Of a DNA stretch of 55,840 bases, positions 1-55,840 are shown one piece after another. Made by a program: the position numbers and the translations under genes. Each line of letters opens with the position of its first letter. Position 1 is the first letter of the stretch. Below the pieces are notes generated by a model. That model was not told the DNA's origin, searched no databases, and saw nothing but the letters and a program-made list of their open reading frames with translations. The DNA is from an uncultured Lachnospiraceae bacterium (GTDB lineage: Bacteria; Bacillota; Clostridia; Lachnospirales; Lachnospiraceae): the NCBI GenBank assembly GCA_902783665.1, contig CACZSG010000033.1, forward strand, positions 1 through 55,840. The letters are read 5' to 3'.

Positions 1-8
1 CAGGCAGG

Positions 9-197
9 ATGAGTGAAGTCAGAAAACAGAATGAAGATGTTCTGAAAAGAACGCTGAAAGAGGAACGGGCGCAGGAAGAACTGAAAGATGCGGAAAATCC
101 GAAAAATCCGGATGCGGTCAGTGAGACCTGGGCTGAGGAAACGATCGCGGACCTGGATGACTTTATAGAGTCCCAGGGGATCTACATCCGGCAGTGA
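9..197 (+). CDS. Small acidic hypothetical protein (may be the 3' end of a gene starting before the window)
   Basis: 62-aa ORF, Glu/Asp/Lys-rich, converging on the 258-286 hairpin; no recognisable motif. Confidence 0.45.
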   Translation: MSEVRKQNEDVLKRTLKEERAQEELKDAENPKNPDAVSETWAEETIADLDDFIESQGIYIRQ

Positions 198-245
198 GAC
201 CTGGGTTGTTCCGCTGTATAATTCAGTATGCCCGGGGGTTGGCAG

Positions 246-286
246 AAAAGAAAAAACTGGGAAGTACCGTTATCCGGTACTTCCCA
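246..286 (-). terminator. Rho-independent terminator of the AEC transporter
   Basis: Stem tgggaagtaccg/cggtacttccca with an A-run at 246-256 (U-tail on minus strand), just after stop at 291. Confidence 0.7.
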
Positions 287-290
287 TTCG

Positions 291-1211
291 TCATCTGAAA
301 AGATAATCGCCTGCCGTTACAAAAAGCGGGATCGTCAGAAGACAGGCAACCGTTGTAAAGGTATATAGTTCGGACGCATAGCGGTAGTCCTTCCCGAACT
401 GAAGGGAAAATGTCGTGCCGCTCGTCGCCGTGGGACAGGCCGAAACGATCATGACGACCATTTTTGCTGTATAAGGCACGGGCAGAAAGACCAGAACCAC
501 AAGAACAAACAGCGGCAGAAGGACCAGCCGGATCAGGCTGACCATGTACACGCGTACGTTCTTCAGCATTCTGACCAGATCTGTCTGAGCGACGGACACA
601 CCGGCGATCAGCATGGCGAGCGGCGTATTCATGGACGCCAGATAGCTCAGGGAATCTCCGAGGACAGCCGGTAGATGTACCTGCGTCAGGAAGAGGACCA
701 GCCCCAGGATACAGGCGACGATCATCGGTGTCAGAAGGCCTTTGACCGCTTCTTTCGGGGAGCTTTTTCCGGACATCAGGAGGATTCCGTGTGTCCAGGA
801 GAACAGATTGAAGACGGTGATATAGGCCGTCAGATAGAAGACACCTTCCGCACCGAGAACGCTCTGCACCAGAGGAATTCCTATAAAACCGCAGTTGCTG
901 TAGATGACCGTAAACCGTTCCAGATCAAAATGCGGATTGTCCTTTTTCCTGATCAGCAGTGTTGCGAGGGTGATGAACAGGACATGGGTAAACACAGCCA
1001 TGGCATACGTGGCGGCAAGGCCCTGGATCAGATCCGTCCTGTATTCGATCTGCAGACTGCTGATGGCAAGTGCCGGACTTACGACATTCAGCAGAATGTT
1101 TGACAACGACCGGTTTCCTTTCTGATCAACCAGACCGGTGCGGAAACAAAGTATACCGGTGCCGAGCAGGAGAAGCATTTTCAGAATCTGCGTCATGATG
1201 ATGATAAACAT
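291..1211 (-). CDS. AEC (auxin efflux carrier) family transporter
   Basis: 306-aa very hydrophobic protein with the family motif 'YSNCGFIGIPL' and 'TPLAML'; GGAGG RBS upstream. Confidence 0.85.
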   Translation of the reverse strand: MFIIIMTQILKMLLLLGTGILCFRTGLVDQKGNRSLSNILLNVVSPALAISSLQIEYRTDLIQGLAATYAMAVFTHVLFITLATLLIRKKDNPHFDLERFTVIYSNCGFIGIPLVQSVLGAEGVFYLTAYITVFNLFSWTHGILLMSGKSSPKEAVKGLLTPMIVACILGLVLFLTQVHLPAVLGDSLSYLASMNTPLAMLIAGVSVAQTDLVRMLKNVRVYMVSLIRLVLLPLFVLVVLVFLPVPYTAKMVVMIVSACPTATSGTTFSLQFGKDYRYASELYTFTTVACLLTIPLFVTAGDYLFR

Positions 1212-1299
1212 GGGTGCCTCCTGAAAAAAACAGATTCCGTCAGGTTTCAGTTAATTATTTTACACGTATCAGATAAAATGTCCAGAAAGGATTGTCCAA

Positions 1300-1935
1300 A
1301 TGACCAACATTGTTCTGGCTTCTGCTTCTCCCAGGAGAAAAGAACTCCTGGGTAAACTGGGGCTGGCGTTCAGCGTCATCCCTGCAGAAGGAGAAGAAGT
1401 CTTAACCACATCTGTCCCCGAAGAAGCCGTAAAGGAACTTTCTTTCCAGAAGGCTCATGAAGTGGCAGAGCGTATCATGAAAAACAGGGAAGCTGTACCA
1501 GCCCCGGAAACAGAGCAGGACAGGCTGATCGTGATCGGCGCGGATACGGTCGTGAGCATAGACCATGAGATCATGGGAAAACCGGCAGACCGGGAAGACG
1601 CCGCCCGGATGCTTCACCGCCTGTCGGGCAGAGAACATCAGGTATATACAGGCGTTACCATTCTTGTTTTTGACGGAGGCCGGGCGGCGGACCATCAGCC
1701 GCCGAAACCGGTGACGGACATCTGCTTTGCATGCAGGACGGATGTGTTTGTCTATCCCCTGTCGGATAAGGAGATCGACAGCTACATAGCAACAGGGGAA
1801 CCGATGGACAAGGCGGGCGCCTATGGCATTCAGGGGGCGTTTGGCCTGTATGTTGAAAAGATAGACGGAGATTACAATAATGTAGTCGGACTTCCGGTTT
1901 CAAAATTGTGGCAGGAACTCAGACATTGGGTATGA
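1300..1935 (+). CDS. maf: Maf/YhdE nucleotide pyrophosphatase
   Basis: Motifs LASASPRR, IGADTVV, DKAGAYGIQG, NVVGLP. Confidence 0.93.
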   Translation: MTNIVLASASPRRKELLGKLGLAFSVIPAEGEEVLTTSVPEEAVKELSFQKAHEVAERIMKNREAVPAPETEQDRLIVIGADTVVSIDHEIMGKPADREDAARMLHRLSGREHQVYTGVTILVFDGGRAADHQPPKPVTDICFACRTDVFVYPLSDKEIDSYIATGEPMDKAGAYGIQGAFGLYVEKIDGDYNNVVGLPVSKLWQELRHWV

Positions 1936-2024
1936 CCGGTGTTATGATGCGGCGGGAGAATCCAGACAGAATGATTCCCCGGCGATGAAATATAAACAGG
2001 ATTCAACAGTTAATGGAGGAAAAA

Positions 2025-3152
2025 ATGGCAAAGTCAAAGGTCTATTTTACGGATTTCAGAACCAGGATCGATTACCCGCTTACCAAAAAGCTGCAGAAGC
2101 TCTGCAAGGCGGCAGGAATTGACGACATCGACATGGAGGGCAAGTTCGTTGCCATCAAGATGCACTTCGGGGAACTGGGCAACCTTGCCTACCTTCGCCC
2201 GAACTATGCAAAGGCCGTTGCGGACATCGTAAAGGAAAAAGGCGGCATGCCTTTCCTGACAGACTGCAATACCCTCTATCCGGGCAGCAGGAAAAACGCG
2301 CTGGAGCATCTGGACTGCGCGAACATCAACGGATTCAATACCATCACCACCGGATGTCAGATCCTGATCGCGGACGGCCTCAGGGGAACCGATGACGTGG
2401 CGGTACCGGTAAGGAACGGAGAATACTGCCAGGAAGCCTACATCGGCCGTGCCCTGATGGATGCGGATATCGTGATCTCGCTGAACCACTTTAAAGGCCA
2501 TGAATGCACAGGCTTCGGAGGCGCTCTGAAGAACCTGGGCATGGGCGGCGGAAGCCGCGCCGGAAAAATGCAGCAGCACAACTACGGAAAACCCTGTGTG
2601 GATCCCGAGCTTTGCCGGGGCTGCAGACGCTGCGCGAAAGAATGCGGTTCCGACGCCATTTCCTATGTCGACGGAAAAGCCGTGATCAATGAGGACATCT
2701 GCAAAGGATGCGGAAGATGCATCGGCGCCTGCGCCTTTGACGCGATCGCGAACACGAATGACAATGCGAATGAAGTGCTTGTCTGTAAGATCGCGGAATA
2801 TACGCAGGCCATCTGCGATGGAAGACCGACATTCCATATCAGCCTGGTACAGGATATTTCGCCGAATTGCGACTGCCATGCCGAGAACGACGCACCGATC
2901 CTTCCGGATGTAGGCATGTTTGCCTCCTTCGACCCGGTAGCCCTCGACATGGCCTGCGCGGACGCATGTCTTGAGGCTACCCCGATCGCGAACAGCCAGC
3001 TGGGCGACAACCTTCGCAAGCCGGGCTGGAAGCTTTACAAGGACAACTTTATGGACAGCAACCCGAACATCCGCTGGAAAGAAGGCCTGGAACATGCCGA
3101 GAAGATCGGACTGGGAACCAGGGACTATGAGCTGATCACAGTGAAAGCATAA
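2025..3152 (+). CDS. DUF362 domain protein with 2x[4Fe-4S] ferredoxin domain
   Basis: 'VAIKMHFGE', 'HFKGH..TGFGGALKNLGMG', CxxCxxCxxxC x2, 'PNCDC'; ATG 2025 follows GGAGG. Confidence 0.85.
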   Translation: MAKSKVYFTDFRTRIDYPLTKKLQKLCKAAGIDDIDMEGKFVAIKMHFGELGNLAYLRPNYAKAVADIVKEKGGMPFLTDCNTLYPGSRKNALEHLDCANINGFNTITTGCQILIADGLRGTDDVAVPVRNGEYCQEAYIGRALMDADIVISLNHFKGHECTGFGGALKNLGMGGGSRAGKMQQHNYGKPCVDPELCRGCRRCAKECGSDAISYVDGKAVINEDICKGCGRCIGACAFDAIANTNDNANEVLVCKIAEYTQAICDGRPTFHISLVQDISPNCDCHAENDAPILPDVGMFASFDPVALDMACADACLEATPIANSQLGDNLRKPGWKLYKDNFMDSNPNIRWKEGLEHAEKIGLGTRDYELITVKA

Positions 3153-3210
3153 GGAACTTCTGTCCTGTCATATGGACTCTTCTGTAAGTAATATTGATTC
3201 TACTGCAATA

Positions 3211-3243
3211 AAAAGGTCTCCTGCATGTGCAGGGGACCTTTTT
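3211..3243. terminator. Bidirectional Rho-independent terminator
   Basis: aaaaggtctcctgca-tg-tgcaggggaccttttt between convergent DUF362 and degV genes. Confidence 0.8.
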
Positions 3244-3266
3244 GAAATTAATACTTTGTGCGTACG

Positions 3267-4154
3267 TCAGATCTCTCTCTGCCCGCCCCAGAAGAAGAGC
3301 GCCACCGTACCCGGACCAGTATGGCTTCCGATGGTCGTTCCGATGGTCGTGATCTCCACCTTTCCGTTCAGCTTCGGGAAGGTCTGCTCGATCAGATCCG
3401 CCAGCTTTCTGGCATCTTCATAGCAGGCTGAGTTCGAAATATAGCATTTGCCCGAATAATCTGTTCCGCCCTGGGCGTTCGCGATCATGGTATCAAGAGT
3501 TTCATGGATGACCTTGTTCTTTCCGCGGATCTTCTTCCTCGGGATCAGCTTTCCTTCGCTGTTTACATTCAGCAGCGGGCAGATGCCGAGAAGCTTGCCG
3601 ACAAAACCGCTTGTCTTGGACACGCGGCCGCCGCGGATGAAGAATGTCAGGTCCGTGGTGAAAAACCAGTGCTGCAGTTCGCCGCGGTGCTCCAGCGCCC
3701 ACTTGGCAGCATCGTCGATGGAATACCCTTCGTCCCGGAGATCCGCAAGCTTGTCTGCGAACAGGCCAAGTCCGGCGGAAGCGCTGAGCGAATCAATGAT
3801 ATAGATCTTCCGGTCCGGGAACTGTTCCTGAAGGATATCTTTTGCGACCTGGGCTGAATTGTTTGCGCCGGAAATGCCTGAAGAGAGACACAGGTGCAGG
3901 ATATCCTTTCCTTGCTCCAGGAAGGGAGTGAAAAATTCGATATACTGTTCTGTATTGGGCTGTGATGTCTTTGTCATCTCGCCGTCTACCATACGCTGAT
4001 AAAACTGATCAAAGGGAACGGATTTCCCGAGATCATCCAGATATTCTTTGCCATTAAGAGAAAAATGGAAGCAGAGATATTCAATGTCTCTCTGTCTGAA
4101 CTGTTCTTCCGTACGGTCTGCCGTAGAGCAGGTGCTGATGATATAAGGCTGCAT
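3267..4154 (-). CDS. DegV family fatty-acid-binding protein (FakB-like)
   Basis: Motifs KTSQP, LSSGISG, IDSLSAS, RGGRVS, IGSHTGPG. Confidence 0.92.
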   Translation of the reverse strand: MQPYIISTCSTADRTEEQFRQRDIEYLCFHFSLNGKEYLDDLGKSVPFDQFYQRMVDGEMTKTSQPNTEQYIEFFTPFLEQGKDILHLCLSSGISGANNSAQVAKDILQEQFPDRKIYIIDSLSASAGLGLFADKLADLRDEGYSIDDAAKWALEHRGELQHWFFTTDLTFFIRGGRVSKTSGFVGKLLGICPLLNVNSEGKLIPRKKIRGKNKVIHETLDTMIANAQGGTDYSGKCYISNSACYEDARKLADLIEQTFPKLNGKVEITTIGTTIGSHTGPGTVALFFWGGQREI

Positions 4155-4455
4155 AAGTAGCTCCTTTCATGGTTTTGTCAGGAAACTATATTAGCATAAT
4201 GGATGCAATCTGAAAAACTATATTATGTAGTTCCCGAAACAAAATTGACGGAACTATTATAGCATGATTCCTATAAAATAAAAGTCTTTTTTGTGACAAT
4301 GGATCGCTGTATAAGCCGCATGTGCCCGGAAAGGTGCCTGGAGAAGGGCGGAAAATTTCCCTGATTTACCTGTTGAGTATTGTCCGTGAGTATGGTACGT
4401 TACATAAAAACCGGTTCAGCCTGTGCTGACGGAACCAGGAAAAAAGGAGGGTACC

Positions 4456-5820
4456 ATGAGTTTCAACAAGGATTTTGTCTGGGGCGCCGCAACTGCATCC
4501 TACCAGGTCGAAGGCGCTGCCTTTGAGGATGGAAAGGGACTGAATATCTGGGATGTATTCAGCAGTGAAGAAGGTCACGTATATGAAGGCCATACCGGAG
4601 AGACCGGCTGCGACCAGTACCATCGTTATAAGGAAGATGTACAGCTGATGAAGGAGATGGGCATTCGTGCCTACCGGTTCTCCCTTTCATGGTCACGGAT
4701 TCTCCCGGAGGGGACCGGAAAGGTGAACGAGGCAGGGGTGGACTATTACAACCGGCTGATCGATGCCCTGCTTGAGGCGGGGATCGAGCCCTATGTGACA
4801 TTGTATCACTGGGATCTTCCCTATGCGCTTCATCTGCAGGGAGGCTGGATGAACCCTGCTTCTCCCGAATGGTTTTATGAGTACGCGGCCCTGTGTGCGC
4901 AGAGGTTTTCCGACAGGGTCAGGTTCTTCTTCACACTGAACGAGCCGCAGTGCATTCTTGCCCTCGGCTATGGGAACGGGGAGCATGCGCCCGGGCTTAA
5001 GACAGGACCGAACGATTATTTCCGCATCTGGTACAACCTTCTGAAAGTGCATGGAAGAGGTGTCCAGGCCCTCAGAGAAAACCAGAAACAGCCGCTGCAG
5101 GTGGGCATGGCTTCCTGCGGAGGGCTTTTCAGTCCGGCAGGGGAGAATGCTGCGGATGTTGAAGCGGCCAGAAGAGCCACTTTCGGCCTGATGGACGACA
5201 GCCTGTTTTCTGCCGCATGGGATGTGGCTTTCTGGGCAGATCCGCTCTTTTTCGGCAGGTATCCCGAAGATGTTCAGGAAAAATTCGGAAAGTATCTTCC
5301 TGCTATTACGGAAGAAGACCGGGCAGTCATCACACAGCCGCTGGACTTTTTCGGCATGAATATGTACAACTGTGTTCCCGTGCGGGCTGATGAAAAGGGA
5401 GATCCGGTCCGGGTAAAAAGATATGACGGATTCCCGCGGACCGCAAACGGGTGGCCCGCGACACCGGAGGTCACATACTGGGGACCGAAATTCCTGTATG
5501 AGAGGTATAAAAAGCCGGTCTATGTCACCGAGAACGGCCTGTCCTGCCATGACTGGGTCAGTGTGGACGGGAAAGTGCACGACCCGGGGCGGGAGGACTT
5601 CCTTCGCCGGTATCTGAAGGAACTGAAAAAGGGCATCAGCGACGGGACGGATGTCAGAGGCTATTTCGCCTGGTCGCTGCTGGACAATTTTGAGTGGAGC
5701 GCCGGCTATAAGGAAAGATTCGGTCTGATCTACGTGGATTACCGTACCGGCGAACGGATCCGGAAGGATTCATCCCGGCTGTACCAGCAGATCATCGCGG
5801 AGAATGGCGAAAACTTGTAA
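4456..5820 (+). CDS. GH1 beta-glucosidase
   Basis: FVWGAATASYQVEG, YRFSLSWSRI, catalytic TLNEP and YVTENG, WSLLDNFEW; ATG 4456 after AGGAGG. Confidence 0.93.
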   Translation: MSFNKDFVWGAATASYQVEGAAFEDGKGLNIWDVFSSEEGHVYEGHTGETGCDQYHRYKEDVQLMKEMGIRAYRFSLSWSRILPEGTGKVNEAGVDYYNRLIDALLEAGIEPYVTLYHWDLPYALHLQGGWMNPASPEWFYEYAALCAQRFSDRVRFFFTLNEPQCILALGYGNGEHAPGLKTGPNDYFRIWYNLLKVHGRGVQALRENQKQPLQVGMASCGGLFSPAGENAADVEAARRATFGLMDDSLFSAAWDVAFWADPLFFGRYPEDVQEKFGKYLPAITEEDRAVITQPLDFFGMNMYNCVPVRADEKGDPVRVKRYDGFPRTANGWPATPEVTYWGPKFLYERYKKPVYVTENGLSCHDWVSVDGKVHDPGREDFLRRYLKELKKGISDGTDVRGYFAWSLLDNFEWSAGYKERFGLIYVDYRTGERIRKDSSRLYQQIIAENGENL

Positions 5821-5874
5821 AATAAGGCCGGAAAACTGATAAAAACGGACCGGAAAACTTGTAAAAGCAGGCCG
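5809..5874 (+). repeat. 3 x 22-bp tandem repeat
   Basis: gaaaacttgtaaaataaggccg / gaaaactgataaaaacggaccg / gaaaacttgtaaaagcaggccg; the first unit contains the bgl stop codon. Confidence 0.85.
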
Positions 5875-5881
5875 GATCCGT

Positions 5882-5910
5882 TTGACATACGCGTGCTGTG
5901 CCTGTAAAAT
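5882..5910 (+). promoter_or_regulatory. sigma70/SigA promoter of proS
   Basis: TTGACA-17 bp-TAAAAT, 35 bp upstream of the ATG. Confidence 0.8.
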
Positions 5911-5945
5911 AATGCACAGACTTGTAAAAACAGGAGGTTTGATTG

Positions 5946-7385
5946 ATGGCAAAAGAGAAGAAACTGGTAGAATCCATTACTTCCATGGAAGAGGATTTTG
6001 CCCAGTGGTATACCGATGTTGTTAGAAAAGCAGAGCTGACCGACTATACCAGCGTCAAAGGCTGCATGGTGATCAAGCCGGCGGGCTACGCGATCTGGGA
6101 GAATATCCAGAGAGAGCTGGACAGACGTTTTAAGGAAACAGGTGTGGAGAACGTCTATCTTCCCATGTTCATTCCCGAAAGCCTGCTCCAGAAGGAAAAG
6201 GATCATGTGGAAGGCTTCGCTCCGGAAGTAGCGTGGGTGACCCATGGAGGGCTGGAACCGCTTCAGGAGAGAATGTGCGTCAGACCCACATCGGAAACAC
6301 TGTTCTGTGATTTCTATGCCGGGGATATCCATTCCTACAGAGATCTGCCGAAGGTATACAACCAGTGGTGCTCCGTGGTGCGCTGGGAGAAAACGACCAG
6401 ACCGTTCCTTCGTTCCCGTGAGTTCCTGTGGCAGGAAGGCCATACAGCACATGCAACAGCGGAGGAAGCGCAGGAGCGTACCGAGCAGATGCTCAATGTT
6501 TATGCGGATTTCGCGGAAGAATTCCTTGCCATTCCCGTTGTAAGGGGCAGAAAGACGGACAAGGAAAAATTTGCCGGAGCAGAGGCAACCTATACCATCG
6601 AAGCACTGATGCACGACGGCAAGGCCCTTCAGAGCGGAACGAGCCACAACTTCGGAGACGGATTCGCGAAGGCTTTCGGCATTCAGTTCGCCGACAAGGA
6701 TAATACGCTGAAATATGTCCATCAGACTTCCTGGGGCATGACCACCCGTATGATCGGCGCCATCATCATGGTTCACGGGGACAACAGCGGACTGGTTCTG
6801 CCGCCTTTGGTAGCACCGACCCAGGTGATGGTGATCCCCATCCGCCAGCAGCAGGAGGGAGTCCTTGCGAAAGCGGAAGAGATCAGGGAACAGCTTGTGA
6901 AGAGCGGGATCAGGACAAGGCTTGACGACTCTGACAAGAGCCCGGGCTGGAAGTTCTCCGAACAGGAGATGCGCGGCATACCGGTGCGTATCGAGCTCGG
7001 CCCGAAGGATATCGAGGCAGGACACGCGGTCGTTGTGCGCCGTGACAACGGAGAAAAAGAGACGGTCGCTCTGGATGCACTGGCTGACCGGATCCAGGAA
7101 CTGCTGAAGCAGATCCAGCATGACATGCTGGAGCGCGCAAGAGCCCACCGCGATGCGCACACCTACGAGGCAACGGACCTGGAGACCTTTAAAAAGACTG
7201 CTGACGAGAAGCCCGGCTTTATCAAAGCCATGTGGTGCGGATGCCAGGAATGCGAGGACGCGCTGAAAGAAGAAGCGGGCGTGACCTCACGCTGCATGCC
7301 TTTTGCACAGGAAAAAATAGCGGATACCTGCATCTACTGCGGCAAACCTGCTGATAAACTGGTTTACTGGGGCAAAGCGTATTAA
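5946..7385 (+). CDS. proS: Proline--tRNA ligase (archaeal/eukaryote-like type)
   Basis: [35 protein letters not shown]-terminal Zn cysteines and terminal 'GKAY'. Confidence 0.96.
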
Positions 7386-7387
7386 TC

Positions 7388-7415
7388 TTGACAAATGAGA
7401 ATCCCATGCTAAGAT
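7388..7415 (+). promoter_or_regulatory. Probable promoter of the liv operon
   Basis: TTGACA-16 bp-TAAGAT with TG extended -10. Confidence 0.55.
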
Positions 7416-7491
7416 ATTGAGTATAGGCAGTTTATCACATTGAAGTGATGCAGAGTGCCTGTATGACTGTATTTTTAAAGGAGGACAGATT

Positions 7492-8637
7492 ATGAAAAAG
7501 TTTGCAAAGATCGCAGCGCTTGCCGGCGTATCCGTCATGATGCTTTCTTCTACCGCTCTGGCAGGAGACACGTTTAAGATCGGTACCATCGGACCCCTTA
7601 CCGGTGCCGGCGCCGCATATGGAAATGCCGTTATGAACGGTGCGCAGATCGCTGTCGATGAGATCAACGAGGCCGGCGGAATCAACGGCGCGCAGGTTGA
7701 GTTCAAGGCAGAGGACGACCAGCTTGACGAAGAAAAAGCAGTTACCGCATACAATTCACTGAAAGACTGGGATATGCAGATCCTGCTCGGAACGGTTACA
7801 TCCGGTTCCTGCCTTGCAGTATCCACAGAAGCAGCTCCGGACGCTGACAACATTTTCATGCTGACTCCGTCAGGTTCCCAGAAAGACTGTATCGCGGCCG
7901 GCGACAACGAGTTCCGTGTCTGCTTCTCCGACCCGGATCAGGGAAGTGCATCTGCCATTTATATCGGAGAGCATGGCCTTGCTGAAAAGGTTGGCGTTAT
8001 TTACAACAGCTCCATCGACTACTCCAAAGGAATCTATGCTACCTTCCGTCAGGAAGCAGAGGAGCAGCCTTTTGAGATCGTTGCGGCGGAAGCTTTCACA
8101 AACGGTTCCGTGGATTTCTCCGCACAGCTGCAGTCTCTGAAGGATGCCGGCGCTGAGCTGGTTTACCTTCCGTTCTACTATGACGAGATCGCCGTTGTTC
8201 TGAAACAGGCAAAAGACATGGACTTCGCTCCGATCTGGTTCGGTGTTGACGGTATGGACGGTCTTCTTACCGTTGAAGGCTTTGATCAGTCCCTTGCTGA
8301 AGGCTGCATCCTTCTGACCCCGTTCTCCGCAGACGCAGAAGATGAGCTGACAGTCAACTTTGTGACCAAATATCAGGAGCTCTACGGTGAAGTTCCGAAT
8401 CAGTTCGCGGCAGATGCCTACGACGGAATGTATATCCTGAAGGCAGCGATCGAAAAAGCCGGCGCAACACCGGATATGTCCGCTTCCGAGATCAGCGATA
8501 TCGTGAAGGTTGCCATGACCGAGATCAGCGTAGACGGCCTGACCGGTACCGGTATGACCTGGAATGCTGATGGTGAGCCTTCCAAGAGCCCGAAGACAGT
8601 TCAGATTCAGAACGGCGTTTACGTTGGTATGGAATAA
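7492..8637 (+). CDS. livK: Branched-chain amino acid ABC transporter substrate-binding protein
   Basis: Signal peptide, 'IGTIGPLTG..AAYG', 'INEAGGING', 'AYDG'; first gene of a livHMGF set. Confidence 0.88.
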   Translation: MKKFAKIAALAGVSVMMLSSTALAGDTFKIGTIGPLTGAGAAYGNAVMNGAQIAVDEINEAGGINGAQVEFKAEDDQLDEEKAVTAYNSLKDWDMQILLGTVTSGSCLAVSTEAAPDADNIFMLTPSGSQKDCIAAGDNEFRVCFSDPDQGSASAIYIGEHGLAEKVGVIYNSSIDYSKGIYATFRQEAEEQPFEIVAAEAFTNGSVDFSAQLQSLKDAGAELVYLPFYYDEIAVVLKQAKDMDFAPIWFGVDGMDGLLTVEGFDQSLAEGCILLTPFSADAEDELTVNFVTKYQELYGEVPNQFAADAYDGMYILKAAIEKAGATPDMSASEISDIVKVAMTEISVDGLTGTGMTWNADGEPSKSPKTVQIQNGVYVGME

Positions 8638-8655
8638 TCATTTCCCTGTTTACCG

Positions 8656-8686
8656 CAGGCGGCAGCTATCTGCCGCCTGTTTTTTT
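8656..8686 (+). terminator. Rho-independent terminator after the binding-protein gene
   Basis: caggcggcag-ctat-ctgccgcctg followed by T7. Confidence 0.85.
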
Positions 8687-8790
8687 ATCAGATTCTTTGT
8701 GTTATTCATGCACTGCGGCAGAATAAAAATTGCAAAGCGCCCAATCCTGTGGTACATTTAAGGTTAGTAATTAAAAAGAGGTGGACACGC

Positions 8791-9675
8791 ATGAAATTCT
8801 TGTCTTATCTGATCAACGGGATCAGCCTTGGTAGTGTTTATGCAATCATTGCACTTGGTTACACCATGGTTTACGGAATCGCGAAGATGCTGAACTTTGC
8901 CCATGGCGATGTCATCATGGTTGGTGCGTACGCCGCGTTTGCCTGCATCATGAATGCTTCCCTTCCCCCGTATGCCGCGGTCCTGGTGGCCATCGTCGTC
9001 TGTACCGTTCTGGGCGTGCTTATCGAGACAGTAGCGTACAGACCGCTGCTTTCCGCCGCATCCTCCCTGGCGGTGCTGATCACGGCCATCGGAGTCAGCT
9101 ACTTCCTCCAGAATGTCGTGCTGCTGATTTTCGGCGCCAACGCAAAAAGCTTCCAGTCGGTGGTATCGCTGCCCAACCTGAAGCTGGCTGACGGAGCGCT
9201 GAATATTTCAGGCGTCACCATTGTGACGGTGATCAGCTGCATCCTGATCATGCTTGCCCTGACAGCGTTTATCAGCAGGACAAAGACCGGCCAGGCCATG
9301 CTGGCAGTTTCCGAGGACAAGGGTGCCGCGCAGCTGATGGGCATCAATGTAAACGGAACCATCGCCGTCACGTTTGCCATCGGAAGCGGCCTTGCCGCTA
9401 TCGCCGGCGTGCTGCTCTGCTCAGCCTATCCTTCCCTGTCTCCCTATACAGGGTCTATGCCGGGAATCAAGGCATTTACGGCAGCTGTGTTCGGCGGGAT
9501 CGGTTCTATCCCCGGGGCATTCCTGGGCGGACTGCTTCTCGGCATCATTGAGATCCTGGCCAAAGGATATATTTCCACGGAACTTTCAGATGCCATTGTC
9601 TTTTCTGTTCTGATCATTATCCTTCTTGTGAAGCCTACCGGTCTTCTGGGCAGGAAGATGCAGGAAAAAGTCTGA
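8791..9675 (+). CDS. livH: Branched-chain amino acid ABC permease
   Basis: 'GSVYAIIALGYTMVYG...NFAHG', 'FGGIGSIPGA'; ATG 8791 after GAGG. Confidence 0.9.
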   Translation: MKFLSYLINGISLGSVYAIIALGYTMVYGIAKMLNFAHGDVIMVGAYAAFACIMNASLPPYAAVLVAIVVCTVLGVLIETVAYRPLLSAASSLAVLITAIGVSYFLQNVVLLIFGANAKSFQSVVSLPNLKLADGALNISGVTIVTVISCILIMLALTAFISRTKTGQAMLAVSEDKGAAQLMGINVNGTIAVTFAIGSGLAAIAGVLLCSAYPSLSPYTGSMPGIKAFTAAVFGGIGSIPGAFLGGLLLGIIEILAKGYISTELSDAIVFSVLIIILLVKPTGLLGRKMQEKV

Positions 9676-9694
9676 CACGGAGGAGGTTTTACAG

Positions 9695-10738
9695 ATGAAA
9701 AAGCAGAAATTGCGCAGCAATCTGATCACATACGGGATCGTGCTGGCTGCGTACGTGATCGTTCAAGCCCTGATAGCGGCGGACAGCCTTTCGAGCATGA
9801 TGAAAGGCCTGCTTGTGCCCCTCTGTGTCTATGTTGTGCTGGCTGTATCGCTGAATCTGGTGGTCGGTATCTCCGGAGAACTCAGCCTGGGCCACGCGGG
9901 CTTCATGTGCGTCGGCGCCTTTTCCGGTGCGTTTTTCAGCAAGTGTATACAGGATGTGCTCACCTTCTCCCCGCTCCGTCTTCTGATCGCCATGCTGATC
10001 GGGGCGGCAGTTGCGGCCGTGTTCGGAATTCTGATCGGCATACCGGTGCTGCGCCTGAAGGGAGACTATCTGGCCATCGTTACCCTGGCATTCGGAGAGA
10101 TCATCAAGAATGTCATGAACATTTTCTATGTCGGTATTGACGGTGCCGGTTTCCACTTTTCCACCCAGGATGAATTTGCCTTAAATCTGGCAGCTGACGG
10201 CAGGATGATCATCTCAGGACCAACTGGGATCACGCAGACGCCGAAGGACGCCACGTTCACGGCAGGCATTATCCTGGTGCTGATCACGCTGTTCATTGTG
10301 CTGAACCTGATCGATTCCCGTGATGGCCGCGCCATCATGTCCATCCGTGACAACCGGATCGCCGCGGAGTCCATCGGGATCAACATCACGAAATACAAAC
10401 TGATGGCTTTTACCATCTCCGCAGCCCTGGCCGGTGCGGCAGGAGCTCTGTATGCGCATAACCTTTCTTCGCTTACGGCAAAGAAATTTGACTATAATAC
10501 TTCCATCCTTGCGCTGGTATTCGTAGTACTGGGAGGGATCGGAAATATTCGCGGCTCCATCATCGCGGCAGTTCTTCTGACAGCGCTGCCGGAACTTCTC
10601 CGCGGGCTTTCCTCCTATCGTATGCTGATCTATTCGATCGTGCTGATCGTCATGATGCTTTTCAACTGGGCACCAAAAGCACTGGAGTGGAGAGAACGGA
10701 ATCTGGGAAGATTTTTTAAAACTTCCCCGAACAAGTAA
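9695..10738 (+). CDS. livM: Branched-chain amino acid ABC permease
   Basis: 'SLGHAGF', '[18 protein letters not shown]'. Confidence 0.9.
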
Positions 10739-10753
10739 AGGGGGAGAAAAAAC

Positions 10754-11515
10754 ATGGCTTTAATGGTTGAAATCAAAAACCTTGGGATCTCCTTCGGCGG
10801 CCTTCGAGCGGTATCTGAACTGGATATGGAGATCAAAAAGGGAGAACTGTACGGACTGATCGGCCCGAACGGCGCGGGAAAGACGACGGTCTTCAACCTG
10901 CTCACGGGCGTTTACCACCCGGACACGGGCAGCTTTAAGCTGGACGGAGAAGAGCTGATCGGGAAGAAGACGATCGATATCAATAAGGCGGGAATCGCCA
11001 GGACCTTTCAGAACATAAGGCTGTTCAAGGGGCTTTCCGTGCTGGACAATGTAAAAGCCGGCCTTCACAATCATTACAGATACTCTACGGCGGCGGGCAT
11101 TTTCCGGCTGCCTTCCTACAGAAACGCGGAAAGACAGATGGACGAAAAGGCCATGGAACTGCTGAAGGTGTTCGAACTGGACGGTCTGGCTGATCATCTG
11201 GCCGCCAACCTGCCCTACGGTCAGCAGAGGAAGCTCGAGATCGCCCGCGCACTGGCGACGGACCCGAAGCTGCTGCTTCTGGACGAACCGGCCGCAGGCA
11301 TGAACCCCAACGAGACGCAGGCCCTGATGGACACGATCCGCTTCGTGCGTGACGAGTTTGACATGACGATCCTTCTGATCGAGCACGATATGAAACTGGT
11401 ATCGGGGATCTGTGAACGGCTGACGGTGCTGAACTTCGGACAGCTGCTGGCCCAGGGACCGACTGCGGAAGTTCTGAGCAACCCGCAGGTGATCAAAGCG
11501 TATCTGGGAGAATAA
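10754..11515 (+). CDS. livG: Branched-chain amino acid ABC ATPase
   Basis: [34 protein letters not shown]. Confidence 0.92.
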
Positions 11516-11528
11516 GGAGGAAGGCCTG

Positions 11529-12239
11529 ATGGCAATGCTTGAAGTAAAAGATCTGAATGTGTATTACGGAGTGATTCAGGCGATCAAGGGCGTCTCCTTT
11601 TCCGTGGACGAGGGCGAGGTAATTGCCCTGATCGGCGCGAACGGTGCCGGCAAGACCACCATTCTTCACACGGTGACAGGGCTTGTGGCTCCGAAATCCG
11701 GAAGCATCATATTTGAGGGGAAGGTCATCACCAAAGTCCCGGCGCACAAAATCGTATCCCTTGGAATGGCCCATGTGCCGGAGGGCAGAAGAGTCTTTGC
11801 GCAGCTGAGCGTTCTGCAGAACCTGAAGATGGGCGCTTTTACAAGAAAAGACAAGGATGAGGTCGAGCACACGCTGGAAGCGGTCTACAGACGCTTCCCA
11901 AGACTGGAGGAGCGCAGGAACCAGCTGGCCGGAACCCTTTCCGGAGGAGAACAGCAGATGCTGGCCATGGGCAGGGCCCTGATGTCGAAGCCGCGCATCA
12001 TCCTGATGGACGAACCGTCCATGGGACTTTCGCCGATCCTGGTGGACGAGATCTTTGATATTATCCGCAGCGTCAGCGCCGGAGGGACCACGGTTCTTCT
12101 GGTGGAACAGAACGCGAAGAAGGCCCTTGGCATCGCGGACAGGGCATATGTACTTGAAACAGGAACGATCGTAAAAGAGGGTGTGGCTTCACAGCTGCTG
12201 GAGGATGACGCAATAAGAAAAGCCTACCTCGGAGAATAA
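11529..12239 (+). CDS. livF: Branched-chain amino acid ABC ATPase
   Basis: [32 protein letters not shown]. Confidence 0.92.
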   Translation: MAMLEVKDLNVYYGVIQAIKGVSFSVDEGEVIALIGANGAGKTTILHTVTGLVAPKSGSIIFEGKVITKVPAHKIVSLGMAHVPEGRRVFAQLSVLQNLKMGAFTRKDKDEVEHTLEAVYRRFPRLEERRNQLAGTLSGGEQQMLAMGRALMSKPRIILMDEPSMGLSPILVDEIFDIIRSVSAGGTTVLLVEQNAKKALGIADRAYVLETGTIVKEGVASQLLEDDAIRKAYLGE

Positions 12240-12253
12240 TAAGGAGAACGATT

Positions 12254-12901
12254 ATGGGAAATCTGGTGATCACGATCAATCGTCACTTTGGCAGCGGTGG
12301 AAAAACGATCGGGCAGATGCTTGCGAAGGAAAGAGGAATCAACTGCTATACCAGAGAGATCATCGCGATGGCTTCCGAAGAGAGCGGCATCAATGAAGCC
12401 CTGTTTAACGAAGCGGACGAAAAGCTGAAGAAAAAACCGCTTTCGGTCCTTCTGGGGCTTACCCAGAGAGGTGAGTACCAGGGAAGCGTACTGGGGCCGG
12501 AGAGTGCCGGATTTGTCAGCGACAAGAATCTTTTCAATCTGCAGGCGAAGGTGATCCGGGAGCTGGCGCAGCGGGAATCGTGCGTCATCATCGGACGTGC
12601 CGCGGATTATATCCTGAAGGACAATCCGGACGTGGTGTCCGTCTTTGTACATGCGCCCAGAAAATACTGCATCAGGCAGGCAATAGAGCGGGCCGCCATC
12701 GCCAAGGATGTCGAGAAGTTCATCGAAAAGACAGACAAATACCGCAGTGACTACTATAAATACTATACAGGCCAGGAATGGACGGACGCCCGCAATTACG
12801 ACCTGTGCCTGAACAGTGAGAGACTTGGGTTCGAGGGCTGCGTGGAGGCGATCCAGCGCTACATAGAGATCCGCTTTCCGGCCGGGCAGGAGAGATCATG
12901 A
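12254..12901 (+). CDS. Cytidylate kinase-like family protein
   Basis: 'VITINRHFGSGG', 'SCVIIGRAADYIL', 'YDLCLNS'. Confidence 0.82.
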   Translation: MGNLVITINRHFGSGGKTIGQMLAKERGINCYTREIIAMASEESGINEALFNEADEKLKKKPLSVLLGLTQRGEYQGSVLGPESAGFVSDKNLFNLQAKVIRELAQRESCVIIGRAADYILKDNPDVVSVFVHAPRKYCIRQAIERAAIAKDVEKFIEKTDKYRSDYYKYYTGQEWTDARNYDLCLNSERLGFEGCVEAIQRYIEIRFPAGQERS

Positions 12902-15354
12902 ACGCCCGTTTCAACCGGGAGAAGGCCAGGTTCCATCTTCATGACCGGAATATTTTCGTGGTACAGGGATGGATCGAAGGAGCCTCTTCCGGCCCCGTTT
13001 TTTCCGCGGAGCTGGACGGGAAACCGCTTCCGCTGGAAGTGCGGACACAGAGCGGCGTAGAAGTGACCAGAAAATACCTGCGCTATAAAACAAACGTAAC
13101 AGAAGAATATTTCCTGTGGATCACGCTGCCGGGTGCTTATGAAAAAGCTGCCGGCCTTCGTGTATTTTACGGGGAGGGCAAAAACAGGCAGCTGATCTTC
13201 CGTGGTTCCGGCCGTCACCTGAAGAAACTGGAGAGGCATCTGGATTCCTGGATGGAGCAGCTGTCCCGGCTTCCGGACGGCAGATACCGGCTTCGCGGCT
13301 GGTACATGCAGCAGGACGGGGAAGTGCGTGCCGCCATTCTGGATTCCGCCGGAAAGCCGCTGGCGGCCGAGTGTGCGCTCTCACAGCGCAGCGATATTCT
13401 GGGGGAATATCCTGAAGCGGTACTCTCCGATACCAGGGGGTTTGAGATCGATTTCGCCCCGCCTTCCGAGAATATCCTTCGGCTGGCGCTGAAAAGCCCC
13501 GGAAGATCCGCCCTGTATATCGTGAACTGCCGGAAGATGCTCTCGGGGAAAGAGGGCCTCATCAACACGGCAAGGAAGAGCTGGCTCTACCTGAAGCGGA
13601 AGGGCACCAGACAGTTTGTAAGACGTGTACAGGATGAGATCCTGGGCATCGACACCATCAGCTATGACAGGTGGCGGAGAAAGTACGGCACCAGGCCGGC
13701 CGACCTGGCAGGACAGAAGAAAGAGTATGAAGGCGGGAAGGATCTGCCGGTACTGTTTTCTGTCGTGGTACCGCTGTACAGGACACCCGAGAAGTATCTG
13801 AATGAAATGATCGAGTCCATGCGCGCCCAGACCTATCCCGGATGGGAGCTGATCCTTTCCGACGGAAGCGGGGAAGATTCCCCCTTAAAAGGGGTGCTGG
13901 AAAAGTGGGCGGCGAAAGAACCCCGCGTTCGTATCCTGCTCCACGGGAAGCGGCTTCAGATCTCGGAGAATACGAACGAAGCCCTGAAAAACGCTTCCGG
14001 AGACTGGATCATCTTCGGGGATCATGACGATCTGTTTGCGCCGGATGCCCTGTATGAATGCGTTTCCTGCCTGAAAGAACATCCGGATGCCGAACTGATC
14101 TATACGGATGAGGACAAGACGGATGAAGGCGGAAAACGGTTTTTCGAACCGCACTTCAAATCGGACTATAATCCGGAGCTTCTCTGCAGCATGAATTATT
14201 TCTGCCATATGGTGGCGGTAAAACGTTCTCTTCGCGAGAAGACCGGTTTCCTGGACCCGGCATTCAACGGTGCGCAGGATTACGATTTTGTGCTGCGGGC
14301 CTGCGAACTGACGGAGCCCGGCAGGATCAGGCATATTCCGAAGATCCTGTATCACTGGAGAGCCCACCAGGCTTCCACGGCGGAGAACCCGGAGAGCAAA
14401 CGGTATGCCTTCGAATCCGGAAAAAGAGCCGTGCAGGCGCATTATGACAGGCTGAAGATCGCGGCAGAGGTGCAGGAGGGCCTGTATCCGGGCCTGTACC
14501 AGACCCGTTTTGAGATCTGCGGCGAACCGCTGGTCTCCATTCTCATCCCGAACAAGGACCACACGGAGGATCTGGAAAAATGTCTGGCTTCCGTGATGCG
14601 CAGCGACTACACCAACTTTGAGATCCTGATTCTTGAGAACAACAGCACACAGAAAGAGACCTTTGAAACCTACGCCAGGCTTGAAAGGGAGAACCCGAAG
14701 GTCCGCGTGCTCAATTACGGCAGCGGCGGCTTCGACTTCTCCGGTGTCAACAATTTCGGGGCCGCGGCCGCAAAAGGGGACTATCTGCTGCTCCTGAACA
14801 ATGATACGGAGATGATGGAGCCCGACTGTCTGCGGCAGATGCTGGGATACTGCCAGCAGGAGGGCATTGGCGCAGTCGGCGCGCTGCTGTTTTACGAGGA
14901 CGGGACCATTCAGCATGCAGGGGTCGTTCTGGGGTTCGGCGGCATCGCCGGACACGCGTTCATCGGTGAGAGCGGCAGCAGCAACGGATATTTTTCAAGA
15001 ATCATATGCGCCCAGGATTACTCCGCGGTGACGGCAGCCTGCATGATGGTGAAGGCGGATGCCTACCGCCGGGTCGGAGGCCTTTCCGAAGATCTGAAGG
15101 TGGCGTTCAACGATATCGACTTCTGCATGAAGCTCGGCAGCATCGGGCTCCGTGTCGTCTACAATCCCCAGGCCCGCCTGTATCACTATGAGTCCAAGTC
15201 CAGAGGGCTGGAGAATACGGCCGAAAAGATCGAGCGGTTCAACCGCGAGACGGCTGTTTTCCTGAGCCGCTGGGGAAAGCAGGTGGAAGAAGGGGATCCG
15301 TACTATAACCCCAACCTGACGCTGGACAAGGCGGACTTTTCCCTGAAACTCTGA
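12898..15354 (+). CDS. Family 2 glycosyltransferase with two GT2 domains and an N-terminal extension
   Basis: 'SVVVPLY...DHDD...YTDED' and 'VSILIPNKD...LLNND...SAVTAAC...AFNDID'. Confidence 0.88.
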   Translation: MNARFNREKARFHLHDRNIFVVQGWIEGASSGPVFSAELDGKPLPLEVRTQSGVEVTRKYLRYKTNVTEEYFLWITLPGAYEKAAGLRVFYGEGKNRQLIFRGSGRHLKKLERHLDSWMEQLSRLPDGRYRLRGWYMQQDGEVRAAILDSAGKPLAAECALSQRSDILGEYPEAVLSDTRGFEIDFAPPSENILRLALKSPGRSALYIVNCRKMLSGKEGLINTARKSWLYLKRKGTRQFVRRVQDEILGIDTISYDRWRRKYGTRPADLAGQKKEYEGGKDLPVLFSVVVPLYRTPEKYLNEMIESMRAQTYPGWELILSDGSGEDSPLKGVLEKWAAKEPRVRILLHGKRLQISENTNEALKNASGDWIIFGDHDDLFAPDALYECVSCLKEHPDAELIYTDEDKTDEGGKRFFEPHFKSDYNPELLCSMNYFCHMVAVKRSLREKTGFLDPAFNGAQDYDFVLRACELTEPGRIRHIPKILYHWRAHQASTAENPESKRYAFESGKRAVQAHYDRLKIAAEVQEGLYPGLYQTRFEICGEPLVSILIPNKDHTEDLEKCLASVMRSDYTNFEILILENNSTQKETFETYARLERENPKVRVLNYGSGGFDFSGVNNFGAAAAKGDYLLLLNNDTEMMEPDCLRQMLGYCQQEGIGAVGALLFYEDGTIQHAGVVLGFGGIAGHAFIGESGSSNGYFSRIICAQDYSAVTAACMMVKADAYRRVGGLSEDLKVAFNDIDFCMKLGSIGLRVVYNPQARLYHYESKSRGLENTAEKIERFNRETAVFLSRWGKQVEEGDPYYNPNLTLDKADFSLKL

Positions 15355-15445
15355 GGAAACACCGGCCCGGCCGGCGCTTCCGTGAAGAATCTGCAACGCA
15401 AAAGGAAGAACATACAGGGGAGATCCGTCTCCCCAGGTCTGAGAT

Positions 15446-17005
15446 ATGAGAATCAAAGCACAGAAAATCAACCAGAAGATCTCTGAATTATGGAAAGACA
15501 CGCCGGAATATGTTCCGGACCGGGCGGCACTGAAAAAAGAAAATGCTTTAAGCCGGTGGGATGCGGCATTTCTCATCTGCATCGGCCTGTTCCTTTTCTT
15601 TCTTTCCTGGGAACTTCCGTTCAACGGCGGCCCGGACGAAGCGCTCCGCTATAAGATCTGCCAGTTCATCTGCCGCCACGGAACACTTCCTGTCGGAGAT
15701 GAGCCCGAGATCCTGGACAAGCTCTGGGGGATCTCCTACGCATTCCAGCCGTATATTCCGTTTATCGCGGGCGGATGGCTGATGCGTCTGGCCGGGATCT
15801 TTACGACGGCCGACAAGGCGCTCCTGATGGCGGCCAGGCTTCCGAACATCCTGCTGGGCATCGCGTTTTACTGGCAGGTGCTGCTGATCTCCAGAAGGCT
15901 TTTTGCCAGGGGGATCTACAGGAAATTCTTTGTGGCGCTGCTGGTGCTGCTTCCCCAGCTTCTCTATCTGTTCGTCTACGTGAACCTGGACGGCATGGCC
16001 CTGTTCGCCTCCGCCTTTCTGATCGAGACCTGGCTGGAAGGCATGAAATACAGATGGGACAGGGCTTCATGCACCAGACTGGGGGCAGGCGTGGCGGTAT
16101 GCGCGCTTTCCTATTACAATGCGTACGGGTATATTCTGATGTCCATCGTCCTGTTCGCGGTCTCTCTTGGACGTCTCTATCTGAAAAAAGGTGCCGCCGC
16201 CGCTTTTCGCATCGTGGTGAGACGGGGACTGTATGTGTCTGTCCTTGCCCTGCTGCTTGCAGGGTGGTGGTTTGTACGAAGCGCTATCCTGTACGATGGC
16301 GATTTTCTTGGCATGAAGGCATCGGCTGCCTGCGCCGAGGAACATGCGCAGGAAGAATACAAGCCTTCCGTCAAACAGTCCGTGAAAGAACAGGGCATTC
16401 CGCTGAAGCAGATGCTGAAGAACGACCTGGAGGGCGGCATGGGCTGGATGCGGGTCACCTGGTGGAGCTTCATCGGCTTCTTCGGGTTCCTGGAATACCC
16501 GCTGGGGGCGGATATCTACGAGATCCATAAACTGGTCTTTGCCTTCGGCGCCCTGGGCATGTTCGCGGAGGGATTCCTCACTCTTCTTTCCGGCATACGA
16601 TCGCGGAAAGCGGGGAAGGCCGGATTCGGGCAGGAGGGGCAGTTCCTCTTGCGGATTTGTTTCCTCTGCTGTATGATAATACCGGTCCTGCTGGCGCTGA
16701 TCTATGCCTATACTTCCGACTATCAGGCGCAGGGCAGGTATCTGATGCCCATGGTCGTTCCGCTGATGTACTTTACGGCGGAGGGGATCAGCCGCATCAT
16801 GGGGCTGATCCGCGAGAAATGGCTGGTCTGCGTGCTGATGCTGCTGCAGGTATACGCGCTGCTGCACGTGTTCCTGGCCGCGTTCGTCACGGTCTATCTG
16901 CCCTCCTTTGACCCGGGCTTTTCGGCCCTGGCGGGGATCACGATTCCATGGGTGTGGAATCAGGGGATCGTGCAGAGAGCACTGCACATGCTGATCCCGG
17001 GATAA
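15446..17005 (+). CDS. Multi-pass membrane protein, GT-C type glycosyltransferase (ArnT/PMT/DUF2142-like)
   Basis: N-terminal 'GPDE' loop, many TM segments, 'QGRYL' motif; context in polysaccharide cluster. Confidence 0.65.
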   Translation: MRIKAQKINQKISELWKDTPEYVPDRAALKKENALSRWDAAFLICIGLFLFFLSWELPFNGGPDEALRYKICQFICRHGTLPVGDEPEILDKLWGISYAFQPYIPFIAGGWLMRLAGIFTTADKALLMAARLPNILLGIAFYWQVLLISRRLFARGIYRKFFVALLVLLPQLLYLFVYVNLDGMALFASAFLIETWLEGMKYRWDRASCTRLGAGVAVCALSYYNAYGYILMSIVLFAVSLGRLYLKKGAAAAFRIVVRRGLYVSVLALLLAGWWFVRSAILYDGDFLGMKASAACAEEHAQEEYKPSVKQSVKEQGIPLKQMLKNDLEGGMGWMRVTWWSFIGFFGFLEYPLGADIYEIHKLVFAFGALGMFAEGFLTLLSGIRSRKAGKAGFGQEGQFLLRICFLCCMIIPVLLALIYAYTSDYQAQGRYLMPMVVPLMYFTAEGISRIMGLIREKWLVCVLMLLQVYALLHVFLAAFVTVYLPSFDPGFSALAGITIPWVWNQGIVQRALHMLIPG

Positions 17006-17089
17006 CAAGTCACTTACCGGCAGGCTTCGTACTCTGCGGACAGTAAAATGTCATGCAGGCTGCAAGCCATGAAATATAAGGAGAAAAAA

Positions 17090-18220
17090 ATGATTCGATT
17101 CAATCAGCCCCCGGTCGTGGGGAATGAAATTCAGTATATTCAGGAAGCCATCGCGGGCGGAAAGCTCTGCGGCGACGGTCCTTTTACAAAAAAATGCTCG
17201 GCTCTGATGGCCGAAAAATTCGGGTCCAGGCATGTGCTCCTGACAACGTCCTGCACGCATGCGCTGGAGATGGCAGCCTACCTCTGCGACCTTCAGCCGG
17301 GGGACGAGGTGATCATGCCGTCCTATACCTTCTGTTCAACAGCGGATGCCTTTGTTCTGCAGGGCGCGAAGATCGTGTTCGTGGATATACATCCGGAGAC
17401 CATGAACATTGACGAGACGAAGATCGAGGATGCCATTACGGACAAAACAAAGGTCATCGTTGCGGTCCATTACGCCGGCGTCGCCTGCGAGATGGATACC
17501 ATCATGGATATTGCCCGCCGCCATAACCTGAAGGTGGTGGAAGATGCCGCGCAGGGTGTAAACGCGTGGTATCACGGAAAGGCTCTGGGAACCATCGGCG
17601 ATTTCGGATGCTACAGTTTCCATGAGACAAAGAACTATTCCATGGGAGAGGGCGGCGCGCTGCTGTTCCAGGATGATTCCCTGCTGGAACGCGCCGAGAT
17701 CCTCAGGGAAAAAGGAACGAACCGCAGCAAGTTCTTCCGCGGCCAGATCGACAAATATACCTGGGTGAATTTCGGATCCTCCTATCTGCCCAGTGAACTG
17801 AATGTGGCCTATCTGTATGCCCAGATCGAAAAACTGGATGAGATAAATGAAAAACGCTGCGCCATCTATCAGTACTATTATGAGCATCTGAAACCGCTTC
17901 AGGAAAAAGGACTGATCGAGCTGCCCGTCATTCCGGAGGGCTGCCGGGCAAACGCGCATATGTTCTTCATGAAAGTGAAGGATCTCGACACGCGTACAAA
18001 GCTTCTTGACTGGATGAAGGAAAAGGGCGTGCTGTGCGTCTTCCACTATATTCCGCTGCACAGTTCTCCTGCGGGCCTGAAATACGGGACCTTCCACGGA
18101 GAGGACGAGTATACGACAAAAGAAAGCGAACGCCTGCTGAGGCTTCCGATGTTCTACAACCTGGACATGAAGGATGTGGCCTATATCACGGACTGCCTGC
18201 TTGCCTACGATGAATATTAA
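17090..18220 (+). CDS. rffA: dTDP-4-amino-4,6-dideoxygalactose transaminase (DegT/DnrJ family)
   Basis: 'GDGPFTKKC', 'SCTHALEMAA', 'SFHETKN', 'EKGTNRS.FFRGQ.DKYTW' match WecE/RffA; ATG 17090 after AAGGAG. Confidence 0.9.
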   Translation: MIRFNQPPVVGNEIQYIQEAIAGGKLCGDGPFTKKCSALMAEKFGSRHVLLTTSCTHALEMAAYLCDLQPGDEVIMPSYTFCSTADAFVLQGAKIVFVDIHPETMNIDETKIEDAITDKTKVIVAVHYAGVACEMDTIMDIARRHNLKVVEDAAQGVNAWYHGKALGTIGDFGCYSFHETKNYSMGEGGALLFQDDSLLERAEILREKGTNRSKFFRGQIDKYTWVNFGSSYLPSELNVAYLYAQIEKLDEINEKRCAIYQYYYEHLKPLQEKGLIELPVIPEGCRANAHMFFMKVKDLDTRTKLLDWMKEKGVLCVFHYIPLHSSPAGLKYGTFHGEDEYTTKESERLLRLPMFYNLDMKDVAYITDCLLAYDEY

Positions 18221-20045
18221 AAAAGGAATCAATCTTATTAAAAGACTGACCCCCTACAATATTTCCAAGGGGGTAAAATACCTGAAGCATTTCGGGCTGA
18301 AGGAGTTCCTGATCCGCTTAAGCGACCGCACGGAGCCGGAGGAAGTTCCCTACGAAGGCTGGTTTGAGGCAAACAAAGCTTCTCAGGAGACGCTGGCGTA
18401 TCAGCGCAGTCATCAGCCAAAAGAGGCGCCCCTGATCAGCATCGCCGTGCCCCTGTACAGAACGGGGGAACAGGAGCTGAAGCAGCTGGTCCGGTCTGTA
18501 CGCGCGCAGTCTTTTCAGAACTGGGAACTGTGCCTTGCGGACGGAAGCGGAGAAGGGGAGGACGCGTCACAGGCGGAGAGAAGGCATGCGCTTTTAAAAC
18601 TGTGCGAACAGAAGGATCCGCGCATCAAAGTACGCATTCTCGAAGAGAACAGGGGAATTTCCGGAAACACCAACGCGGCGGCGGAGATGGCGTCGGGCGC
18701 CTACCTGGGGCTGCTTGACCACGACGATCTGCTTGCCCCGGATGCACTCTACGAAATCGCATCGGCCATCGCGGCCAATGACGGTCCGGATCTGCTCTAC
18801 ACCGACGAGGACAAGGTAAGCGAGGATGGCAGCAGGCACATGGACCCGAATCTGAAGCCGGATTTCAATCCCGATCTGCTGCGCTCAAACAACTATATCT
18901 GTCATTTTCTGGTGCTTTCCGCCAGGCTGTGGCAAAAATGCGGCGGTCTGGACCCGGCCTACGACGGGGCGCAGGACCACGACCTTGTCCTGCGGGCCAC
19001 GGAGATGGCGGACGGGATCGTTCACGTTCCGAAAGTACTGTACCACTGGCGCGTATCAGCCGCATCCACCTCGGACAACCCGCTTTCCAAGGAATACGCG
19101 TATGAAGCCGGACGAAGGGCCGTACAGGCACAGCTGGACCGGCTCGGCATTCCGGGTACCTGTGAACGAAGAAAGGATTTCGGGTTCTACCGTGTCAGGT
19201 ACCAGGTCCGGGAAAACCCGCTGGTGTCCATCATCATCCCGAACAAGGATGAAACGGAAACCCTGAAGACCTGTCTGAAGTCCATTCTGGAGAAGACGAC
19301 CTGGCCGTCGTACGAGATCCTCATCATCGAGAACAACAGTACAACGGAGGAGATTTTCTCCTATTACAGAGAAATCGATGGACGAAACGGTATTCGTGTC
19401 GTATATTGGAACAAAGCTTTTAACTATTCTGCCATTAATAATTACGGCGCTTCCCTGGCCAGGGGAGATTATCTTCTGTTCCTGAACAATGATATGGAGC
19501 TGATCTCACCGGGCTGGCTGGAGGAAATGATCGGCCACTGCCAGAGACCGGGCACCGGGGCAGTGGGGGCAAGGCTGTATTTTCCGGACGGGACCATACA
19601 GCATGCCGGGATCGCCATCGGCATCGGTGGCATAGCCGCAAGCCTGTTCGCGGGCATGAAAGGAAGCCATTCCGGCTATCTTCACAAGGCACAGCTTCAG
19701 CAGGATCTCTCCGCGGTGACGGCGGCCTGCATGATGGTAAGCCGCAGCCTGTTCCTTGAGGTGGGCGGGTTCGAAGAAAAGCTGGCGGTGGCCTTCAATG
19801 ATGTGGACTTCTGCCTTCGCCTCCGCGAGCGGGGACTTCTGGTCGTCTACGATCCTTATGTGGAGCTTTATCACTACGAATCCAGGACCAGGGGGACTGA
19901 GGACAGCCCCGAGAAGGTGCGGCGGTTCCAGCAGGAGATCGAATTCATGCGGACCCGCTGGGAGTCTCTGCTGAAAAAGGGAGATCCTTATTACAATCCC
20001 GGGTTCTCACGGGCCAGATGGGATTATACATTAAAGAGTTTTTGA
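18210..20045 (+). CDS. Family 2 glycosyltransferase (two GT2 domains)
   Basis: Paralogue of 12898-15354 (DHDD, YTDED, IPNKD, LNND); ATG 18210 overlaps the rffA end. Confidence 0.88.
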   Translation: MNIKKGINLIKRLTPYNISKGVKYLKHFGLKEFLIRLSDRTEPEEVPYEGWFEANKASQETLAYQRSHQPKEAPLISIAVPLYRTGEQELKQLVRSVRAQSFQNWELCLADGSGEGEDASQAERRHALLKLCEQKDPRIKVRILEENRGISGNTNAAAEMASGAYLGLLDHDDLLAPDALYEIASAIAANDGPDLLYTDEDKVSEDGSRHMDPNLKPDFNPDLLRSNNYICHFLVLSARLWQKCGGLDPAYDGAQDHDLVLRATEMADGIVHVPKVLYHWRVSAASTSDNPLSKEYAYEAGRRAVQAQLDRLGIPGTCERRKDFGFYRVRYQVRENPLVSIIIPNKDETETLKTCLKSILEKTTWPSYEILIIENNSTTEEIFSYYREIDGRNGIRVVYWNKAFNYSAINNYGASLARGDYLLFLNNDMELISPGWLEEMIGHCQRPGTGAVGARLYFPDGTIQHAGIAIGIGGIAASLFAGMKGSHSGYLHKAQLQQDLSAVTAACMMVSRSLFLEVGGFEEKLAVAFNDVDFCLRLRERGLLVVYDPYVELYHYESRTRGTEDSPEKVRRFQQEIEFMRTRWESLLKKGDPYYNPGFSRARWDYTLKSF

Positions 20046-20054
20046 GAGAATCAG

Positions 20055-21020
20055 ATGCAGAAAGCAACGATCGTGATCCCGAATCTCAACGGGCTGACAT
20101 ATCTGGAGAAATGCCTGGACTCCCTCAGGGAACAGACCATGCAGGATTTCTCCATCATTCTGATCGACAACGGTTCCACGGACGGCAGCGCTGAATTTGT
20201 TGCCGGCCGCTATCCGGAGGTCAGACTGATCCGCCACAATACCAATACCGGGTTCTGTTATGCGGTAAATGAAGGGATCCGCCTGTCGGACACCCCCTAT
20301 GTCATCCTGCTGAACAATGATACAATCTGTGAAAGTGAATTCGTAGAAAAGCTGGTCCGGAGAATGGAAAAGCATCCGGACTGTTTTTCGTGCGCTTCGC
20401 GGATGGTCCGTATGGACAGTCCGGACCTGATCGACAGCGCCGGGGACTATTACTGTGCGCTTGGCTGGGCGTTCGCCCGGGGGAAAGGAAAGCCTGCGGC
20501 CGGATACGAAAAGGCCGGGCCCGTGTTTTCCACCTGCGCGGGAGCCGCCATCTACCGGAGAAAACTGTTTGAGTCGGTAGGCTATTTTGATGAAGCGCAT
20601 TTTGCTTACCTGGAAGATGTGGATGTGTGTTACCGCGCCAGGATCGCGGGATACAGGATCCTTTATGAGCCGGAGGCCGTGGTAAGACATGTGGGAAGCG
20701 CGGCCAGCGGTTCCATCTATAACGACTTTAAGATCCGCCATTCATCGAGAAACAACGTTTATCTGATCTATAAAAACATGCCGCTGCTGCAGATCCTTCT
20801 GAACCTGCCGCTGCTGGCAGCCGGTTTTGCAGTGAAGCTGGCCTTCTTTGCCTCCAGAGGCTTCGGGAAAGAATACTTTTTCGGACTGGGGAAAGGAATC
20901 CGGCTGAGCAGGAAGAACAAAAACCGGAAAGTCCGTTACAAGCCGGAAAATCTTGGAAACTACGTACGGATCCAGCTGGAACTCTGGGTCAATATCTTCA
21001 GGAGACTGGCGGAATTCTGA
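20055..21020 (+). CDS. Family 2 glycosyltransferase
   Basis: IVIPNLNG, IDNGSTDGS, LLNND, YLEDVD. Confidence 0.88.
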   Translation: MQKATIVIPNLNGLTYLEKCLDSLREQTMQDFSIILIDNGSTDGSAEFVAGRYPEVRLIRHNTNTGFCYAVNEGIRLSDTPYVILLNNDTICESEFVEKLVRRMEKHPDCFSCASRMVRMDSPDLIDSAGDYYCALGWAFARGKGKPAAGYEKAGPVFSTCAGAAIYRRKLFESVGYFDEAHFAYLEDVDVCYRARIAGYRILYEPEAVVRHVGSAASGSIYNDFKIRHSSRNNVYLIYKNMPLLQILLNLPLLAAGFAVKLAFFASRGFGKEYFFGLGKGIRLSRKNKNRKVRYKPENLGNYVRIQLELWVNIFRRLAEF

Positions 21021-21041
21021 CGGGCAGTTGGAGGTTTTGTC

Positions 21042-22442
21042 TTGACTGATAATCAAACTTATTTTGACCGCATTCAGGTAGTGCTGGACGGGCTTGTGAT
21101 CATTCTTTCCTATGTGATCGCCTGGCTCATCGGCCCCTGGACCTATCAGAGGACCGGAGGGGGCGGTGTCCTTTCGCCCGGCACATATATGCTGGCCCTG
21201 GTTTTCCTGGTGCCGTTTTTCCTGCTGCTTTACTATGCCTTCAACCTCTATACGGCAAAACGCATCGTGGGGCGCAGGCTGGAATTCGGCAATATTCTGA
21301 AGGCGAACCTGATCGGCGGCCTGACATTCATGGCATTGCTGTACGTGATCCATCTGGAACATATTTCCCGTGGAATGATCGTGCAGTTCCTGTTCCTGAA
21401 TGTGATCATCACCGCCATCCAGCGAAATGTGGTGCGTCATATCCTGATCCGCGCCAGAGCCGCGGGATTCAACCTGAAGCACATCATTCTTGTGGGCTAC
21501 AGCCGCGCGGCCGAGGAATTCATTGACCGGGTGCGCCAGAATCCCCAGTGGAGCTATGAGATCATGGGAATCCTGGACGACCGGATGGAACCCGGGGAAT
21601 CCTACAGGGGCATCCGCGTGCTGGGACATATCGACAGTCTGGAGAACATCCTGGCGTTCAACGGCCTGGATGAGATCGCCATCACCCTCGGGCTGGGTGA
21701 ATACTATAAACTGGAACGTATCGTGGCTTCCTGCGAGAAATCCGGGGTTCATACCAAGTTTATCCCCGACTACAGCAACATTATCCCGTCCCGTCCTTAT
21801 ACCGAGGACCTTATGGGGCTTCCTGTGGTGAATATCCGCCATGTGCCGCTGACCAACACCTTCAACATGATGGTGAAGCGGGTGTCCGACGTGATAGGGG
21901 CTGTCTTCTGCCTGATCCTGTTCTCGCCGCTGCTGCTGATCACGGCCATACTCATCAAGACCACTTCCAAGGGACCGCTCATCTTCAAACAGGAGCGAGT
22001 AGGCCTTCACAACCGCCCGTTCCAGATGTACAAATTCCGCTCCATGGAAGTACAGGAGGAGCAGGAGGAGAAAAAGGGATGGACCGTCAAGGACGATCCC
22101 CGCATCACGGGAATCGGCAAGCTGATCCGAAGGACCAGCATCGATGAATTTCCTCAGCTGTTCAATGTGCTTAAGGGCGATATGAGCCTGGTAGGGCCGA
22201 GGCCCGAAAGACCTCAGTTCGTGGAAAAATTCCGTGAAGAGATCCCCCGCTACATGGTCAAGCACCAGGTGCGGCCGGGAATGACCGGATGGGCCCAGAT
22301 CAACGGGTACCGCGGAAACACATCCATCAGAAAAAGGATCGATTACGACCTTTACTATATTGAAAACTGGACGATCGGGCTGGACATCAAGATCCTGTTC
22401 CTGACGATCTTCCGGGGCTTTATCAACAAGAACGCATATTGA
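21042..22442 (+). CDS. Undecaprenyl-phosphate glucose phosphotransferase (WcaJ-like priming glycosyltransferase)
   Basis: KFRSM, DDPRIT, SIDEFPQLFNVLKGDMSLVGPRPE, PGMTGWAQ; TTG start after GGAGG. Confidence 0.92.
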   Translation: MTDNQTYFDRIQVVLDGLVIILSYVIAWLIGPWTYQRTGGGGVLSPGTYMLALVFLVPFFLLLYYAFNLYTAKRIVGRRLEFGNILKANLIGGLTFMALLYVIHLEHISRGMIVQFLFLNVIITAIQRNVVRHILIRARAAGFNLKHIILVGYSRAAEEFIDRVRQNPQWSYEIMGILDDRMEPGESYRGIRVLGHIDSLENILAFNGLDEIAITLGLGEYYKLERIVASCEKSGVHTKFIPDYSNIIPSRPYTEDLMGLPVVNIRHVPLTNTFNMMVKRVSDVIGAVFCLILFSPLLLITAILIKTTSKGPLIFKQERVGLHNRPFQMYKFRSMEVQEEQEEKKGWTVKDDPRITGIGKLIRRTSIDEFPQLFNVLKGDMSLVGPRPERPQFVEKFREEIPRYMVKHQVRPGMTGWAQINGYRGNTSIRKRIDYDLYYIENWTIGLDIKILFLTIFRGFINKNAY

Positions 22443-22512
22443 CCGGCACAGCGCCGGAGGGCGGCATGTCTGTGCTGCCGCCGGCTGTGCCCGAATCAGA
22501 GGGAGAAAAGGA

Positions 22513-23526
22513 ATGGCTCGAAGAAGAAAAAAGAAGAAGCGCAGGATTACCCTGCTGATCCTTGAAATTCTCCTGCTGCTGATCCTGGCTGCAGGTTTGT
22601 TTGTTTTTGCCCAGCTCAGCAGGATGGGACACGTGAATGTGAAGAATCTGATCGTCAACAACGGGATCACCGGGGCCAAAGGGTACCGGAATTTTGCCCT
22701 GTTCGGAGTCGACTCCAGAGAAGGGGAGCTTGCCTCCGGGACCAACAGTGACACGATCATCATCTGCAGCATCAACCGCCGCACCAATGACGTCAAGCTT
22801 GTCTCCGTATACCGCGACACGTATCTGAACGATTCCACGGGCACCTACCGGAAAGCCACGGAGACCTACGCCGCGGGAGGCGCGGAACGCGCCATCAGCA
22901 TGCTGAACATGAATCTGGACCTTGATATTACGGACTTCGTCACAGTCGACTTTAATGCCATCGTGGAACTGGTCGACCTGATGGGCGGGATCGACCTGGA
23001 TATCACGGAGGAAGAACTCCAGTGGGTGAACGGCTACTGCGTGGAGAACCAGGCGGTGACAGGCGTTTCCTATACGCCCCTGGAAAGTGCCGGATATCAG
23101 CATGTGAACGGCATCCAGGCCCTCGCCTACTGCCGTATCCGTTACACGGACGGATGGGACTTCAAACGGACCGAGAGACAGCGGACCGTACTGCTGAAAC
23201 TGTTTGACAAGGCAAGAGAGCAGGGCGTGGCTTCCATCGGAAACCTGGTCAAAGAGATGCTTCCGCATATCTCCACCAGCCTTTCGACGACGGAACTGAT
23301 CAGCCTTGCCGCTGGGCTTAACGGATATCAGCTGGCCGATAACACGGGATTCCCATTCGACACGGCCTTCGCCGACATTTCTGCAGGAGACGTGGTGGTT
23401 CCGGTCACCCTTTCCTCCAATGTTGCGAAACTGCACAGTTTCCTGTATGGGGAGGAAGGATACGTACCTTCCCAGACGGTTCAGGATATCAGCAACAACA
23501 TCATCAACGCGACGGGAATCCAGTAA
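22513..23526 (+). CDS. LCP (LytR-CpsA-Psr) family glycopolymer ligase
   Basis: Basic N-terminus plus TM anchor, 'FGVDSR', 'SDTII', 'SVYRDT', 'RIRY..DFKRTERQR'. Confidence 0.9.
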   Translation: MARRRKKKKRRITLLILEILLLLILAAGLFVFAQLSRMGHVNVKNLIVNNGITGAKGYRNFALFGVDSREGELASGTNSDTIIICSINRRTNDVKLVSVYRDTYLNDSTGTYRKATETYAAGGAERAISMLNMNLDLDITDFVTVDFNAIVELVDLMGGIDLDITEEELQWVNGYCVENQAVTGVSYTPLESAGYQHVNGIQALAYCRIRYTDGWDFKRTERQRTVLLKLFDKAREQGVASIGNLVKEMLPHISTSLSTTELISLAAGLNGYQLADNTGFPFDTAFADISAGDVVVPVTLSSNVAKLHSFLYGEEGYVPSQTVQDISNNIINATGIQ

Positions 23527-23593
23527 CCGCGCCGCGCAGAACTGAGAAGACCGCGCGAAGGAAAGCTGAGCTGACCGCACGTAAAGGAGAGCT

Positions 23594-24538
23594 ATGACAC
23601 ATAACACAGCTTCGGTTCAGGTCATGATCCCGGTCTACAGGCCGGATCAGACGCTGCGGCTCCTTCTGGAGCGGCTGCTGCGGCAGACCAGGAAGCCGGA
23701 CAGGATCCTGCTGATCAATACGGAAGAGAGCCTTTTTGACGCTTCGCTGGTCGAAGGCCTGGAAAAGGTGGAAGTCCGGCATATTTCCAGAAAAGAATTT
23801 GATCACGGCGCGACCAGGCATATGGGAGCGGAAATGCTGGACGGAGATTATCTTCTCTTCATGACCCAGGACGCCCTGCCGGCGGACAGCCATCTTGTGG
23901 AGAATCTTGCCGCCTGCCTGGAAAAGGAGAATACCGGGGCTGCCTATGCCAGGCAGCTGCCCAGACCGGACTGCCAGGTGATCGAGCGGATCACCAGAAG
24001 CTTCAACTATCCGGAAAAGGGAGCCGTCCATACGGCGGAAGACGTGCCGGCTCTGGGGATCAAGGCCTATTTCTGCTCGAATGTCTGCGCCATGTACAGA
24101 AGAGACCTCTACGAGGCACTGGGCGGGTTCTGCCGCAGAGCCATCTTTAACGAGGACATGCTGTTCGCGGCAGCCCTGATCGGGAACGGCTATGCCGTTG
24201 AATACTGCGCGCAGGCGAGGGTGTACCATTCCCATAATTACAGTCTGAAGCAGCAGTTTTCAAGAAACTTCGATCTGGCGGTGTCGCAGGCGGAGCATCC
24301 GGAAGTGTTTGAGGCCGTTCCTTCGGAAGGAGAAGGGCTCCGTTTGGTCAGATACACTTCGGGGAAACTTCTCAGGTCGGGAAAAGGACTTTGGATCCCG
24401 TACTTCTTTCTGCAGTGCGCGGCAAAATACGCGGGATACTTCCTGGGTAAGCGATGGAGGCGGCTGCCGGAAAGAGTCATCCTGAAAATGACGATGAATC
24501 CCGGGTACTGGGAAAAAGAGTTCCGGGAACAGAATTAA
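23594..24538 (+). CDS. Family 2 glycosyltransferase (rhamnosyltransferase-like)
   Basis: 'FDHGATR', 'FMTQDA', 'YARQLP', 'FNEDM', 'VYHSHNY'. Confidence 0.82.
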   Translation: MTHNTASVQVMIPVYRPDQTLRLLLERLLRQTRKPDRILLINTEESLFDASLVEGLEKVEVRHISRKEFDHGATRHMGAEMLDGDYLLFMTQDALPADSHLVENLAACLEKENTGAAYARQLPRPDCQVIERITRSFNYPEKGAVHTAEDVPALGIKAYFCSNVCAMYRRDLYEALGGFCRRAIFNEDMLFAAALIGNGYAVEYCAQARVYHSHNYSLKQQFSRNFDLAVSQAEHPEVFEAVPSEGEGLRLVRYTSGKLLRSGKGLWIPYFFLQCAAKYAGYFLGKRWRRLPERVILKMTMNPGYWEKEFREQN

Positions 24539-24580
24539 AAGGGCTGAAGTTCAGCTTATATATGACAGAGAGAAAACAGA

Positions 24581-26188
24581 ATGGATAAATACACGGATCA
24601 GACATCAGAAGAGAAAGACGAAGAATACGAAAAAATCTGTATGCTCTGCCGCCGGCCTGAGAGCAGATGCGGAAAGCTTCTGGAACTGCCGGGAGGACTG
24701 AGTGTCTGCGGCAGCTGTCTGCAGAAAGCCATAGATACCATTCAGACCGCGGATTTTCCGATGGATGAGATGATGCAGTTCTCCGAACTGTTCCGGAAAC
24801 AGTACGGAACATCTTCGGAAACGTCCGGGAAAGGTTCCTCCGAAAAGAACTCCGGCCCGTCGGATCCGGCGGAGAAGGTTCCGGAAGAACAGGCTTCCGG
24901 GAAGACATCCGGCCAGCAGGGATCTAAGCCCGTGCAGCAGGGCCAGATGCCGGTGGCGGAAACACAGGAAGCCCAGGATGCCCAGGAAACAAAGACAAGG
25001 CCGAAAATGACCAACATCAGCATGATCAATCTTTCGGACCTGCTGGGCATGATCCCCCAGCGGCAGCGGGTGAAGAAGAAAAAGCCCCAGGAAGAAACGG
25101 TGGCGAAGACCTTTGATATCCGGTCCATTCCTGCGCCTCACAAGATCAAGGCCGGGCTGGACGAGTATGTGGTGGGCCAGGAGTATGCCAAGAAGGTCAT
25201 CTCCGTCGGCGTATACAACCACTATAAACGGATCGGCTCGGGCAGTTCGGGAGATGTGGAGATAGAAAAGAGCAACATGCTGATGATCGGGCCGACCGGG
25301 TGCGGAAAGACCTATCTGGTCAGGACCCTGGCCCGTCTGCTTGATGTTCCGCTGGCCATCACGGACGCGACTTCCCTTACGGAAGCGGGATACATCGGTG
25401 ACGATATCGAAAGTGTGGTCTCCAGACTGCTCGCGGCAGCGGACAATGACGTGGAGAGAGCGGAACAGGGGATCGTATTCATCGACGAGATTGACAAGAT
25501 CGCCAAGAAGGCCAATACGAACCAGAGGGATGTAAGCGGCGAATCGGTCCAGCAGGGACTGCTGAAGCTGCTGGAAGGCAGCGAGATCGAGGTTCCCGTC
25601 GGGGCCACAAGCAAGAATGCCATGGTGCCGATGGAGACCGTCAACACGGGAAACATCCTTTTCATCTGCGGCGGCGCCTTCCCCAACCTGGAGGATATCA
25701 TCAAGGAACGCCTGAACAGGCAGGCCTCCATCGGGTTCGGCAGCAATCTGAAAGATGCCTGGGACGAGGACGAGAACCTGCTGTCACAGGTAACCGTCGA
25801 AGACCTGCGCAAGTACGGTATGATCCCGGAATTCCTGGGAAGACTGCCCATTGTCTTTACCCTGCAGGGCCTTACGAAAGAAAAGCTTGTGCGCATTCTG
25901 AAAGAACCGCGCAACGCGATCATCCGGCAGTACAAAAAGCTGCTCGCGCTGGATGAAGTGAAACTGGAGTTTGACGATGACGCGCTGGAGGCGATCGCGG
26001 AGCAGGCGCTGGAAAAGAAGACCGGTGCCCGGGCCCTTCGGGCCGTCCTGGAGCGGATCATGCTGGATATCATGTATGAGATCCCCAAGGATGACAATAT
26101 CGGCAGTGTCAGGATCACAAGGGCCTATATCGAAAACAGAGGAGGCCCGGTCATCACACTCCGGCAGACACCGCAGCTGCCACAGTAA
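24581..26188 (+). CDS. clpX: ATP-dependent Clp protease ATPase ClpX (with long N-terminal insertion)
   Basis: C4 Zn finger, 'YVVGQE.AKK', GPTGCGKT, 'DATSLTEAGY', FIDEIDK, IGF loop, GARALR. Confidence 0.9.
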   Translation: MDKYTDQTSEEKDEEYEKICMLCRRPESRCGKLLELPGGLSVCGSCLQKAIDTIQTADFPMDEMMQFSELFRKQYGTSSETSGKGSSEKNSGPSDPAEKVPEEQASGKTSGQQGSKPVQQGQMPVAETQEAQDAQETKTRPKMTNISMINLSDLLGMIPQRQRVKKKKPQEETVAKTFDIRSIPAPHKIKAGLDEYVVGQEYAKKVISVGVYNHYKRIGSGSSGDVEIEKSNMLMIGPTGCGKTYLVRTLARLLDVPLAITDATSLTEAGYIGDDIESVVSRLLAAADNDVERAEQGIVFIDEIDKIAKKANTNQRDVSGESVQQGLLKLLEGSEIEVPVGATSKNAMVPMETVNTGNILFICGGAFPNLEDIIKERLNRQASIGFGSNLKDAWDEDENLLSQVTVEDLRKYGMIPEFLGRLPIVFTLQGLTKEKLVRILKEPRNAIIRQYKKLLALDEVKLEFDDDALEAIAEQALEKKTGARALRAVLERIMLDIMYEIPKDDNIGSVRITRAYIENRGGPVITLRQTPQLPQ

Positions 26189-26191
26189 CAT

Positions 26192-26220
26192 TTGACAAAT
26201 TCCGGCTGAATTGATATATT
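26192..26220 (+). promoter_or_regulatory. sigma70 promoter of the sigma factor gene
   Basis: TTGACA-17 bp-TATATT with TG extended -10. Confidence 0.75.
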
Positions 26221-26269
26221 AAGGGGTACCCTGTTTAATAGTCAGCGAAAGAAAAGGGGAGATGCTTCT

Positions 26270-27400
26270 ATGAGCGAAACGAAGGAGCAATTCATCAAAT
26301 GCCTGGAAAACCTGAAGAATTCTGCAAAGCAGAAACGAAATACGCTTGAGTATGATGAGATTCTGAAAGCCTTTCCCGGTATTGAACTGACAGAAGACAA
26401 GATCGACAAGATCCTGGATTATCTCGAGAAGAATCATATTGACGTCCTGCAGGGAAAATCGCCCGAGGACCTTACCGAAGATTCCATGCTTCTGGATTCC
26501 GAAGATGATCTGATCCTGACCGATCATGATGAACCGGACCTGGTGGAAGACGTTGACATTCTGGAAGGCGTCAGCACCGAAGATCCTGTCCGCATGTACC
26601 TGAAAGAAATCGGAAACGTGCCGCTTCTTTCCGCAGAGGAAGAAACGGAACTTGCAAAACGCGTGGAACAGGGCGACGAGGAGGCAAAGAAAAAGCTGAC
26701 CGAGGCAAACCTTCGTCTGGTAGTCAGCATTGCCAAGAAGTATGTCGGACGCGGAATGCCGTTTCTGGATCTGATCCAGGAAGGAAACATGGGCCTGATG
26801 AAGGCCGTGGACAAATTCGATTATACAAAGGGATACAAGTTCAGCACCTACGCAACCTGGTGGATCCGTCAGGCCATCACCCGCGGCATCGCGGATACGG
26901 GCCGTACCATCCGTGTTCCGGTCCATATGGTGGAGACCATCAACAAGACCCTGAGAATGACCAGGACACTGCTGCAGGAACTCGGCCGGGAACCGACCCC
27001 GGAAGAAGTGGCTGACAGACTGGGCGTTCCCGTGAGCCGTGTACGTGAGGTCCTGAAGATCTCCCGTGATCCGGTTTCCCTGGACACCCCCATCGGTGAA
27101 GAGGACGATTCCCATCTTGGAGATTTCATAGAGGATGACACCGCCCTGTCACCGGCGGATTCGGCTGCCTTTACCATGTTGAGGGAAGAACTCGACACAG
27201 CCCTGGAATCCCTGACGGAACGTGAACGCCAGGTGGTGAAGCTCCGCTTCGGCCTGGAGGACGGACGTGCCAGAACCCTGGAGGAAGTCGGAAAGACCTT
27301 TAACGTGACCCGTGAAAGGATCAGGCAGATCGAGGCGAAAGCGCTCCGGAAACTGCGCCATCCTTCCAGAAGCAAACGTCTGAAGGATTTCCTGAACTAA
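26270..27400 (+). CDS. rpoD: RNA polymerase sigma-70 factor, SigA/RpoD-like (possibly a paralogue)
   Basis: [54 protein letters not shown]. Confidence 0.85.
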
Positions 27401-27408
27401 GCGAAATG

Positions 27409-27445
27409 AAGCCCCTGAACGGTCTTGTGACCGCCAGGGGCTTTT
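27409..27445 (+). terminator. Rho-independent terminator
   Basis: aagcccctg..cggtc-ttgt-gaccg..caggggctttt after the sigma stop. Confidence 0.75.
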
Positions 27446-27493
27446 GAAATCAGTTTTGTTCTTTGGAAAATACATATAGAACCGCTTTTGTCC

Positions 27494-27522
27494 TTGAGTT
27501 TTTTGGTTATTATTTATATAAT
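27494..27522 (+). promoter_or_regulatory. sigma70 promoter of ferredoxin
   Basis: TTGAGT-17 bp-TATAAT. Confidence 0.65.
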
Positions 27523-27592
27523 GAAAACAATCAGAAAGACCAGATTTTCTTCTGGGTTGATCTGTCAAACAAATCTAAAGGAGGATAACAAA

Positions 27593-27763
27593 ATGGCATA
27601 TGTAATCTCTGATGAATGTGTAGCTTGCGGTACCTGCGCAGCTGAATGTCCGGCAGAAGCGATCAGCGAGGGCGACGGAAAGTTCGTCATCGATGCTGAT
27701 GCATGTCTTGATTGCGGAACATGCGAAAGTGTATGTCCCACAGGCGCTATCTCTGCTGAATAA
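27593..27763 (+). CDS. fdx: 2x[4Fe-4S] clostridial ferredoxin (56 aa)
   Basis: MAYVISDECVACGTCAAECP...CLDCGTCESVCP; AAGGAGG RBS. Confidence 0.95.
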   Translation: MAYVISDECVACGTCAAECPAEAISEGDGKFVIDADACLDCGTCESVCPTGAISAE

Positions 27764-27776
27764 TCAAAAGTACGCG

Positions 27777-27808
27777 AAAGGCGGGCAGCTTTGGCTGTCC
27801 GCCTTTTT
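27777..27808. terminator. Terminator between convergent fdx and permease genes
   Basis: aaaggcgggcagc-tttg-gctgtccgccttttt. Confidence 0.85.
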
Positions 27809-27894
27809 GTATGCTTGTATTCTGCATGTCTTCGTGTTTTGCCTGGTATGTCTTTAGGTTCTGTTTGGCCTTATTTCTATTGTTGCATACCGTA

Positions 27895-29169
27895 TTATGC
27901 CCATATGAGATAGCAGACCAGTCCGCCGGCGGCCGCAGCCACAAGCGTACACGGAACTCCGATGCGCATGAAATCTCCCGTAGTCACCTTGTATCCCATC
28001 TTCTGCAGAATGCCGATGCCCGCTATGTTGGCGGAAGCGCCTACAGGCGTAATGTTTCCGCCCAGGGTAGCCCCGATCAGAAGACCGTAGCAGAAGAGGT
28101 AGGGGGAAACTCCAAGGATGTTGGCGATGCCTGTCACAACGGGAAGCATCGTCGCCACATAGGGAATATTGTCAATGAAAGCACTCAGGAATACGGAAAC
28201 CACCAGGATCAGGATGTACATCAGAAGTACGGAGCCGCCGCCGGCCTTTACAAAGAGCTTGGCGATGGCATCGATGACGCCGGCCTGTGTAATACCCTCG
28301 ATCACCATAAAGAGGCCTGCCAGAAGCAGCAGAGTCTTATAGTCCACGGTCTTTATGACGGCAAGAACGCTGCCGGCCTGACGGGAACGCAGTAACTCAT
28401 GCAGCAGACCGATCATGGCCAGAGCGCAGCAGATGTAGCCGTTGGTCAGTTCCGGTTTGTTCGGGAACTGGGAGGCCACGATCAGAAGCACGATGGTCAG
28501 AAGAAGCAGGATACCGGGCACATAGTTGTTTACCTTTACCGTAACCTCGCTTTTGACAGCTGCCGTCTCCCTGCGGAAGATCCAGAGCAGTACGGGAATG
28601 GTCATAAGAGCGCCGGCCTCCACGGCAAAGGTGATGCCCGGCCTTCCCTGAAACCAGAAGAAATCGTTGAAGCTCATTTTCGCGTAGCTGCCCAGCAGGA
28701 TGGAAGTGGTGTCCCCCACCAGTGTGGCAGCGCCCTGCAGGTTGCTGGAGACCGCGATGGAGATGATCACCGGAATCGGGTTGGTCTTCAGTTTCTGCGC
28801 GACAGCCAGTCCCACGGGAGCTACCATAAGGACGGTGGCCACATTGTCTACGAAAGCAGAGATGATTCCCGCGAACAGGCTCAGCATGACAACGGCCCAC
28901 ATGACATTGGGAACGACCTGAAGAAGCTTCTCGGCCATGAGGGCAGGCATACGGCTCTGGATGAACAGTTCTACCGTGATCATCGTGCCTGCCAGCATCA
29001 TCAGCACATTCCAGTTGATGGCACCCAGGGCCGCGGAGGGTGGCAGTATGCCCAGCAGCAGAAAGACAGCGGCTGCGGCGAGCGCAACGATGTAGCGCCG
29101 GTCCGTGATGATCAGAAGAAGAACATACATGACAATGAACAGGAGCAATGCCAAAACCATCTGGTTCAT
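27895..29169 (-). CDS. SLC13/ArsB/NhaD (IT superfamily) permease
   Basis: Duplicated 'SAFVDNV'/'SAFIDNIP', 'GAATLVGD', 'GGNITPVGASAN'; ATG 29169 after GAGG. Confidence 0.82.
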   Translation of the reverse strand: MNQMVLALLLFIVMYVLLLIITDRRYIVALAAAAVFLLLGILPPSAALGAINWNVLMMLAGTMITVELFIQSRMPALMAEKLLQVVPNVMWAVVMLSLFAGIISAFVDNVATVLMVAPVGLAVAQKLKTNPIPVIISIAVSSNLQGAATLVGDTTSILLGSYAKMSFNDFFWFQGRPGITFAVEAGALMTIPVLLWIFRRETAAVKSEVTVKVNNYVPGILLLLTIVLLIVASQFPNKPELTNGYICCALAMIGLLHELLRSRQAGSVLAVIKTVDYKTLLLLAGLFMVIEGITQAGVIDAIAKLFVKAGGGSVLLMYILILVVSVFLSAFIDNIPYVATMLPVVTGIANILGVSPYLFCYGLLIGATLGGNITPVGASANIAGIGILQKMGYKVTTGDFMRIGVPCTLVAAAAGGLVCYLIWA

Positions 29170-29253
29170 AATAGTAGACCTCATTTCCGGAATCTGATTT
29201 GATCGTAAGAATAATGCCAGTGTCCTGGATTCGGATCATTATTTTTACACAGT

Positions 29254-29351
29254 GAAATACCGCCAGGGGAGCTGACGGTATTTCGAGGGGAGTATAAATA
29301 ATTAATAAGGGGTTTGTAAAAAGAATTATAGAAGGGTAAATCCTTTTCACA
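29254..29351 (-). ncRNA. Candidate C-rich small RNA or regulatory 5' leader
   Basis: Downstream of a consensus promoter; CCCC/CUCCCC motifs; 3' hairpin gaaataccgtcag/ctggcggtatttc whose mismatch is a G-U pair only on the minus strand. Confidence 0.45.
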
Positions 29352-29357
29352 GATTGG

Positions 29358-29386
29358 ATTATAATATAGATGCTCAAAAAATGCAA
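29358..29386 (-). promoter_or_regulatory. sigma70 promoter (minus strand)
   Basis: TTGCAT-17 bp-TATAAT on the minus strand. Confidence 0.7.
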
Positions 29387-29592
29387 CCCTATTTTTGAAG
29401 AAATTTTTACGAAAATGTTACAATCCGTGGGCGAAACACGAAATCTTGTGCCTGAGACCGGTTTCGGGACGAAATCTTGTGTTTTGAGAGGATTTATTTT
29501 TTACAAACGCCATATCACAGGTTGGCACTTTAATTTGCGGCTTATCTATGGTAAAATGGGATAGACTTTAGTTTTACGGGGGTTTACATGTC

Positions 29593-31656
29593 ATGCTTGA
29601 AAAATCAGACTCCGGCAGGGCACAGGTAAAATACGGAGGCAGTCTGCTGCGGCACTGGTTCTGGTGTGTTCTGATGCTTGTGTTCCTGATCGGCCTGACG
29701 GCGGTCGTGCTGTATGTCGACCGGAAGGCAGGTGCGATCGTCGGAATCTTTTCCGTGGTCCTTTACGGAATCCTGTTCGCGATGGACATTTTCTATAAAC
29801 CCAGAGTGCTGCAGGAACTGATCGAGTTCTCACAGGGGTATGCCCAGGTCCAGAAAGAGATGATGGACGAGTTCGCTGTGCCTTATGGCCTGGCGGAGCC
29901 GAACGGCCGCATGCTGTGGATGAACCATGCCATGGTGGAACTGACCGGGAAAGAACCTTATTATCATAAGAACATCTGGGACCTGTTTCCCAGACTGCAG
30001 GACCTGCTCCAGGAAACGGAAGAAACAGCGGAGAAGGAGATCCTGTATCAGGACCGCACGTACCGGGTCGTTCTGAGGCGTGTGGAAATGAATGAACTCC
30101 TGGACAATTCGGCGATCACCCAGAGGACAGCCGAAAACAGCAGCATCATTTCGCTGCACTTTTTTGACACGACCGAGCTGATGTGCTACCGCCGTGAAAA
30201 CTTTGAACAGAAGCAGGTCGTCGGAAATATCTACATTGACAACTATGAAGAGGTCATGGAGAGCGTGGAGGACATCCGCAGATCCATGCTGGGCGCTCTT
30301 CTGGAACGCCGTATCCATAAATATGTCTCCTCGATGGGGGGCCTGTGCCGCAGAATGGAGCGGGACAAATACTTTATGGTGATCACCCGGAAGGGCCTGG
30401 AAGCCATGAAGGAAGACAAGTTCTCCCTTCTGGAGGATATCAAGACCGTGAGCATGGGAAATTCCATGCAGGCCACGGTCAGTATCGGTCTGGGACTGGA
30501 AAACGGCAGTTATATTCAGGACAGCGATGCGGCCCGAAGCTCCATCGAGATGGCGCTGGCCCGCGGAGGCGACCAGGTCGTCATGAAGCAGGCCGACAAA
30601 ATGCAGTTTTTCGGCGGAAAGACGCAGCATGCGGAGCGGAATACCCGCGTGCGTGCCAGGGTAAAGGCCCAGGCGCTGAAAGAAGTGATCGGCAGCTGCG
30701 ACCATGTGCTTGTCATGGGACACCGGATCACGGATATCGATTCCCTCGGTGCGGCCGTAGGCATAGCGCGGATATCCGCGCATCTCGGGAAGAAAGCACA
30801 TATCGTGCTCGGAGAGATCAACAGCAGCATCCGGCAGTGGGTCATCGAACTGAAGGAGAGCGGAGAGTACGACCCGGACTACTTTATCAACCATGCCCAG
30901 GCCATTGAGATGACCGGCCAGCACTCTGCTGTTATCGTGGTGGATACCAACCGCCCCAGCATGGTGGAGTGCAGCGAGATCCTTTCGCAGACCAGGATCA
31001 TTGTGGTACTGGATCATCACAGGCAGACAACCGAACAGATCGAACATGCGTCGCTCTCTTATATAGAACCTTCTGCTTCGTCCGCCTGCGAGATGGTCTC
31101 CGAGATCCTGCAGTATACGGACGATGAGATCCCGCTGAAACCGCGGGAGGCAGACTGTCTGTATGCCGGCATCGTGGTGGATACCAACAACTTTGTGGCC
31201 AAGACCGGCAGCCGCACTTTTGAAGCGGCGGCGTTCCTGCGCAAAAACGGGGCTGATGTGACCCGCGTCCGCAAGTCGTTCAGGAACGATATGGATACCT
31301 ATAAAGCCAGGGCGGAAGCAGTCCGCGGCGCGGAAGCCTATATGGGCGTGTACGCGATCAGCGTATGCCCGTCGCAGGGGCTTGAAAACCCGACCGTGGT
31401 CGGAGCTCAGGCGGCAAACGAGCTTCTGAATATTATCGGTGTCAGGGCTTCCTTTGTACTGACGGATTTTGACGGAAAGATCTATATCAGTGCCCGGGCC
31501 ATCGACGAAGTGAATGTACAGCTGATCATGGAGCGGCTCGGCGGCGGAGGGCATATGAACATTGCCGGCGCACAGCTTCCGGGCGTGTCCGTGGACGAGG
31601 CCAGGGAAAGACTGAAGGAAGTTCTGAAAAAAATGACGGAAGAAGGAGAATTGTAA
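29593..31656 (+). CDS. gdpP: Cyclic-di-AMP phosphodiesterase GdpP (DHH/DHHA1)
   Basis: 2 TMs, PAS-like region, degenerate GGDEF 'RGGDQVV', 'GH..D.DSLG', 'LDHH', 'GGGGH'; upstream of rplI-dnaB. Confidence 0.92.
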   Translation: MLEKSDSGRAQVKYGGSLLRHWFWCVLMLVFLIGLTAVVLYVDRKAGAIVGIFSVVLYGILFAMDIFYKPRVLQELIEFSQGYAQVQKEMMDEFAVPYGLAEPNGRMLWMNHAMVELTGKEPYYHKNIWDLFPRLQDLLQETEETAEKEILYQDRTYRVVLRRVEMNELLDNSAITQRTAENSSIISLHFFDTTELMCYRRENFEQKQVVGNIYIDNYEEVMESVEDIRRSMLGALLERRIHKYVSSMGGLCRRMERDKYFMVITRKGLEAMKEDKFSLLEDIKTVSMGNSMQATVSIGLGLENGSYIQDSDAARSSIEMALARGGDQVVMKQADKMQFFGGKTQHAERNTRVRARVKAQALKEVIGSCDHVLVMGHRITDIDSLGAAVGIARISAHLGKKAHIVLGEINSSIRQWVIELKESGEYDPDYFINHAQAIEMTGQHSAVIVVDTNRPSMVECSEILSQTRIIVVLDHHRQTTEQIEHASLSYIEPSASSACEMVSEILQYTDDEIPLKPREADCLYAGIVVDTNNFVAKTGSRTFEAAAFLRKNGADVTRVRKSFRNDMDTYKARAEAVRGAEAYMGVYAISVCPSQGLENPTVVGAQAANELLNIIGVRASFVLTDFDGKIYISARAIDEVNVQLIMERLGGGGHMNIAGAQLPGVSVDEARERLKEVLKKMTEEGEL

Positions 31657-31658
31657 AT

Positions 31659-32105
31659 ATGAAAGTAATACTGCTTGAAGATGTTAAAACAGTCGGAAAA
31701 AAGGGCGAGATCGTTGACGTGAGCGACGGCTACGCAAGAAATGTGCTGATCCGTAAGGGCCAGGCAAAGCAGGCGACCGGAAAGAACATGAACGACCTGA
31801 AACTGCAGCAGGCCAATGCCCAGAAAATGGCCCAGGAAGCACTGGATGCCGCCAGAAAACTGGGGGAGGAGATGCACGACAAGACGATCAAAGTCGCTGT
31901 CAAGACCGGCGAAGGCGGACGCATCTTCGGATCTGTTTCTTCAAAGGAAATTGCGGAAGAACTGAAGGCTCAGCTGAACTACGACGTGGACAAGAAGAAA
32001 ATCCAGCTGGATACGCCGCTGAAGGCCCTCGGCATGCATACGGTGGAGATCAAGCTGCATCCGCAGGTGACCACATCTGTTTTTGTTCTGCTGACAGAGG
32101 CATAA
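31659..32105 (+). CDS. rplI: 50S ribosomal protein L9
   Basis: MKVILLEDV..GKKGEIV.V.DGYARN, GRIFGSV. Confidence 0.97.
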   Translation: MKVILLEDVKTVGKKGEIVDVSDGYARNVLIRKGQAKQATGKNMNDLKLQQANAQKMAQEALDAARKLGEEMHDKTIKVAVKTGEGGRIFGSVSSKEIAEELKAQLNYDVDKKKIQLDTPLKALGMHTVEIKLHPQVTTSVFVLLTEA

Positions 32106-32109
32106 TTAT

Positions 32110-33438
32110 ATGGAAGAAACATTACTCAAGCGGGTCATGCCCCACAGTGTGGAGGCAGAGCAGTCGGTGATCGGCGCCATGCTCATGGACCCGGATGCCA
32201 TCACCATTGCCACCGAACTGATCGGCCCGGACGACTTTTACCAGAAGCAGTACGGGGTTCTGTTCGAGGCGATCACTGAGCTGTACGAGGAAGGAAGCGC
32301 CGTGGACCTGGTCACGCTGCAGAACCGGCTTCGCGAGAAAGACGTGCCGCCGGAGGTCAGCAGCCTGGAGTTTGTCCGGGAAATGATCGCCATGGTGCCC
32401 ACGTCCGCCAATATCCGCTCCTACGCGCAGATCGTACAGGAAAAATCCCAGCTGCGGAGCATGATCCGGGTAAATGAGGAGATCGCCGCAACCTGCTATG
32501 CGGACCACGACGGCGTGGAAGACATTATGGAGGAGACGGAAAAGAAGATCTTCCAGGTCCTCCAGAAGCGCAGCGGAGATTCCTTCGTCCCCATCAAGGA
32601 AGTGGTGCTGAACGCTCTGGACAAGATAGAAGCGGCCAGCCGGATGAAGGGGAATGTCACAGGCCTGGCCACGGGGTTCACGGATCTGGATTATCAGACC
32701 TCCGGTTTTCAGCCCTCCGACCTGATCCTCATCGCCGCCCGTCCGTCCATGGGCAAAACTGCTTTTGTGCTGAACATCGCAGAATATATGGCATTTCGAA
32801 AAGATGTGACGGTTGCACTGTTCTCCCTGGAGATGTCCAAGGAACAGCTGATGAACCGTCTGTTTTCGCTGGAATCAAACGTGGATTCCCAGGTTTTAAG
32901 GACCGGCAACCTCAGTGACAACGACTGGGCCAGTCTGATCGAGGCAGCAGGTGTGATCGGAAATTCCAATCTGATCATTGACGATACCCCGGGTATTTCC
33001 ATCAGTGAGCTGCGCAGCAAATGCCGCAAGTTCAAGCTGGAGCATAACCTGGGGATTATTATGATCGACTATCTGCAGCTGATGCAGGGGGGAAAGCGGG
33101 CGGAATCAAGACAGCAGGAAATCTCGGAGATCTCCCGTTCGCTGAAAGCGATCGCCAGGGAACTTCAGGTGCCCGTTGTCGCCCTTTCGCAGCTGTCCCG
33201 CGCCGTGGAACAGCGCCCGGACCACCGCCCGATGCTTTCTGACCTGCGTGAATCGGGTGCCATCGAGCAGGATGCCGACGTCGTCATGTTCCTCTACAGG
33301 GATGACTACTATCATCACGATACGGAAAAGAAAGATATAGCGGAAGTGATCATTGCAAAACAGAGAAACGGCCCCATCGGGACGATCGAGCTGGCATGGC
33401 TGCCGCGCCTTACAAAATTCGGAAGTTTGAAAAAATAA
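32110..33438 (+). CDS. dnaB: Replicative DNA helicase
   Basis: PHSVEAEQSV, AARPSMGKT, IDYLQLM, LSQLSR, DLRESGAIEQDAD, KQRNGP. Confidence 0.97.
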   Translation: MEETLLKRVMPHSVEAEQSVIGAMLMDPDAITIATELIGPDDFYQKQYGVLFEAITELYEEGSAVDLVTLQNRLREKDVPPEVSSLEFVREMIAMVPTSANIRSYAQIVQEKSQLRSMIRVNEEIAATCYADHDGVEDIMEETEKKIFQVLQKRSGDSFVPIKEVVLNALDKIEAASRMKGNVTGLATGFTDLDYQTSGFQPSDLILIAARPSMGKTAFVLNIAEYMAFRKDVTVALFSLEMSKEQLMNRLFSLESNVDSQVLRTGNLSDNDWASLIEAAGVIGNSNLIIDDTPGISISELRSKCRKFKLEHNLGIIMIDYLQLMQGGKRAESRQQEISEISRSLKAIARELQVPVVALSQLSRAVEQRPDHRPMLSDLRESGAIEQDADVVMFLYRDDYYHHDTEKKDIAEVIIAKQRNGPIGTIELAWLPRLTKFGSLKK

Positions 33439-33488
33439 AAACCTGCCGGGCAGATGATACCGAAGGAAAAGAAACCTGCCGGGCAGAT
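33439..33488 (+). repeat. 17-bp direct repeat x2 (33-bp period)
   Basis: aaacctgccgggcagat at 33439-33455 and 33472-33488. Confidence 0.8.
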
Positions 33489-33508
33489 AATCAGGAGATT
33501 GATCAGGT

Positions 33509-34870
33509 ATGAAAATCATTATTGTAGGTCTTGGAAAAGTAGGGTCGACACTGGCAGCAGAACTGAGCCGGGAAGGAAACGACCTGACGGTCATCGACAA
33601 CCGGGAAGCCGTGGTGGAGGCTTTTTCGAGCCAGTATGATATTATGGGCATCTGTGGAAACGGTGTCAGTTATTCTGTTCAGATGGAGGCGGGCATCACC
33701 GAAGCGGATCTGATGATCGCGGTGACCGGGTCGGACGAGTTCAACCTGCTTTGCTGTCTGATCGCCAGAAAAGCCGGAAACTGCCATACCATCGCCAGAG
33801 TGCGAAACCCTCAGTACAGCACAGAGCTTGCCTATATTCAGGAGGAGCTTGCGCTGGCCATGGTGATCAATCCCGAGCTGGCAGCTGCCGATGAGATCGC
33901 CAGGGTGCTGAAGTATCCTTCTGCCATCGATGTGGACAGCTTCAACAAGAGCCGGGTGGAACTGCTGAAGTTCCGGGTTCCGGAGGATTCGGTCCTGGAT
34001 GGCATGAGGGTCCTGGACATCCACTCCAGATTCCGCAAAAATATCCTGATCTGTACCATTGAGCGCGGAAACGAGCTGCTGATCCCCGGCGGAACCGACA
34101 AGCTTCAGGCCAGGGATCTGGTCTCCATTGCGGGATCCGCGTCCGAAGCGAACGACTTCTTCCGTCAGATCGGCCTTGTTACGAACCAGATTAAGTCCAT
34201 CATTCTGGCGGGCGGCGGTACGCTTTCCTACTATCTGGCGAAGATCCTGAGCGCTTCCGGCATTAAGGTGAAGATCATCGAGAAGAATGAAAAACGGTGT
34301 GAAGAACTGTGCATGCTTCTTCCCAAAGTCTCGGTCGTCAACGGGGATCCCCTGAACAAGGAACTGATGCTGGAAGAAGGACTCCGGCATGCCGAGGCCT
34401 TTGCCGCCGTGACGGATATCGACGAGGAAAATATCCTGCTCTCCCTGTATGCCAAAAAGGTAGGGAAGATGAAGGTCGTCACCCAGATCAAGCGCATCAG
34501 ATTTGACGAAGTACTGTCCGACCTGGATCTTGATACGGTGGTATATCCCAAGAGTATTACGGCTGAACACATACTGCGCTACGTGCGCTCCATGAATAAC
34601 TCCCTGAACAGCAACGTGGAGACCCTGCACCGCATCATCAACAACAAGGCGGAGGCACTGGAATTCTATGTGCGTGAAGAATCCGAAGTGACAGGGAAGA
34701 CTCTGCAGGAACTGAAGATCCGGAAGGGGATCCTGATTGCCAGCATTACCAGGAACAATGGCAAGGTACTGATCCCCCGGGGCCAGGATATGATCCAGAG
34801 AGGGGATACGGTGATCGTGATCACCCGGATCAACGGCCTGAATGATTTGAGAGATATTCTGGAGAGATAA
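33509..34870 (+). CDS. trkA: Trk potassium uptake regulatory subunit TrkA
   Basis: MKIIIVGLGKVG, AVTGSDE.N, INPE, two RCK_N/RCK_C repeats. Confidence 0.93.
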   Translation: MKIIIVGLGKVGSTLAAELSREGNDLTVIDNREAVVEAFSSQYDIMGICGNGVSYSVQMEAGITEADLMIAVTGSDEFNLLCCLIARKAGNCHTIARVRNPQYSTELAYIQEELALAMVINPELAAADEIARVLKYPSAIDVDSFNKSRVELLKFRVPEDSVLDGMRVLDIHSRFRKNILICTIERGNELLIPGGTDKLQARDLVSIAGSASEANDFFRQIGLVTNQIKSIILAGGGTLSYYLAKILSASGIKVKIIEKNEKRCEELCMLLPKVSVVNGDPLNKELMLEEGLRHAEAFAAVTDIDEENILLSLYAKKVGKMKVVTQIKRIRFDEVLSDLDLDTVVYPKSITAEHILRYVRSMNNSLNSNVETLHRIINNKAEALEFYVREESEVTGKTLQELKIRKGILIASITRNNGKVLIPRGQDMIQRGDTVIVITRINGLNDLRDILER

Positions 34871-34878
34871 CTGTCAAA

Positions 34879-36318
34879 ATGAATAACAAAATGATCGCCT
34901 ATATTTTAGGCTGGGTTTTAATATTTGAAGCGGCTCTGATGGCTCCGGCCCTGATCGTCAGCCTGATCTACCGGGAACAGGCCGGAGTTTTCATCCTGAT
35001 CAGCATCGGTCTCTGCCTTGCGGCAGGTTTTCTGCTGAGATGGAAGAAACCGGAGGATGCCAGTATCTATTCCAGGGACGGATTTGTGGCGGTGGCCCTC
35101 TCCTGGGTGGTCATCAGTCTGTTCGGTGCCGTTCCGTTCACTATTTCAGGGTATGTTCCGTTCTATATTGATGCTTTGTTCGAGACGGTTTCCGGATTTA
35201 CGACGACCGGTTCCAGTATTCTGACCAGTGTGGAGGCGTTGCCGAAGTGCCTTCTGTTCTGGCGGAGCTTTACCCACTGGGTAGGCGGCATGGGCGTGCT
35301 GGTCTTCCTGATGGCCATCGTGCCGCTGGCTGGCGGTACGAATATGTACATGATGAAGGCGGAGAGCCCGGGCCCTGTTGTCGGAAAACTGGTTCCGAAG
35401 GTGAAGGCCACGGCCGGCCTGCTCTATAAAATGTATCTTGGTCTGAGCGTCCTGGAACTGGTATTCCTGCTGGCAGGAAGAATGCCTGTGTTCGACTCGT
35501 TCTGTACGGTTTTCGGTACGGCCGGTACCGGAGGATTCGGTATCCTGAATGACAGTTTCGCCAGCTATTCGCCTTATGTGCAGGTGGTGGTGGCTCTGTT
35601 CATGATCGCGTTCGGCGTGAACTTCAGCTTCTACTATCTGATGGTTCAGAAAAAACCGAAGGCCGCTTTTGGCATGAGCGAGGTGAGGTTGTACCTGATC
35701 GTGATCGTGACAGCCATTACACTGATCACGGTGAATATCTGCACCGCCGGTATTTACGGGGTCCCGGAGGGAATCCGGCAGTCCCTGTTCCAGGTCGGAT
35801 CCATCATAACGACCACCGGTTTTGCTTCCGCGGACTTTAATCTGTGGCCATCGTTTTCCAAAACGATCCTGGTCCTGCTGATGTTCATGGGGGCCTGCGC
35901 GGGCAGTACGGGCGGCGGAATGAAGGTGTCACGTTTCATCATCTGGGGAAAGACGGTAAAGAAAGAACTGTATTCACTGATCCATCCCCACAGCGTGATG
36001 AAACTGAAAATGGACGGAAAGCTGGTGGAGCACGCGACGCTGCGTTCGGCCAATGTCTATCTGGTCACCTATTTCCTCATTTTTGCGGCATCCCTGCTGC
36101 TGATCTCGCTGGACAACTTCGATTTTACAACGAATTTCACGGCGGTAGCCGCCACCATCAACAACATCGGCCCGGGCCTGGAAGTGGTCGGTCCTACCGG
36201 CAACTTTTCCCAGTATTCAGCCTTCTCCAAGCTGGTCCTGTCCTTTGACATGCTGGTTGGAAGACTGGAACTGTTCCCGCTCCTGGTCCTCTTCATGAGA
36301 AGTACCTGGAAAGACTGA
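34879..36318 (+). CDS. trkH: Trk potassium uptake membrane subunit TrkH
   Basis: FETVSGFTTTG, GGMG, GTGGF, GACAGSTGGG.K, NNIGPG, GRLE. Confidence 0.93.
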   Translation: MNNKMIAYILGWVLIFEAALMAPALIVSLIYREQAGVFILISIGLCLAAGFLLRWKKPEDASIYSRDGFVAVALSWVVISLFGAVPFTISGYVPFYIDALFETVSGFTTTGSSILTSVEALPKCLLFWRSFTHWVGGMGVLVFLMAIVPLAGGTNMYMMKAESPGPVVGKLVPKVKATAGLLYKMYLGLSVLELVFLLAGRMPVFDSFCTVFGTAGTGGFGILNDSFASYSPYVQVVVALFMIAFGVNFSFYYLMVQKKPKAAFGMSEVRLYLIVIVTAITLITVNICTAGIYGVPEGIRQSLFQVGSIITTTGFASADFNLWPSFSKTILVLLMFMGACAGSTGGGMKVSRFIIWGKTVKKELYSLIHPHSVMKLKMDGKLVEHATLRSANVYLVTYFLIFAASLLLISLDNFDFTTNFTAVAATINNIGPGLEVVGPTGNFSQYSAFSKLVLSFDMLVGRLELFPLLVLFMRSTWKD

Positions 36319-36418
36319 TCCTGGTACAGATATTCCCCGCCTTCAATGACGCAACACAGTCAGGCGGGCCAGGGAGACTGCGGTCCGGCCGCGGTTCCGG
36401 CTGGCAGAAGGAGAAGAT

Positions 36419-37114
36419 ATGTATACAATTCTGGTTTGTGACGACGAAAAAGAAATCGTTGACGCCATCGAGATCTACCTGGCACAGGAAGGCTTCCGGG
36501 TGCTGAAGGCCTATGACGGTGAACAGGCCCTGGACCAGCTGAAAAAGAATGAGGTCCACCTGCTGATCCTCGATCTGATGATGCCGAAGATGGACGGGAT
36601 CCACGCGATCATGCAGATCCGCAAGACAAGCGGCATCCCGATCATTATCCTTTCTGCAAAATCACAGGATACGGACAAGGTGCTCGGACTGAACCTGGGG
36701 GCGGACGATTACATCTCAAAGCCCTTTAATCCGCTGGAACTGGTAGCCAGGGTAAAATCGCAGATCCGCAGATATACGGATCTGGGTTCCATTTCCCAGG
36801 ACAGCGGCGAAAAAATATACCGCACCGGCGGACTTGTGATCAACGACGACCGCAAGGAAGTGACCGTGGACGGAGAACCGGTCAAACTGACGCGGATCGA
36901 ATACAGCATCCTGCTGTTTCTGGTCAAGAACCAGGGGAAGGTCTTTTCCATCGAACAGATCTACGAGGAGATCTGGAAGGAAGAGGCATACGGTGCCGAC
37001 AATACGGTGACCGTTCATATCCGCCATATCAGAGAAAAGATCGAGATCGATCCCAAGAACCCGAAATATCTGAAGGTGATCTGGGGAATCGGCTATAAAG
37101 TGGAAAAGATCTGA
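36419..37114 (+). CDS. OmpR/PhoB family response regulator
   Basis: DDE, LDLMMP, GADDYISKPF, winged helix 'VHIRHIREKIE...WGIGY'. Confidence 0.94.
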   Translation: MYTILVCDDEKEIVDAIEIYLAQEGFRVLKAYDGEQALDQLKKNEVHLLILDLMMPKMDGIHAIMQIRKTSGIPIIILSAKSQDTDKVLGLNLGADDYISKPFNPLELVARVKSQIRRYTDLGSISQDSGEKIYRTGGLVINDDRKEVTVDGEPVKLTRIEYSILLFLVKNQGKVFSIEQIYEEIWKEEAYGADNTVTVHIRHIREKIEIDPKNPKYLKVIWGIGYKVEKI

Positions 37115-37116
37115 AA

Positions 37117-39450
37117 ATGAAAAACAAAAGAAAACTGAGTTATCCCGGCTATATACGGATTATTCTGGCTGTGGTCCAGACGGCTGCAATTCTTGTGCTT
37201 GCCGTCTGTGTCCACAGCATTCTGACCTGGAGGCAGGACTGGGGTGGACTGAGGGAAGCCGCCGGAGATTATCTGGAGACTTCCTTTTTCTTTCGCCGGG
37301 TGGATGAGATCCTGGATCATAAGATCCTGGGCCGGCAGAACCTGGAACTGTTCGAGTCGGACGGGGAATTCGACGACCTGAAGGAGATCGACATCCAGTC
37401 CTATGGTCTGCCGAATACCAATTATCAGGATCTGAACACCACCTACCTTGTCAAGGATCTGCTCGATTTTGACAGGAGCGGCGGCAGACAGGAACTTCAT
37501 GAGGCCATTGAAAAAGCAGTCCGGGACGGAAACCGGAACCATCCGGCCGGCGAGATCCTGGGAGATCAGTGGGAGAACCTGGAGACCATCCTTCCGGTCA
37601 CTGATATATCTCTGGCCGAATGTTCCAAGTGGTATACCAACTCCACGGATTTCATTCTGGAAATGTACCAGAAGCTGGATGAGGTCTGTGAGAGCATCTC
37701 GAGTGCCTATCAGGCCTACACTATGCTGCAGGATGAGAGCTGGTCCGAGGATGCGCCCAGCAATCTGCGGTACTGCATTCTGAACAAGGCCACCGGGGAG
37801 ATCTACACCAATCTGGAAGTCACCACTTTTGAGCAGGCGGAGAAAGCCCTTCCTGAACTGCCTGAATTCATGCCTCTGTTCAAGGGGGAGCGCAGCTACA
37901 ACGTGATGGTGGCAGACCAGGATGAAACGTACAGCGAAGCGGCACTGCTGTGGTTTCAGTCGGAACGTTTTGTGAGTACAAACGAAAAAGTGCTTCTTGC
38001 CGTCGATCCGTCGTTTCCTGTGATGGATGACCTGCAGACCGATTCCGAACAGTTCTCGCAGCTGGGCAGCAGGCTGATGGCCTGCACGGCAGCCGCGGTG
38101 CTCTCCCTGCTGGTACTGGTGGTATGCTTTCTTTTAAGCATCCTTTCAACGGGACATCTGGCCCCGCATCAGGAGACCCGCCTTTATTTTGTTGACAGGA
38201 TCCCCAGCGAGCTGGCGCTGGCGGCATACATGTTCCTGCTGATTCTCTTTGTCGTGGCCTTCAGGAGGGGGCCCGGCCCGCTGGGTCCGTATCTGACCAG
38301 GTACAGGATCCGTCTTGCCCTGATCGCGGCCGGCTACCTTGTTTTTCTTTCCGGATGCACCGGGCTTGCGCGCAGACTGCAGAGAAAGACACTCTGGAGC
38401 AACAGTATCTCCCGCATGCTCGTTCACAGCTGGCGGCAGGTGACCTCCACACGACTCCTTTCAGGGCGCTTCCTTGTTATTTACATCACTTTTTTTGCCC
38501 TGAATCTGCTTTTCCTTGTGATCTTCGGACGGGCAGGTGTCTTCCTTGTCCTGATCATGGACATTGTCGCGCTGCTTTATCTTCTGCGCGATCTGGTGGG
38601 CAAACAGAGCGTCTGGGAAGGCATACACAAGATCTCCCAGGGAAACCTGAGCTACAAGATCGATGTCACGCCGCTTCAGGGGGACACCTATGAAATGGCA
38701 AAAGCCATCAATGACATGGGCGACGGGCTGCAGGAAGCCGTCGATTCGCTTCTTAAGAATGAGAGACTGAAGGCGGAGCTGATCACCAACGTGTCCCACG
38801 ACCTGAAGACACCGCTTACCTCCATCGTCAATTACGTGGATCTGCTGAAAAAAGAAAATCCGCAGGGAGAGAACGTGCGGAAATACATCGAGATCCTGGA
38901 GCAGAAATCCCTCAGGCTGAAACAGCTGACAGAAGACCTGGTGGAGGCCAGCAGGATCAGTTCCGGAAACATCACGCTGGAAATGATGCGGCTGCCCTTT
39001 GAGGAGATTCTGCACCAGGCCTGCGGGGAGTTCGCGGACCGCTTTGACGAGAGACATCTGAAGACGGTGCTTTCCATCGATCAGGAAAAGCCCCTGTGGA
39101 TCATGGCGGACGGGAACCAGCTCTGGCGGGTCCTTGAGAACCTGATGAGCAATGTCTGCAAATACGCAAAAGAGGGGACCGACTTTTCCATCTCGCTGAA
39201 ACGTTCCGCACAGGATCACAGGATCGTCCTTGAGATGAAAAATGAAACGGACCAGGATCTTTTTGTGTCGGACGAGGATCTGACGGAACGTTTTGTCAGG
39301 GGCGACGTAAGCCGCCATACGGAAGGCAGCGGCCTTGGTCTTTCCATCGCAAAAAGCCTGGCGGAACTGATGGGCGGAACCCTGCAGATCCATACGCAGG
39401 AAAGGCAGTTCCTCGCGGTACTGTCCTTTGAAGATGCCGGTCAAAACTGA
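37117..39450 (+). CDS. Membrane sensor histidine kinase with large extracytoplasmic domain
   Basis: H-box SHDLKTPL, N-box ENLMSN, GSGLGL; multiple TMs. Confidence 0.92.
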   Translation: MKNKRKLSYPGYIRIILAVVQTAAILVLAVCVHSILTWRQDWGGLREAAGDYLETSFFFRRVDEILDHKILGRQNLELFESDGEFDDLKEIDIQSYGLPNTNYQDLNTTYLVKDLLDFDRSGGRQELHEAIEKAVRDGNRNHPAGEILGDQWENLETILPVTDISLAECSKWYTNSTDFILEMYQKLDEVCESISSAYQAYTMLQDESWSEDAPSNLRYCILNKATGEIYTNLEVTTFEQAEKALPELPEFMPLFKGERSYNVMVADQDETYSEAALLWFQSERFVSTNEKVLLAVDPSFPVMDDLQTDSEQFSQLGSRLMACTAAAVLSLLVLVVCFLLSILSTGHLAPHQETRLYFVDRIPSELALAAYMFLLILFVVAFRRGPGPLGPYLTRYRIRLALIAAGYLVFLSGCTGLARRLQRKTLWSNSISRMLVHSWRQVTSTRLLSGRFLVIYITFFALNLLFLVIFGRAGVFLVLIMDIVALLYLLRDLVGKQSVWEGIHKISQGNLSYKIDVTPLQGDTYEMAKAINDMGDGLQEAVDSLLKNERLKAELITNVSHDLKTPLTSIVNYVDLLKKENPQGENVRKYIEILEQKSLRLKQLTEDLVEASRISSGNITLEMMRLPFEEILHQACGEFADRFDERHLKTVLSIDQEKPLWIMADGNQLWRVLENLMSNVCKYAKEGTDFSISLKRSAQDHRIVLEMKNETDQDLFVSDEDLTERFVRGDVSRHTEGSGLGLSIAKSLAELMGGTLQIHTQERQFLAVLSFEDAGQN

Positions 39451-39566
39451 AAAATGTGTGAATTCTCCGGCCGTTTTATTGACAGACGGCAAATTGGGAG
39501 TAGACTGAATCTGGATTTAGCGATCCGGTTTCGGCGGATCCGTTTTGCTGAGACTGTAAGATTCTG

Positions 39567-39671
39567 AGCATATAAGAGCATGCTTACAGCATATATGATT
39601 ATGCTTACAACATATAAGATCATGCTTACAGAAGATAAGAGCATGTTGGCAGAATATAAGAGCATTTAAGA
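39567..39671 (+). repeat. ~5 x 21-bp tandem repeat
   Basis: agcatataagagcatgcttac / agcatatatgattatgcttac / aacatataagatcatgcttac / agaagataagagcatgttggc / agaatataagagcatttaaga. Confidence 0.9.
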
Positions 39672-39693
39672 TCTTAGGAGAAAGGAAATCATC

Positions 39694-40089
39694 ATGAAAG
39701 AAAGATTTGACCGTTTCATGTACGGAAGATACGGATCGGACCAGCTGTCGAAGCTGCTGCTGGGGGTCTGCTTCGCATGCCTCATACTGAATGTTTTTAC
39801 CGGCAGCAGGCTGCTCTATCTGATCGCGGTCGTCATGCTGGTGTTTGCCTATATCCGGATCTTTTCCAAGGACCATACCCGCCGTTACGCGGAAAATATG
39901 AAGTATCTGCAGATCCGTGACAGGATCCTGAAAAAACTGGGACTTACGGAGAAGCAGATCCAGCAGAGAAAAATGTATCATATCTACCATTGCCCCGGAT
40001 GCAGCCAGAAGATCCGAATTCCGCGCGGAAAAGGACGGATCGAGATCACCTGCCCGAAATGCGGGAACAAATTTACAAAGAACAGCTGA
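39694..40089 (+). CDS. Membrane protein with C-terminal zinc ribbon
   Basis: 'FMYGRYG.DQL', two TM helices, CPGC..(16 aa)..CPKC. Confidence 0.8.
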   Translation: MKERFDRFMYGRYGSDQLSKLLLGVCFACLILNVFTGSRLLYLIAVVMLVFAYIRIFSKDHTRRYAENMKYLQIRDRILKKLGLTEKQIQQRKMYHIYHCPGCSQKIRIPRGKGRIEITCPKCGNKFTKNS

Positions 40090-40122
40090 CAAAATGGATC
40101 CGGGTCCTTTTAGGAGAGCCTT

Positions 40123-40974
40123 ATGTTTGGATATATCTATGTCAATGAACAGGAACTGAAAGTCCGGGAGCTGGTCACTTACAGAGGGTTCTACTGCGGA
40201 CTGTGCCGGACGCTGCACCAGAGGTACGGCAGGACCGCGCAGCTGCTTCTGAATTATGACCTGACTTTTCTTGCCATCCTTCATACGGGGCTGTATGAGA
40301 CGCCTACCCGGAATGAGCATCACAGATGCCTGATCCACCCGGCGGTCAGCCACCTGACCATGCAGAGCGAGGCCGTGGAGTATGCCGCGGATATGTGCGT
40401 GCTTCTTTCCTGGTACAAACTGGTGGACGACTGGAAAGACGAGAAGAAGGTCTCCCGCCTGACGATGGCCAACATCCTGTATCCGGATGTGAAAAAGCTG
40501 AAACAGAAGTATCCGCGCCAGAGCGCGGCCATTGAGAAGAACATCCGCCTGCTGGCCCGCGCGGAGCAGGAGAACAGCACGGACGTGGACAAGGTCAGCG
40601 GATATACGGGACGCTTCCTGGCCGAGATATTCGTGTGGAAAGACGATGTCTGGCAGGAAGATCTTCGGACCATGGGCTTTTTCCTGGGGAAATTCATCTA
40701 TCTGATGGATGCCCTGGATGATGTGGAAAAAGACCGGAAAAAAGGAAATTACAATCTGTTTCTTTCTTACGGTGATGTCTGGAGCGAAGAAAACAGGGAG
40801 AAGATACGGGGACTTCTGACGGAAATGATGATTGTCTCTTCGGCAGCCTTTGAGCGCCTGCCTGTGCTCGAGCATGCGGAGATCATCCGGAATATTCTTT
40901 ATTCCGGAGTATGGTGCAGATATCAGCTGCTGGAGCCCGGGACGAAAAAGAAAATCAGAGCACGAGGAATATGA
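40123..40974 (+). CDS. DUF5685-like protein
   Basis: MFGYI, YCGLC, 'LNYDLTFL', Asp-rich DDWKD and DALDDVEKD motifs; family name recognised by eye. Confidence 0.75.
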   Translation: MFGYIYVNEQELKVRELVTYRGFYCGLCRTLHQRYGRTAQLLLNYDLTFLAILHTGLYETPTRNEHHRCLIHPAVSHLTMQSEAVEYAADMCVLLSWYKLVDDWKDEKKVSRLTMANILYPDVKKLKQKYPRQSAAIEKNIRLLARAEQENSTDVDKVSGYTGRFLAEIFVWKDDVWQEDLRTMGFFLGKFIYLMDALDDVEKDRKKGNYNLFLSYGDVWSEENREKIRGLLTEMMIVSSAAFERLPVLEHAEIIRNILYSGVWCRYQLLEPGTKKKIRARGI

Positions 40975-40977
40975 TTT

Positions 40978-41709
40978 ATGAGAAATCCGTATGAGATCCT
41001 TGGTATCAGCGAGACAGCCACTGAGGATGAGATCAAAAAAGCATACCGGCGGCTGAGCCGCATCTACCATCCGGACGCGAATGTGAACAATCCGAATAAA
41101 GCGCAGGCCGAGGAGAAGTTTAAGGAGATCCAGCAGGCCTACCAGCAGATCATGTACGAACGCGAACATGGCGCCGGCACCTACCAGAGAGGCCCGGGCA
41201 GTTCCTACGGCGGCGGAAGCAGTTACGGAGGAAACGGCTACGGCGGTTATGGCGGCTATGGCGGATTCGGAGGATTTGGCGGGTTCGGCGGATTCGGATC
41301 CTACGGCGGGCGCCAGAATGCAGGAAGCGGCTGGTCGGAAGAGGATACCCGCATGCAGGCGGCCATGAACTATATCCGCAGCGGCCATTACCGCGAGGCA
41401 CTGCATGTGCTCTCCGAGATAGAGAACCACACGGCCAGATGGTACTATTACAGCGCCATTGCCAACATGGGCCAGGGAAACAACGTAGTGGCCAAAGAGC
41501 ATGCCAGAAGGGCGGCGGATCTGGAACCCAACAATCCGGAATACCTGCAGCTGATCCGTCAGCTGGAACAGGGCGGCGAGTGGTACCAGCAGCGCGGCGA
41601 TGTGTACGGCAGCCCGGTCAATATCGATCCCGGCAGCCTTTGCCTGCGGCTGTGCATCCTGAATATGTGCTGCGGCCCGATGTGCGGGACAAGGTTCTTT
41701 TTCTGCTGA
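40978..41709 (+). CDS. J-domain (DnaJ-like) protein with G/Y/F-rich linker, TPR-like region and Cys-rich C-terminus
   Basis: NPYEILG...YHPD...FKEIQQAY; GGY/GGF repeats; ends [23 protein letters not shown]. Confidence 0.88.
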
Positions 41710-41711
41710 GT

Positions 41712-41739
41712 GGGACAGAGGGACGTTCACCTTTGTCCC
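41712..41739 (+). repeat. Single REP-like hairpin unit (doubling as terminator)
   Basis: gggaca-gagggacgttcacctt-tgtccc followed by T5; same core as the 46380-46490 arms. Confidence 0.7.
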
Positions 41740-41833
41740 TTTTTCATAACCGGATAACATACTTGAGTTCTATGCTTTCATCCGCTATAATAAACAGGCA
41801 GTAATCTGAAATACGCAAAGGAGTAACAAGCTT

Positions 41834-43393
41834 ATGAATAAACCTGAATCAGTTTCGTATACAGCGCCTCAGCCGGGGCTGGAAGAAGAGAAGACGGTGC
41901 AGCGTGAACGCCTTTCCGGAATTCTCGTTCACCCGACCTCCTTTCCGTCACCCTACGGAATCGGCGATCTGGGTCCCGGAGCGTACGCGTTCATTGATTT
42001 CCTGAAGGCGTCTTCACAGCATCTGTGGCAGGTCCTTCCGCTCGGTCCTACCGGTTTTGGCGATTCGCCCTACCAGGGTCCGTCCGCTTTTGCGGGACAG
42101 CCGCTGATCATCAGCCCGGACAAGCTTGCCAAGATGGGCCTGCTGACAGAACAGGACCTTCAGGACCGCAGGGACTGGGATCCCAGAAAGGTCGACTACG
42201 GCCCCGTGATCCAGTACAAAACGGAGCTCCTTAAAAAGGCATGGCACGCGTTCTTCCATACACCTGACAAAACACTGATGGAACAGTTCGAGACATTCTG
42301 CCGCAAGGAAGCGTACTGGCTGGATGACTACGCCCTGTTTATGGCATGCAAGGATGCCCACGGCGGATGCAGATGGCTGGAATGGGAGCCGTCTCTGGTA
42401 AATCCGACGGAAAAGACAAAAACGGAATGGCGCACCAAACTGAAGGATGAGATCGACTATTACCGTTTTGTTCAGTTTATCTTTGAACTGCAGTGGGAAG
42501 AACTGAGAAGCTACGCCCATGAAAATGACGTGGAGATCATCGGAGACATTCCCATCTTCGTGTCGCTGGACAGCGCGGATGTCTGGGCCAATAAGAAGCT
42601 GTTTGATCTGGATACCAAGGGATTCCCGCGGACGGTGGCAGGGGTTCCGCCGGACTATTTCAGCGCGACAGGCCAGCTGTGGGGAAATCCGCTGTATAAC
42701 TGGGTGCATCATGAAAAGACTGGTTACAAGTGGTGGATCAGCCGCATCCGCAGGCAGCTTCAGCTGACAGATTATCTGCGTATAGACCATTTCCGCGGTT
42801 TCGAGGCCTTCTGGTCCGTTCCCGCCGAGGAAGAGACAGCCATGAACGGGGCCTGGATCAAAGGACCCGGCGAGAAGCTGTTCCGGGCCGTGGAAAAGGA
42901 ACTTGGAACCGGACTGCCGATCTTTGCCGAGGACCTTGGCGTGATCACCCCGGAGGTGGACCATCTGAGAGAGAGCCTCGGGTTCCCGGGAATGAAAGTC
43001 CTGCAGTTCGGATTCGGAGACATGGGGGACAAAAAATATATCCCGCATTTCTACACAGATGTCAACTGCATCTGTTATACCGGCACACACGACAACGACA
43101 CCACCGCGGGCTGGTATCATTCACAGCCGGAGATCATCAAGGACAGGATCCGCCGTTATGGGAACACATCGGGAGATCTGATCGGATACGATTTCATCCG
43201 TTTCAGCTTCTCATCCATAGCGAAATACGCCATCTTCCCGATCCAGGATCTTCTGCTGCTGGGAAGCGAAGCCCGCATGAATACACCTGGCGTAGCCGCT
43301 GCCAACTGGGCATTCCGCTATGTGCAGGAAGACCTGAACAAAGATAAGGCCTTCTGGCTGAAACAGACGACCGAGCTGTATGCCCGCGATTAA
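41834..43393 (+). CDS. malQ: 4-alpha-glucanotransferase (amylomaltase, GH77)
   Basis: GILVHPTS, WQVLPLGP, SPY, GVPPDYFS.TGQLWGNP, RIDHFRGF, AEDLG, GTHDNDT. Confidence 0.95.
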   Translation: MNKPESVSYTAPQPGLEEEKTVQRERLSGILVHPTSFPSPYGIGDLGPGAYAFIDFLKASSQHLWQVLPLGPTGFGDSPYQGPSAFAGQPLIISPDKLAKMGLLTEQDLQDRRDWDPRKVDYGPVIQYKTELLKKAWHAFFHTPDKTLMEQFETFCRKEAYWLDDYALFMACKDAHGGCRWLEWEPSLVNPTEKTKTEWRTKLKDEIDYYRFVQFIFELQWEELRSYAHENDVEIIGDIPIFVSLDSADVWANKKLFDLDTKGFPRTVAGVPPDYFSATGQLWGNPLYNWVHHEKTGYKWWISRIRRQLQLTDYLRIDHFRGFEAFWSVPAEEETAMNGAWIKGPGEKLFRAVEKELGTGLPIFAEDLGVITPEVDHLRESLGFPGMKVLQFGFGDMGDKKYIPHFYTDVNCICYTGTHDNDTTAGWYHSQPEIIKDRIRRYGNTSGDLIGYDFIRFSFSSIAKYAIFPIQDLLLLGSEARMNTPGVAAANWAFRYVQEDLNKDKAFWLKQTTELYARD

Positions 43394-43408
43394 AGGAGTT
43401 GATAAGAC

Positions 43409-44137
43409 ATGATTCGCCTGATCCTGATTCTCCTTTTTCTGGTCGTATTCTTCCTGATCTCCATCCCGATCTACCTGGTGGAATGGCTGATCGGAAAAAG
43501 GAATCCGCAGCTTCGTGACCGTTCTTCCCTGGCAATCGTCAGGGTGGCGTGCCGCATCGTGGGATTCCTTGCGGGAATCCGCCTTACGGTCAAAGGACTG
43601 GATAACGTTCCGAAAGACCGGCCTGTGCTGTTTATCGGAAACCACAGAAGCTTTTTTGATATCATCGTGACGTATCCTCTGATGGCAAGACCCACCGGAT
43701 TTCTGGCGAAGATAGAGCTGAAGAAGGTTCCGTTCCTGGCCTGGTGGATGTATTTTGTCAACTGCCTGTTCCTGGACAGAAAGGATAACCGGCAGGGGCT
43801 GCAGGTCATCCTGGCCGCCATCGACAAGATCAAAAACGGCATATCCATTGTCATATTCCCGGAGGGAACCAGAAACAAGGAAGCTTCCCAGCTGGATCTG
43901 CTTCCGTTCCATGAGGGATCCTTTAAAGTGGCTACCAGATCCGGCTGTCCCGTTGTGCCCATGGCCATATCCGGCACTTCAGCCGTGTTTGAAGACCATA
44001 TGCCGTGGGTCCGCTCCGTGCCTGTTACCGTGACTTTCGGAGAACCCATCGAGACCGCGGAACTGGACCGTGCCCAGCAGAAGCAGCTTTCCGGGAAAGT
44101 GAGGGAGCAGCTGCTGGAGATGCTGAAGAATTCATAA
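43409..44137 (+). CDS. plsC: 1-acyl-sn-glycerol-3-phosphate acyltransferase
   Basis: NHRSFFD, FPEGTR. Confidence 0.9.
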   Translation: MIRLILILLFLVVFFLISIPIYLVEWLIGKRNPQLRDRSSLAIVRVACRIVGFLAGIRLTVKGLDNVPKDRPVLFIGNHRSFFDIIVTYPLMARPTGFLAKIELKKVPFLAWWMYFVNCLFLDRKDNRQGLQVILAAIDKIKNGISIVIFPEGTRNKEASQLDLLPFHEGSFKVATRSGCPVVPMAISGTSAVFEDHMPWVRSVPVTVTFGEPIETAELDRAQQKQLSGKVREQLLEMLKNS

Positions 44138-44170
44138 AAGGATACTTTTCTGAACGGATGATAATTACAT

Positions 44171-44379
44171 TTGAAGGACGGCGGCAGATCCTGCCTGTGG
44201 CCTCCTCCAGATGCCCGTTGTCCTCTTCGAGAGGGCTCCGTCGCTGATTCGCGGCGCCCCTCCGAAAACGCGCTGCGCTTGGACGGTTCTCCGGGGCGCG
44301 CTGCTATCCTCGCCCTCTCTTCGAGTCCTGCCGACGCATCTTCCGGAGACCACAGGCAGGATCTGCCGCCTGACTTCAA
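44171..44379. mobile_element. Palindromic non-coding repeat element, copy A (MITE/REPIN-like)
   Basis: 30-bp imperfect terminal inverted repeats with 21-bp perfect core ggcggcagatcctgcctgtgg; homologous to 55415-55612 and 55756-55840. Mobility is inferred. Confidence 0.7.
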
Positions 44380-44512
44380 CAGCGAAAGTACTACAGTTTT
44401 TCATTCTGTTCGTAAGCTGATAAGGATTATATTCTCCAGTTTTCGTCTTTCATATAAATTTCGCAATTCATCATTATTGCATAGAATCTGACAAATACAG
44501 ACAGACGAATAC

Positions 44513-44619
44513 AAACAGCCATTATGTACATGGATATGTTCTTGTGAAACAGTACTATCATCATACAAAGGGTGATAGTACTGTTTTGGGATGACATATC
44601 ATTTACATAATGGCTGTTT
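44513..44619 (+). other. 107-nt long inverted repeat / hairpin
   Basis: aaacagccattatgta/tacataatggctgttt, gatatgt/acatatc, aaacagtactatca/tgatagtactgttt. Confidence 0.8.
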
Positions 44620-44740
44620 CTGCTGTGTCAGCTTATGCCGGGGCTTCTGTCGTCCAAGAATGTACAATTTCAAAACGGTTTATAAGTATGCAATTATGAA
44701 CAAAGAGCAGATGTGGCAAGAAACGCACGATGTCATTACC

Positions 44741-44769
44741 TTGACAGATTGTACTTAAATAAGTACAAT
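44741..44769 (+). promoter_or_regulatory. sigma70 promoter of ispE-gntR with overlapping palindromic operator
   Basis: TTGACA-17 bp-TACAAT; perfect 10-2-10 palindrome attgtactta-aa-taagtacaat at 44748-44769. Confidence 0.8.
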
Positions 44770-44798
44770 GTTTTTATTAATGGAGAGGAATCGAGTCT

Positions 44799-45701
44799 AT
44801 GAAAATCAGTGCCTGCCGGGTATTGGCCCCGGCAAAGATCAATCTTGGCCTGGACGTGCTGCGCAGACGGGAGGACGGATACCATGAACTGCGAATGATC
44901 ATGCAGAGCATCTCGGTGTGGGACACGCTGGATCTCCGGATCACCGAAGAGCCGGGCATCAGGGCGACCTGCAGCGAGCCGTCCCTGGCGATGGATGAAA
45001 AGAATCTGGTCATCCGCGCGGCAGTTCTTCTGAAAGAAGAGTTCCATATTCCGGGAGGACTGAAGATCCACCTTGACAAAAAAATACCCATGGCCGCCGG
45101 CCTCGCAGGGGGAAGCACGGATGCAGCGGCCGCACTGATTGGCCTGAACAGACTGTGGGAACTGCATCTTTCCGATGAAGAGCTTGCAAAAAGAGGGCTG
45201 AAGCTCGGAGCGGATATTCCGTTCTGCGTGATGGGAGGAACAGCGCTTGCCGAAGGAATCGGGGAAAAGCTTACCCGTCTGGAACCCGCGCCTGAAGCCG
45301 CGGTTGTCCTTGTAAAACCGCCTGTGGATGTTTCCACGGCTTTCGTATACGGAAATCTGCGGGCTTCGGAGCTGAAGGAGCATCCGGACATAGACGGACA
45401 GATGGATGCCATCCGCAGAAGAGATCTTGCCGGAATGTGCGAAAAATGCGGGAATGTGCTGGAGACCGTGACCGTTCCGGCCTGCCCTGTCATCAGAGAG
45501 ATAAAAGAGACAATGCTGCAGACAGGCGCTCTGGTTTCCATGATGAGCGGCAGCGGACCGACCGTGTTCGGCCTGTACCGCGGGAAAGAGGATGCCGGGG
45601 AGGCAGCGCGCATCCTTCAGAATATATATCCGGATGCCAGTGTCCTTGCGGCGGAATTCACAGATGGAATCAGAACAGAGACCTATACAGGAGAACAGTG
45701 A
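44799..45701 (+). CDS. ispE: 4-diphosphocytidyl-2-C-methyl-D-erythritol kinase
   Basis: APAKINLGL, DGYHEL, KKIPMAAGLAGGSTDAA, GADIPF, MSGSGPT. Confidence 0.96.
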   Translation: MKISACRVLAPAKINLGLDVLRRREDGYHELRMIMQSISVWDTLDLRITEEPGIRATCSEPSLAMDEKNLVIRAAVLLKEEFHIPGGLKIHLDKKIPMAAGLAGGSTDAAAALIGLNRLWELHLSDEELAKRGLKLGADIPFCVMGGTALAEGIGEKLTRLEPAPEAAVVLVKPPVDVSTAFVYGNLRASELKEHPDIDGQMDAIRRRDLAGMCEKCGNVLETVTVPACPVIREIKETMLQTGALVSMMSGSGPTVFGLYRGKEDAGEAARILQNIYPDASVLAAEFTDGIRTETYTGEQ

Positions 45702-45704
45702 CAG

Positions 45705-46385
45705 ATGGTGGAACAACTGACAATGGAAATGAACGAATTTCTCCCGCTCAGGGATGTGGTCTTCCAGACGCTGCGAAGCGCCATACTTAAGGGAAGCATC
45801 CTTCCGGGAGAACGCCTGATGGAAATCCACCTGGCAAATAAACTGGGCGTCAGCAGGACGCCTGTCCGGGAAGCCATCCGGATGCTGGAACAGGAAGGCC
45901 TGGTCGTCATGATACCGCGCAAAGGCGCCACAGTCGCCGAGATCACGGTCTCGGAACTGGTGGATGTCCTTGAGATCCGTATGACGCTGGAAGAGCTCGC
46001 CATGAAGCGCGCCTGCAGAAATGTCACGCCGGAATGGCTGGAAAAGCTGGAGGTCGCGGAACAGGAATTCCAGAAGGTGATCGCCGAGAACAATGATGTG
46101 GAAGCATGGGCCCTGGCGGACGAGAAATACCACAACGTCATCTACGAGATGACGGGAAACCGGCGGCTGATCCAGCTGCTGAGCAATCTCCGGGAACAGA
46201 TGTACCGCTACAGAATGGAATATCTGAAGAACAGGGATGCCCATGAGAGCCTTGTGGAAGAGCATAAAGAGATCATCCGGGCGCTGAAGCAGAAAGATGA
46301 AGTGGTAGGCATCAGGACTACGGATGAGCATATCAACAGGCAGAGAGAGAAGATCATCTCAATTCTTGAAGAGAAGAATCAGTGA
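45705..46385 (+). CDS. GntR (FCD) family transcriptional regulator
   Basis: 'PGERL.E..LA..LGVSRTPVREAI..LE.EGLV'. Confidence 0.93.
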   Translation: MVEQLTMEMNEFLPLRDVVFQTLRSAILKGSILPGERLMEIHLANKLGVSRTPVREAIRMLEQEGLVVMIPRKGATVAEITVSELVDVLEIRMTLEELAMKRACRNVTPEWLEKLEVAEQEFQKVIAENNDVEAWALADEKYHNVIYEMTGNRRLIQLLSNLREQMYRYRMEYLKNRDAHESLVEEHKEIIRALKQKDEVVGIRTTDEHINRQREKIISILEEKNQ

Positions 46386-46490
46386 GTCAGAGGGACGTTC
46401 ACCGTGACTCATTTTGCAAGCGGCCAGTCAGCAAAAGCTGACTGGCCGCTGTTCAAAATGAGTCACGGCGAACGTCCCTCTGACTCACTG
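46380..46490. repeat. 111-bp palindrome built from two inverted REP-like units
   Basis: cagtgagtcagagggacgttc..ccgtgactcattttg..gcggccagtcagc-aaaa-gctgactggccgc..caaaatgagtcacgg..gaacgtccctctgactcactg. Confidence 0.9.
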
Positions 46491-46730
46491 CATTTCACGA
46501 TATACTTCGTTAAGTTTTACGATCGCCTGGTCATATCCTTCTTCACTGAAGGGAAAGGAAAAGTACTGTTTCTGCTCTTCGGGTGTGAAATCGAAGGAAT
46601 ACGGCCCGGGATAAACACACAGGACCAGCTGGTCCTCCTCCTTCTGAAAACGGTAGTTGATCTGATTCCAGCTGCCGAAGAAGGGGGACTTTTTGAGAAA
46701 CTGCAGAGGAAGAACTTTCTCTATCTCCAT
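46485..46730 (-). CDS. Small conserved-looking hypothetical protein
   Basis: 81 aa, directly downstream of prs in the same orientation; natural composition ('PGPYSFD.T'). Confidence 0.7.
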   Translation of the reverse strand: MEIEKVLPLQFLKKSPFFGSWNQINYRFQKEEDQLVLCVYPGPYSFDFTPEEQKQYFSFPFSEEGYDQAIVKLNEVYREMQ

Positions 46731-46733
46731 GAG

Positions 46734-47915
46734 TTATCTTTTTCCCTCCCGTTTCAGTTCCAGGAAGCGCTGAATACGGTCGATCGGGTTGAGCAGTTCG
46801 CTTACGGAGCCGTCATGGTTCAGCGTGTCGATCAGCAGGGCAATATACTTGCTCATGTCGCAGCCTACATAATAGGGGCGGGAAAGCAGCTCGGGAGACT
46901 GCCAGGTCAGATTGGTAGTCAGGATGGAGTGGAAGATCCCTTTTTCGTGAGCCTCGTCGAAGCGCTCCAGACCGTTAGTGAACAGTCCGAAGGTTGCGCA
47001 CAGGAAGATCCGGTTTGCCTTTCTCTTTTTCAGTTCTCCGGCCACTTCCAGCATGCTGTCTCCGGAGGAGATGATGTCATCCAGTATGACAATGTCCTTT
47101 CCTTCGACATCCGCGCCCAGGAATTCGTGGGCGACGACCGGATGAATGCCGTGTTTGATATGTGCATAGTCCCTGCGCTTATAGAACATGCCCATATCAA
47201 GGCCAAGAACGTTGGCCATCAGAATGGCACGGCCGGCGGCTCCTTCATCCGGGCTGACGACCATCAGATTCTGAGGAGAGATCTGGATATCGTCCGCCGC
47301 GCGGTACAGTCCTTTGATGAACTGATAGATCGGCTGGACCGTTTCGAATCCGTGAAGCGGGATCGCGTTCTGCACGCGGGGATCGTGGGCGTCGAAGGTG
47401 ATGATGTTGTCTACTCCCATTTTGACGAGCTCCTGCAGTGCAAGGGCACAATCCAGGGATTCTCTGCCGCTGCGTCTGATCTGACGGCTTTCGTAGAGAT
47501 AGGGCATGATCACGTTGATACGTCTGGCCTTGCCGCCGACAGCAGCGATCACTCTCTTCAGGTCCTGAAAATGATCGTCGGGAGACATCAGGTTGATCAC
47601 ATTGTTCATCTTGTAGGTCAGGCTGTAATTGCAGACATCGACCAGAATGAACAGGTCGTCGCCGCGGACCGTGTCATTGATCTCTCCTTTTGCTTCGCCG
47701 GAACCAAAACGGGGGGTACGCGCGTCTACAAGATAATTGTCCTTGGCATAGTTGTGCAGCTGGGAGTTCCCGGCCCATTCGTGGTTTCTCTGCTTTCTCC
47801 AGGAGACAATATAATCATTTACTTTGTTGCCGAGCGTTTCGCAGCTTTTCAGAGCAATGATTCCCAGTTCGCCTACCGGAATGGATTCGCTGTTGCTTTC
47901 GATTGCAGATAACAT
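46734..47915 (-). CDS. prs: Ribose-phosphate pyrophosphokinase (long, divergent form)
   Basis: RFGSGE, VRGDD, MPYLYESRQ, DAH, SPDEG, KRR, DDIISSG. Confidence 0.88.
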   Translation of the reverse strand: MLSAIESNSESIPVGELGIIALKSCETLGNKVNDYIVSWRKQRNHEWAGNSQLHNYAKDNYLVDARTPRFGSGEAKGEINDTVRGDDLFILVDVCNYSLTYKMNNVINLMSPDDHFQDLKRVIAAVGGKARRINVIMPYLYESRQIRRSGRESLDCALALQELVKMGVDNIITFDAHDPRVQNAIPLHGFETVQPIYQFIKGLYRAADDIQISPQNLMVVSPDEGAAGRAILMANVLGLDMGMFYKRRDYAHIKHGIHPVVAHEFLGADVEGKDIVILDDIISSGDSMLEVAGELKKRKANRIFLCATFGLFTNGLERFDEAHEKGIFHSILTTNLTWQSPELLSRPYYVGCDMSKYIALLIDTLNHDGSVSELLNPIDRIQRFLELKREGKR

Positions 47916-47979
47916 GCATTCCCTCCTTGAAAACGGAATAGTCCGTATTGATCGCTCCGGCCCTGTCTAATCGGGCGGA

Positions 47980-48981
47980 TCAGTGACTCAGTTTTTTCTG
48001 CAGCCGGATATCCTTGCCGGAAAGCTTCAGAAAAGTGAATTCGCTGGTAAGCCGTGAAAAGATTCGTTCCGTGTAGATGGCCGCGACACGGTCCAGCGTC
48101 AGGTTGGTGGATATGATAACAGGTTTTTTGTTCAGGATCCGTTCATTCAGGATCCCGAACAGCCTCGAGGACACAAAGGCATTGGTGAGTTCCGTACCCA
48201 GATCATCAATGATCAGAAGGTCACAGTCGGTGATATGCTCCAGCAGCTGTGTGTGCTCTTCCTCCTTCTGGTCGGAGAAAGCGGCTTCAGCCAGTTCGTC
48301 AAACAGACGGAAAGCCGAGAAATAGATGACGGAGTGAGCGGATTCGATCAGGGCCCTGCCGATGCAGCGGGACAGCAGCGTTTTGCCCAGCCCCGTATCC
48401 CCGTAGAGGAACAGGTTCTGACAGGAAGAATCAAACTGCTCCGTGAACTGGCGGCAAACCATAAGCGCATGCTCCGCCAGCTTCCTGGGGGAAGGCTCCG
48501 ACGGAGTGACGGCAGTGTCCGGGTAGTAGTCCAGCGAGAAGTCCTCAAAGCGTTCCTCCGAAGGAGAGTCCAGCAAATGAGATTCTCTGTACAGCAGATC
48601 GATCACCGCCTGCCGGAAACAGTGGCATTTTTCTGTGCCGATATAGCCGGTGTCGCGGCAGTCCGGACAGACATAGCGGACAGAAAGAATATCGCCGGGC
48701 AGCCCGGCCTTCGCCAGGAGGGTCTGCCGCTCCTGCATGCATCTGTCCGTATATTGCCGGTATGCGGCCTGCACTTCTTCCCGCTCACTGTCGGAAGAGG
48801 CGAACAGGATCTTTCTGGCGCTCCGGGTCCCCTCCGCGGCAACCTCCGCGTCAAGTTCCCTCAGACGGGGGATGGACTGATATACCTTTTCCCGCCGTTC
48901 CTCCATATCCTGCCGGCCCCGGTTGCGGTGCTCCAGGTAAATGCGCATAATCTGGTTGTATTGCTCGTTCGTGATCGACAT
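47980..48981 (-). CDS. DnaC/DnaI-like helicase loader ATPase
   Basis: Zn motif CPDC..C.C, Walker A GDTGLGKT, IIDDLGTE, STNL, 'ERIFSR'. Confidence 0.88.
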   Translation of the reverse strand: MSITNEQYNQIMRIYLEHRNRGRQDMEERREKVYQSIPRLRELDAEVAAEGTRSARKILFASSDSEREEVQAAYRQYTDRCMQERQTLLAKAGLPGDILSVRYVCPDCRDTGYIGTEKCHCFRQAVIDLLYRESHLLDSPSEERFEDFSLDYYPDTAVTPSEPSPRKLAEHALMVCRQFTEQFDSSCQNLFLYGDTGLGKTLLSRCIGRALIESAHSVIYFSAFRLFDELAEAAFSDQKEEEHTQLLEHITDCDLLIIDDLGTELTNAFVSSRLFGILNERILNKKPVIISTNLTLDRVAAIYTERIFSRLTSEFTFLKLSGKDIRLQKKLSH

Positions 48982-49002
48982 GTGAAAACCTCATCCGCAG
49001 CG

Positions 49003-50016
49003 TTACTGCGACGCCCCGTTCTCTAAAAGCCGGCGCTCCAGATCCTGATAATCGTATTCACGCTGTGTGTAATTATTGAAACGGTTGCCTGAGCCGGTTC
49101 CGGCGGCAGGCTCTTTCTTTCCGGCCTGGGTTTTCTGCCTGGCCTGATGGGCTTCATCCAGGGCACCTATATCCTGAAGGGAGCGGACATTCTGCTTCTT
49201 CCACTGTTCAAGGATTTTCCCTGCATACTGGAAGGAGGGTTCATGCGTCTGCATGACTGTCCTTTTGCAGGCTTCCAGAACGACGTCCATGGTAAAACCA
49301 AGGTCGGTCAGCCAGTAGGTGATCATCTGCTGTTCCGCGGGAGAAGGATCCCGGCGCCTGATGCCGAAGGCATTCATGACCGTGTAATAGTCTTTATGGT
49401 AAAGACTGGACTCCTTCTGAGCCTCCTGTACGGTCCGGATATTCTTCTCATGCCAGGCAAGCGCGACCTTCCGCATATAGTGCCTGCTGGCGGAACCTTT
49501 GGAAATACAGTATTCAAGCAGGTAAACGATCAGGTCCGAAGAAAAACCGAGCGTATCATAGTAATACAGAAGTTCCTCCTGCTCGGAAGAGGAGAGCGGC
49601 CTTTTCATGTACTGATCCGCCACAAAGAACATCTGGCGGATATCCTCCTGTCCGGAAAGCGCGCGCATCCGGTCCCTTGTCGGAGCGGAAGCAGGTTCCG
49701 GCGCTTCCTGCGGGACGTTTTCCTGACGGGCATCCGGTAAATTCAGCCTGATGGCTGCCGGCTGCCCGGACTGATCCGGGGTGACGGACAGCAGCTGCAT
49801 GCGTTCCCAGTAGGAGATGGCGCGCTGAATGTCCTTTTCCGTACATTCCAGAGCATCCGAAGCCAGTGAAAGAGAAAATTCCGTTCCCGCCTGGCAGTAT
49901 CTGAGCAAAAGAAGGAATACCTTTACAAATTCACCGTTTGCGCGGGACATGTACCCGTCAATAAAAGAATTTGGAATGACTGTGATTCCCTGCCGGAGAT
50001 CAGATGTTATTTTCAT
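49003..50016 (-). CDS. DnaD domain replication protein
   Basis: 'IPNSFID.YM..ANGEFVKV', two DnaD-type 'Y...I...W' repeats; ATG 50016 overlaps the murC end. Confidence 0.85.
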   Translation of the reverse strand: MKITSDLRQGITVIPNSFIDGYMSRANGEFVKVFLLLLRYCQAGTEFSLSLASDALECTEKDIQRAISYWERMQLLSVTPDQSGQPAAIRLNLPDARQENVPQEAPEPASAPTRDRMRALSGQEDIRQMFFVADQYMKRPLSSSEQEELLYYYDTLGFSSDLIVYLLEYCISKGSASRHYMRKVALAWHEKNIRTVQEAQKESSLYHKDYYTVMNAFGIRRRDPSPAEQQMITYWLTDLGFTMDVVLEACKRTVMQTHEPSFQYAGKILEQWKKQNVRSLQDIGALDEAHQARQKTQAGKKEPAAGTGSGNRFNNYTQREYDYQDLERRLLENGASQ

Positions 50017-51403
50017 TTTTGTCTTCCCCGGAGGCAAGCAGGTGCTCGCCCACCTGATATATATCGCCGGCTCCCATTGTAAGGACCAGATCGCCGCTGG
50101 AACAGTGGGAGAGCAGATATTGTTCTATTTCTTCGAAAGAGGGAAGGTAGACGGCATCCGCGCCGAGTTCCTCCAGTTTCCTGCGCAGGGTATCGGAGCT
50201 GATCCCGAGCGTATCCGTTTCACGGGCGGCATAGATATCCGCCAGAACCACATGGTCCGCGAGGAACAGGGCCTGCGCAAACTCATCCATCAGCGATTTT
50301 GTGCGAGTGTAGGTATGCGGCTGGAAGACGCACCATACGCTGCCGGCCTTATAATTAGCGGCTGCGCGCAGCGTTGCCGATATCTCCGTGGGATGGTGGG
50401 CATAGTCATCTATAATGGTGATGCCGTTTACGACACCCTTCTTCTGGAAGCGGCGGTCCGTACCTGTAAAGCTCTCCAGCCCGGCAAGCATGCTGGCTCT
50501 GGGAATGTTCAGAAAATCGGAGGCAGCGGCAGCGGCACAGGCGTTGGAGACATTGTGAATGCCCGGAACCTTCAGGGTAATGCGGTCAGTGGCCTTTCCG
50601 TGACAGACCAGCGTAAAGGTTGGATATCCGTTCGCGTCATAGGAAATGTCTTCTGCATGATAGTCACCCGTCTGAACGCCGAAGGTGGTGACGGTGCAGG
50701 AAAGTCCTTTTGTAAATCCGTCGATATCTGGTGTCTCCGCCTGAAGAATGAGCTGTCCTTCCGGAAGGATATTCTCCGCGAACAGCCGGAAAGAGTGACG
50801 GATATCGTCCAGATCCTTAAAGAAATCCAGATGATCCGCGTCAATGTTCAGGATGATCCCGACCAGAGGGTTCAATGAAAGAAAGCTGTTGGTATATTCG
50901 CAGGCCTCCGTAAGGAAGGTGTCCGAAGAACCAAGCCGCACATTGCCTCCGATCGACTGAAGCATGCCCCCGACGGAGATGGTCGGATCCGTTTCGGCGG
51001 CCATCAGAATATGTGCCAGCATGGAGGTGGTGGTCGTCTTTCCGTGAGTACCGGCAACAGCGATGGAATTACTGTAGTTTTCCATCAGTTCACCCAGAAG
51101 CTGGGCACGGCTGAGCATGGGCAGCTCCCGGCGGAGGGCTTCCTGATACTCCGGATTGTCCGGATGAACGGCGGCAGTATAGACAACGACCTCTGTTTCT
51201 TCGCTGATATTTTCCGCCCGCTGGCCGTAGAAGACAGTTGCGCCGAGCTCTTCAAGCCATTCCGTCAGTGCGGACCTGCGTGAGTCTGAGCCGGTCACCG
51301 GGAATCCTTCCTTAATTAATATGGCGGCAAGGCCGCTCATACTGATCCCGCCGATGCCGATGAAATGAACATGGACGGGCTGCTGATACTGAATCTGATA
51401 CAT
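50000..51403 (-). CDS. murC: UDP-N-acetylmuramate--L-alanine ligase
   Basis: HFIGIGGISMSGLA, AGTHGKTTT, EACEY, DDYAHHPTE, FQPHTYTRT. Confidence 0.96.
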   Translation of the reverse strand: MYQIQYQQPVHVHFIGIGGISMSGLAAILIKEGFPVTGSDSRRSALTEWLEELGATVFYGQRAENISEETEVVVYTAAVHPDNPEYQEALRRELPMLSRAQLLGELMENYSNSIAVAGTHGKTTTTSMLAHILMAAETDPTISVGGMLQSIGGNVRLGSSDTFLTEACEYTNSFLSLNPLVGIILNIDADHLDFFKDLDDIRHSFRLFAENILPEGQLILQAETPDIDGFTKGLSCTVTTFGVQTGDYHAEDISYDANGYPTFTLVCHGKATDRITLKVPGIHNVSNACAAAAASDFLNIPRASMLAGLESFTGTDRRFQKKGVVNGITIIDDYAHHPTEISATLRAAANYKAGSVWCVFQPHTYTRTKSLMDEFAQALFLADHVVLADIYAARETDTLGISSDTLRRKLEELGADAVYLPSFEEIEQYLLSHCSSGDLVLTMGAGDIYQVGEHLLASGEDKNENNI

Positions 51404-51457
51404 AATGTGCTCCTGAAAAAAAGTCTGAAAGACCCGGAGAGACCCCGGGCCTGTGTC

Positions 51458-52861
51458 TTATTCTTTGCCGTTCCAGCAGTAAGTGCACAGCTTGCACGGC
51501 TCAATGCCGATGGAACGGATCATGTCATCCAGCCTGTGATAGCGCAGAGAAGTAAAATTCAGCTCTTTGCAGATATCATCAAGCATACCCTGGTATAAGG
51601 GGTGATCGGGATCTGTGTAATCGGCAAGATTGTCCGGCTCCATACAGCCTTCCCGCCGGAGAATGATCCTCCGCGCGATCAGGTCCAGATCCGATGTGGA
51701 GCGTGAAAAATTAAGATATTTGCATCCGAACATGATGGGAGGACATGCCGGTCTGACATGCACTTCCTTTGCGCCGCTCTGGTAGAGAAACTCGGTGGTC
51801 TCGCGCAGCTGTGTGCCCCTGACGATGGAGTCGTCAATGAGCAGGAGCCGTTTCCCCTTGATCAGCTTGTGCACCGGGATCAGCTTCATCCTTGCGATCA
51901 GGTTCCGCTGGTCCTGATTGGTCGGCATGAAGGAACGGGGCCAGGTAGGCGTATATTTAATGAAGGGACGGGTAAACGGAATGCCGGAGGCATTGGAGTA
52001 GCCGACGGCATGAGCGGTTCCGGAATCGGGAACGCCCGCGACACTGTCCGCGTCCGCATTGTCACGCTTCGCCAGGAGACGACCGCATTCATTGCGCATG
52101 AATTCGACATTGACGCCCTCGTAGCTGGATGTCGGATAGCCGTAATAGACCCAGAGGAAAGAGCAGATCTTCATTTTGTCCCGCGGGGGAGCAACAGTCT
52201 CCACTTTTTCCGGAGTGACAAAAACGACTTCGCCCGGTCCGAGCTCCTTCAGGTCTTCATATCCCAGATTCAGGAATGCGAAACTCTCGAAGGAAACACA
52301 GTGCGCATCCGCTTTCTTACCTATTATAACAGGTGTCCTTCCAAGACGGTCTCTGGAGGCGTAGATGCCTTCGGAAGTAAGGAGAAGGACCGTCAGCGAT
52401 CCGTCGACCTTTTCCTGGAGATAACGAAGCCCATCCACGATGGTGTCCTGCTGGTTGATGACTGCGGCCGCGATCTCTGTCGGGTTGATCATTCCGCCGC
52501 TCATCTCGAGAAAATGGGAGTGGCCGTTGTGGTAGCACTCTTCGACCAGTGCGTCCGCATTGTTGATCTTGCCCACCGTGGTAATGGCGTAGCTCCCAAG
52601 GTGGGAGTTTACCAGCAGCGGCTGGGGTTCATAATCGGAAATGCAGCCGATTCCCAGGTTTCCCTCCAGGTCCTCCGCATCGCGTTCGAATTTGGTCCGG
52701 AAAGGAGAGTTCTGGATATTGTGAATGGCCCGGTCAAAGCCATCCTTTCCGTGGACGACCATCCCGGCTCGCCTGGTACCAAGATGAGAGTGATAGTCCG
52801 TTCCGAAAAACAGATCCAGTACACAGGAACCTTTTGAAGCAACACCAAAGAACCCACCCAT
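51458..52861 (-). CDS. purF: Amidophosphoribosyltransferase-like protein (no N-terminal Cys)
   Basis: RD.LG, ELGPGE, VPDSG, PRPP loop LIDDSIVRGT, Fe-S Cys (CTYC); ATG 52861 after AGGAGG gives MGGFFG. Confidence 0.85.
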   Translation of the reverse strand: MGGFFGVASKGSCVLDLFFGTDYHSHLGTRRAGMVVHGKDGFDRAIHNIQNSPFRTKFERDAEDLEGNLGIGCISDYEPQPLLVNSHLGSYAITTVGKINNADALVEECYHNGHSHFLEMSGGMINPTEIAAAVINQQDTIVDGLRYLQEKVDGSLTVLLLTSEGIYASRDRLGRTPVIIGKKADAHCVSFESFAFLNLGYEDLKELGPGEVVFVTPEKVETVAPPRDKMKICSFLWVYYGYPTSSYEGVNVEFMRNECGRLLAKRDNADADSVAGVPDSGTAHAVGYSNASGIPFTRPFIKYTPTWPRSFMPTNQDQRNLIARMKLIPVHKLIKGKRLLLIDDSIVRGTQLRETTEFLYQSGAKEVHVRPACPPIMFGCKYLNFSRSTSDLDLIARRIILRREGCMEPDNLADYTDPDHPLYQGMLDDICKELNFTSLRYHRLDDMIRSIGIEPCKLCTYCWNGKE

Positions 52862-52973
52862 AGACAAGCCTCCTGATCTTATGCTATTATCTTTTTACGT
52901 TCCCAAGTTTAGCATGGAATTCGCATGAATTCAAGGAACGAGCTGAGATTGGTGAAAGCTGTACAAAAAAGCC

Positions 52974-53002
52974 TTGACGCCTATGACCATTCATGTTAAA
53001 CT
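52974..53002 (+). promoter_or_regulatory. Probable promoter of rpmG-secE-nusG
   Basis: TTGACG-17 bp-TAAACT with TG extended -10. Confidence 0.65.
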
Positions 53003-53138
53003 GGACAGGCGTTTGGAAGCAGGCTTTTTTTTTGTGCCCGAAAAACAGGGTTTTCCGGTTTTTCAAAACAGAAGAGCCCTCCGTTTATCCGGAGGAAAGC
53101 ATCAAAACGACACAAACAAAGAGAGTGAGGTGGAAGTT

Positions 53139-53288
53139 GTGCGCGTCAGAATCACATTAGCATGTACGGAATGCAAGCAGCGGAACTACAATACGATGAA
53201 GGAAAAGAAACTCCATCCGGATCGTATGGAAACCAAGAAGTACTGCCGTTTCTGCAGAAAGCATACCATGCATAAGGAAACCAAGTAA
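53139..53288 (+). CDS. rpmG: 50S ribosomal protein L33 (Zn-binding C+ form)
   Basis: GTG start; [17 protein letters not shown]...[17 protein letters not shown]. Confidence 0.96.
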
Positions 53289-53318
53289 GGCGCTGTTTCA
53301 GAAAGGAAATGGATTGAT

Positions 53319-53534
53319 ATGGCAAAGCAGAAAGCAGATACGCCGGAAAAGAGTTCCTTTGAAACATGGTGGGAAGGCGTGAAAGCCGAGTTTCGCAAGA
53401 TCATATGGCCGAACCAGAACACACTGGTGAAACAGACTGGTGCTGTGGTAGCCGTATCCATCGTACTTGGAATCATGATTGCCATTCTGGATTTCGTGTT
53501 CCAGCATGGAATTGATTTTCTGGTCAACATTTAA
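53319..53534 (+). CDS. secE: Preprotein translocase subunit SecE
   Basis: 'EFRKIIWP' plus a single TM; rpmG-secE-nusG synteny. Confidence 0.94.
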   Translation: MAKQKADTPEKSSFETWWEGVKAEFRKIIWPNQNTLVKQTGAVVAVSIVLGIMIAILDFVFQHGIDFLVNI

Positions 53535-53567
53535 ATTCTGAGGAGATCCCAGAACAAAGGAGATTGT

Positions 53568-54089
53568 ATGGCAGAGGCACGCTGGTATGTAGCACATACA
53601 TATTCAGGTTATGAGAACAAGGTGAAGGCCAACATCGAGAAATCCATCGAGAACCGTCATCTGGAAGATCAGATTCTGGAGGTAAAGGTTCCGCTGGAGG
53701 ATGTGGTGGAGATGAAGAACGGTGTCCGGAAAGTCGTTCAGAGAAAGATGTTTCCCGGATATGTCCTCATCAATATGGTAATGAATGACGACACATGGTA
53801 CGTTGTCAGAAATACCCGTGGAGTCACCGGGTTTGTAGGTCCTGGATCCAAACCGGTTCCGCTGACAGAGGCAGAGCTTGAAAACCTGACCAGCCAGCAG
53901 CAGCAGGTGGTCGGAGAATTCCACGAGGGTGATGTGGTCGTTGTGACGGAAGGCCCCTGGAAGGATACCACCGGAGCTGTCCAGAGTGTAAACGACGGAA
54001 AGCAGACCGTTACAATCAACATCGAGGTGTTCGCCGGCGGCGGAACACCGGTGGAACTGAGTTTTTCCGCAGTAAAAAAACAAAGATAA
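53568..54089 (+). CDS. nusG: Transcription termination/antitermination factor NusG
   Basis: WYVAHTYSGYENKV, FPGYVL, VRNTRGVTGFVG. Confidence 0.97.
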   Translation: MAEARWYVAHTYSGYENKVKANIEKSIENRHLEDQILEVKVPLEDVVEMKNGVRKVVQRKMFPGYVLINMVMNDDTWYVVRNTRGVTGFVGPGSKPVPLTEAELENLTSQQQQVVGEFHEGDVVVVTEGPWKDTTGAVQSVNDGKQTVTINIEVFAGGGTPVELSFSAVKKQR

Positions 54090-54112
54090 AATGTGTCCTT
54101 ATGGACGCACCC

Positions 54113-54142
54113 GTGGGAGGGAATATCTCCCGACATTACCAC
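54113..54142 (+). promoter_or_regulatory. Putative ribosomal protein L1-binding autoregulatory leader
   Basis: gtgggaggga..tcccgacattaccac immediately before the rplK RBS; resembles the Firmicute rplK-rplA leader (GUGG GAG..ACCAC). Confidence 0.65.
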
Positions 54143-54158
54143 ATAGGAGGTGCCTGTT

Positions 54159-54584
54159 ATGGCAAAGAAAGTAAAAGGTTATATCAAATTACAGATTCCT
54201 GCTGGTAAGGCAACACCAGCACCGCCTGTTGGACCGGCTCTTGGTCAGCACGGCGTAAATATCGTTCAGTTTACGAAGGAGTTCAACGCAAGAACAGCAG
54301 ATAAGGGCGACCTGATCATTCCGGTAGTCATCACTGTTTACGCTGACAGAAGCTTCAGCTTCATTACAAAGACTCCTCCTGCACCGGTCCTTCTTAAGAA
54401 GGCCTGCAACATCCAGTCTGGTTCCGGCACACCGAACAAGACGAAGGTTGCTACCATCTCCAAGGACAAGGTCCGTGAGATCGCTGAGATGAAGATGCCG
54501 GATTTGAATGCCGGAAGCATTGAAGCAGCGATGAGCATGATCGCAGGTACTGCACGCAGCATGGGTATCACGGTAGAAGACTGA
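54159..54584 (+). CDS. rplK: 50S ribosomal protein L11
   Basis: [30 protein letters not shown]. Confidence 0.98.
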
Positions 54585-54599
54585 GGGAGGTAATTTGAT

Positions 54600-55292
54600 A
54601 TGAAGAGAAGTAAGAAATACAGAGAGGTTGCAAAGACAATCGACCGCGCAACACTCTATGATGTAAATGAAGGCATCGCTCTTGTAAAAGGCGCTGCAAA
54701 GGCTAAATTCGATGAGACCATCGAAGTTCATATCCGTACAGGCTGTGACGGACGTCACGCAGATCAGCAGATCCGTGGTGCGGTTGTTCTTCCTCACGGA
54801 ACAGGTAAGACCGTCCGCGTTCTTGTATTTGCCAAGAATGCGAAGGCTGATGAAGCTCTTGCTGCCGGCGCCGACTATGTAGGTGCTGAAGAACTGGTTC
54901 CGAAGATCCAGAAAGAAGGATGGCTTGACTTTGACGTAGTTGTAGCTACTCCGGACATGATGGGCGTTGTTGGACGTCTTGGACGTATCCTCGGACCGAA
55001 AGGCCTGATGCCGAACCCGAAGGCTGGTACCGTTACCATGGATGTCACCAAAGCTATCGCTGACATCAAAGCTGGTAAGATCGAGTACAGACTTGACAAG
55101 ACCAATATCATTCACGTTCCGATCGGAAAAGCTTCCTTCACAGAGGAGCAGCTGACCGACAATTTCCAGACACTCATTGAAGCCATCAACAAGGCGAGAC
55201 CGGCAGCAGTGAAGGGCCAGTACCTTCGCAGCGTAACGATCGCACCGACCATGGGCCCGGGCGTCAAGCTCAATCCCGTGAAGCTGGCTTAA
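54600..55292 (+). CDS. rplA: 50S ribosomal protein L1
   Basis: [34 protein letters not shown]. Confidence 0.98.
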
Positions 55293-55321
55293 GAAGTCTT
55301 ATCGTTTCCAAACGCGCAATG

Positions 55322-55358
55322 CGCCGGAGACCGGGTTACCGGGATCCGGCGTTTTTTT
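55322..55358 (+). terminator. Rho-independent terminator of rplK-rplA
   Basis: cgccgga..ccgg-gtta-ccgg..tccggcg followed by T7. Confidence 0.85.
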
Positions 55359-55414
55359 CGTCTTTTCCTGTTTTTATTATTTTGGATATGTTTGAAAATA
55401 AAACATTCTTGTAC

Positions 55415-55612
55415 GCCAGCAGCCCCGGCATGCAGTTTCCTCCAGATGCGCGTTGTCCTCTTCGAGAGGGCTCCGTCGCTGATTCGCAGGCCCCTCCGAA
55501 AACGCGCTCCGCTTGGACGGTTCTCCGGGGCCTGCTGCTATCCTCGCCCTCTCTTCGAGTCCTGCCGAAGCATCTTCCGGAAACTGCAGGCCGGGTCTGC
55601 TGGCTGATTTCA
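55415..55612. mobile_element. Palindromic non-coding repeat element, copy B
   Basis: Core nearly identical to 44171-44379 but with different, still complementary outer arms gccagcagccccggcatgcagtttcc/ggaaactgcaggccgggtctgctggc. Confidence 0.7.
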
Positions 55613-55755
55613 TATATGAAAGAATTGTAGTTTCAAACTTTCGGCTTTTATGCAGATTCCGACAGTTCATAATTAATAAACAGAATCTGACAATATGAAC
55701 AGACCAAAATAAATACCAATACCAGCAGAATAAGCCGATCATCGACTTTTCGACT

Positions 55756-55840
55756 TTGAAGTCAGGCGGCAGATCCTGCCTGTGGTCTCCGGAAGATGCT
55801 TCGGCAGGACTCGAAGAGAGGGCGAGGATAGCAGCGCGCG
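55756..55840. mobile_element. Palindromic non-coding repeat element, copy C (inverted, truncated by window end)
   Basis: Reverse complement of the 3' ~85 nt of copy A, with one internal mismatch. Confidence 0.7.

Follow-up and report, generated by a model that had tools for sequence, protein, structure and literature searches.

A multicopy rod-forming repeat with a GNA-triloop tip in a ruminant-gut Lachnospiraceae genome, and its tip-sharing relatives in other phyla

The repeat in the window and in its genome

The window, by which we mean the whole stretch of DNA analysed (55,840 nt), is one entire contig (C33) of the 310-contig, 2.42-Mb genome of an uncultured Lachnospiraceae bacterium of the ruminant gut. 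Copy A of the repeat (44171..44379, folded strand minus; covariance model match 44168-44382, 261 bits) is a full rod with an R-type outer arm, flanked by acyltransferase and GHMP kinase genes. Copy B (55403..55616, minus strand, tip at 55500-55519) is a full rod with an L-type outer arm, downstream of rplA, the ribosomal protein L1 gene, and of a terminator-like hairpin with a T run (55320-55358) that follows rplA. Copy C (55754..55840, plus strand) is an inverted R-type rod that keeps only its last ~85 nt before the contig ends; it forms a heterodimer with B across a linker (55617..55753). An earlier note, made from the letters of the window alone, had described three copies of a ~200-bp element. 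Copies A and B match that description, arm and inner-arm sequences included, while the third is the inverted partial copy ended by the contig; the length holds for the rod itself but not for the unit around copy A, which extends to 44676.

In that unit, copy A is followed by a linker (44380..44511) homologous to linkers on contigs C44 and C287 and weakly to 55620-55713, by a central AT-rich hairpin of ~109 nt (44512..44620; nine full-length copies and one short copy folded) and, at the far end of the composite, by the remnant outer arm (44635..44676, plus strand; pair I5) of an L-type rod in inverted orientation. Such larger units, in the order L-type rod, linker, AT-rich ~105-119-nt hairpin and inverted R-type rod, are frequent in the genome, with composites on C212, C44, C72 and C186 and remnants on C104, C287, C230 and C268; the linker between B and C has no AT-rich hairpin. 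All four inverted pairs of this genome are alike in geometry. One geometry is likewise shared by all 12 close inverted pairs among 248 loci of the wider family treated below, some of which duplicate one locus. Same-strand tandem pairs also exist, four of them in a 40-copy chromosome (G520). Loci of Bacteroidota, Ralstonia and Ilyobacter (L067, L068, L125, L519-L521) have a T-rich/A-rich hairpin after the rod, perhaps a counterpart of the AT-rich hairpin described here.

Forty-four nhmmer matches merged into 32 rod loci in the 2.4 Mb, 10 of them near full length, so the multicopy character claimed from the window extends well beyond it. Contigs end within 12 nt of 11 of the 32. Independent metagenomes yielded the same rod variants, with a summed contig depth ~15-25 times that of the flanks, which roughly indicates a high copy number. 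The rods often have internal deletions, and these turn up again in other samples: the joint 44192 to 44368 was found in two metagenome runs, as was a 94-nt skip between 9-nt repeats, and the same 94-nt-shorter variant stands at the contig ends of C11, C98 and C12 of this genome. The R-type copies have 5-6-bp inverted termini, and composites retain their outer ends after loss of the rod.

Two kinds of other repeat were noticed in the window. Inverted arms of 37 bp, 97% complementary and 37 nt apart, lie at 46380-46490, overlapping the start of the ORF at 46404, and are unrelated to the rod; short tandem repeats with periods of 21 and 22 bp lie at 39569-39652 and 5809-5876.

Rod structure and covariation. 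The minus strand of the element folds into a single rod with arms of ~95 nt. From the outside in, the 10 near-full copies have stems of 26 (the outer stem), 6, 3, 8, 9 and 3 bp, separated in turn by a GGA/GGA loop, an asymmetric loop, a GAA/GAA loop, another asymmetric loop and another GGA/GGA loop; the last stem leads into the tip, which contains GC-GNA-GC. In copy A, with all features on the minus strand, the 5′ arm of the outer stem (44345..44370) pairs with its 3′ arm (44180..44205) through 26 bp, 14 of which covary. The GGA/GGA internal loops read in the earlier note were recovered as an outer loop (44342..44344 with 44206-44208), invariant in 10/10 copies, and an inner one (44290..44292 with 44261-44263). 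Between them lies the GAA/GAA loop (44320..44322 with 44226-44228), closed by a covarying CTC/GAG pair. The tip that defines the family, CGT-YCAA-GC-GNA-GC-GCG-TTT, occupies 44266..44285, with N at 44275. Copy A folds far better than its shuffles both as DNA (z of -6.7 and -6.8 on the two strands) and as RNA (-7.2 and -9.4), none of 200 shuffles being as good in either case.

That the stems differ between copies while staying paired is borne out by the alignment of the 10 near-full copies, in which both partners have changed in 19 of 57 pairs while 97% of cells remain paired, although these copies are kin and the structure was derived from them. No shuffle in 500 reached four of the covariation measures and four reached the fifth; controls with the structure slid along the alignment gave at most 52% pairing. 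Invariant columns make up 64/77 of the loops, 45/62 of the inner stems and only 18/52 of the outer stem. Columns 59 and 161 change from C-G to T-A in two of the 10 copies, which shows that the two CTC-GAA-GAG words pair mutually across the GAA/GAA loop. This covarying pair rules out two local CTC-GAA-GAG mini-hairpins of the GNA type. At the apex, by contrast, the variable base is indeed the N of a GNA triloop, as had been suggested: among 16 tips in this genome N is A in eight, G in four, T in two and C in one, one tip having an AAA loop, so that 15/16 are GNA and all four bases occur.

Arm-to-arm conversion can create covariation without selection. The mismatched loops persist, though conversion would erase them, so conversion alone is insufficient, and we infer that the loops of the rod are under selection.

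The tip family and its gain and loss at orthologous sites

BLAST found the core of the element in 0/62 relatives of the same genus, one of which has a one-mismatch tip that the covariance model left unscored, and core patterns specific to this genome had no match in viral or metagenome contigs. Matches in a sample of 400 genomes of the bacterial family pointed to the tip as the common feature. The 20-letter tip pattern occurs in at least 121 stretches of species genomes and at least 123 of metagenomes, the hosts among the matches listed being Selenomonas, Centipeda, Mitsuokella, Agathobacter, Lachnospira, Eubacterium, Bacteroidaceae and others. Over 128 distinct matches listed, N is A in 76, T in 26, C in 23 and G in 3; the G and A of GNA are fixed by the pattern itself. 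With the tip held fixed, and with no shuffled control, 107 of 118 family members fold with at least 45 enclosing pairs, at median arms of 92/95 nt; 256 G-T stand against 48 A-C. A model built from the Lachnospiraceae genome alone gave 18 full-length matches (E < 0.001) in 16 of 35 loci selected by the tip. The tip is common to subfamilies whose arms and ends differ.

Distribution is uneven. In the Selenomonas group, 22 of 26 genomes are positive, with 0-56 tip copies per genome, and single-contig chromosomes carry up to 56. Among the 400 genomes of the sample five have a tip match, two of these matches lying inside genes. A relaxed tip pattern matched 7/150 genomes of the phylum, two of which also match the reversed control. 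The relaxed search also gave another type of tip, which has a compensated pair and sits on similar rods. Intergenic rods with this variant tip occur in two Ralstonia replicons and one Ilyobacter replicon as well, so that it extends to Proteobacteria and Fusobacteria. The tip pattern has one match in viral contigs, which forms no long rod. Three settings drew our attention: a family copy within a cluster of tail tube and sheath genes, from a phage-tail-like or contractile system (L025:1417-1623); a variant-tip copy in a 23S-5S rRNA spacer (L499:1380-1590); and a different second rod, with GCGAAGC near both ends, that adjoins a family copy (L026:1750-1900).

Filled and empty sites were found among relatives in the Selenomonas group. 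At one intergenic site compared in 19 genomes (from 22 loci, after setting aside one without the anchor and two without the next gene), six are empty, with a 34-bp stop-RBS-start junction, five carry the rod on one strand and three on the other, one has an internally deleted rod and four have a short other sequence. That the rod stands in either orientation at this site favours independent gains. Comparing the 56-copy chromosome (G514) with relatives, 5 of 11 junction cases are clean inserts, of 238, 232, 223, 232 and 348 bp, the last being 231 bp with a nested 117-bp repeat; the remaining cases are internal deletions or ambiguous. Clean inserts often lie at a stop codon, and their ends are variable. 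The junction repeats, all from cross-species pairs, are microhomologies of 3-6 nt and varying length, which also fit deletion, so losses may account for some of the empty sites. A cleavage rule of the form C|T gave a good fit at only one of five junctions and was dropped. The comparison of filled and empty sites proposed earlier gave both states in these relatives and, in the five clean cross-species inserts, no clear target duplication of fixed length.

For the window's own lineage, eight metagenome runs gave no clean empty site for two loci of this genome; the joints in them show internal deletions, and one metagenome contig diverges ahead of the copy on C131. No empty site was identified for copy A, since the orthologues of its upstream gene (13 loci) lack the rod but are non-syntenic. 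The element is thus likely to be mobile, on the filled and empty sites of the Selenomonas group rather than on any in its own lineage.

Several other repeats share these surroundings. At the site after prfB (L350-L371), several Selenomonas-group genomes have another repeat, with GGAAGCACTGATAAA-type inverted ends, inserted at the same TAAGGA junction; G518 and G527 (L367, L369), which have no tip, carry other long structured intergenic repeats there. A repeat of ~117 bp nests inside rods of the Selenomonas group.

Orientation and the search for a mobiliser

Relative to transcription, the GNA strand shows no bias in G514, with 24 copies sense and 24 antisense in tandem contexts, 4 convergent and 4 divergent. 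Other samples of the family gave antisense to sense ratios of 28:18 and 22:20, with convergent sites exceeding divergent ones (11:3 and 23:9), and in the Lachnospiraceae genome itself the gene reads into the non-GNA strand at 13 of 19 copies (13:6). Relative to replication, the GNA strand lies on the leading-strand template in 40/56 copies of G514 (p 0.002), 27/40 of G520 (p 0.04) and 18/23 of G479 (p 0.01), but 7/15 in G521, where the bias is absent. The sum over the four chromosomes, 92/134, rests on replichores drawn from sampled GC skew and includes orthologous copies that are not independent. A replichore bias without a transcription bias suggests action at the DNA level; the bias may reflect insertion, or faster loss from the lagging template.

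The motifs agree with this. The GCGNAGC mini-hairpin is exceptionally stable as DNA, related RNA hairpins being less so, according to part of PMC13037366, and the motifs already described in DNA include GGA/GGA and adenine zippers (a section of PMC11014236); the G-T excess and the GA-rich loops do not discriminate DNA from RNA. Taken together, orientation and DNA-type motifs make it likely that the element acts at the DNA level. Of the ssDNA (or RNA) structure put forward in the earlier note, the strand-asymmetric fold is upheld, and orientation favours its DNA form.

This genome has two Y1 genes. One is the TnpA gene of an IS605-type element (G000:C59:11747-13900), which is followed by a TnpB-like gene; the element has a hairpin at its left end, and its ends differ from the rod. 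The other is a RAYT/TIRYT-like gene (G000:C92:5870-7000) with a C-terminal extension resembling that of subclass 2.1.2 as outlined in part of PMC6006769. It is flanked by its own ~22-nt inverted repeat, which is unrelated to the rod; the arms of this repeat have 77 matches spread over about 40 contigs, with a single match on the window's contig. Screens for HUH motifs and atypical codon use over ~2,100 predicted genes, with candidates judged by eye from the top 77 and top 130 listed, gave only these two Y1 genes as mobile candidates.

The rod tip is absent from all 18 Y1 loci compared (this genome's two and 16 others), and there is no Y1 gene in the 856 kb around 248 rod loci. Y1_Tnp had no match in five of 10 copy-rich genomes of the Selenomonas group and Mitsuokella (G514, G520, G521, G479, G480), three of which are single-contig chromosomes with 56, 40 and 15 copies, nor in two of five further genomes; RAYT was above cut-off in 0/5 genomes. 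No transposase was found among 140 genes neighbouring rods, which are housekeeping genes, or beside the 56 copies of G514 (24 neighbours by Pfam, the rest judged from sequence), and no neighbour gene recurs. Reverse transcriptase is present in 4/26 genomes and not in G514. The suggested link to RAYT or to an IS200/IS605 TnpA is therefore unsupported, no Y1 gene lying near these rods and three copy-rich chromosomes having no Y1_Tnp match. Nor did an HUH/RAYT gene flanked by the rod's arms, which the earlier note had proposed to look for, emerge from the RAYT-like gene or the 18 Y1 loci. Because no Y1 linkage was found, we infer an HUH step from likeness.

Likeness to known systems and competing explanations

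The element works like REP/REPIN but departs from it in size, foot and RAYT. As with enterobacterial REP/BIME and Pseudomonas REPIN, the rods are intergenic, multicopy, imperfect palindromes found in both orientations, with conserved mismatches within a variable stem. The REP tip YAA-GC-GNA-GC-GC of Cronobacter, Klebsiella and Citrobacter, as given in Table 1 of PMC2817692, is the rod tip. Inverted heterodimers with a linker are known for REP in portions of PMC3333891 and PMC3733652 and are formed by rods too, though by a minority in Selenomonas; the latter source in part also covers transposase-less repeat families. However, the rod is ~190-210 nt, with inserts of 223-238 bp, whereas a REP unit is 20-40 nt; no foot comparable to GTAG/GTGG/GGAG is conserved in rod subfamilies, GGAG standing 5′ of the tip only in this genome's subfamily. 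REP has a flanking RAYT and rods do not; rods bear several GNA/GNA loops and in Selenomonas stand mostly as single copies.

CGTC-tagged repeats (Di Nocera 2013) are, like the rods, REP-like with no dedicated transposase. In 9/10 copies here the stem has a CGTC at its 3′ foot, though it is not conserved in other subfamilies; their 8-9-bp stems and 4-5-nt loops are unlike rods. Closer in some respects is MRSC-65-2 (Narunsky 2024, PMC11109978), which parts of that paper present as one long covarying stem with dozens of copies per genome in diverse phyla, possibly acting at the DNA level, next to 250 mobile or repeat candidates. Compared by description, its UYCCGG repeat is absent from three rod subfamily consensuses and occurs once in copy A. 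It is conceivable, if somewhat improbable, that the rod is already among the MRSC motifs of that collection.

The plasmid sites ssoA/U/W, ssi and PAS are, like the rod, strand-specific ssDNA rods of 150-250 nt with a mini-hairpin tip; the rod, unlike them, is chromosomal and multicopy, with no plasmid match. Derivatives of IS200/IS605 share with it strand-specific hairpins and an apparent lack of a fixed duplication. In the R-type copies here the GNA strand starts with TTGAA and ends with TCAA, which may resemble IS200/IS605 cleavage words. The rod differs in having no subterminal end hairpins, in ends that are not conserved family-wide and in copy-rich genomes without TnpA; its replichore bias, on the assumption that GNA marks the active strand, runs against the prediction of IS608-type peel-and-paste, which would put that strand on the lagging-strand template. 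Rfam at the gathering threshold gave no family match for the window, the check that the earlier note had asked of novelty, and none but rRNA for 20 variant-tip loci; by E-value only sub-threshold miRNA-type noise appeared. The rod family is undescribed in the literature searched, mostly open-access journals: the relevant portions of PMC5737381, PMC6429828, PMC8040213 and bioRxiv 10.64898/2026.09.22.753630 do not describe it, and the tip words are absent from eight supplementary files of PMC8040213 and two of PMC6006769.

We favour, with a probability of about one half, a non-autonomous mobile repeat that is predicted to fold as an ssDNA rod and to be copied in trans by an ssDNA strand-transfer enzyme, probably HUH-like. 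The minus (GNA) strand would fold once the DNA is unwound, and a protein would read the tip and purine-rich loops much as TnpA-REP reads the REP bulge, cutting at loosely defined sites at the rod foot; such loosely placed cuts would explain the variable ends. TnpA-REP itself depends on a mismatch in the stem, and the sites at which it cuts vary, as set out in a section of PMC3333891. Inverted heterodimers, as in BIME or REPIN, would place a GNA copy on both strands, template-switch conversion would keep the arms matched while selection maintains the loops, and hairpin-assisted deletion would lead to decay of copies. The mobiliser may be too divergent for Pfam, unlinked, or resident only transiently. 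Tentatively, and with clearly less confidence, we raise a broader proposal, in which ssDNA rods of ~230 bp would make up a superfamily across phyla that has so far gone undescribed. They might spread without any known transposase class, putatively by a novel ssDNA-cutting enzyme or by host priming machinery, and might be kept mainly on the leading-strand template as re-priming or restart sites.

REP/REPIN biology so far rests on the RAYT enzymes of Proteobacteria. Here a REP-type tip caps a rod five times longer, which has naturally occurring GNA triloops and loops of the GGA/GAA zipper type; its hosts belong to Bacillota, Bacteroidota, Fusobacteriota and Betaproteobacteria, and sites are gained and lost in genomes without Y1 or RT. 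Two questions thereby become testable: by what route non-autonomous palindromes can spread when no transposase is resident, and whether selection acts in bacterial chromosomes on the non-canonical ssDNA motifs known from NMR.

A rather doubtful alternative, though the one that survives best, is a priming signal read by the host: an sso/ssi/PAS-like structure that RNA polymerase, primase or PriA would recognise. It would need no dedicated transposase, spreading through the host's own replication and recombination, and might assist re-priming of the leading template. The replichore bias without transcription bias, the almost constant rod length, the identical tip across phyla and the copy-rich complete chromosomes without Y1 or RT all agree with it, and the variant tip presumably resembles the ColE1 primosome assembly site. 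Precedents are ssoA, an orientation-dependent ssDNA structure of ~160 nt primed by RNA polymerase (part of PMC5703833), and the SSB-resistant mini-hairpins at phage and plasmid priming sites (part of PMC13037366). Yet 72,556 plasmids and 50,697 phages held no full-length match, the distribution is patchy (the five of 400 family genomes, with two matches within genes), ~30% of copies are on the other strand, and a priming signal alone leaves insertion unexplained.

Unlikely is an element acting as RNA, whether in transcript stability, processing, termination or movement through an RNA intermediate. GA-rich symmetric loops occur in RNA too, the RNA fold is strong (z -9.4), most copies come after stop codons, and 13/19 copies here share one polarity relative to the upstream gene. 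Against these stand the even 24:24 polarity of G514, both orientations at one site, a triloop with a free N that suits DNA, the scarcity of RT (4/26 genomes, none in G514) and the lack of a match to any Rfam ribozyme or other family. Copy B and those on C131, C31 and C222 are already preceded by a terminator-like hairpin, and because several copies come after their own terminator, a terminator role is improbable.

Less probable again is a classical DDE MITE whose inverted ends were extended into a long palindrome, its covariation being unselected arm-to-arm conversion. The 5-6-bp inverted termini of R-type copies, the outer ends that composites keep after rod loss and the 3-6-nt repeats at some junctions would suit it, but short inverted ends are confined to this genome while ends vary across the family, leaving no constant TIR; the five clean inserts, all from cross-species pairs, gave no clear fixed-length duplication, and conservation is highest at tip and loops, not at the ends.

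An assembly artefact or neutral palindrome, to which the contig ends at 11/32 loci could point, is refuted by the ~15-25-fold depth and the same variants in independent metagenomes and by single-contig chromosomes with up to 56 copies; rather, rods account for many of the places where assemblies from gut and rumen break into contigs.
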